Shown in pieces: positions 1 to 64,000 of a stretch of DNA of 64,000 bases. Where the stretch lies: assembly GCA_045593405.1 (NCBI GenBank), contig JAZNWN010000015.1:91542-155541 (forward strand). Reading direction: 5' to 3'. Positions within the stretch are counted from its first letter, which is position 1. Every line of letters begins with the position of its first letter. The stretch is from Clostridia bacterium. GTDB lineage: Bacteria > Bacillota > Clostridia > TANB77 > CAG-508. The notes under the pieces were generated by a model that saw only the letters and a program-made list of their open reading frames with translations, did no database searches and was not told the DNA's origin. The translations under genes and the position numbers were made by a program.

Positions 1-546
1 GTCAAAGCTTATACTATCATCTAATACTAAATCGTTTGTAGGATCTATACTATTTTGTTTTAACACATATTCTAATGTCATATATGGTACTCCGCCTTTT
101 CTTCCAGGTATTACAGTCTTTCCTTTTAGATCTTGCCAAGAGAAATTATCTGTTTGTTCTCTTGCTACTAAAAATGAACCATCTCTTTTTGTAAGCTGTG
201 CAAACACTTGTGGATAATCTGTTTTCCCTTCATTATATACATATATTGCTGCTTCTGGTCCAGCAAATCCTATATCACTTTGACCTGAAAGAACTGCTGT
301 CATAACATTATCTGCTCCTCCTCCATTTGTAAGTTCTATTTTTATTCCATAATCTTCAAAATATCCTAATGCTATAGCAACATATTGTGGCGCGTAAAAA
401 ACTGAACGAGTTACTTCGTTTACTCGAACCAATGTAGTTCCTGTTTGTGTGCCTTCATCATTTGAATCCCCATTTAGATTAACAAGTATTATTGTTCCTA
501 TTATTATTAACACTATAATAATAGCTGTTATGATTAATTTTTTCAA
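1..546 (-). CDS. ABC transporter substrate-binding protein, NitT/TauT (SsuA/TauA-like) family; C-terminus lies outside the window
   Basis: Reverse-strand translation gives a signal peptide (LKKLIITAIIIVLIIIGTIILVNLNGDSNDE) followed by a family-typical periplasmic binding domain (VFYAPQYVAIALGYFEDYGIKIELTNGGGADNVM). TTG start at 544-546 has a GGAGG RBS. It lies downstream of the permease and ATPase genes. Confidence 0.7.
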   Translation of the reverse strand, partial: MKKLIITAIIIVLIIIGTIILVNLNGDSNDEGTQTGTTLVRVNEVTRSVFYAPQYVAIALGYFEDYGIKIELTNGGGADNVMTAVLSGQSDIGFAGPEAAIYVYNEGKTDYPQVFAQLTKRDGSFLVAREQTDNFSWQDLKGKTVIPGRKGGVPYMTLEYVLKQNSIDPTNDLVLDDSISFD

Positions 547-595
547 AATTAAACCTCCATAATTCATAAATTGTAGATATTAATTCAAAACGCAT

Positions 596-665
596 TGTAG
601 GGACGATTTTAATCGCCCGTTTTTCGAAGCATAGTCGAACAAGTTCGCCCCTACAAATTGCGCCA
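596..665. repeat. REPIN doublet TGTAGGGACGATTTTAATCGCCCG-TTTTTCGAAGCATAGT-CGAACAAGTTCGCCCCTACAAATTGCGCC
   Basis: Two inverted REPs with the CTTCGAAG-type spacer, between the SBP and permease genes. Confidence 0.7.
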
Positions 666-697
666 TAATTTTTTTCTCCAAATTCCAATTTTTAATA

Positions 698-1514
698 TTA
701 TCCAAAAAGGTGTGTTTTTAATAATATTTTTTCTAATAATGCAATTAGACCATACATTAGCGCTGCTACAATTGCAAGTATTACTATACCCGTCATTACC
801 AAATCTAGTTTAAACACTTGGCTTCCGTAGTTTATCAAATATCCGTAGTCCTGCTTTTGAAACCAAAAATTCTCCAGTTATAACACCTACCATTGATAAA
901 CCAATGTTTATTTTTAATGAATTTATAAAATTAGAAATATTGGCAGGAATTATTATTTTTGTTAATAACTGTAATTTTGTACAGTTGAATGTTTTCGCCA
1001 TTTTTATTTTTTCTTTATCAGTTTCTAAAAATCCATTTAAAATGTCTAATATTGTTACCACCAGAGATATTGCTATCGCCATTGTTACTATCGCAGAAGT
1101 TCCTGCGCCTACCCATATTATTATTACAGGGCCCAATGCAACTTTTGGCAAACTGTTTAATATTACCAAAAATGGTTCCGAAACTTTATTTAAGAACTCT
1201 GACCACCATAACGTAATTGCAATTATAATTCCAATTCCAGTTCCCAATAAAAAGCCTATTAAAGTTTCATTGCAGGTAACTTGTATGTGCATTAGCAAAT
1301 CATTAGAAGATAAGTTTATAAAAGTTTTTAAAATTTTTGAAGGCTGACTCATAATAAAGCTATCTACAAGTTCTCTATTTGCTGCAAATTCCCAAATTGC
1401 TATAAATGCTATTAATACACTTATTTGTGTAACTAAAATGCTAATTTTTTTGATACTCTTTTTTCTTAAGTACTTTTTTCTATCGTCTGAAATATTTTTC
1501 TTAGGCATGCACAT
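698..1514 (-). CDS. ABC transporter permease (NitT/TauT family); needs a +1 shift at the in-frame CGG (+ strand CCG 843-845)
   Basis: The ORF-track protein ends ...GEFLVSKAGLRIFDKLRKPSV. Skipping the C of CTA-CGG-ATA gives ...KAGL-GYLINYGSQVFKLDLVMTGIVILAIVAALMYGLIALLEKILLKTHLFG, the canonical permease C-terminus, ending at TAA 698-700. Confidence 0.7.
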
Positions 1515-2268
1515 CTAACTCCTTCCAAATGCTGTCAAAGTATTTGCTAAATTCAGGAGTTTCCCTTACATTCAAAGGATTTCTATTTTTTATATTAAAT
1601 TTTACTTCTTTAATACATTTTATAGTAGCAGGTCTTTGGGTCAGTATTGCAATTCTATCAGACATACTTATGCTTTCTGATATATCATGCGTTACCATCA
1701 CTGCTGTTATTCCTTCGTTTTTTAATATTTTATAAATATCCTTTGTAACCATTATTCTTGTTTGATAATCTAAGGCCGAGAAAGCCTCATCCAATAACAA
1801 TATTTTTGGTTTTATTGCAAGAGTCCTAATTAAAGCAACTCTTTGGCGCATTCCTCCTGATAATTGAGATGGATATTTATCTTTGAATTCATATAAATTA
1901 TATTTCTTCAAAAGTTCTTCTACATAGGCTTTGTTTTCTTCTGTTTTAAGATGTCTTATCTCCAGTCCAAACATAACATTTCTGTATATACTCCTCCATT
2001 CTAGCAGGCTATCCTTTTGTAGCATATAACCTATTTTTGGTGATATTCCTATTGTTTCTTCTCCATCTATGTAGAGCTTTCCAGATGTTTTAGGCTCTAA
2101 TCCAGCAATTATTGAAAGCAATGTAGATTTTCCACAACCACTAGGACCAATTATACATAATAACTCTCCTTCATATACAGTTAAATTTACATTTTTTAAA
2201 GCTTCAATTTCTCCGTTCTTTGCTTGATATGTTTTTGATATATTTTCTATTTTTAAAACTTCCTCCAA
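1501..2268 (-). CDS. ABC transporter ATP-binding protein (SsuB/TauB-like)
   Basis: Walker A GPSGCGKST, signature LSGGMRQR, Walker B LLLDEAFSALD. Likely TTG start at 2266-2268 with an AAGGAGG RBS 7 nt upstream. Overlaps the permease start. Confidence 0.85.
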   Translation of the reverse strand: MEEVLKIENISKTYQAKNGEIEALKNVNLTVYEGELLCIIGPSGCGKSTLLSIIAGLEPKTSGKLYIDGEETIGISPKIGYMLQKDSLLEWRSIYRNVMFGLEIRHLKTEENKAYVEELLKKYNLYEFKDKYPSQLSGGMRQRVALIRTLAIKPKILLLDEAFSALDYQTRIMVTKDIYKILKNEGITAVMVTHDISESISMSDRIAILTQRPATIKCIKEVKFNIKNRNPLNVRETPEFSKYFDSIWKELDVHA

Positions 2269-2433
2269 AATTCTTCCTCCTTTTGTATATAAACTTATCA
2301 TATTAATAGTATATTCTAGAGAATAATTTTAGGTGTCAAAAAATCCAGAGTTTTGGCTATATATTGGTTTTTTGACTTTTTTCTAAAATTAGTGTATTTA
2401 AGGTATAATCTATTTAGAAAGGAGGATTTCTCT

Positions 2434-2673
2434 ATGAAGAAATCCTCTCGGGTAATTAAAATTACCCTCTTAGCTATTATTCTTCCACTGTTCATCATGA
2501 CAGCCGTACTTACAGTATATGGTATTATCACATTTCAACCTCCTTATGGCTCTTTATTTGAGCAATTTGGAATTTGGTACATGAGAGTGTATTGCAGTCT
2601 TGCTGCAATATGCGAAGTTGTTATCTGTGGTCAGATCATAGCTAAGATCATTAAGTTGCTGAAAGCAGCTTAA
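2434..2673 (+). CDS. Small hypothetical membrane protein (80 aa)
   Basis: Strong RBS AAAGGAGG 8 nt before ATG 2434; one predicted TM helix. Contains an in-frame CGG at codon 6 (2449-2451). Confidence 0.4.
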   Translation: MKKSSRVIKITLLAIILPLFIMTAVLTVYGIITFQPPYGSLFEQFGIWYMRVYCSLAAICEVVICGQIIAKIIKLLKAA

Positions 2674-2736
2674 TGACGAGAAAAGCGGAATCCCACAAGT
2701 GTGGAGCCGCTTTTTTATGTGCAAATATCCCAAACA

Positions 2737-2768
2737 AAAAACCGACTAGGTTATCTAATCGGTTTTTA
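2737..2768. terminator. Bidirectional rho-independent terminator hairpin
   Basis: AAAACCGACTAGG...TCGGTTTTT inverted repeat flanked by A/T runs, between convergent genes. Confidence 0.5.
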
Positions 2769-2774
2769 CAATTT

Positions 2775-3065
2775 TTATTTGCTTGTAAATGGTAATACAG
2801 CAATATGTCTTGCTCTTTTTACAGCTTGTGTTATATCTCTTTGATGTTTAGCACATGCACCTGTTGCTCTTCTTGGTAGTATTTTACCTTTTTCATTTAC
2901 GAATTTTTTTAATTGATCTGCGTTTTTATAATCTAAAACGAAATCTTTATTAGCACACATTACACATACTTTTTTTCTCATTTTTCTAAATTTTGGATTG
3001 AATTCTTCATCTCCATTATTTCTTCTTCTATTATTATTTCTATTGTTTTGTTTTTTGTCTGCCAT
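2775..3065 (-). CDS. rpsR: 30S ribosomal protein S18
   Basis: MADKKQNNR...[56 protein letters not shown] is the conserved S18 core; it is the last gene of an rpsF-ssb-rpsR arrangement. Confidence 0.9.
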
Positions 3066-3106
3066 TACTTTTCCCCCTTTCAAATGTTAATACAATTTAT
3101 GTTCTT

Positions 3107-3136
3107 GGCGGGCAGAGATAGAACTCTGCCCCTATA
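3107..3136. repeat. REP-like hairpin GGCGGGCAGAGATAGAACTCTGCCCCTATA between ssb and rpsR
   Basis: GC stem plus a CCCCTATA terminus. Confidence 0.5.
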
Positions 3137-3143
3137 TTTATTT

Positions 3144-3563
3144 CTAGAATGGTAAGTCGTCATCTGCTGATACAGAAAATTCTGAAGCTTCAGATACACT
3201 ATTTCCAAATGTATTTGCGAAACTGCTTCCTGCATCTCCATCTCTTTTACTATCAGCAAAATATGCCTCTTCTGCAACCACTTCTGTTATATAGTGTTTT
3301 TGTTTATTTTCGTCTTCCCAATTTCTAGTTTGGATTCTTCCTATAACTCCAACTTGTTGCCCTTTTTTAAAATATTTACTACAAAATTCTCCAGTTTTAC
3401 TCCATGCAACAACATTTATAAAATCAGCTTGTCTTTCTTCTCCAGCTTTAGCAAATCTTCTGTTTACTGCAAGAGAAAATGATGCAACTAATGTATTAGT
3501 GTTTTGAGTATATCTTACTTCTGGATCTTTAGTTAATCGCCCCATTAATACTACTTTATTCAT
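3144..3563 (-). CDS. ssb: Single-stranded DNA-binding protein
   Basis: OB-fold N-terminus MNKVVLMGRLTKDPEVRYTQNTNTLVASFSLAVNRRF and the acidic C-terminal tail DDDLPF. Confidence 0.9.
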   Translation of the reverse strand: MNKVVLMGRLTKDPEVRYTQNTNTLVASFSLAVNRRFAKAGEERQADFINVVAWSKTGEFCSKYFKKGQQVGVIGRIQTRNWEDENKQKHYITEVVAEEAYFADSKRDGDAGSSFANTFGNSVSEASEFSVSADDDLPF

Positions 3564-3568
3564 GCGAT

Positions 3569-3853
3569 TTACTCCTCCTCTTTTACTACTATAAATTTCA
3601 TAACTTCGTCAGTTATTCTATATACTCTTTCTAATTCTGTAATTAATTCTGGTTTAGCTTCGAATTTTAATACTACATAGTATCCTTCATTTAGTTTTTT
3701 AATTTCATAAGCTAGTCTTCTTTTTCCTAATTCTTCTACAGAACTTACTGTTCCATTACTATTAATTAAATCAGAGATTTTTGTAATTAAAGCTTTTACG
3801 CTCTCAGCCTCTAAATTTGGATTAATAATAACAACGCTTTCATATTTGTTCAT
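3569..3853 (-). CDS. rpsF: 30S ribosomal protein S6
   Basis: MNKYESVVIINPNLEAESVKAL...RRLAYEIKK...YYVVLKFEA; GGAGGTGG RBS before the ATG. Confidence 0.9.
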   Translation of the reverse strand: MNKYESVVIINPNLEAESVKALITKISDLINSNGTVSSVEELGKRRLAYEIKKLNEGYYVVLKFEAKPELITELERVYRITDEVMKFIVVKEEE

Positions 3854-3981
3854 TATTTTCCACCTCCTTTTGGATTTACAACCCATAGAACCTTTTCTAT
3901 GAGTAAGGAAAAATAGCAAATGCTATTTTTTCAGCACTTGCTATTTTAACATACTTTTTCATTATTTGCAAGAAAAATTTT

Positions 3982-4380
3982 CTAATCTGTATAATAAAAA
4001 TTTCCATCATACTTTATTCCATTTTTGTAATATACTTCAAAAGTTTCAGAATCAATAATAAATATATCATTTTCATCTCCGTAATTTAAAGTTATATTAT
4101 TTAATTTATTTGTATTTAATTCATAAAAAGTGTGACCATTATCTATTGTTTCTGGCACATTTGAAACTTTATTACCTAATGGTAATTCTCCGTATTTCCT
4201 AAAAAAAAATAAAACTTCATCTTCTAATAATTCAATATCTGCACACATTAATTCATATCTTCTCAGGTCATTTCCCGTAAAAGAGCTTGTAACTGTTACT
4301 GTCGTTAAAATTAAAATAACTATAATAGTTACTACTAGCGAAACAATTGTTATTCCTTTTTTTGATTTTAATTTTTTCAT
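3982..4380 (-). CDS. Hypothetical secreted/membrane-anchored protein
   Basis: Basic N-terminus plus hydrophobic segment (KKGITIVSLVVTIIVILILTT). It is not a canonical prepilin signal. No recognisable domain. Confidence 0.45.
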   Translation of the reverse strand: MKKLKSKKGITIVSLVVTIIVILILTTVTVTSSFTGNDLRRYELMCADIELLEDEVLFFFRKYGELPLGNKVSNVPETIDNGHTFYELNTNKLNNITLNYGDENDIFIIDSETFEVYYKNGIKYDGNFYYTD

Positions 4381-4529
4381 TTGTTTGCCTCCATTTTATA
4401 TTTATTTTATACTATCATTTTTTATTTTTCAAGAGGTGTTGCAACATTTAAATAATAATTTATCTTTTGTGGTACTTTATATTCTTTTATGTTATAATAT
4501 TATTAGTTTTAAATAAAAGGAGTACTAAT

Positions 4530-5060
4530 ATGTTTATTTTTGGAGTAATTGTTTTTTTTATTGTATTATTTATTCTTATGGGGTATAACAAATTAATTAA
4601 ATTAAGAAATAGAGTAAAACAATCTAAATCTGGAATAGAAATTTATTTAAATCAAAGGTTTGATTTAATTCCTAATTTAGTGGAATGTGTTAAAGCTTAT
4701 TCAAAACATGAAAGTGATGTTTTAGAAAACGTAAGTAAATTAAGAGCTTTATATAATAAAAGCAGAGATTTTGATAAAGCTTGTAAATTAAATAATGACA
4801 TTAATAAAATACTTGCGATAGCTGAAAATTATCCAGACTTAAAAGCAAGTGAACAATATTTGAATCTACAAAAAAATTTAGTAAAAATTGAAAGTCAACT
4901 TCAGGCTGCAAGAAGAATTTACAATAATGATGCAACAAAATATAATACTGAAATTGAAACGGTTCCAACTAACATTATAGCTAGCTTATTTAGATTTAAG
5001 TCAGCAGAATTATTTCAAATTGAAGAATATAAAAAAGAAAACATTAATATAGAATTGTAG
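4530..5060 (+). CDS. lemA: LemA family protein
   Basis: N-terminal TM helix followed by the conserved LemA core (NKLIKLRNRVKQSKSGIEIYLNQRFDLIPNLVE...AENYPDLKASEQYLNLQ); RBS AAAGGAG. Confidence 0.85.
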   Translation: MFIFGVIVFFIVLFILMGYNKLIKLRNRVKQSKSGIEIYLNQRFDLIPNLVECVKAYSKHESDVLENVSKLRALYNKSRDFDKACKLNNDINKILAIAENYPDLKASEQYLNLQKNLVKIESQLQAARRIYNNDATKYNTEIETVPTNIIASLFRFKSAELFQIEEYKKENINIEL

Positions 5061-5071
5061 AGGAATAATTT

Positions 5072-6028
5072 ATGAAAAAAAGTTTTGAAGATTTATATGA
5101 AGACATAATTAATTCTGATTTTGAAAGATTTAATGAAATTGCAGGGAAAGCAAAAAAGGAACAAAAAATATGTATTATAGTTTTTTTAATTGTAGCCTTT
5201 ATTGTAGATATTCTCTGGGTTTCTAGAGTATTTTATTGTTTCCCAGGTTTCGATATTTCGTTTATTACATTTTTAATAGTACCTATACTTATAATAGATA
5301 TTTTCCTTTATTTGTTAATTAATATCCCCTTTTCTAAGAATAGGAAAAAATATAACTCTTCATTTAAAGAAATTATTATACAAAAACTATTAAATAATTT
5401 TTATGATAGCTTACATTATATCCCCAAAAAACCTATGCCAAGAGCAATTTATAATGAACCAAAATATAAAGAATATTATAATAGATATTATTCTGATGAT
5501 TATTTAGAAGGTTTTTTAGATAATAAGTTTCCTTTAAAAATGGCTGAAGTCAAAACAGTTGAAGAAACTACTACACGTGATTCAGATGGCAATACCAGTA
5601 CAAATACAACAACAAAGTTTTATGGGTTATTTGCAAAAATAAAAATGGAAAAATCAATTAATAGTGAATTATTAATTAGAGCTAATAGAAGTATTCCATC
5701 AAATCAAAGATTAGAAATGGATTCTCAAGAATTCGAAAAATACTTTGATGTGTCTGCAACTAATTCTATAATTGGAATGCAGTTATTAACACATGACATA
5801 ATGGAACTGTTAATATCTTTTAGAAAACTTTCCGAAATTAATTATGATATAACTATTTATAATAATGTTATATATTTAAGATTTCATACTGGCCAAATGT
5901 TTGAGCTAAAGTCTATAAAAAAAGGTGCTTTTGATAAAGAAATGTTAAAGAAATATTATAGTGTTCTTGATTTTACATATACTTTATCTAGAACACTTAT
6001 TGATTTAATTGAAAAAACTGAAATTTAG
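5072..6028 (+). CDS. Hypothetical membrane protein, LemA-associated (possibly DUF3137-like)
   Basis: Starts 12 nt after lemA. Two TM segments then a soluble domain. This matches the usual partner gene of lemA. Confidence 0.45.
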   Translation: MKKSFEDLYEDIINSDFERFNEIAGKAKKEQKICIIVFLIVAFIVDILWVSRVFYCFPGFDISFITFLIVPILIIDIFLYLLINIPFSKNRKKYNSSFKEIIIQKLLNNFYDSLHYIPKKPMPRAIYNEPKYKEYYNRYYSDDYLEGFLDNKFPLKMAEVKTVEETTTRDSDGNTSTNTTTKFYGLFAKIKMEKSINSELLIRANRSIPSNQRLEMDSQEFEKYFDVSATNSIIGMQLLTHDIMELLISFRKLSEINYDITIYNNVIYLRFHTGQMFELKSIKKGAFDKEMLKKYYSVLDFTYTLSRTLIDLIEKTEI

Positions 6029-6032
6029 GTTT

Positions 6033-6110
6033 ATAGGGGTGCATGACTCAGAGCGCCCCTAAATTAATTTAGATTTAATTTCTGTGGCACCAGATCATGC
6101 GCCCTTACAT
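6033..6110. repeat. Two REP-like GC-rich hairpins (TAGGGG...CCCCTA family)
   Basis: ATAGGGGTGCATGACTCAGAGCGCCCCTAAATT and GTGGCACCAGATCATGCGCCCTTACA, between convergent genes. Confidence 0.6.
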
Positions 6111-6729
6111 TTTCTTTTTCAATTATTTTATATACCCTTTTTACTAATTTATATCTTCTATTTTCCCTAACCACTATGTACCATAAATATGTTAACACTG
6201 CTACGATAGCAATATTTTTTATGTATAAAACCAAAACGCTAGTGGCTGCTGTTAAAATTATTATCGTTATATTTGATATTTTATTTATTATATAATTTGT
6301 TTTTTGATAATCTATTTTTATATTTAATATTGATTTTAGAATTCTTCCTCCATCTAATGGATATATTGGAATTAAATTAAATACCGATATTATTAAATTA
6401 GAATAAATTATATTAGTATGTAAGTTAAATATTATTGCGAAAACCATTATACATAAATTTGAAAGTGGGCCTGCGATAGCTATTAATAATTTTTTTATTT
6501 CTCTTTTTCCTTCCGTTCCTTTTTCCTCAAATGTTATTTTAAATCCAAATGGCATTACCCAAAATTTCTTTAATTTTAATCCTAAAATCATTCCTGTTAA
6601 TGCATGAGTCACTTCATGTATTAATGTAAATAGAATAAATAATGCATATATGTCTATCTGTTTTGTTAATATAAAAATTAGTATGAATAAAAATATCTCT
6701 ATATTTATATTAATTTGTATTTTAATCAC
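6064..6729 (-). CDS. Peptidase M50 / site-2 protease family protein (SpoIVFB-like)
   Basis: HEVTHAL (HExxH) in a TM helix, multiple TM segments. It lies immediately downstream of the M23 peptidase gene, as in spoIVFA-spoIVFB. Confidence 0.7.
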   Translation of the reverse strand: MIKIQININIEIFLFILIFILTKQIDIYALFILFTLIHEVTHALTGMILGLKLKKFWVMPFGFKITFEEKGTEGKREIKKLLIAIAGPLSNLCIMVFAIIFNLHTNIIYSNLIISVFNLIPIYPLDGGRILKSILNIKIDYQKTNYIINKISNITIIILTAATSVLVLYIKNIAIVAVLTYLWYIVVRENRRYKLVKRVYKIIEKENVRAHDLVPQKLNLN

Positions 6730-6733
6730 CTTC

Positions 6734-7628
6734 TTAAAAATCTAATATTAAATCTGGATCTACATATTCATTGTTTCTTCTTATTTCAAAATGCAAGTGT
6801 GGTCCTGTTACATTTCCAGTACTTCCTGTTTCTCCTATTTGCTGTCCTTGTGATATTTTGTCCCCTTCTGATACATAAATTGTTTTACAGTGAGCATAAA
6901 GAGTAGTTACATCTCCATTTGTTATCTTTATATGGTTTCCGATAATCTCCAACTGAAGACACTAATTCTACTGTTCCCTCCATGGCAGACACAAATACCG
7001 TTCCTTCTGATACTCCTATATCAATCCCTGTATGGTATTTAGGTACAGTTGCTGTTGTAGGATTCCTTAGTCCAAATCTTGAAGTTACTGTTCCTGTTAT
7101 TGGTTTTATAAATGAAAAATTATTTTTTATATATTCTGCATCCTCTTCCATTTGACTAACACTACTTGCCTCTTCTGTTTTAGCATCTGTTTCCTCTACA
7201 ACTTGCTCACTTGCCGATAAAGTTGCTTCTTGTACTACATTACTAGAAACTGCTTCTTCACTAATATTATTTTCAACAGTATTAGTTGTATCCACATTGT
7301 TTTCATCAATTGACAAATTAAAAGTTGTCATATAATTTTTTACGTCTTCAAAGGTTTTTCCCATGTTTATATCATGTGACATTGCTCCTCTTATAAAATC
7401 AACTGAATCTACTGAAAAACTATCAGCATTAGTTTGTAATTTGTAAATCAGGGTATATATACCTATACATATAATTATTTGAATTATTACTTTTTTTAAT
7501 AGTTTATAATTCTTTCTAGGACTTACATTTACAGTTGTCGTTCTTGCTGTGTTAATTGAATTTTGTCTCCTATAATATAACTCCTCTGCTCTTCTTTGCT
7601 TTTCCTCTTGGCTCAATGTTCTTTCCAT
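6734..7628 (-). CDS. M23 family metallopeptidase (SpoIVFA/LytM-like); needs a +1 shift at in-frame CGG (+ strand CCG 6939-6941)
   Basis: Two overlapping ORFs (6885-7628 and 6734-6952) together carry the M23 motifs HTGIDIG...GNHIKITNGDVTTLYAHC...GETGSTGNVTGPHLHFE. Skipping the C in GAT-TAT-CGG-AAA gives ...SSVGDY-GNHIKI. N-terminal TM segment present. Confidence 0.7.
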
Positions 7629-7712
7629 AAAAAAACACCCCTCTTAAGTAATTTTTTAATATATATTACTTAAAAAAGGATTTTAGAACTTTTTTTATTG
7701 TATAAAAAATTT

Positions 7713-8039
7713 TTATATAAAATTTATAATTATATTTAATATCAGTATTCCCGCTAATATTATACTTGTGTTTTTTAATTTTTTATATTTCTTCTTTATT
7801 ATCTCTACTTCCAAATTTCTTATTACTTTTTTTTCCTCTATTTTTGATAAATAATTACTTACAACCATTTCCGCTTCTTTTACTACATAATCTGATGAAA
7901 GTCTTTTGCCTGTTGGTTCCTGTTTTTCAATATTTTGTTTAAAGTTTTTATTTGATTTTAAAATTACATATGCTTCTTCTACAATGTTAGAAGGTAAATT
8001 TTTAAGTACTACCATGTTTTTCATTTTGCTTTCATTCAT
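7713..8039 (-). CDS. Hypothetical protein with C-terminal TM segment
   Basis: ORF in the sporulation gene block; no recognisable motif. Confidence 0.35.
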   Translation of the reverse strand: MNESKMKNMVVLKNLPSNIVEEAYVILKSNKNFKQNIEKQEPTGKRLSSDYVVKEAEMVVSNYLSKIEEKKVIRNLEVEIIKKKYKKLKNTSIILAGILILNIIINFI

Positions 8040-8165
8040 AGTATCACTCTCCTAAATTAATTCTTTACAATTTAGGAAAATTTATACAAAATTGTATTTT
8101 GTTTTTGGTATGGTTTAATTGTTTTTTAATGTGTAGGGAATTCATAATTTATAATTAAACCAATT

Positions 8166-8195
8166 TTGGGGCGCAATCATACGCCCCTACATATT
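8166..8195. repeat. REP-like hairpin GGGGCGCAATCATACGCCCCTACA
   Basis: CCCCTACA terminus and a GC stem in an AT-rich intergenic region. Confidence 0.55.
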
Positions 8196-8243
8196 ACAAA
8201 TTACTTTTTTAAATACCAAATGCAAAACACCATTCCTAAATAA

Positions 8244-8936
8244 TTAATCAATCATTTCCATACTCGTTTCCTCTTTTATTCCTTCTAAATTATAATATGT
8301 TTCCGGAACACCACCCACTATTACTGTTTCTACCAATAAGACTTGGTTTATTATTTCGTTATTTATTGTTTTATATGATGTTACAATATTTACATCACAA
8401 ATTACTTCTAAGTAAATTCTATATACTGTTTGATTTATTCCCTGTGTGACAAATTCAGTTTTTAACTCTGTTGTTACTGCCCCTGCTGGTATTATAGACA
8501 TATTTATTCCTGGACCAAATCCTGATAAAAATTTATTTCCTAAAATTGCACCCATTGGAATTTCTATTTTTTCTTGTTCTAATTCCACCAGTCTATTATT
8601 TACTTCTATTGCAATATCTGATGCTATATCATTTATAGCTCTTACATCTGTTTTTAATATACTTGTATTTTCAGTTTCATTTCTTGTAATTGATACAAGA
8701 TCTTTATATTCATATCTATGAACTACCTTTGTAGATTCTGTATTTAATATATCTGTTGCAATCTGTATTGCTTTTTCCTTGCATAATTCTTCAAAAATTG
8801 GATCAATTGATTTTATACTAGACATTATAGTAATCACTGCAATTATTATTATTAATGTAAGAGTCATTTTTTTCTTTATTGTTTTTTTATCAGAATAAAA
8901 TATTTTTATTCTTTTTCTTGAATAAATTTTATCCAT
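8244..8936 (-). CDS. yunB: Sporulation protein YunB
   Basis: N-terminal TM anchor plus the conserved YunB core (...IPMGAILGNKFLSGFGPGINMSIIPAGAVTTELKTEFVTQGINQT...); typical YunB length. Confidence 0.65.
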   Translation of the reverse strand: MDKIYSRKRIKIFYSDKKTIKKKMTLTLIIIIAVITIMSSIKSIDPIFEELCKEKAIQIATDILNTESTKVVHRYEYKDLVSITRNETENTSILKTDVRAINDIASDIAIEVNNRLVELEQEKIEIPMGAILGNKFLSGFGPGINMSIIPAGAVTTELKTEFVTQGINQTVYRIYLEVICDVNIVTSYKTINNEIINQVLLVETVIVGGVPETYYNLEGIKEETSMEMID

Positions 8937-8938
8937 TT

Positions 8939-20580: not shown

Positions 20581-20636
20581 TGTAGAGGCAGGGTTCCACT
20601 CCTGCACTGGGCAAGGGCGGAGCCTTGCCCCTACAT
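20581..20636. repeat. REP doublet (TGTAGAGGCAGGGTTCCACTCCTGC...GGCGGAGCCTTGCCCCTACA)
   Basis: Same subtype as the 60413-60520 elements. Confidence 0.6.
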
Positions 20637-20654
20637 TTTATTTTTGACAATTAA

Positions 20655-21752
20655 TTATATGCTAGTTATTGTACTTTCTGTTTCGTCGCTATTATCTAGA
20701 TATTCTTCTAATTTTTTAGTAACTTCTTCTATGCCTGTTCCTTTATAATAAGAAGCTATTACAAAATTTGTTGATGGAACTGCAAAAAGTTTTGCCTTAT
20801 TTTTTGCTTTACTTTTATTTGGCACTTCTATTTTTATATCTTCTATTTTTCTTTTTAAATCAGATAAGAAGTCTGTTACCCCTTCAATTTCAGCTCCTGA
20901 AAAGGCAATCGCAAATTTAGGTCCCATATATCTTACAAATATATATTCTGATGAAATATTAGTTTTAATTGTATTAGCCATTTGTATTATTACATCTGTT
21001 CCTATTTCTCTTCCATATTTTTCATTTATTTCCTCTATATTTGATATAGTAAACATACATATAGCAGATTGTCCAAATTCATCAATTTGTCTTTTTCCTT
21101 TTCCATATAAATATTCTGCAGAAAATAGTCCTGTTGTTTTATCTACTCTATATATATTTTCTATGGCATTTTGGTATGACACGGTTTTTAAAACAGATAC
21201 TATATTATCCTTTATTGTCCCTAATATATTTGTATCCATATTATCAAAAGCGTGTGTTTCATCACTTTCAATAATCCAATATCCAATGTAAATGTTATCA
21301 ATATATAATGGGAAAAACATTGCAGATTTTGCTCTTGCCATTTCTTTTTTCTGATATGTTAATCTTTCATTTGGAGCATTTACTGTTACATATTTAGGTG
21401 TAGCAGTGGCAATACTATCTTGGAACATTTCATCTTTTTGAAGATTTTTTAATACATCCCAAAATCGTTCATCTACATTAGATGCTTTTAAAATATATTC
21501 TGCACCATTAAATACAACAATTGTAGAATATTTTATATGATATTTTTCTATTAAAATATTATTGATTAATTGAATTTTATCTTCCACAGATATATCTCTA
21601 CCTATTATATCCATAAAATCTTGTAATACCTGTAAATTTGCAACCATTTCCCTTGTATTACTTAAAGATTTTACTTTTTTAGATATTGATAAATTGTAAA
21701 AAATCAATCCAACAACAAATATTACTAAAACAATTATTATTAATATTATCAA
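20655..21752 (-). CDS. Membrane-anchored sensor protein with a degenerate GGDEF-like domain
   Basis: N-terminal TM segment, central sensor-like region, and a C-terminal GGDEF-like fold with a non-canonical active site (RYMGPKF instead of RYGGEEF). Confidence 0.5.
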   Translation of the reverse strand: MIILIIIVLVIFVVGLIFYNLSISKKVKSLSNTREMVANLQVLQDFMDIIGRDISVEDKIQLINNILIEKYHIKYSTIVVFNGAEYILKASNVDERFWDVLKNLQKDEMFQDSIATATPKYVTVNAPNERLTYQKKEMARAKSAMFFPLYIDNIYIGYWIIESDETHAFDNMDTNILGTIKDNIVSVLKTVSYQNAIENIYRVDKTTGLFSAEYLYGKGKRQIDEFGQSAICMFTISNIEEINEKYGREIGTDVIIQMANTIKTNISSEYIFVRYMGPKFAIAFSGAEIEGVTDFLSDLKRKIEDIKIEVPNKSKAKNKAKLFAVPSTNFVIASYYKGTGIEEVTKKLEEYLDNSDETESTITSI

Positions 21753-21771
21753 AGTTGTTTCTCCTTACTTT

Positions 21772-24075
21772 CTAATAATTTTTTCTCATTTTATTTAAAG
21801 TATTGTTTGTTTCCGCAGAAAATTGCATTCTCTTCTTATCACTCTTCTGAGTATATTTAGATTTATTCAATAATGGATATACCATTGCTGCTAATTCATT
21901 TAATGCTAACATAAGTTGTTTTGTATATCCTCTTAATGTTATCTCACAATTCACAAGAGAATCTAAGTATTTTACATAGTTTTGGACTTCAAACGGAATT
22001 TTGCAATATTTAACATTATCTTTATTAAATAACTCTGTCATAAATGACATAGATGGATCATTATAAGAAGATATTCCTCCAATCAAAATTTTATCTGATA
22101 AACTTCTTATTTTTTCTTCTTTATTTATTACTATTTTTATTTTTTCTTGTGCCAAAACATTTTTTGATTTTAAATCTCTCAAAAATGCTGTAAGTGGCTG
22201 GATTGTTAGTATATCCATACTTTGCACCAAGTATATTTCTTGTGAATTTTGAAAGTATTCTACTGGTGTATTAAAGTCTGCATCAATTAAAACAACATCA
22301 TGTTTTTCCATAAGAGTTGCCAATATATTTTCTATATTTTCATGTTGCTGTCTCTCTCCAGGTATTTCAGTATAAACTGTAAGATTTTTGCTTATATCAA
22401 TTCCCTGTGCAACTCCATTTTCTAAATTTGAAATACTAGTTGAAGCTATTCCTCTAAGTCTTTCCTCATTTTTTGTAAAAATATAGTATGCATTCTTGCT
22501 TTGTGTAGTATCTAATATAGCAGTAGATATGTTCATTGAAGATAATACTAATGCCAAGTTATTAACTATAAATGATGTTCCATTTTTTGTTGTTCCTACA
22601 AAAGAAACTATCTTTTTCTCATTTGTAAGAAGAGAGCTTAAATTGCTTGTACTTCTAAGTGTCGGTTCAATTTCATTTTTTTTCTCATTATCTGTATTAA
22701 ATAAATCAAAATCATAGTTTTGATTACTTTCCTCTTGCATTTCCGTTTCTTCTGGTCCATCCATGCTAAACAAGTCTACATCCAAATCTTCATCCTCTTG
22801 AACTGTAGGTTCTTCTTCATCTTCTTGCATTCCCATGCCGAACAAATCTACATCTTCTTCTTGAACAGGTTTATTATTTTTATTTACTTCATCTTCCATA
22901 TTAAATATATCAAAATCTAGTTCTTCTGGTTCTGATATTGGTTTATTTTCTTTCTCTATGTGAGGCTCTTCCGTATTTATATTAAATAAGTCAATATCAA
23001 AGTCATCCTCACTATCATTTTTTATTGAAGCTTCTTTTCTAGGTCTACCTCTTCCTCTTTTTGGTTTTTCTTGAACTGCATCTTGATCTGGAAGTGGGTT
23101 TTTTCTAGGTCTACCTCTTCCTCTTTTTGGCTCAACCTGTATATCATTCTCTTCCTCTACTATTTCTGGATCAGATTTAATTTCTGCAACTTTTGGCTCA
23201 AAGGCACCTTTTTTTTCTATTTTTACTACTCTTTTATTATTCAATGTTGAAGGTATTACTATTGGTTTTGTTATTCTGTCTTTTTCATCATTTAGCATTT
23301 TTACATTAATCTTCTCTTCTTGTTTTATGGTCTTTAAATTTCTTGGTTTATAGTTTTCCTTTTCTCTATCATTTCTAACCGAAAATGTTGATAATTCTTG
23401 ATATTTAGGAGATCTTTCCTCCAAAACAGCTTTTACATGTAATGGTAAATATTTAATGATAATTCTTAGTTGTGCATCTGTATATTGAGAAACAATATTA
23501 TTAAAACTATCTACATATTTGTCCTCATTTTTCCCTAGCCTTTTATAGTGTACTAAAATGTTTTGTACTTCTGATTCACTCACACTATTTTCATCTTCAG
23601 CTTGGTATGTTATACTACTTCCCTCTATCTTATATGCCATTTTAGCTTCTTTTTTTGTTCTTGGTTGATTCAATAACCTGCAAAGTCTATCAATATTTCT
23701 TTCTTCTCCTATAAGAGCATTATATATACCAATCCCAAATATTTTTGTTAACATTTCATCGGATTTGCTTCTTCTATCTGCACATATAAGTATAATCTCA
23801 ATATTTTCCCCACTTGCTTTTGTTGCTTCATCACTTATTTTATCTAATTTTTCGAATATGAATTTATCTATTGTGTCATAATTATTATTTGCAAATGGTT
23901 CCAGTTCTTCGCTTATTACTACCCTATCGTATGTTTTATCATTTTTTAATTCTTTTAATATAGCATTAAAATAATAAACGTTTTTATATGATATAATTTC
24001 TTTATATTCTTTTTGATATTTTTTTATTATTGCATCTGAAATGTTATCATTATTAACTGCAAATAATACTTTCAT
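21772..24075 (-). CDS. Large multidomain protein of unknown function (767 aa)
   Basis: Four recognisable parts: pseudo-receiver-like N-terminus; two AT-hooks (KRGRGRPRK); five acidic [DE]x[DE]hD[LI]F repeats; and a C-terminal ParA/MinD/CpaE-like domain with a degenerate P-loop (VGTTKNGTS, VVLIDADFN). GGAGGGG RBS. Confidence 0.6.
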   Translation of the reverse strand: MKVLFAVNNDNISDAIIKKYQKEYKEIISYKNVYYFNAILKELKNDKTYDRVVISEELEPFANNNYDTIDKFIFEKLDKISDEATKASGENIEIILICADRRSKSDEMLTKIFGIGIYNALIGEERNIDRLCRLLNQPRTKKEAKMAYKIEGSSITYQAEDENSVSESEVQNILVHYKRLGKNEDKYVDSFNNIVSQYTDAQLRIIIKYLPLHVKAVLEERSPKYQELSTFSVRNDREKENYKPRNLKTIKQEEKINVKMLNDEKDRITKPIVIPSTLNNKRVVKIEKKGAFEPKVAEIKSDPEIVEEENDIQVEPKRGRGRPRKNPLPDQDAVQEKPKRGRGRPRKEASIKNDSEDDFDIDLFNINTEEPHIEKENKPISEPEELDFDIFNMEDEVNKNNKPVQEEDVDLFGMGMQEDEEEPTVQEDEDLDVDLFSMDGPEETEMQEESNQNYDFDLFNTDNEKKNEIEPTLRSTSNLSSLLTNEKKIVSFVGTTKNGTSFIVNNLALVLSSMNISTAILDTTQSKNAYYIFTKNEERLRGIASTSISNLENGVAQGIDISKNLTVYTEIPGERQQHENIENILATLMEKHDVVLIDADFNTPVEYFQNSQEIYLVQSMDILTIQPLTAFLRDLKSKNVLAQEKIKIVINKEEKIRSLSDKILIGGISSYNDPSMSFMTELFNKDNVKYCKIPFEVQNYVKYLDSLVNCEITLRGYTKQLMLALNELAAMVYPLLNKSKYTQKSDKKRMQFSAETNNTLNKMRKNY

Positions 24076-24078
24076 CTA

Positions 24079-24486
24079 TTAACCCCTCCAACCCATCACT
24101 ACTATAGTAAATATTAATGGTAATACTTGACAAATAACTAATAAAGTTACAAATGTCATTATTATTCCATAACCTTTATGTTTTTTGTCTAATCTTCTTG
24201 TTCCTAATACATATTGATTTAATGCTCCAATTACTATTCCTATAAAGCAAACAGGTATGCTGTAAATTCTTACCACATTTAATATGAAAGCTGCCAATCC
24301 GTAAGCTTCTGATTCATATTTTTCTGTATATTCATCTAATTTACTACCCACTTCATCTTTTATAGTTAATATTTCATTGGCATTATCTTCCTCTAATGTG
24401 CTAGTTGCATTTTCCGCAAATACAACCGTATTAATTGCCAAACTTAATATGATTACTAATATGATTCCAACTACTATTTTTTTCAT
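24079..24486 (-). CDS. Small secreted/membrane protein, hypothetical
   Basis: Signal-peptide-like N-terminus and two C-terminal TM helices; starts 4 nt after the stop of the 767-aa gene. Confidence 0.45.
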   Translation of the reverse strand: MKKIVVGIILVIILSLAINTVVFAENATSTLEEDNANEILTIKDEVGSKLDEYTEKYESEAYGLAAFILNVVRIYSIPVCFIGIVIGALNQYVLGTRRLDKKHKGYGIIMTFVTLLVICQVLPLIFTIVVMGWRG

Positions 24487-24628
24487 AATTTCCTCCTAAA
24501 TTTTTCACATTTTTCCTTCTAATATAATACAATATATTAAAAAAAATAGCAAGAAAAAAATGGATTTTTTAATATAAAAATTAAAAAAAGAAAACACCCG
24601 TAAGATGTTTTCTCTTTTAACATATTTA

Positions 24629-24898
24629 TTATTCTGCTGATTCTGCTTCTGGAGCTTCATAAGCTTCTAAAATAGCTGCTTGAATTTTTTCTCTAGTTTC
24701 AGCATTAATTGGATGAGCTATATCTTTGAATTCTCCGTTTGGAGTTTTTCTGCTTGGCATAGCTATAAATAATCCATTTTGGCTTTCGATAACTTTAATA
24801 TCGTGAATTACGAATTCATTATCGAATGTTACAGAAGCAACAGCTTTCATTCTGTTTTCTGAATTTACTTTTCTTAATCTTACGTCTGTTATTTGCAT
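24629..24898 (-). CDS. spoVG: Septation/sporulation protein SpoVG
   Basis: [72 protein letters not shown] matches SpoVG almost throughout. Confidence 0.9.
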
Positions 24899-25002
24899 GT
24901 ATAGTGCACCGCCTTCCAAAGTTATAAATTTTTAAGCATTAAATATGTATTATATCTAATGTCTAACTATATATTCGCCAAAAAAATATTTTTTCCTTCT
25001 TG

Positions 25003-25036
25003 TTTTTACAAGATATTTTATTTTTTCTTGCGAATA
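25003..25036 (-). promoter_or_regulatory. Possible sigma-H type promoter for spoVG
   Basis: Minus-strand AAGATATT-N15-CGAATAT resembles the sigma-H consensus (AGGAWWT-N14-GAAT) that drives spoVG in Bacillus. Positions approximate. Confidence 0.25.
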
Positions 25037-25058
25037 TAATAAATGGTCTTTACCAAAT

Positions 25059-25137
25059 TGTAGGGGTCGCACTCCTGGGCGACCCGTAGATATTTCAAAT
25101 ATTTATTTTCGGGGCGCCGAAGACTGCGCCCCCTACT
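25059..25137. repeat. Two REP elements (TGTAGGGGTCGCACTCCTGGGCGACCCGTAGA; CGGGGCGCCGAAGACTGCGCCCCCTAC)
   Basis: GC-rich palindromes with TGTAGGGG/CCCCTAC termini, between spoVG and murC. Confidence 0.6.
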
Positions 25138-25164
25138 CTACTTTTATTAAATACAATTAGCATA

Positions 25165-25193
25165 TTGAATTTTTTTATTTTTCATTGTATAAT
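25165..25193 (+). promoter_or_regulatory. Sigma-A type promoter for murC
   Basis: TTGAAT-N17-TATAAT with a TG immediately upstream of the -10. Lies ~40 nt before the murC RBS. Confidence 0.45.
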
Positions 25194-25230
25194 AGTCATG
25201 TTGCAATTTTAGAGAGGGGTTATTTAGCAA

Positions 25231-26619
25231 ATGATTAACTTAGATAATATTGAAAATTTAAAAAAATATAAACATATACATTTAATTGGAATTGGTGGAG
25301 TTAGTATGAGTGGAATTGCAGAATTTTTGCACCATTTCGGTTTGTTTGTAACTGGTTCTGATTGTACTAAAACTAAACTTACAGATAGATTATCAAGTCA
25401 TGGTATTTTTGTGTCTATTGGCCATTCTACTGCACTAGTAGAAAAAGCTGATTTAGTTATTTATTCTGCTGCCATTAAACCAGATGATCCAGAATATGTT
25501 TGTGCAAAAGAAAAAAACATAGTAATGATAGAAAGAGCTGATTTTGTCGGATTTTTAACTCGTATATATCAAGATACTATTGGTGTTTCTGGAACTCATG
25601 GAAAAACAACCACTACTTCTATGATTTCTTTATGTTTTATTGAAGCTGGACTTGATCCTAATGTTCAAGTAGGCGCACATTTAAAACAAATTAATGGAAA
25701 TTACAGAGTTGGTAATAGTGATTATTTTATATTAGAAGCTTGTGAATATGTTGAAAGTTTTTTAAAATTCAATCCTAAATCTGCTGTTGTATTAAATATA
25801 GATAATGATCATTTAGATTATTTTAAAACTTTCGATAATATAAAAAATGCTTTTAGCAAATATGTTTCATTACTTCCAAGAGATGGTTTGTTAGTTACAA
25901 ATGGAGATGATGAAAATTGTCTTGATTTAAGAAAAAAAACATATGCTAAAACTGTTACTTTTGGTATAAATAATGACAAAGCAAATTTTGTTGCAAGAAA
26001 TATATCTTTTGATATAAACGGATTCGCAAAATTTGATGTTTATTATAATAATAATTTCTATTGTGAAATTAAATTATCTGTTCCTGGTATGCATAATGTT
26101 TACAACAGTTTAGCTTGTATTTCAATTTGTGTAAATTACGGAATTGATAAATATACCATAAAAACTGCTTTAAAAAAATTTACTGGAGCAAACCGTAGAT
26201 TCGAACTAGTTGGTTCATATAACAATATTTATGTTTATGATGATTACGCTCATCATCCAAGTGAAATACTTGCTACTTCAAAAGCGCTTAATCAAAAAAC
26301 ATTTAGACAATCTTGGGTGGTTTTTCAGCCTCATACTTATAGTAGAACAAAAGAATTACTTGATGACTTTGCTAAGTCTTTATTAGATTTTAATAATATT
26401 ATTATTACTGATATATATGCTGCAAGAGAGCACAATATATACGATATATCTTCTCAGGATTTAGTAGATAAAATAAATTCTTTAGGTAAAAAAGCTATTT
26501 ATATCAAAGAGTTTGATGATATTGCCCAATATATAAAAGAACGTGCTTGCCCAAACGATATTATTTTAACAATGGGAGCTGGCACAGTAGTAGATGTATC
26601 TAAGAAAATATTATTATAA
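25231..26619 (+). CDS. murC: UDP-N-acetylmuramate--L-alanine ligase
   Basis: HLIGIGGVSMSGIAEFL, GTHGKTTTTSMIS and DDYAHHPSEI Mur ligase motifs; 462 aa. Confidence 0.9.
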   Translation: MINLDNIENLKKYKHIHLIGIGGVSMSGIAEFLHHFGLFVTGSDCTKTKLTDRLSSHGIFVSIGHSTALVEKADLVIYSAAIKPDDPEYVCAKEKNIVMIERADFVGFLTRIYQDTIGVSGTHGKTTTTSMISLCFIEAGLDPNVQVGAHLKQINGNYRVGNSDYFILEACEYVESFLKFNPKSAVVLNIDNDHLDYFKTFDNIKNAFSKYVSLLPRDGLLVTNGDDENCLDLRKKTYAKTVTFGINNDKANFVARNISFDINGFAKFDVYYNNNFYCEIKLSVPGMHNVYNSLACISICVNYGIDKYTIKTALKKFTGANRRFELVGSYNNIYVYDDYAHHPSEILATSKALNQKTFRQSWVVFQPHTYSRTKELLDDFAKSLLDFNNIIITDIYAAREHNIYDISSQDLVDKINSLGKKAIYIKEFDDIAQYIKERACPNDIILTMGAGTVVDVSKKILL

Positions 26620-26620
26620 A

Positions 26621-26695
26621 AGAGTGTCAATAGGGACGGGTCTCTTTGGCAGTAATGTTACTGTCAAAGGGAACCGTCCCCATTGACACTCTTTT
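26621..26695. terminator. Very long near-perfect palindrome (~33-bp stem); bidirectional terminator between murC and sortase
   Basis: AAGAGTGTCAATAGGGACGGGTCTCTTTGGCAGTAA-TG-TTACTGTCAAAGGGAACCGTCCCCATTGACACTCTT followed by a T-run. Two mismatches in the stem. Confidence 0.5.
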
Positions 26696-26696
26696 T

Positions 26697-27380
26697 TTAT
26701 TCTCTTGCTTTTACCACTATTCTTGCATTACTATCATCTGTGCAAGTTACTAGTGTTATTTCTGTATTATCTCCAACATTTCTAGTTATATATGCTACGT
26801 CTTCAGGTGTTGTTTCATATTTCTCATAAATTGTGTATGTTAATGTTTTTCCAGTTTCATCTGTTATTTTTATTATATCACCTGTTGCTACATTCTCTAA
26901 ATTTGAAAAGAATTGTCCATTTCTATAGTTATGTCCTGCAATTACTACATTTCCAGGTTGATTAATCTTAGGATTTTCTGGATATCTAACTGCAACAGAT
27001 TGTTCTAAGCTCGCAACTGTTTCTTTTTCCAAAATAGGATATTTTATATTTATTTTTGGTATCTCTATATATCCTATCATTACATAATTATTATAGTAAG
27101 TCACTTTTCTTGTTCCTTCATCTCCAGTATTTGTGCCTACATTATTATTTGTAACAACATTTTGTTCTACTAATCCTTCTCCTGAAGTATTTGTATTAGT
27201 ATTATTAGTAGTAGTATCATTTATATTATCTTCAAATCTATCTATTGCATTTTGTGCATCTTTATCATTTTTATATCTTTTATATGCACTTACACCAAGT
27301 ACAGAAATCAGTACCACTACAAAAATTATTGCTATAATTAAAATAATTGTTAAAAAATTATTATATTTGGCTTTAAACAT
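26697..27380 (-). CDS. Sortase family transpeptidase
   Basis: N-terminal TM anchor, Thr/Asn-rich linker, and the catalytic region ...VIAGHNYRNGQFF...TLVTCTDD... (TLxTC active site). Confidence 0.75.
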   Translation of the reverse strand: MFKAKYNNFLTIILIIAIIFVVVLISVLGVSAYKRYKNDKDAQNAIDRFEDNINDTTTNNTNTNTSGEGLVEQNVVTNNNVGTNTGDEGTRKVTYYNNYVMIGYIEIPKINIKYPILEKETVASLEQSVAVRYPENPKINQPGNVVIAGHNYRNGQFFSNLENVATGDIIKITDETGKTLTYTIYEKYETTPEDVAYITRNVGDNTEITLVTCTDDSNARIVVKARE

Positions 27381-27433
27381 TTTACCACCTCTCATACATA
27401 TTTATTATACCATATTTTTTATTGTATTGGTAG

Positions 27434-27781
27434 CTAATTACATATTTTTATTCCAAGTTTTTTCCCACCTATTAAATGAAAGTGTAAATGTTTAACCTCT
27501 TGTCCACCGTCTTCTCCACAATTTACAATAACTCTAAATCCACTTTCAAAAATATTTTCTTGCTCAGCTATTCTATTGATAACTGAATAAATTTTACCTA
27601 CCAAAATTTCATCTTCTGGTTCTAAATCTGCTAAACTACTTATATGTTTTTTAGGAATTACAAGTACATGTACTGGTGCCACTGGAGCAATATCTCTAAA
27701 AGCTAATATCTCATCATCTTCATAAACTATTGTAGATGGAATTTCTCTTTTTATTATTTTACAAAATAAACAATCGTTCAT
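27434..27781 (-). CDS. HIT family (histidine triad) protein
   Basis: CLFCKIIKREIPSTIVYEDD... and HLHFHLIGG (HxHxHxx) motif. Confidence 0.85.
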   Translation of the reverse strand: MNDCLFCKIIKREIPSTIVYEDDEILAFRDIAPVAPVHVLVIPKKHISSLADLEPEDEILVGKIYSVINRIAEQENIFESGFRVIVNCGEDGGQEVKHLHFHLIGGKKLGIKICN

Positions 27782-27820
27782 ATTTTATTTACCTCCGTTC
27801 TTTTTAGTATTTTATTTGAA

Positions 27821-27847
27821 GAACGGGCGATTAAAATCGCCCCTACT
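27821..27847. repeat. REP element CGGGCGATTAAAATCGCCCCTAC immediately after the alaS stop
   Basis: Identical core to the REPs flanking the RAYT gene. Confidence 0.65.
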
Positions 27848-27860
27848 TAATCTTTATCAA

Positions 27861-29630
27861 TTATTGTAATATTGCTTTTATACGTCTTACTCCTGCTGAT
27901 GATGATTCTTCTTTTTTGATTTTAAATGTTCCTAGTTCTGATGTATTAGTTACGTGAGGTCCTCCACAAAGTTCTATTGAAACATCTCCAATTTTATATA
28001 CTGTAACTACATCACCATATTTTTCAATGAACATCGCTTCTGCACCCATTCCAATAGCTTCTTCTTTTTTCATTTCTAATCTTTCTACTGGAATTGCCAT
28101 TTTTATGTATTCATTTACTAATTCTTCGGCTTTTTGTTTTTGTTCATCTGTCATTTTTGCATCATGTGAAAAGTCAAATCTCATTCTTTCTGCTGTGATA
28201 TTGCTTCCCTTTTGGTGTACGTGAGAACCTAAAACTTGTTTTAATGCAGCATTTAAAAGGTGTGTTGCTGTATGGTATTTTGTTTCCATTTCACCTGTTG
28301 AAGCAAGACCCCCTTTAAATTTTTCAGTTGCTCCTGCTCTAGATTTTGCTTGATGCTCTGCAAATTTTTCCGCAAACCCTTTTGTATCAACTTCTAGGTT
28401 TCTTTCTCTTGCAAGCTCTTCTGTTAATTCTATTGGGAAACCATAAGTATCATATAATTTAAATGCGTTATCTCTATCTATTAAGTTTCCTTCTAAATGA
28501 GATACTATTTTTTCAAATTCTCTTAAACCTTTTTCAAGTGTTCTATTAAATTTAATCTTTTCATTCTCTAATACTTCTAGAATTATATTTCTATTACGTT
28601 CTAATTCAGCATAAAATGGTGCATATTGGTCAATTATTAAGTTTGCTAAATCTTTTTCCCAAGCGCTGTTTATATCTATTTCTAAGTTTTTAGCATATCT
28701 TATAATTCTTCTAATTAATCTTCTTAAAATATAACCTTGGTCTGTGTTTGAAGGTTTAATTCCTGCATCATCACCACTAATTACTACAACAGCTCTCATA
28801 TGGTCTGCAATTATTCTCATTGCTTTTACATATTTTTCATCATCATATGATTTGCCAGAAATTTCCTCTATTTTTGCTATAACATCTTTCCATACAGATG
28901 ATTTATAATTATCTGTTTGTCCTTCTAATATAGCAGTTACTCTTTCTACTCCTAATCCAGTATCAACATTTTTATTAGCAAGTGGTTTAAATGTACCATC
29001 TGTTTCATGATTATATTGCATGAATACGTTATTCCAAATTTCTACCCAATTTTCATCTTCTGGGTCAAATATTTCTGGAACAGGCTCATCACTTCTCCAA
29101 TAGAAGATTTCTGTATCTGGTCCACATGGTCCTGTAAGTTCCATATTTGGCCACCAGTTATTTTCCTCTTCTAAATATGCTATTCTATTTTTGTTTACTC
29201 CTAAAGACTCCCAGATTTCAGCAGATTCATGGTCAGCTGGTACTATATCATTCCCTCTAAAAACTGTAACAGCTAATCTTTCTACTGGAATGTTTAGTCT
29301 TTCAGTTAATAACTCAAAACTCCAAGTGATTGATTCTTTTTTAAAATAATCTCCAAGTGACCAATTTCCAAGCATTTCAAAAAATGTATGATGTGTTTTA
29401 TCTCCTATTGAATCTAAGTCATTTGTTCTAAAACATTTTTGAACATCTGCAAGCCTTGTTCCCTCTGGATGAGATGCTCCTTTTAAATATGGCACTAATG
29501 GTTGCATACCAGCTGTATTAAACAAACATGTTGGGTCGTTTTCTGGTATAATTGGCGCACTAGGTATAATTTTGTGTCCTTTTTCTTCAAAAAATTTTAA
29601 GTATGTGTTTTTTAAATCTATTTTTTGCAT
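27861..29630 (-). CDS. alaS: Alanine--tRNA ligase, short form (catalytic, tRNA-recognition and editing domains; no C-Ala domain)
   Basis: Class II catalytic motifs (FNTAGMQPL, FFEMLGNWSLGDYFK...), editing HTATHLL...CGGPHV; ends 589 aa with a clean TAA followed by a REP. Confidence 0.8.
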   Translation of the reverse strand: MQKIDLKNTYLKFFEEKGHKIIPSAPIIPENDPTCLFNTAGMQPLVPYLKGASHPEGTRLADVQKCFRTNDLDSIGDKTHHTFFEMLGNWSLGDYFKKESITWSFELLTERLNIPVERLAVTVFRGNDIVPADHESAEIWESLGVNKNRIAYLEEENNWWPNMELTGPCGPDTEIFYWRSDEPVPEIFDPEDENWVEIWNNVFMQYNHETDGTFKPLANKNVDTGLGVERVTAILEGQTDNYKSSVWKDVIAKIEEISGKSYDDEKYVKAMRIIADHMRAVVVISGDDAGIKPSNTDQGYILRRLIRRIIRYAKNLEIDINSAWEKDLANLIIDQYAPFYAELERNRNIILEVLENEKIKFNRTLEKGLREFEKIVSHLEGNLIDRDNAFKLYDTYGFPIELTEELARERNLEVDTKGFAEKFAEHQAKSRAGATEKFKGGLASTGEMETKYHTATHLLNAALKQVLGSHVHQKGSNITAERMRFDFSHDAKMTDEQKQKAEELVNEYIKMAIPVERLEMKKEEAIGMGAEAMFIEKYGDVVTVYKIGDVSIELCGGPHVTNTSELGTFKIKKEESSSAGVRRIKAILQ

Positions 29631-29754
29631 AATTTTCCTCCTAATATAACAAATATATTATACAGCCTTTCCCCTGTTTTTTTCAAGGGGTTTTAGTAAA
29701 ATTAACCTTGTTTTTATTACTATTTTAGTAGGCAATTCAAAACTGTAACGAAAA

Positions 29755-29779
29755 TGTAGGGGCGATTTTAATCGCCCGT
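29755..29779. repeat. REP element TGTAGGGGCGATTTTAATCGCCCG abutting the RAYT stop codon
   Basis: 3' flank of the RAYT gene. Confidence 0.7.
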
Positions 29780-30232
29780 CTAAAAATATTTATCCATTTT
29801 CCAATTTATTACATTGTTCTTTATATACTCTTTTACTTTTAAATATTCTTTCTCATTTCTGACAATATGTTCATAAAAAGATTTTTGCCATATAGAATAT
29901 CCAATTCCTCTACTAATATTTGCTTTGAAATGCTTAATTATTTTTGAAATTGTTATTCCATTTTTATAATTTATCAATAGTAGAATATGTAAATGATTTG
30001 GCATTACAACATATTCATCTATTATTATATTTTTGTATATTTCTTCTAATTGATATATATTTTGTTTTACAATATCTCCTTCTCTTGTTAAATTTATATG
30101 ATTTTCTTTCTCTATTTTTCCTAGTAGTTCTAATCTATCTTTTACACATATTGTAATAAAATACATGTTTTCTTGTGAATAATCATAATCCTTTAACCTT
30201 ATCTTTTTTCTTACGGGCAAATTTTCTTTCAT
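29780..30232 (-). CDS. REP-associated tyrosine transposase (RAYT; IS200/IS605 TnpA-like HuH fold)
   Basis: 150 aa with the HuH motif (VVMPNHLHILL) and the C-terminal catalytic-Tyr region (WQKSFYEHIV). Flanked on both sides by inverted REP copies. Confidence 0.7.
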   Translation of the reverse strand: MKENLPVRKKIRLKDYDYSQENMYFITICVKDRLELLGKIEKENHINLTREGDIVKQNIYQLEEIYKNIIIDEYVVMPNHLHILLLINYKNGITISKIIKHFKANISRGIGYSIWQKSFYEHIVRNEKEYLKVKEYIKNNVINWKMDKYF

Positions 30233-30245
30233 TTATCTCCTTTCT

Positions 30246-30325
30246 GCCCCTATACATTTTACTCTATTTTATATATTTTTACAATATTTATATTCAAATT
30301 GCAGGCGATTAAAATCGCCCCTACA
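30246..30325. repeat. REP half-site (GCCCCTATACA) plus REP GCAGGCGATTAAAATCGCCCCTACA on the 5' flank of the RAYT gene
   Basis: Inverted relative to the 29755 REP. Confidence 0.65.
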
Positions 30326-30487
30326 TTTACTCTACAATCTTTAGTTATATAACAAACAGTACACATATCTTTTTTCTCTTCAGATATTTGAAGTCGCGAT
30401 TTGCGACTTCAAAGTTTCATGTCCTTTAATGATTAATTTAAAATTTATTTTTAAGGTGAATTTTTTTCACCTTAAATTCTATATAAA

Positions 30488-30521
30488 GAAATCCGCCCTC
30501 GATATAATCGAAGGCGGATTT
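30488..30521 (-). terminator. Terminator hairpin AAATCCGCCTTCGATTATATCGAGGGCGGATTT (minus strand) after gene 30529-31233
   Basis: 13-bp GC-containing stem followed by T-rich sequence on the minus strand. Confidence 0.5.
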
Positions 30522-30528
30522 GGCAATT

Positions 30529-31233
30529 TTAGTCATAGTAATATGCATCTCTATCATGTTTTCTTGGAATAAGCCTTTCTGTTGATCTTAACCTTTCCTC
30601 ATAAACATAGCGTACTTCATTCATTTCTTTCTGTCTTTGCACATCTTTTCCTAAAGCTTTGTCCAAGAGTTCCCAGACAGGTTCCAAAAGAGTTCGAATT
30701 CCTTCCTCTTCTTTTTTCAAAGCCTCTATTGCCTGTTCTAAAGGCTCTGCTTTTTCAAAGAAAGCTTCAACTTCTACTCTTGCTTTGTCCAACACACCTA
30801 CTTTTTCAGGAGGCCATTTATCTTCTTGGAACCCAAGCCATTTGTCAAAACTTTCTCTTTTGCACAAATCTAATCTAGGTTCCCAAAGTACATCAACCTG
30901 GCCTTGTACTCTCCTAAGGCAATATGCGCATCTATATCCATGCATACTTAAATAGCTAATGTGCATATCAAATTGAGTTAATGTACCAGGTTTCCGTTTA
31001 GGCCGTACTACATATGGTCTTGCATCAAGTTTATTATATTTTGCAAGTGCATCCTTTTCTTTCTCTGTTAAACTATGTCCTGTTTCTCGACATTCCTGTT
31101 GGAAATTTTCCCAAAAATCAAGATGGGCTTTTCTTAGATTTTCCAGTTCTGCTTGCTTTTCAGCAATTTGAGCTTGAATACTTTGAAATTTTATTACAAG
31201 CTCTTTAATAGCTTCTATTGCCAAATAAATCAC
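30529..31233 (-). CDS. Hypothetical protein, foreign-looking (higher G+C), with N-terminal coiled coil
   Basis: 234-aa ORF with G+C clearly above the flanks by eye. Contains two in-frame CGG codons (VVRPKRKPG). No family recognised. Confidence 0.45.
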   Translation of the reverse strand: MIYLAIEAIKELVIKFQSIQAQIAEKQAELENLRKAHLDFWENFQQECRETGHSLTEKEKDALAKYNKLDARPYVVRPKRKPGTLTQFDMHISYLSMHGYRCAYCLRRVQGQVDVLWEPRLDLCKRESFDKWLGFQEDKWPPEKVGVLDKARVEVEAFFEKAEPLEQAIEALKKEEEGIRTLLEPVWELLDKALGKDVQRQKEMNEVRYVYEERLRSTERLIPRKHDRDAYYYD

Positions 31234-31340
31234 CCTTCCTTAATTAAGATTAAAAATGTCTGTTCCTATGATGCAAAAGGATTTTATAATTTTGCATGGT
31301 TCATATTATAACAAATATTATGTTAATAGTCAATTTTCCC

Positions 31341-31369
31341 TTGCATATTCCTTTGTTTTGTAGTAAAAT
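31341..31369 (+). promoter_or_regulatory. Sigma-A type promoter for serS
   Basis: TTGCAT-N17-TAAAAT about 25 nt upstream of the serS RBS (AAAGGAG). Confidence 0.35.
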
Positions 31370-31395
31370 ATTATAGATTTAAAGGAGTTGGGTTT

Positions 31396-32676
31396 ATGTT
31401 AGATATTAAATTTGTTAGAGAAAATCCAGAGATTGTTAAAGAAAATATTAAAAAGAAATTCCAAGACCACAAACTTGGTTTAGTTGATGAAGTTTTAGAA
31501 CTAGATCAAAAAAACCGTGAAGTGAAATTACATGGTGATGAACTTAGAAGTTCTAGAAATTCTTTAAGTAACCAAATTGGCGGGCTTATGAGAGAAGGAA
31601 AAAAAGCTGAAGCTGAAGAAATCAAAGCTCAAGTTGCAAAAATCAATCAAGAATTAATAGATAATGAAAAATTAGAAGAAGAATATTCAGCAAAATTAAA
31701 AGATATTATGATGAGAATTCCAAACATTATTCACAATTCTGTTCCTATTGGAAAAGATGATAGTGAAAATGTTGAAATAGAAAAATTTGGTGAGCCAATT
31801 GTTCCGAATTACGAAATTCCTTATCATACAGATATTATGGAAAAGCTTTCTGGAATAGATTTAGATTCTGCTCGTCGTGTTGCTGGTAATGGTTTCTATT
31901 ATTTAACTGGAGACATTGCAAGACTACATTCAGCAGTAATTTCATATGCTAGAGATTTTATGATTAATAAAGGATTTACTTATTGCATACCACCTTTTAT
32001 GATTAGAAGTGATGTTGTAACAGGTGTTATGAGTTTTGAAGAAATGGATGCTATGATGTATAAAATTGAAGGTGAAGATTTATACCTAATTGGTACAAGT
32101 GAGCATTCTATGATTGGTAAATTTAAAGGTCAAATGCTCAAAAAAGATTGTCTTCCTTATACTATGACATCTTATTCTCCATGTTTTAGAAAAGAAAAAG
32201 GTGCTCATGGTGTTGAAGAAAGAGGTGTATATAGAATTCACCAATTCGAAAAACAAGAAATGATAGTTGTTTGTGAACCAGAAGAAAGTTATGACTGGTA
32301 TGAAAAAATGTGGCAATACACAGTTGAATTATTTAGAAGCCTAGACATTCCTGTTAGAACTTTAGAATGCTGTAGTGGAGACTTAGCAGATTTAAAAGCA
32401 AAATCATGTGATGTTGAAGCTTGGAGTCCAAGACAAAAGAAATATTTTGAAGTTGGAAGTTGTTCTAATTTAACAGATGCTCAAAGTAGACGTTTGGGAA
32501 TTCGTGTTAAAGGTGAAAAAGGAAATTATCATCCACATACTTTAAACAATACTGTTGTTGCTCCACCTCGTATGCTTATTGCTTTCTTAGAAAATAATTA
32601 TAACGAAGATGGAAGTATTAATATTCCAGAAGTTTTACAACCATATATGGGCGGAAAAGATAAGATTACATTTTAA
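31396..32676 (+). CDS. serS: Serine--tRNA ligase
   Basis: N-terminal coiled-coil arm plus class II core (motif 2 FRKEKGAHGVEERGVYRIHQFEKQE; motif 3 region); 426 aa. Confidence 0.95.
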   Translation: MLDIKFVRENPEIVKENIKKKFQDHKLGLVDEVLELDQKNREVKLHGDELRSSRNSLSNQIGGLMREGKKAEAEEIKAQVAKINQELIDNEKLEEEYSAKLKDIMMRIPNIIHNSVPIGKDDSENVEIEKFGEPIVPNYEIPYHTDIMEKLSGIDLDSARRVAGNGFYYLTGDIARLHSAVISYARDFMINKGFTYCIPPFMIRSDVVTGVMSFEEMDAMMYKIEGEDLYLIGTSEHSMIGKFKGQMLKKDCLPYTMTSYSPCFRKEKGAHGVEERGVYRIHQFEKQEMIVVCEPEESYDWYEKMWQYTVELFRSLDIPVRTLECCSGDLADLKAKSCDVEAWSPRQKKYFEVGSCSNLTDAQSRRLGIRVKGEKGNYHPHTLNNTVVAPPRMLIAFLENNYNEDGSINIPEVLQPYMGGKDKITF

Positions 32677-32684
32677 TAAATATT

Positions 32685-32776
32685 TGTAGGGGCGATTTTA
32701 ATCGCCCGCTCTTCGAAGGCTTACTTTTTGTTTAGCAAAGCTATGTAAGAACGGGCGAACAGAGTTCGCCCCTACA
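32685..32776. repeat. REPIN-like doublet (TGTAGGGGCGATTTTAATCGCCCG ... CGGGCGAACAGAGTTCGCCCCTACA) with a CTTCGAAG-containing spacer
   Basis: Two inverted REPs; same spacer motif as the doublets at 596 and 33427. Confidence 0.7.
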
Positions 32777-32809
32777 TTTATTATTTTAATTAAAGATAGG
32801 AGAAAATTT

Positions 32810-33391
32810 ATGATTATTAAAAATCCAAGATTTGAAATTTCTGCTGTTAGTAGAAAACAATATCCAACTGGTGGTTTACCTGAAATTGTTTTAGTTGGTA
32901 AATCTAATGTTGGTAAGTCTTCTTTTATTAATACAATGCTTGGTAGAAAATCTCTTGCTAGAACTAGTAGTGTTCCTGGTAAGACTCGCCAAATTAATTT
33001 TTATAATATTGATAATTCTTTTTATTTTGTAGATTTACCTGGATATGGTTATAGCAAAATGTCTAAGGAAGAACAAGTTAAGTCTGGTATTTTTATTGAG
33101 GATTACTTGAAATCTAGAAAAGAAATTGCTTTAGTTGTTTTTTTAATTGATATAAGACATGACCCTACTGAAAACGATAGATTAATGTATAAGTATATTA
33201 TAGATAGTGGCCTTCCTTGTTTAGTATTGGCAAATAAAGCTGATAAACTTGCACCTACAAAGGTTGAGGCTGCAGTTGTAGATTTACAAAACTCGTTAAA
33301 TCCATTAAAAGATTTAAAATTTATGCCATTTTCTTCTGAAAAGAAAATATATACAGAAAAAACATGGGAGTTTGTAGAGAAATTTATTTAA
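32810..33391 (+). CDS. engB: Ribosome biogenesis GTP-binding protein YsxC/EngB
   Basis: G1 GKSNVGKSS, G2/G3 region PGKTRQINFY...DLPGYGY, NKADK G4. Confidence 0.9.
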   Translation: MIIKNPRFEISAVSRKQYPTGGLPEIVLVGKSNVGKSSFINTMLGRKSLARTSSVPGKTRQINFYNIDNSFYFVDLPGYGYSKMSKEEQVKSGIFIEDYLKSRKEIALVVFLIDIRHDPTENDRLMYKYIIDSGLPCLVLANKADKLAPTKVEAAVVDLQNSLNPLKDLKFMPFSSEKKIYTEKTWEFVEKFI

Positions 33392-33426
33392 ATTATATTT
33401 TGTATAATTAATTTAATTGTAAACAA

Positions 33427-33495
33427 TGTAGGGGCGAACTTGTTCGCCCGCACTTCGAAGAACGGGCGATTAAAATCGCCCCTACAAATTTCGCC
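33427..33495. repeat. REPIN doublet TGTAGGGGCGAACTTGTTCGCCCG-CACTTCGAAGAA-CGGGCGATTAAAATCGCCCCTACAAATTTCGCC
   Basis: Two inverted REP hairpins, between convergent engB and clpC. Confidence 0.75.
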
Positions 33496-33527
33496 ATGAA
33501 TATTTCACAAAAATTCAATTTATCTTA

Positions 33528-35948
33528 TTAATTTTTATTTATGATTATTTTATTATCCTGCAACACCATTTCTGCATTATCCCCTTCTTGTAAATTCCCC
33601 TCTAGTATTTCTTCTGCAATTTTGTCTTCTAATATATTTTGCATTGCACGTCTTAATGGTCTTGCACCATACACAAAATCTGTTCCTTTATCTATTATTA
33701 AATCTTTTATTTTATCCTCGACTTTTACATTTATATTTCTTTTTTCTAGTTTCTCTAGCGTTTCTTTTAACATTAAATCCACAATTTGTTTTAGCTCTTC
33801 TCTTCCTAATTTATTAAATACAATTATCTCATCTATTCTATTTATAAATTCAGGTTTTAACTGTTTTTTTAATTCTGCAAGCACATCTTTTTTTAACTGT
33901 CTTGCATCATTTTGCAGATCTTCATTCTTAAATCCTAATGTCTTTTTTTCTGTTATTAACCTTGCTCCAATATTTGAGGTCATTATAATTACTGTATTTT
34001 TAAAATCTACTGTTCTTCCATGTGAGTCTGTTAATATTCCATCTTCTAAGATTTGAAGCAATAAATTCAAAACATCTGGATGAGCCTTCTCTATTTCGTC
34101 AAAAAGCACTAAAGAATACGGCTTTCTTCTTACTTTTTCTGTTAATCCTCCTTGTTCTTCATAACCCACATACCCTGGAGGTGCACCAATTATCTTAGAT
34201 GTACCATGTGCCTCCATAAATTCAGACATATCTAATCTAATCATTGCATTTTCTTCTCCAAAAAGATTCTCAGCAAGTGCCTTTGAAAGTTTAGTTTTGC
34301 CAACACCAGTTGGACCTAAAAATAGAAATGAACCTATCGGTCTATTAGGGTCTTTTAGCCCAATTCTTGACCTTTTTATAGCTTTACTAATTACATCTAT
34401 CGCCATACTTTGCCCTACTACCCTTTTAGATAATTCTTGTTCCAAACTTTTTAATTTTTCACTTTCTGTCTGATTAATCTTTAGTATTGGTATTCCTGTA
34501 CTTTTTGAAATAACTTCTTCTATATCAAATTTCGTAATTGAAGTAATGGTTTTATTGTTTTCAGATTCCCAAGTTTCTTTTTGATGCTCTAGTTTTTCTT
34601 GTTCCTGTTTCTCTATATCTCTTAACTTTGCAGCTTTTTCGAAGTCTTGTGTACGTACTGCTTCTTCTTTCTCCTTCGATACTTCAAGCAATCTTTTTTC
34701 TTGTTTTTTTATTATATTTGGTTCGGTATATAATTCTATTTTTACTTTTGAAGCCGCTTCATCTATTAAATCTATTGCTTTATCTGGCAAAAATCTATCA
34801 TGTATATATCTATTAGACAATCTAACAGCTGTTTCTATTGCTTCATCTGTTATTTTTACATTATGATGTGCTTCATACTTATCTCTAAGACCTGATATTA
34901 TTTTTATTGCATCTTCTGATTTTGGTTCTTCTATCATAATTGTTTGAAATCTTCGCTCTAGTGCAGTATCCTTTTCAATATATCTTCTGTATTCATTTAT
35001 AGTAGTTGCCCCTATTAATTGAATTTCTCCTCTTGCTAGTAGTGGCTTTAAAATATTTGATGCATCTATTGCTCCTTCTGCAGCTCCTGCTCCAACAATA
35101 GTATGAATTTCATCTATAAATAATATTATATCTCCTGCATTTTTTACTTCTTTTAAACATTTTTTTATTCTCTCTTCAAAGTCTCCTCTATATTTTGCTC
35201 CAGCTACCATTCCAGAAATATCTAATGTATAAATTCTTTTATTTTTTAGTATATCTGGAACATTCCCTGATGTGATATTTTGCGCCAATCCCTCAATTAT
35301 TGCAGTTTTTCCAACACCAGGTTCGCCTATTAAACATGGATTATTTTTCGTTCTTCTTGATAAAGTTTGTATAACTCTAGTTATTTCATTTTCTCTTCCT
35401 ATTACTGGATCCAATCTTCCTTCATATGCAATCTTTGTTAATTCTGTTCCAAACTGATTCAGTGTTTGTTCTTTTACATTCTTACTTTTTGAACTTGCAT
35501 TTTTGTTTACTTCATATTTGTCCATTGAATCAAAAATATTATTATACATTTTTTCAAAATCTACATTTAGGTCAATCATAATTTTTACAGCAACACAGTC
35601 TGTTTCTTTTATTATTCCTATAAGAAGATGTTCTGTTCCTATATATTCTGAATTTTGTTTTTTAGCTTCCCTAAATGCATTTTCAATTATTCGTTTTGTT
35701 CTAGGTGTCAAACCTATTACAGATATAATATTTTTATCTCCTTCTCCTATTAGTTCTATTATTTTATCTAAAACTTTTTTTGCACTTACTCCTTGCCTTT
35801 CTAAGACTTTACTCGCTATACATCCTTCTTCTTTTGCTAAACCATATAGTAAATGCTCTGTGCCTACGTAATTATGCCCTAAACTTATTGCTAAATCATT
35901 TGCAAGTTCTACAACCTCTCTTGCTCTATTGGTAAACTTATATGTCAT
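33528..35948 (-). CDS. clpC: ATP-dependent Clp protease ATP-binding subunit ClpC
   Basis: Clp_N repeats (VGTEHLLYGL, IGTEHLLIGI), two AAA+ modules (GEPGVGKT; GPTGVGKT), UVR-like linker; 806 aa. Confidence 0.9.
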   Translation of the reverse strand: MTYKFTNRAREVVELANDLAISLGHNYVGTEHLLYGLAKEEGCIASKVLERQGVSAKKVLDKIIELIGEGDKNIISVIGLTPRTKRIIENAFREAKKQNSEYIGTEHLLIGIIKETDCVAVKIMIDLNVDFEKMYNNIFDSMDKYEVNKNASSKSKNVKEQTLNQFGTELTKIAYEGRLDPVIGRENEITRVIQTLSRRTKNNPCLIGEPGVGKTAIIEGLAQNITSGNVPDILKNKRIYTLDISGMVAGAKYRGDFEERIKKCLKEVKNAGDIILFIDEIHTIVGAGAAEGAIDASNILKPLLARGEIQLIGATTINEYRRYIEKDTALERRFQTIMIEEPKSEDAIKIISGLRDKYEAHHNVKITDEAIETAVRLSNRYIHDRFLPDKAIDLIDEAASKVKIELYTEPNIIKKQEKRLLEVSKEKEEAVRTQDFEKAAKLRDIEKQEQEKLEHQKETWESENNKTITSITKFDIEEVISKSTGIPILKINQTESEKLKSLEQELSKRVVGQSMAIDVISKAIKRSRIGLKDPNRPIGSFLFLGPTGVGKTKLSKALAENLFGEENAMIRLDMSEFMEAHGTSKIIGAPPGYVGYEEQGGLTEKVRRKPYSLVLFDEIEKAHPDVLNLLLQILEDGILTDSHGRTVDFKNTVIIMTSNIGARLITEKKTLGFKNEDLQNDARQLKKDVLAELKKQLKPEFINRIDEIIVFNKLGREELKQIVDLMLKETLEKLEKRNINVKVEDKIKDLIIDKGTDFVYGARPLRRAMQNILEDKIAEEILEGNLQEGDNAEMVLQDNKIIINKN

Positions 35949-36047
35949 TTTTTAATCACCCTTTATATTAAAAGTATGTAAATTCTATTTACTTATACTA
36001 ATTATTTACCAATTTTTGTTGGATATACATATATAAAATTTATAATG

Positions 36048-36134
36048 TGTAGGGGTCGCACCCCTGGGCGACCCGAAATGAATATTATAAATAATTTACG
36101 GGTCGCTGTGGGCAGCGACCCCTACAAATTTTGC
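36048..36134. repeat. Two REP elements (TGTAGGGGTCGCACCCCTGGGCGACCCGAAATG ; TACGGGTCGCTGTGGGCAGCGACCCCTACAAATTTTGC)
   Basis: GGGTCGC...GCGACCC subtype, left flank of the high-GC islet. Confidence 0.65.
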
Positions 36135-36151
36135 AATATATTATAGCAAAA

Positions 36152-36198
36152 AGAAAACCCTCGCTTTATAAAGCGAGGGTTTTTCTTTTTTAATGACT
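36152..36198. terminator. Terminator hairpin AAAACCCTCGCTTTATAAAGCGAGGGTTTTTCTTTTTT
   Basis: Perfect 12-bp stem plus T-run. Confidence 0.6.
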
Positions 36199-36202
36199 AT
36201 GC

Positions 36203-36424
36203 TTACCAGGAAACTGTTTTGATATCAAGTTTTCCAACTCCACGTATTTTGCAGAGTATTGTAATATTGTCATCCACATGAGCAACAAATACTCCATTGC
36301 CAGCATTTCCCCTTACAAATGTAACCATTTCTGGCGTAACAGCATAAGGTGTTTTCCGAGTCATCTCCGTAGCAACATTGTTTTTCACGATTGCCACTAC
36401 CGAACTAGCGCGAGTTCCTGCCAT
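36203..36424 (-). CDS. Small hypothetical protein A (73 aa), paralog of the next gene; higher G+C
   Basis: Shares ...EMT.KT....TPEMV.FVRG...GV.V........I.C.I.G.G motif pattern with gene B. G+C about 40% by hand count against an AT-rich background. One in-frame CGG. Confidence 0.45.
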   Translation of the reverse strand: MAGTRASSVVAIVKNNVATEMTRKTPYAVTPEMVTFVRGNAGNGVFVAHVDDNITILCKIRGVGKLDIKTVSW

Positions 36425-36485
36425 TTTTGGTTTCCTCCTTAAATAATATAATGCTTATAAATCCTTTGGTAAATTGAGGTTTTCC

Positions 36486-36716
36486 TTAATAAAACTCCAT
36501 CTGGCCATATAGAATAGTGCAAGTGCCATCTCCTTCTATCCAACAAATTAGCGTGGTATCACCACACTGTGCCGCATAAACCAATACACCTTGCGTATGC
36601 CTACCAACTTGAACCACCATATCTGGCGTAATAGTCCATGACGTTTGAGCAGTCATTTCCTCAGCAACCTTCTGTTCCAGAGCTTTTTTACTCCATACAT
36701 AGTCACAATCACACAT
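36486..36716 (-). CDS. Small Cys-containing hypothetical protein B (76 aa), paralog of gene A
   Basis: MCDCDYVWSKKALEQKVAEEMTAQTSWTITPDMVVQVGRHTQGVLVYAAQCGDTTLICWIEGDGTCTILYGQ; own RBS GGAGG. Confidence 0.45.
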   Translation of the reverse strand: MCDCDYVWSKKALEQKVAEEMTAQTSWTITPDMVVQVGRHTQGVLVYAAQCGDTTLICWIEGDGTCTILYGQMEFY

Positions 36717-36878
36717 TATTTTTCCTCCTTAAATTTAAAAATTCTAATGTCTCGTGGTCCTCCTGATAGAGGAATTTTTAAAACGCCTTTCTAGGCATCT
36801 GCGCAATATTATAGCAAATTTACATAATGTTGTCAATTGTAGGGATACAATCATCAACACCTTGTAATAAAATTATTA

Positions 36879-36908
36879 ACGGGTCGCCCAGGGGTGCGAC
36901 CCCTATAT
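36879..36908. repeat. REP element ACGGGTCGCCCAGGGGTGCGACCCCTATATAA
   Basis: Right flank of the high-GC islet; same subtype as 36048. Confidence 0.6.
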
Positions 36909-36946
36909 AAAATAAAACACATCAAATCGATGTGTTTCTTATTTTA

Positions 36947-37657
36947 TTATTTTAATTCCACTCTTGGATTTTCATCTACTCTGTATTCTGCCATTGGAAA
37001 TACTCTTTTTTCTGCTGGTACAAATCCTCTTACTTGTACTGTTGGCAATATCCATGTGTATGGTCCTATAAATGTTCCTGGTACTGTTGTAGAATTTGCT
37101 CCTAATCTTGTACTATCTCCTATTATTGCTCCAAAAAAGTCTGTTCCTACATCATGTTTTTCTCCATTTATTTTTACTGTAATGTTTTTTTGGTCAAATC
37201 GTCTATTAGCAAGGATTATTCCACTTCCAATTCTAGTTGACTTTCCTAAAATTGTGTCTCCACAAAATGCTAAACTTGCTACCTTTGATTTGTTTTGTAA
37301 TATACAATGTTTTACTTCACTTGCGTGACCTACCACACAATTATCTCCTATTACTGTCCATGGCCTGATTAATGCTCCTGATTGAATTTCCACATTTTTT
37401 CCAATCATTACTGGCCCTTGAATTACTGCATTTGCATGAATTTTTGTTCCTTCATCTATAAAATAATTTCCAGATATTGAAACAAATTCTCCTACTTCAG
37501 CTTTATTTATTTTTACATCTTTATCAACTATTTGTTCTTTTATGTATTCTTTTGCTTTTTCTAAAGCTTCCCATGGATATGTACAGCCTTCAAATACTTC
37601 TTTAAATGTAAATTTATCCATTTCTTTAAAATAATAATCTAGTTTTAGTTTTTCCAT
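36947..37657 (-). CDS. Left-handed beta-helix (hexapeptide-repeat) protein, acyl/nucleotidyl-transferase-like
   Basis: Repeated [LIV]G.N..I hexapeptide pattern over ~150 aa (IGKNVEIQSGALI..., IGDNCVVGHAS..., ILGKSTRIGSGIIL...). Confidence 0.5.
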   Translation of the reverse strand: MEKLKLDYYFKEMDKFTFKEVFEGCTYPWEALEKAKEYIKEQIVDKDVKINKAEVGEFVSISGNYFIDEGTKIHANAVIQGPVMIGKNVEIQSGALIRPWTVIGDNCVVGHASEVKHCILQNKSKVASLAFCGDTILGKSTRIGSGIILANRRFDQKNITVKINGEKHDVGTDFFGAIIGDSTRLGANSTTVPGTFIGPYTWILPTVQVRGFVPAEKRVFPMAEYRVDENPRVELK

Positions 37658-37689
37658 ATGTTTTACCTCTTTTATAAATTTTATTTTTT

Positions 37690-37715
37690 CGGGCTGGTCA
37701 AAACCAGCCCCTACA
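37690..37715. repeat. REP-like hairpin CGGGCTGGTCAAAACCAGCCCCTACA
   Basis: CCCCTACA terminus, GC stem. Confidence 0.55.
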
Positions 37716-37726
37716 TTTCTAATATT

Positions 37727-39748
37727 TTATATGTTTTCCTCTGATTTGTTATCATATTTAGATATTATATTTCCTAATTCTTTTGAAAATTCATTTAATA
37801 ATATAATTTTTATCGTTATATTTTTACCTTTTGTATAATCATCAATTATATCTTTTAATTGTATAATGCTCTTAAGCTCTGGTTCTATTTCTTTTGCATA
37901 TTTCTTTGCTCTTTCTACTAGTTTTTCCTTAATAGTTACTATGTCTTCATTATTTGCACAAGAAATTCTTTGGAATACTTGATATGGATCATAATATTTG
38001 AATATTGGTATATTCATACATTCTTTATCAAATTTTTCATAGAATATTTCCATTTTCATTGGTATATTCTTAAAGATTTTTTCTGCTTTTTCCTTGTACA
38101 TTTTGTCTTTTAGCATATCATTTATAGCATTAAAATGTGCTATTATTTCATCTACTTCTAAACTTTTTTCTCCCAAAGTTAATTCACTTAATTCTTCATT
38201 TGCATTTTCATAATAACTTGAATTAAGAGATGCCTGATTCATTCCTGCAAAAAAGATTCCTTTTATTGTTTGTATATCATAACTTATTAAGCCTTTTTTT
38301 ATAAAGTATGTAAAATATATAAACAATTTTACTGTATCTATTAAATTAATATTACCTTTTTTTACATTCTCAATTACGTCTTCAACAACTGCTAAGAATT
38401 GGTCATCTGGTATTTTCCAATATTCTTCAGTAAGTAATCTTTTATAACTTGGAAGTTTTTCTTTATCTACTGTATTTATAATTACTTCCATATCTTTTTT
38501 AAATACTTTCATATCGAATATTCTTGTTCTAACATACATTTCTATAAATTTGAAAAATCTATATTCAACTTTAAAATTGTAATAATAATTATTATCAAAT
38601 TCTTTTATATAGAACTGTCTGTTATCCATTAAAATTCTTGAAGAAACCAACATTGCTTTATATTCTTCATTGTCTTGCAAGTTCATAAATTTCTCTTTGG
38701 TTATTTTTCCTGCTTTGATTTCAAACGAAATTGCTATTGTAAATATAAGCATTGTTTGAAGTACTCTATAATTTGTGTTTGGATAATATTTGTTAACCAT
38801 TTCAAATATTTTTTTAAAATCATTTAACGCATGTTTCAAAATTCTCAAGTTTCTTGTACCGCTTTTGTTAAATGTACTAATTATATAACCAGTATTTTCT
38901 CTTAAAAATCTAATAAGTTCTGGATCATTTTCATATCTTATTAAAATTCCATTTATTATATAATTAAATTCAGGTTGATATTCAAAAGTTTCTCCTATTA
39001 GCTTTTCTTTTATTCTTTCATAGTCATTCGCTTTGTCAAAAACATATTCTATTTTGTCTCTTATTTTTTCAACCATTGGCAAATCTGTTTTTGTTAAATC
39101 GCCTTCTTTATCTAATATGTATGTTGCAATAAAAGTTTTCATTTCCAAATTACTATTTTTTAATTTTGTTGATAATTCTTTTTCATTACATATAATAATC
39201 GTTTTTATATGGTCATGTTCAACAAAGTTATTAATATAACCTAGTATATCTATAACATCTACATTCGCTCTTTCCAAATCATCAAAACATAAAATTTTAT
39301 CATCTGTTGAGAAAAATTGCGCATAGTCTACTTTATCTCCATTTTGTGTGACTCCAAAAAGGTTTGCCATATCCAATCCGGTTTTTGCATACTCAGGAAT
39401 TGTAGATTGTCCAGTTACATTCATATATTTTTTCATGTTTTTATCCATGAGTTGTGTTGTTTCTATAAATATTTTTTTACTTATTTCCTCTAGGTTAGAA
39501 ATTCCATATAGTGACATGTAAATAGTAGTATATTTTTTTCCATTTATTTTTAAAGATTCAATTTTATTTTTAACTTTATGATTCCAAAAATAAGTTTTAC
39601 CACTACCCCATTCACCATTTATCATTATAGCATAGTCTGTATAATCTGCCCTTATGTAATCTAATATACTTTCTACTAAATCCTCCACTTTCGTTCCTCC
39701 TTGATTTTCTTTTTTATCAATTAGTCTTTTGCAATTGTAACAACACAA
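37727..39748 (-). CDS. KAP family P-loop NTPase
   Basis: Walker A GEWGSGKTYF and a KAP-type Walker B ILCFDDLER. ~670 aa with N-terminal Cys cluster (MCCYNCK). Confidence 0.65.
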   Translation of the reverse strand: MCCYNCKRLIDKKENQGGTKVEDLVESILDYIRADYTDYAIMINGEWGSGKTYFWNHKVKNKIESLKINGKKYTTIYMSLYGISNLEEISKKIFIETTQLMDKNMKKYMNVTGQSTIPEYAKTGLDMANLFGVTQNGDKVDYAQFFSTDDKILCFDDLERANVDVIDILGYINNFVEHDHIKTIIICNEKELSTKLKNSNLEMKTFIATYILDKEGDLTKTDLPMVEKIRDKIEYVFDKANDYERIKEKLIGETFEYQPEFNYIINGILIRYENDPELIRFLRENTGYIISTFNKSGTRNLRILKHALNDFKKIFEMVNKYYPNTNYRVLQTMLIFTIAISFEIKAGKITKEKFMNLQDNEEYKAMLVSSRILMDNRQFYIKEFDNNYYYNFKVEYRFFKFIEMYVRTRIFDMKVFKKDMEVIINTVDKEKLPSYKRLLTEEYWKIPDDQFLAVVEDVIENVKKGNINLIDTVKLFIYFTYFIKKGLISYDIQTIKGIFFAGMNQASLNSSYYENANEELSELTLGEKSLEVDEIIAHFNAINDMLKDKMYKEKAEKIFKNIPMKMEIFYEKFDKECMNIPIFKYYDPYQVFQRISCANNEDIVTIKEKLVERAKKYAKEIEPELKSIIQLKDIIDDYTKGKNITIKIILLNEFSKELGNIISKYDNKSEENI

Positions 39749-40371
39749 ATTTCTTTGGCTCCAGCCTTTTTTAAAAGTTTGCTACATTCATTTACTGTAC
39801 TTCCTGTTGTATATATATCATCAATTAATATAATTTTTTTACCCTCTATTATTGTATTATCTGTTACAAAAAATGCACCTTTTACATTTTTTGCTCTTCG
39901 GGTTTTAGTTAATGTACTTTGAACATTGGTATTTTTTACTTTTATTAAAACATCTTTTTCAAAGTATATTTCCATATCTCTTGCAATTTTTCTTGCAATC
40001 AATTCACTTTGATTATATCCTCTTACGGATTTCTTAAGTTTGTGCATTGGAACTGCAATTATTATATCATATAATTTTAAAAATCTATATATTTTTTCAT
40101 TTTTTATTATAATTTTTGAAAAAGTTTTATACAAATATGAATTTTCATTAAATTTATATTTAATCAGTGTCTCCCTAACATAATTTTCATATTTTAAAGC
40201 ACAATATAAATAGTCAAAATACTTTTGTTTGTCACGCGTATAATCTTTAATACAACTTATTTCGTATTTTGATAGGCTTAATTCACAGTTTTTACACAAA
40301 CTGTTGCTATTTATTTTGTTGCAAAATCCACAAACATTTGGGAAAATAAGATTTAAAAATTTCTCGAACAT
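39721..40371 (-). CDS. ComF family protein (double zinc ribbon plus phosphoribosyltransferase domain)
   Basis: CGFC...CKNC zinc-ribbon pairs and PRTase motif KKIILIDDIYTTGSTV. Start overlaps the KAP NTPase gene end by 28 nt. Confidence 0.65.
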   Translation of the reverse strand: MFEKFLNLIFPNVCGFCNKINSNSLCKNCELSLSKYEISCIKDYTRDKQKYFDYLYCALKYENYVRETLIKYKFNENSYLYKTFSKIIIKNEKIYRFLKLYDIIIAVPMHKLKKSVRGYNQSELIARKIARDMEIYFEKDVLIKVKNTNVQSTLTKTRRAKNVKGAFFVTDNTIIEGKKIILIDDIYTTGSTVNECSKLLKKAGAKEICVVTIAKD

Positions 40372-40452
40372 AAGGATTCCTTTGAACTTAAATGATTTTG
40401 AATAATTATGAATTAGATAATGATTTGTTTAAAATAATCTTATAAAATATTT

Positions 40453-40480
40453 GTAGGGGCGATTTTAATCGCCCCTACAT
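40453..40480. repeat. Singlet REP TGTAGGGGCGATTTTAATCGCCCCTACA
   Basis: Perfect hairpin with both family termini. Confidence 0.75.
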
Positions 40481-40493
40481 CTATAAAAAATTT

Positions 40494-42179
40494 TTATCTA
40501 ATAATTTTATTTGTTGTTGTTTTGTTAAACTCTTTTTCACGTATTTCTACTTTACTAATTTTCTTATATAATGGTAATACTTTGCAAGCATTTGAAATGT
40601 CTTTATGTAGTTTTTCTTCTTTTTCTTCGTCTGATATTTTTAATTCTTCTAGTTTTTCTTTATTTAAAAACACTTCTGCAAGTAGTGCGACTTCTTGCTC
40701 TTGTTCATTTTTTATTCCTCTTACTACAACTTCTTGCACATATTCTATTCCCATTATATAGTTTTCTATTTCTTCTGGAAATACATTTTTTCCGTTATCT
40801 AGAACTATTAAATTTTTCTTTCTACCTGTAATTAATAATTGTCCATGCTCATTTATTTTCCCGTAATCACCTGTGTAGAACCAACCTTTTTTTAATACCT
40901 CATCTGTTAATTCTTGGTTTTTATAGTAACCCTTCATTACTATATCACCCTTTACACAAATTTCTCCTTCTCCATCTTCTGTTATATCTTCAAGTTTTAT
41001 GCTACAGCATAAAAGTGGCATCCCAACAGTTCTTGGATCATTAAAATCGTCCATATTAGCACTTACAAGTGGAGAACATTCTGTAATTCCATAACCATTT
41101 ATTAAATTAATTCCTATAGAATCGAAAAAGTCTCCAAGTTCAGCTCTTACTGGTGCTCCTCCAACTACTATTTTAATTAAATTTCCACCAAAAGCATTAT
41201 GTACAGATTTAAATAATGTTCTTCTTTTATCTATTCCTAATTTTCTTAAAAAATTGCTTAAACCTATTAATATCTTAAGTCCCGTATCTTTATGTTCTTT
41301 TTTTGCAGTAGCCCATATTTTTTTATAGAATAATTCTGCAAACGCTGGAACTACATATATGTAATCTGGTTTAAATGTTTGTAAATTTTTAAGTACATTC
41401 TTTAAATTATCATTTATACATATTGTTACATGTTTGTGAAGTGCCACTAAAATACCTGCAACAGCCTCATATGTGTGATGGTAAGGCAATACAGATAAAC
41501 ATCTAGTATATACATTTGATACTTGCAAGCCATAATAAACACAACTAACTAAATTTTTTTCTGTAAGCATTACACCTTTTGATTTTCCTGTTGTTCCAGA
41601 TGTATATACAAGCATTCTTAAATCTTCTGGAATTGTTATAATTTCAATATATGTTTTATTTCCCTCATCATATAGTTTTTTACCTACTTCTCTAAATTCT
41701 CTATAAGATAAAATATTTTCTTCTGACTTATCTCTCTCAAATCCTATAAAATATTCAATTTCTGGAAGTTCTTGTTTTATTTCTTCTATATTTTTTTCAA
41801 ATCTATCACTATAAAACAAGACTTTACTATCACTGTGTCTTAATACTTCAATTATATCTTTAACAGGCAATTCTTTATCTACTGGAACAATAACTCCATT
41901 TGTTTTAAGCACTGTTAAATATACTGTAAGCCAATCATATGAGTTATCTCCTATTACTGCTATATGTGATTCGTGTAAGTTTTTATTAGCTAAAGCTGTT
42001 CCCAAATAAAAAGTATCATCCTGGAATTCTTTATACTTTACCTCCACTACTTTATCTTTTTGTCTATACATAAAAGCTGTTTGGTCTCCAGCTTGTTCTA
42101 CTGCAATCTCCAACATTTCCTTAATTGTATAAAATTTTTCAACTTTATTATAATTCAAACTACGCATCTCCTTTTCCAT
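40494..42179 (-). CDS. AMP-dependent synthetase/ligase (long-chain acyl-CoA synthetase-like)
   Basis: AMP-binding motif LVYTSGTTGKSKGVMLT, YGITE, GDIVMKGY...GWFYTGD; 561 aa. Confidence 0.8.
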   Translation of the reverse strand: MEKEMRSLNYNKVEKFYTIKEMLEIAVEQAGDQTAFMYRQKDKVVEVKYKEFQDDTFYLGTALANKNLHESHIAVIGDNSYDWLTVYLTVLKTNGVIVPVDKELPVKDIIEVLRHSDSKVLFYSDRFEKNIEEIKQELPEIEYFIGFERDKSEENILSYREFREVGKKLYDEGNKTYIEIITIPEDLRMLVYTSGTTGKSKGVMLTEKNLVSCVYYGLQVSNVYTRCLSVLPYHHTYEAVAGILVALHKHVTICINDNLKNVLKNLQTFKPDYIYVVPAFAELFYKKIWATAKKEHKDTGLKILIGLSNFLRKLGIDKRRTLFKSVHNAFGGNLIKIVVGGAPVRAELGDFFDSIGINLINGYGITECSPLVSANMDDFNDPRTVGMPLLCCSIKLEDITEDGEGEICVKGDIVMKGYYKNQELTDEVLKKGWFYTGDYGKINEHGQLLITGRKKNLIVLDNGKNVFPEEIENYIMGIEYVQEVVVRGIKNEQEQEVALLAEVFLNKEKLEELKISDEEKEEKLHKDISNACKVLPLYKKISKVEIREKEFNKTTTNKIIR

Positions 42180-42230
42180 TAGTTTCCAGTAGTATTATAC
42201 TTTTTATTTTTTAAGATGTCAATTATTTTT

Positions 42231-43106
42231 TTACTTAAAACCTTCACCATATACTTCTCTTGCATTTGTTATTATTAAAAATGCTTTTTTGTCTATTTGT
42301 TTTATAATCTTTCTTATTTCTCTTACTTCTCCTCTAGATGCTACACATAGTAAAAGTTTTTTCTCTTCTTCTTTATACATTCCTTTTCCATAAATTGCTG
42401 TAGTTCCTCTTCTTATTTTTTTAATTATTTCATCTGATATTTCTTGATATTTAGGAGATATAATTATTATCATTTTTGCAAAATCAATTCCTTCAAAAAA
42501 TAAATCAATAACTTTTCCCATTATATAAATTGCAATTGCTGAATATAAACCAATCTCTATTTCTCTAAAAGCAATTGTATTTGCAATTACTATAATTGTA
42601 TCTATTAAAACAATAATATTTCCAGGTCTTATATCTGATTTATATGATTTCATTATTTGAGCAAGTAAATCTGACCCTCCTGTTGAAGCATTTGCATTAA
42701 ACACAATGGTCGTTCCAATTCCAGAAAGAATTCCTCCATATATACATGCTAAAAATCCAGAACGAGTTACTGTATTAATATTTTCAAATAAATTTAAAAA
42801 TAACGATAAAGATATAGTTCCAACCAATGAATTTAAAAAAAATTTTTTACCATTTTTTATTAATGCTATTAAAAACAAAGGAATATTTAGAACCATAACT
42901 GATGTACCAACAGGTATATTAAGTAAATAATATCCTATTGTTCCAATACCAGAAAAACCTCCAACTGATAGCTGATTAGGTAATAAAAATAAATCTATAG
43001 AAATTGCCATTAAAAGCGTACCAAATAAAATTTGTAATAAATTTATTATTCTTTTCCTAAAATTAATTATCCTTCTTTTCTCTCTAAATCTCATAAAAAC
43101 ACCCAT
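42231..43106 (-). CDS. YitT family membrane protein (DUF161/DUF2179)
   Basis: Multi-TM N-terminal region with the family GG motifs and a C-terminal DUF2179-like domain (REVREIRKIIKQIDKKAFLIITNAREVYGEGF). Confidence 0.65.
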   Translation of the reverse strand: MGVFMRFREKRRIINFRKRIINLLQILFGTLLMAISIDLFLLPNQLSVGGFSGIGTIGYYLLNIPVGTSVMVLNIPLFLIALIKNGKKFFLNSLVGTISLSLFLNLFENINTVTRSGFLACIYGGILSGIGTTIVFNANASTGGSDLLAQIMKSYKSDIRPGNIIVLIDTIIVIANTIAFREIEIGLYSAIAIYIMGKVIDLFFEGIDFAKMIIIISPKYQEISDEIIKKIRRGTTAIYGKGMYKEEEKKLLLCVASRGEVREIRKIIKQIDKKAFLIITNAREVYGEGFK

Positions 43107-43147
43107 ATTAGTATGAGTGTTTTTTTAGTTATTTATTCCATTTTTAA

Positions 43148-43396
43148 TTACCCTAAATCTTCGCTTTCCAAAAGTTCAAAGTTTGGATTAAAGAAAATAT
43201 TTGCAGATAACTGATCATCTAATTCTAAAATATTTTTTATTCTAGTTATTTCTATTGCAGAAAAATCTTTTTGTCCATTTAACTTTTTTGTTAAAGTATT
43301 ATAGCTAACACCTATCATTTTAGCTAGATAACTTCTTTTTATTTGTTTTTTTATTAATAATAATTTTAGTCTTTCTCCTATTAATTTTGGGTCCAT
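43148..43396 (-). CDS. XRE-family HTH transcriptional regulator
   Basis: LKLLLIKKQIKRSYLAKMIGVSYNTLTKKLNGQKDFSAIEITRIKNIL is a classic HTH_3. Confidence 0.6.
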   Translation of the reverse strand: MDPKLIGERLKLLLIKKQIKRSYLAKMIGVSYNTLTKKLNGQKDFSAIEITRIKNILELDDQLSANIFFNPNFELLESEDLG

Positions 43397-43549
43397 TTCC
43401 CGCTCCTTTTTTTGCTATGTTTCTTTTCAAGAAACATATTATAATATTTTTTTCTTTTTGTCAACATATTTAATAATTTTTTTATTGTTTCATTTACTTC
43501 TTGAAAATTACATGTTATAATTTGTTTGATAAAAATATTGGGGGTTAAA

Positions 43550-43786
43550 ATGAATTATTTATTTCCAGAAAGATTTCAAGAATTATTAGATAATAGTTCT
43601 ATCACTTATGATGAACTTATAAAAAAATTAGGAATAAAATCTAGAGGTACAATTACAAAATATACTAATGGTCAAATAAGAAATGTTGGTATTCCTATGA
43701 TTTGTAAGATTGCTGAAATATTTGAAGTTTCTCCAGTTTGGCTAATTGGATGGTCTAATAATAAGAATTTTAAAATAGAAGATTAG
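43550..43786 (+). CDS. XRE-family HTH regulator (Cro/CI-like), divergent from 43148-43396
   Basis: FQELLDNSSITYDELIKKLGIKSRGTITKYTNGQIRNVGIPMICKIAEIFEVSPVWLIGW; GGGGGT RBS before ATG 43550. Confidence 0.55.
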   Translation: MNYLFPERFQELLDNSSITYDELIKKLGIKSRGTITKYTNGQIRNVGIPMICKIAEIFEVSPVWLIGWSNNKNFKIED

Positions 43787-43794
43787 ATAAAAAA

Positions 43795-43832
43795 AATCTA
43801 GTATATTTAATACTAGATTTTTTTATATGTCA
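43795..43832 (+). terminator. Terminator hairpin AAAAAATCTAGTATATTTAATACTAGATTTTTTT
   Basis: Perfect stem followed by a T-run after the XRE gene. Confidence 0.55.
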
Positions 43833-43901
43833 ATTGATTTATTTAAATTAGTATGACTTTTCATCGACAAAAAATGATTAAAAATAATATATTATAATAA
43901 A

Positions 43902-43929
43902 TGTAAGGGCGTATGATTACACCCCTATA
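43902..43929. repeat. Degenerate REP TGTAAGGGCGTATGATTACACCCCTATA
   Basis: Family termini with a decayed stem. Confidence 0.45.
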
Positions 43930-43956
43930 AATATTTATATTTTAGTTTCTTATTCT

Positions 43957-45012
43957 CTATTCATCCAAAAAATCTTTATATGTTTTTATAATACTTAGTT
44001 TAAATTTCCCTGGTTTTATTTCTTGGTTTTGTTTTATTTTTAATTCTAAGTCATATGTTTCTTTTAATTTTTCTATATTATTTCTTTTATGTCCCACTAC
44101 ATTGTTTACATTCACAGGATTCACTTCTATTTCAGCCTCTATTACCTTTATATTAAATTTTTTAATTTTATTTAAAATATTGTCATACCATATGCTATCC
44201 TCTACAAGCTGTCCAAATGCTTCGTGATATGGTCCCGCCACTACTTCACTTTCTACATTCTCTGGATTTGAAATTAAATCTGTATTTTGAAGTCCTATTC
44301 TTATTACTTTTATTTTCTTTTTTCCAAAGAAATAAACTAATTCTTTACATACTTCTACTGCTTGTGTTAGAGTTACAGGTTCATATTCTTGTTTTTTATA
44401 TTCTGCTTCTAGTTCTGTATTTTTTATTACTAAAACTGGATATAGTCTAATAATTTTTGGTTTTAGTTTTGCTAAATCTCTTGCTGTATTTAATTCATCT
44501 AATCTTGTGCTTTCTGGAAGTCCTATCATCATTTGATGTCCAAGTACAAATCCAAATCTTCTTATTAATTTAGAAGCTTTCTTCACATCCTCAAATGTAT
44601 GCCCTCTTTTACATTTTTTTAGAATATAATCATTTGTAGATTGTACTCCTAATTCTATTGTTTTTACTCCATATTTTTTTAATAATTTTAGTTTATCTTT
44701 GTCTATGTAATCTGGTCTTGTAGAAACTCTTATTCCACTTATTATACCTTCTTTTACATATTCATATGCAACAGATAGTAATTCTTCTTGTATCTTTGTT
44801 TCTATCCCTGTAAAGCTTCCTCCAAAAAAGGCTATTTCTTTTTCTATATCATTATTTTTAAAGCTTTTTAAAAATTCTTTTATTGTTTCTCTTACTTCTT
44901 TTCCTGTAATATTCTTCATTTGCCCACTTATACTTTTTTGGTTACAAAATGTACAATTATTAGGGCATCCTAAATGTGGTACAAATATTGGTATTATATA
45001 TTTTTCTGACAT
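43957..45012 (-). CDS. Radical SAM protein (ELP3/YhcC-like family)
   Basis: CPNNCTFC CX3CX2C cluster near the N-terminus; start MSEKY preceded by an AAAGGAA RBS. Confidence 0.65.
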   Translation of the reverse strand: MSEKYIIPIFVPHLGCPNNCTFCNQKSISGQMKNITGKEVRETIKEFLKSFKNNDIEKEIAFFGGSFTGIETKIQEELLSVAYEYVKEGIISGIRVSTRPDYIDKDKLKLLKKYGVKTIELGVQSTNDYILKKCKRGHTFEDVKKASKLIRRFGFVLGHQMMIGLPESTRLDELNTARDLAKLKPKIIRLYPVLVIKNTELEAEYKKQEYEPVTLTQAVEVCKELVYFFGKKKIKVIRIGLQNTDLISNPENVESEVVAGPYHEAFGQLVEDSIWYDNILNKIKKFNIKVIEAEIEVNPVNVNNVVGHKRNNIEKLKETYDLELKIKQNQEIKPGKFKLSIIKTYKDFLDE

Positions 45013-45025
45013 AATTGTTCCTTTC

Positions 45026-45712
45026 TTATTTATTTTTTTCATTGAAATTTATTAATACTTTATGGGCCGCTTCCATTTCTGCTTGTTTTTTAGTAGTGCC
45101 TGTCCCTGTTGCCAAACTTTTTCCATTACATTTTACTTCTGCAGTAAAAATTTTACTATGGTCTGGTCCATCTTCATTTATAATATTATATTCTATATGT
45201 ACACTTCCATGCTCTTGTAATTTTTCTTGCAAAACAGTCTTATAATCTTTTTTCCCTACATTCTTGCTTGCACTTTTAATAGCTTCTTGTAAATTTTCTA
45301 CTATAAATTTTTTAGCATTTTCTAATCCCGAATCTAAGTATATTGCTGCAATTAATGCTTCTACGCTATCTGCTAAAATTGCAGGTTTTGTATTTCCTTG
45401 GCATGCCTTTTCGCTTTTTCCTATAATTAAGAAATCACTAAAATTATGCTTTAATGCTATCTTGTATAAACTTTCTTCACAAACTACACTTGCTCTAACT
45501 TTAGTCATTTCTCCTTCTTTTAGTTTTTTGTAATTTTCATATAAATACTGACTTGTTACAAACTCTAAAATTGCATCGCCTAGAAATTCTAATTTCTCAT
45601 TACTAAGAATTCTATTTTCATTTGCATATGATTTATGTGTAAGTGCTGTTTGTAGTAATTTTTTGTTTTTAAAATTGTAACCTATGTATTCTTCAAATTT
45701 CTCTAATTTCAT
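45026..45712 (-). CDS. rnc: Ribonuclease III
   Basis: RNase III signature ERLEFLGDAILEF plus a C-terminal dsRBD; 228 aa. Confidence 0.9.
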   Translation of the reverse strand: MKLEKFEEYIGYNFKNKKLLQTALTHKSYANENRILSNEKLEFLGDAILEFVTSQYLYENYKKLKEGEMTKVRASVVCEESLYKIALKHNFSDFLIIGKSEKACQGNTKPAILADSVEALIAAIYLDSGLENAKKFIVENLQEAIKSASKNVGKKDYKTVLQEKLQEHGSVHIEYNIINEDGPDHSKIFTAEVKCNGKSLATGTGTTKKQAEMEAAHKVLINFNEKNK

Positions 45713-45746
45713 CCTTTCACCTCCCTATTTTTTAATTCTATTTGTT

Positions 45747-45793
45747 TGTAGGGGCAAACTCTGTTCACCCATGCTTCGAAAATCACCCCTATA
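45747..45793. repeat. Decayed REPIN remnant TGTAGGGGCAAACTCTGTTCACCC-ATGCTTCGAAAA-TCACCCCTATA
   Basis: Retains termini and the CTTCGAA spacer but its stems are mutated. Confidence 0.45.
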
Positions 45794-46909
45794 TTATTTC
45801 ATCAAACTTCGTATTTCAGCATAAATTCTGTCTTCTACATTTTGTATTGCTACCTCTTCTGAATTTTTACTCATTTTTAGTTGTAGCTCTTCATTATTTA
45901 TAATTTCTTGTATTTTTCTATTTAATATATCCTTGTTTAAGTCCTTGTCTAAGATTATTTCTGCAGCTCCAACATTTGCAAGTACTTTTGCATTATATTC
46001 TTGGTGATTTTCTGTTGCATATGGATATGGAATAAATATTGCAGGTTTTGCAAGTAGAGATACTTCTGTTATTGTCATTGCACCGCTTCTAGCAACAATT
46101 AAATCTGCCAAACTCATAACTTCTTGCATATTATAAATATATGGAACAATGCTCGCATTCTTTATATTATTTATATTTAGTCCTATTTGTTTTAAAGATT
46201 GTTTTATATCATCATATTGTTTTTGACCTACTGCCCAAATAATATGATATTTTTCATTCAACTTATTCTCTATTATTCCTAATAGCGCATTATTTATAGA
46301 TTTTGCCCCTTGGCTTCCTCCATAAACTAATACTATTGGTAAATTGCTTTTTATTGACAATTGTTTCTTTATTTCTTCTTTTTGTGTTTTGTCTAAATTT
46401 TGTTTTCTTAATTTTGTAGGAGTACCTGTTACCACTACTTTTCTAGCCTTTGGAAGTCTTTTTTTTGTATCTTCAAATCCAACTAAAACCTCGTCAACTT
46501 TTCCAGATAATAGCTTTACTGTTACCCCTGGGTATGCATTACTTTCATGTAATATACTTGGAATTTTATATTTATTTGCTGCTAAAAGCACAGGTCCACA
46601 GATATATCCACCTGTTCCAATAACAATATCTGGATTTAATTTTTTTATTAAATTTTTTGCCTTTTTAAAACTGCTTATTGTCTTACACATGTTCTTAAAA
46701 TTTTGTATACTAATTTTTCTACTAATGCCATAAGCTTCTATTCTTTCCAAGTCATATCCAGCCCTTGGTACTAAATCATTTTCAAGACCTCTTAATGTAC
46801 CTATAAAAGTTATTTTTGCATTTTTATTTTCTTTTTTTATTTTATTTGCAATTGCAATTCCTGGATTTATATGACCTCCAGTTCCAGCTGCTGCTATAAC
46901 AACTTTCAT
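45794..46909 (-). CDS. murG: UDP-N-acetylglucosamine--N-acetylmuramyl-(pentapeptide) pyrophosphoryl-undecaprenol N-acetylglucosamine transferase
   Basis: MKVVIAAAGTGGHINPGIAIA... N-terminus and C-terminal GGSQGA motif; 371 aa; in the dcw cluster. Confidence 0.9.
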   Translation of the reverse strand: MKVVIAAAGTGGHINPGIAIANKIKKENKNAKITFIGTLRGLENDLVPRAGYDLERIEAYGISRKISIQNFKNMCKTISSFKKAKNLIKKLNPDIVIGTGGYICGPVLLAANKYKIPSILHESNAYPGVTVKLLSGKVDEVLVGFEDTKKRLPKARKVVVTGTPTKLRKQNLDKTQKEEIKKQLSIKSNLPIVLVYGGSQGAKSINNALLGIIENKLNEKYHIIWAVGQKQYDDIKQSLKQIGLNINNIKNASIVPYIYNMQEVMSLADLIVARSGAMTITEVSLLAKPAIFIPYPYATENHQEYNAKVLANVGAAEIILDKDLNKDILNRKIQEIINNEELQLKMSKNSEEVAIQNVEDRIYAEIRSLMK

Positions 46910-47067
46910 TTTATCACCTACTTTTTAGAATGATACGTATTAAATGTATCCCTATTCGCATTTAAATATATAATATTTTAGATGTGTGAAGTATTAATTT
47001 AGGAATAGGCTTTAAAGAACTTTCATTAACAGCACACATCCCACTTTTCACTTCATTTTCAATTATT

Positions 47068-48213
47068 TTAAATTTTTTCTGTATGTCGTGATATGTTTAA
47101 TAACACCCCTACTGCACATAGTAAAATTATTAGTGATGTTCCTCCATAACTAAAGAATGGCAACGCTATACCTGTTACTGGCATTGAGGATGTAACAACC
47201 GCTATATTTATAATTGCTTGCAATCCTATTAGAGATGTTATTCCTACAGCAAGTAGGCTTCCAAACATATCTGGTGCTTTCATACTTATTATTATTCCTC
47301 TCCAAACAAATAGTAAAAATAGAATTATAACTGCTGCACATCCTATAAAGCCTAATTCCTCTGCAAGAACAGCAAATATAAAATCGTTATGTGGTTCTGA
47401 TATATATAAATATTTTTGTGTACTATTTCCAAGCCCTACTCCAAAAAGTCCTCCTGAACCAATTGCATATAAACTTTGTATTATTTGCCATCCATCTCCT
47501 TGTGGATCTAACCAAGGATTTAAAAATGAATATATTCTTGTTAATCTAAAACTTCCCATATTAAAGAATTTTGCAAGTATAAACATTAATGATAATCCTG
47601 CTCCTGCTCCAACACTTCCAAATACCGCAAAATGAGAGAACTTAGTTCCTGCCATCATCATCATGATTGATAATACTAAAATTATAACTACAGATGCACT
47701 AAAATGTGATTGTACTAGTAATAATATTAATATCGGAGGAGCTATGAAATAAATAATCGGTTTAAAAAAACCTTTCCAAATATGTTTTAACTCATTTCTG
47801 TGTTTACTTAAATATGCCGCAAAAAATAGTATTAATCCTAGTTTTGTTACTTCAGATGGTTGTGCTGACCCAAATACAGGAATACTAATCCATCTTGTTG
47901 CTCCATTAATTGTTCTTCCTAAACCAGGTACCAATACTAATAATAATATTATTACTGAAAAAGCATATGCAATTTTATAGTACTTTTCATATCTTCTATA
48001 ATCTATTTTTGATATAACAAGCATTGCTGTTATTCCTATTGCTGCTGAAATCGCTTGTTTATATACATATGTATAACTACTTCCTGTTGTAGATAATGAA
48101 GATGGCGAACTTGCAGAAAGTACCATAGTAATTCCGCATACATATTAAAATTAATACTATTATAAATAGTACAAAATCAAATGATTTATTTAGTTCTTTT
48201 TTATTTTTTTTGT
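47068..48213 (-). CDS. ftsW: SEDS family cell-division/sporulation protein FtsW/SpoVE; needs a +1 shift at in-frame CGG (+ strand CCG 48134-48136)
   Basis: The 352-aa ORF lacks the first TM helix. Upstream, a GTG start (RBS AGAGAGGAAAA) at 48211-48213 encodes VQKNKKNKKELNKSFDFVLFIIVLILICM, then skipping the C of ATG-CGG-AAT joins ...ICM-GITMVLSASSPSS. Confidence 0.75.
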
Positions 48214-48410
48214 TTTTTTGCACTATATTTTCCTCTCTTTTATTAAAAAGTCTGCCAAATCTCGTCCGGAATTATATATTTTTATTAGCTTATTTGTTTC
48301 CAGTGACATTACAAAAATTAACCTTTAGCAACCCCTGGTTGCTCACTAACAAAATTTTCTTTTAAAATATATAAACTTTTATAGCTGGCTACTTTATCTT
48401 ATATAAAAAT

Positions 48411-64000: not shown

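Follow-up and report, generated by a model that had tools for sequence, protein, structure and literature searches.

The window analysed here, a 64-kb stretch of DNA taken as a whole, contains what we read, with a probability of roughly 80%, as a minimal 'REPtron': a RAYT gene lies between two head-out, cognate, GTAG-tagged REPs, and the same hairpin, together with stem variants of it, is dispersed through intergenic DNA as singletons, as head-out dimers joined by an CTTCGAAG linker and as double-foot palindromes. Judged from its sequence, the product of the gene is a genuine RAYT and a member of an already known system. REP/RAYT biology has been worked out nearly entirely in Proteobacteria, chiefly in E. 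coli, Pseudomonas and Stenotrophomonas, and the window shows a REPtron of textbook form in a spore-forming gut Clostridia genome of 28% GC, from a host group in which the system is barely described.

The closest genomes are all MAGs of uncultured Clostridia/Clostridiales, the window has a GC content of 28.4%, and it encodes several sporulation-related domains (Spo0A_C, YabG, YunB and SipL), in agreement with a first-pass annotation that had placed the DNA in a spore-forming Firmicute of ~28% GC. The same annotation called a REP/RAYT system in such a host unusual, which is only partly borne out. In the searchable literature, the mention of REPs, REPINs or RAYTs in Clostridia comes down to one sentence in Bertels et al. 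2017, which concerns Group 1 rather than the present group, and Firmicutes are not treated in the searchable REP literature, comparative surveys included. Gut Clostridia nevertheless contain many RAYT homologs (2629 protein clusters at E≤0.001, of which some carry the name RayT given by JGI), and the protein and REP type found here appear to fit a described subclass, 2.4.

The RAYT ORF lies on the minus strand (ATG at 30230-30232, stop codon at 29780-29782) and encodes an HUH/Y1 nuclease of 150 aa. Its NHLHILL segment (aa 79-85) had been recognised as an HuH motif in the first-pass annotation, which named the protein a RAYT from this motif and a proposed catalytic-Tyr motif, and profile searches bear the name out. 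REP_Tyr_transpos is the best NCBIfam model for the protein (63.5 bits, E=1.9e-17), against 17.1 bits for the IS200 model, and Pfam Y1_Tnp (PF01797) is matched at 28.5 bits, above its cutoff of 23. At 63.5 bits the protein misses the 80-bit cutoff of the RAYT equivalog NF047646, which is still its best-scoring family by far; the alignment to the model runs from position 6 to position 131 of 146, and the C-terminal part of the model is absent from the protein. The sole significant PDB sequence match in a phmmer search is 4ER8 (TnpAREP; E=1.6e-5). Foldseek, run with an AF2 model of the protein (pLDDT 77.8), likewise returns 4ER8_A as the best match (TM 0.65, rmsd 3.8 Å), with the IS200, IS608 and ISDra2 transposases ranking below it (TM ~0.5, rmsd 6-11 Å); all of the best 30 matches are Y1 transposases.

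Alignment assigns the active site residue by residue. H80-L81-H82 forms the HUH motif and aligns to H59-M60-H61 of E. coli TnpAREP, the catalytic tyrosine is Y136 (KEYIKNN), which sits in a predicted helix (127-143) and aligns to E. coli Y115, and the third metal ligand, N140, corresponds to N119 (E. coli assignments from PMC3479197). Neither HUH nor Y136 varies in an alignment of 24 sequences that includes E. coli RayT, and the catalytic and GTAG-contact residues, HUH among them, are invariant across 28 close homologs. The catalytic tyrosine had earlier been sought in WQKSFYEHIV (aa 115-124). That placement fails, as Y120 falls in a variable column that holds Trp99 in E. coli and His in three homologs. 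By alignment, WQKSFYEHIV is instead the GTAG-recognition motif: W115, Q116, E121, H122 and R125 match W94, Q95, E100, H101 and R104, the residues with which E. coli TnpAREP reads its GTAG guide (PMC6006769), so that WQKSFYEHIVRN conserves five of five.

Three further features characterise the protein. Firstly, the conserved N-terminal threonine that Nunvar 2010 used as a RAYT criterion is present as T27 (YFITIC), which is Thr in all 24 aligned sequences, E. coli included, and invariant among close homologs. Secondly, the Y---NP signature of class 2 is absent; the protein reads Y136-IKN-N140-V141, with the Asn kept and the Pro replaced by Val. Every relative at least 57% identical to it has Val or Ile at this position, and more distant relatives (L018, L019, L025 and others) retain NP, which by these comparisons makes the loss of the proline a single-residue departure within an otherwise continuous homologous series. 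Finally, the chain ends 14 residues past the catalytic tyrosine, with no tail after the core. The gene has a dN/dS of 0.23-0.24, which indicates purifying selection on the protein, and a tblastn search of the 64-kb window found no second RAYT copy and no RAYT pseudogene.

Two head-out copies of TGTAGGGGCGATTTTAATCGCC enclose the gene, and in both cases the first-pass annotation had placed a REP correctly. The downstream copy, TGTAGGGGCGATTTTAATCGCCCG (29755-29778), lies 1 nt past the stop codon, carries its GTAG head on the plus strand, pointing away from the gene, and folds as single-stranded DNA at -7.7 kcal/mol (z=-3.6). The upstream copy, GCAGGCGATTAAAATCGCCCCTACA, lies 68 nt from the ATG with its GTAG head on the minus strand, again facing outward; it has a mutation in the inner arm (CGCCtGc) and a weaker fold (-5.9 kcal/mol, z=-2.3). 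An additional half-site had been proposed at CCCCTATACA (30245-30254). This reading was rejected: relatives lack its TGTA part and keep only GGGGCA..AAAGGA, at a fixed distance from the ATG, which identifies the segment as the start of a leader and ribosome-binding (Shine-Dalgarno) motif, GGGGCAGAAAGGA, retained 5' of the ATG in nine relatives. A possible promoter, TTGTAA-17-TAAAAT, can be proposed just upstream of this leader. The adjoining 234-aa ORF (30529-31233) has no Pfam domain and no homolog beside RAYT at any locus compared, and is therefore treated as unrelated to the system.

The first-pass annotation also described the REP as scattered through the window, and counts against controls confirm it. 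With at most one mismatch, the 22-mer occurs at seven sites (596, 27826, 29755, 30304, 32685, 33465 and 40452), five of the copies in 64 kb being exact, and does not occur in 100 dinucleotide-preserving shuffles. When the search is widened to any GTAGGGG head (≤1 mismatch) with a GC-rich stem no shorter than 6 bp, the window yields 21 distinct elements, whereas 100 Markov-1 controls average 0.14 and never exceed 2, and the exact GTAGGGG heptamer occurs 23 times in the window, against 0-4 occurrences for nine altered-head control heptamers. All REP elements are intergenic, although ~84% of the window is coding. The hairpin consensus is GTAGGGGCG…CGCCCG, with an AAC-type form GTAGGGGCGAAC…GTTCGCCCG; the stems are short and perfect (7-10 bp), with three G-C pairs (GGG/CCC) at the base. 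The variable triplets of the two arms are Watson-Crick complementary in 31 of 36 unique variants, a count in which pairing was not imposed on the search, and fall into ~10 triplet types. Of the REPs in the window, only about one in three has the cognate stem; the others may belong to RAYTs outside the window, or to RAYTs that have been lost. Several copies are decayed. All seven singletons are in sense orientation, 9-54 nt past stop codons; as the coding strand here is also the G-rich strand, this bias may follow either the lagging-strand template or the direction of transcription.

Coordinates of the RAYT gene, its flanks and the REP-family elements in the 64-kb window (strand left empty for unstranded elements)
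Feature	Position	Strand	Basis or detail
Head-out REP dimer (REPIN/BIME-like): ATT-type REP, TTCGAAG linker, partly decayed AAC-type iREP	596..655		
Singleton REP-family hairpin	3110..3135	-	9 nt past stop codon
Degenerate double-foot hairpin (6033-6062) and decayed REP (6086-6109)	6033..6109		Between convergent genes
Singleton REP-family hairpin	8168..8190	-	54 nt past stop codon
Singleton REP-family hairpin	20609..20634	-	21 nt past stop codon
Head-out REP dimer	25060..25136		Stem types differing
Singleton cognate-type REP AGTAGGGGCGATTTTAATCGCCCG	27823..27846	-	15 nt past stop codon of AlaRS-like gene
Cognate REP hairpin TGTAGGGGCGATTTTAATCGCCCG, iREP in gene orientation	29755..29779	+	Exact 22-mer family member
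RAYT (TnpAREP-like HUH/Y1 nuclease) CDS	29780..30232	-	Family models, alignment, fold, dN/dS
Conserved leader and ribosome-binding motif GGGGCAGAAAGGA	30238..30250	-	Conservation in relatives; overlaps CCCCTATACA
Cognate REP hairpin GCAGGCGATTAAAATCGCCCCTACA, upstream flank of RAYT	30301..30325	-	22-mer search, layout in relatives
Head-out REP dimer, cognate ATT-type and AAC-type, CTTCGAAG linker	32685..32776		After serS; REPIN-like ssDNA fold, -24.7 kcal/mol, z=-6.1
Head-out REP dimer, AAC-type and cognate ATT-type, CTTCGAAG linker	33427..33486		ssDNA fold, -21.4 kcal/mol, z=-7.1
Head-out REP dimer, GGGGTCGC-type stems	36048..36125		
Singleton REP-family hairpin	36879..36906	-	41 nt past stop codon
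Singleton REP-family hairpin	37691..37714	-	13 nt past stop codon
Double-foot cognate REP TGTAGGGGCGATTTTAATCGCCCCTACA	40452..40479		One hairpin, GTAG on one side, CTAC on the other
Degenerate double-foot REP	43902..43929		
Decayed REP dimer	45747..45793		CTTCGAA linker retained
Head-out REP dimer, GGGGCAGGG / GGGGCGGAG stem types	60413..60489		
Double-foot REP TGTAGGGGCGCAAGCATGCGCCCCTACA	61921..61948		Between convergent genes
Singleton REP-family hairpin	62745..62770	-	22 nt past stop codon

The arrangement recurs in other genomes. A REP-gene-iREP layout is found in relatives L001-L016, and the architecture extends over more than 15 uncultured Clostridia species; in most close relatives the iREP lies 0-3 nt beyond the end of the RAYT stop codon. 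In relatives with a diverged RAYT (L012, L014 and L030), the stems on both flanks change together, and the substitutions are compensatory. The exact REP 24-mer was found in at least 120 metagenome stretches, and none of the 80 such loci that were fetched encodes a RAYT, which indicates that the REP spreads away from the gene. Genomes of relatives that carry the REP consensus range from 25% to 58% GC; the composition of the repeat is thus apparently set by the recognition needs of the nuclease and not by host base composition. In 13 relatives, REPs are inserted in frame inside the RAYT gene itself, as in L019 (VGADIIRP / GRMISAPT); the RAYT gene of the window has no such insertion.

An unlikely alternative, and the one that survives best, is that the whole REP-RAYT-REP unit is an autonomous insertion sequence of the IS200/IS605 type, the scattered hairpins being solo ends or MITE-like derivatives rather than products of a domesticated single-copy nuclease. 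One relative has two RAYT copies in a single MAG (L004 and L007) that share ~97% identity over an interval reaching from ~55 nt beyond the left REP to shortly after the right one and are unrelated on either side of it, and by this comparison the unit was recently duplicated there. The RAYT neighbourhood is also unconserved in most close relatives, its neighbours being shared only by L010 (serS), L015 (clpC) and L036 (AlaRS-like and HIT), and conserved synteny was accordingly rejected as a sign of domestication; in addition, inverted-repeat similarity in the window runs about 20 nt past the REP heads. Against an insertion sequence stand the single copy in the window, an IS200 equivalog score of 17.1 bits against a cutoff of 55, and the ends, which are one hairpin repeated in inverted orientation, where IS200/IS605 elements carry subterminal hairpins that differ between left and right. 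The protein further has the RAYT-specific residues (the N-terminal Thr and the WQ..EH..R GTAG-reading motif), its nearest fold is the monomeric TnpAREP, and in the DNA sampled the hairpins far outnumber the genes, with no RAYT in 80 REP-bearing loci. The two readings overlap, since whole REPtrons may occasionally move.

It is more improbable still that the RAYT has lost its function and that the REPs are immobile fossils, kept only for host roles such as mRNA 3'-end hairpins. The missing proline of an otherwise universal Y---NP motif, the damaged upstream REP and the decayed copies elsewhere would suit such a history, and the uniform sense placement of the singletons past stop codons suggests selection at the RNA level. 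The RAYT ORF is, however, intact and has a Shine-Dalgarno sequence, its dN/dS of ~0.24 reflects purifying selection on the protein, and none of its catalytic or GTAG-contact residues varies among 28 close homologs; the five exact 22-mer copies in 64 kb and the recent REP-RAYT-REP duplication in one relative also speak against decay. Strongly disfavoured is a third possibility, that the hairpins are ordinary intrinsic terminators, or RNA elements of another kind, and lie next to a transposase gene by chance: they are indeed GC-rich stem-loops sited after genes, and a terminator-like scan flags two of them (40452-40479 and 29760-29777), but most have no T-tail, the T-tailed terminators of the region (30489-30521 and 36153-36184) are unrelated in sequence, the invariant unpaired 5' TGTAG head is foreign to terminators, RAYT is enclosed by this hairpin in over 15 species, the two varying together, and the window has no Rfam match at gathering score.

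Under the REPtron reading, and by homology with E. coli TnpAREP, a REP would fold when its DNA becomes single-stranded, on the template of the lagging strand or within a transcription bubble. RAYT would recognise the foot of the hairpin and read the unpaired 5' GTAG through W115, Q116, E121, H122 and R125. With a divalent metal presumably held by H80, H82 and N140, attack of Y136 on the DNA would give a 5'-phosphotyrosine intermediate, from which strand transfer could excise, duplicate or re-insert REP or REPIN units; the REPs would then be non-autonomous elements dependent on one RAYT gene, and possibly still mobile. REPs that lie on the sense strand shortly past stop codons are likely transcribed into 3' UTR hairpins, which may affect mRNA stability or translation, as E. 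coli REPs do, including that of the housekeeping genes that precede them.

The ~10 compensatory stem types amount to a natural experiment for RAYT/REP co-evolution, and a RAYT of 150 aa without a tail is well suited to asking how the GTAG guide is read. GC-rich REP palindromes are also a likely cause of assembly breaks and of mis-annotated 'transposases' in gut metagenome bins. A broader proposal, which we offer tentatively and think more probably wrong than right, is that the spore-forming Clostridia of the gut carry a compact and still active branch of the subclass-2.4 RAYTs, which has given up both the C-terminal GTAG-clamping tail and the Y---NP proline and yet maintains GTAG-tagged REPs, with heterotypic REPINs (ATT-type and AAC-type, joined by a TTCGAA palindrome) and 3' UTRs populated at ~2.5x the E. 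coli density. If so, GTAG would be read otherwise than in E. coli, perhaps via a conserved N-terminal RKxIRLxxYDYS segment, and REPs would add a large, unrecognised tier to the genome structure and post-transcriptional regulation of an AT-rich Gram-positive lineage.

Among known systems, the IS200/IS605-family TnpA proteins (IS608, ISDra2) share the HUH/Y1 fold and chemistry and recognise a hairpin with a 5' guide tetranucleotide. The window case differs from them in its sub-threshold score against the IS200 model and in end structure, as set out above, and also in having no tnpB partner, in the ratio within the window of one gene copy to many hairpins and in its RAYT-specific motifs. The REPs themselves resemble the GTAG-tagged super-family catalogued by Di Nocera et al. 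2013 (PMC3733652). Its members have a terminal GTAG that stays outside the paired stem of 6-13 bp, fall into sub-families separated by complementary stem changes, form predominantly GTAG-outside dimers (HH type) and are found chiefly 3' of genes, where the neighbouring ORFs run in one direction or converge. The text of that catalogue, which covers more than 80 species in 8 phyla, makes no mention of Firmicutes or Clostridia, and two features are specific to the present case, the CTTCGAAG linker and the extreme contrast between GC-rich hairpins and a genome of 28% GC.

E. coli K-12 RayT/TnpAREP (YafM, 4ER8; subclass 2.2, Group 2) is the best sequence and fold match. It shares the catalytic residues and all five GTAG contacts given above, and its gene likewise lies between inverted REPs bearing a 5' GTAG; E. 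coli REPs/BIMEs are also intergenic and often inverted dimers of two stem types (Y and Z). Identity is only ~23%, however, and the ~30-residue C-terminal tail of the E. coli enzyme, with the ligands H123 and E161, is absent here. In E. coli, G160 and E161 of that tail contact GTAG, and deletion of the tail cripples the enzyme (PMC8266576), so GTAG recognition by the tail-less protein cannot be identical. E. coli TnpAREP also requires a bulge in its REPs, whereas the window hairpins have perfect stems; the flanks are BIME arrays in E. coli and single REPs here, and the ~600 E. coli REPs amount to ~0.13 per kb (PMC8266576), against 0.33 per kb in the 64-kb window.

The closest fit is to subclass 2.4 in the TnpAREP classification of Quentin et al. 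2018 (PMC6006769), which corresponds to Group 4 among the RAYTs of Bertels et al. 2017 (PMC5581495); by motifs and REP architecture the assignment is a probable one. The window RAYT departs from the published description in its Y motif (YIKNNV, with Val or Ile for Pro across the close clade, vs YIxNNP), in the Leu at the centre of its HUH motif (NHLH vs NH[IFV]H) and in its length, 150 aa against a median of 194 aa, a difference that reflects the lack of intragenic REP insertions; its host is a low-GC member of the Clostridia, as compared with the reported 'Cyanobacteria, Bacteroidetes and various phyla'. It is otherwise close to subclass 2.4 in the NHuH, WQ and YIxNN motifs, in a core without C-terminal extension and in a short conserved N-terminal motif. 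The REPs agree in the 5' GTAG followed by three G-C pairs at the stem base, in the double-foot forms (here 40452-40479 and 61921-61948) and in the in-frame intragenic insertions, which are present here in distant relatives such as L019.

The locus is best explained as a RAYT gene, encoding a REP-associated tyrosine transposase, and its REPs, GC-rich hairpin repeats headed by GTAG. The first-pass annotation had proposed both the open reading frame and the inverted REPs at its sides, and both hold: from their positions and orientations, the two hairpins bracket the gene with GTAG heads outward (see table), an arrangement termed here a REPtron. Outside the heads, the flanks share ~20 nt of inverted similarity with a second GTAGAG motif. 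The adjacent 234-residue ORF has no Pfam domain, and its GC content of 36% exceeds that of the RAYT gene (21%) and of the housekeeping genes nearby (~31%); three terminator-like hairpins separate it from RAYT, and no homolog of it lies beside RAYT in any relative locus.

Coordinates of REP elements and other features in the window
Feature	Coordinates	Strand	Remarks
RAYT ORF	29780-30232	-	150 aa, ATG start
Downstream REP	29755-29778	+ (GTAG head)	TGTAGGGGCGATTTTAATCGCCCG; 1-nt gap after RAYT stop codon
Upstream inverted REP	30301-30325		…GCAGGCGATTAAAATCGCCCCTACA; 68 nt upstream of RAYT start codon
Head-out REP dimer	596-655		ATT and AAC stems
Head-out REP dimer	25060-25136
Head-out REP dimer	32685-32776		ATT and AAC stems
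Head-out REP dimer	33427-33486		ATT and AAC stems
Head-out REP dimer	36048-36125
Head-out REP dimer	60413-60489
Decayed head-out REP dimer	45747-45793
Double-foot hairpin	40452-40479
Double-foot hairpin	61921-61948
Degenerate double-foot hairpin	6033-6062
Degenerate double-foot hairpin	43902-43929
RAYT-adjacent ORF	30529-31233	-	234 aa
Terminator-like hairpin	30387-30413
Terminator-like hairpin	30450-30476
Terminator-like hairpin	30489-30521
AlaRS-like gene	27861-29630	-	589 aa
Inverted repeat	26613-26700		43 nt, 86% complementary, 2-nt spacer
mfd	15240-18657	-	two ORFs, different frames
mfd, first ORF	16981-18657	-	model positions 1-382
mfd, second ORF	15240-16961	-	model positions 395-907
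Spo0A-like ORF	18776-19309	-	177 aa, Spo0A_C at residues 77-176

Profile searches uphold the initial family call. The NCBIfam REP-associated tyrosine transposase model scores 63.5 bits (E=1.9e-17; cutoff of 80 not reached) versus 17 bits for the NCBIfam IS200 model, and Pfam Y1_Tnp scores 28.5 bits (cutoff 23). The NCBIfam RAYT match spans model positions 6-131 of 146, and its score falls below threshold because the protein lacks the C-terminal part. The sole significant match in a PDB sequence search is E. coli TnpAREP (4ER8, E=1.6e-5). The AlphaFold model (mean pLDDT 77.8) likewise finds 4ER8_A as its best Foldseek match in the PDB, with a TM score of 0.65 and an rmsd of 3.8 Å; IS200, IS608 and ISDra2 matches have TM scores of about 0.5 and rmsds of 6-11 Å.

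The active site of E. coli TnpAREP comprises H59/M60/H61, Y115, N119, H123 and E161 (Messing et al. 2012, PMC3479197). Pairwise alignment with E. coli and an alignment of 24 sequences including E. coli RayT give H80/L81/H82, Y136 and N140 as counterparts, with the HUH motif and Y136 invariant among the 24. The first-pass annotation had placed the catalytic tyrosine within WQKSFYEHIV, which aligns to E. coli WQPRFWEHAI; its Y120 is ruled out as the nucleophile, since E. coli has Trp in that column and three homologs have His, while the invariant Y136 matches E. coli Y115. The E. coli residues contacting the GTAG guide, W94, Q95, E100, H101 and R104 (Quentin et al. 2018, PMC6006769), are conserved 5/5 as W115, Q116, E121, H122 and R125, a direct link between this protein and the repeats' GTAG head.

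The layout of REP, promoter and leader, gene and inverted REP (iREP) recurs in the relatives' RAYT loci L001-L016 (58-78% identity), most of which have the iREP 0-3 nt past the RAYT stop codon. Stem or loop changes occur on both flanks together with a diverged protein in L012 (ATTAATAAT), L014 (ACCAGTGGT) and L030 (GGATATCATCC). In several relatives (L004, L010, L012, L016), the gene is separated from the REPs by CTTCGAAG half-linkers, and the REPtron there looks, from its sequence, like a REPIN (a head-out REP dimer) whose linker is interrupted by the gene. The motif GGGGCAGAAAGGA, directly upstream of the RAYT ATG, is conserved in L001-L004, L008, L009, L012, L014 and L016; CCCCTATACA, initially read as an extra REP half-site, is the reverse complement of this motif plus 3 nt and is therefore no such half-site. 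Directly upstream of RAYT at L005:2762-2967, five cognate REPs stand in tandem in one orientation with a 46-nt period. The window also encodes an alanyl-tRNA-synthetase-like protein with the class II core and second additional domain, and the Oscillospiraceae locus L036 likewise has a RAYT homolog between AlaRS-like and HIT genes, a hint that this insertion neighbourhood is old and shared.

At least 120 metagenome stretches, many on contigs labelled human gut, contain the exact REP 24-mer. None of the 80 fetched metagenome loci with this 24-mer (478 kb, median GC 0.29) contains RAYT coding sequence; thus, the cognate REP has spread far from the gene. REP density is 0.33 per kb over the 64-kb window and 0.07 per kb in the 80 loci, excluding the seeded copy; E. 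coli K-12 has about 0.13 per kb, or about 600 REPs (PMC8266576). One MAG carries two RAYT units (L004, L007) whose ~97% identity begins ~55 nt outside the left REP and ends shortly after the right REP, with unrelated sequence on either side (L004:2850-3500 versus L007:2850-3500). Together with a RAYT gene neighbourhood that is unconserved in most close relatives, this duplicate indicates that whole REPtrons occasionally move or duplicate. That REP-RAYT-REP constitutes an autonomous IS200-like element, a reading that the duplicate favours and the low IS200 score counts against, is unlikely. Less probable still is a decaying relic with fossil repeats: a decayed dimer speaks for it, but the RAYT gene is under purifying selection (dN/dS 0.24 versus L004; 0.23 for L001 versus L002). 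At L007, the outer ~55 nt recurs in inverted form to the right, so that the unit ends in terminal inverted repeats of ~75 nt.

The scatter of REPs across the window, also reported at first pass, is confirmed by counts. The 22-mer TGTAGGGGCGATTTTAATCGCC (at most 1 mismatch) has 7 sites versus 0 in 100 dinucleotide-preserving shuffles, and a loose descriptor (GTAGGGG head with at most 1 mismatch, then a GC-rich stem of 6 bp or more) recovers 21 distinct elements, whereas 100 Markov-1 controls average 0.14 (maximum 2). Exact GTAGGGG occurs 23 times, versus 0-4 for nine altered-head control heptamers. All REP elements are intergenic, in a window that is ~84% coding. They share the frame TGTAGGGGC–stem–loop–stem'–GCCCG, in which the loops and the interior of the stem vary. 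Among all GTAGGGGCG-N3-loop-N3-CGCCC[GC] matches from the window and the 80 genome loci, collected with no pairing imposed, the N3 triplets are perfectly complementary in 31 of 36 unique variants (~10 triplet types), compensatory covariation that argues strongly for the predicted hairpin. As single-stranded DNA, the cognate hairpin folds at -7.7 kcal/mol (z=-3.6).

Singleton REPs (n=7) all have heads on the minus strand, each 9-54 nt past a stop codon. Three dimers pair the cognate ATT stem type with the AAC type, and a palindromic CTTCGAAG linker is frequent between dimer REPs; as single-stranded DNA, dimers could form long REPIN-like hairpins (-21 to -25 kcal/mol, z -6 to -7). Double-foot elements are single hairpins that have GTAG and CTAC on opposite sides. 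Three dimers (641-695, 33472-33526, 60475-60529) have common extra sequence outside one head, CCCCTACAAATTnCGCCrT…, so the mobile unit may extend ~15 nt past GTAG. Nothing in the window matches Rfam. Coincidental terminators, as the singletons' position past stop codons might suggest, are scarcely credible, since T-tailed terminators of the same region differ in sequence. Between the Mur-ligase-like and sortase genes, which converge, lies an inverted repeat that is unrelated to the REP family and probably serves as a bidirectional terminator.

Under the RAYT/REP model, the HUH nuclease would bind folded REPs on single-stranded DNA, read their GTAG and cleave through Y136; strand transfer would then mobilise or amplify REP/REPIN units. 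Singletons lie consistently on the G-rich coding strand, a placement that lagging-strand-template action and selection for sense-strand 3' UTR hairpins fit equally well.

The GC content of 28.4%, the closest protein-bearing genomes (without exception uncultured Clostridia/Clostridiales MAGs of gut or rumen origin, at most 78% identity) and the encoded Spo0A_C, YabG, YunB and SipL domains support the low-GC, spore-forming Firmicute host originally suggested. GC skew of the plus strand is strongly negative, and most genes lie on the minus strand. The gene for the transcription-repair coupling factor, mfd, is split, which could reflect a frameshift, a pseudogene or an assembly error. The Spo0A-like ORF seems either to be missing the full N-terminal receiver domain or to be truncated or mis-started.

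As a REP/RAYT system, the locus belongs to a known kind; homologs are already named 'RayT' by pipelines. In the searchable literature (Nunvar 2010, Ton-Hoang 2012, Di Nocera 2013, Bertels 2017, Quentin 2018, Corneloup 2021), no REP populations are described in Firmicutes/Clostridia; Bertels 2017 (PMC5581495) mentions Clostridia for Group 1 only, a group other than that of the window RAYT. The new details are the host lineage, the Pro-less Y motif, the minimal 150-aa architecture, heterotypic TTCGAA-linked dimers and the stark GC contrast between repeats and host genome.

Unlike E. coli TnpAREP, the window protein stops 14 residues past its Tyr and thus lacks the tail supplying H123 and E161; in E. 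coli, this tail touches the last two GTAG bases, and its deletion cripples the enzyme (PMC8266576). The window protein instead has a conserved N-terminal segment, RKxIRLxxYDYS. The class-wide Y---NP signature reads Y---NV in the window protein, Y---N(V/I) in every relative at 57% identity or more, and NP in more distant ones. Many distant relatives carry in-frame REPs inside the RAYT ORF: in L019 (3136-3158 and 3301-3323), GTAGGGGCGGATATTATCCGCCCG encodes VGADIIRP and the inverted copy GRMISAPT, and further cases are L024, L027-L032, L040 and L047-L050. Quentin et al. 2018 (PMC6006769) single out such REPs as unique to TnpAREP subclass 2.4 (Bertels Group 4), for which they also list double-foot REPs, three stem-base G-C pairs, no C-terminal extension and the motifs NH[IFV]H / WQ / YIxNNP. 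With NHLH / WQ / YIKNNV and no extension, the window protein is, on these motifs, most plausibly a compact member of the subclass 2.4 lineage, without intragenic REP insertions.
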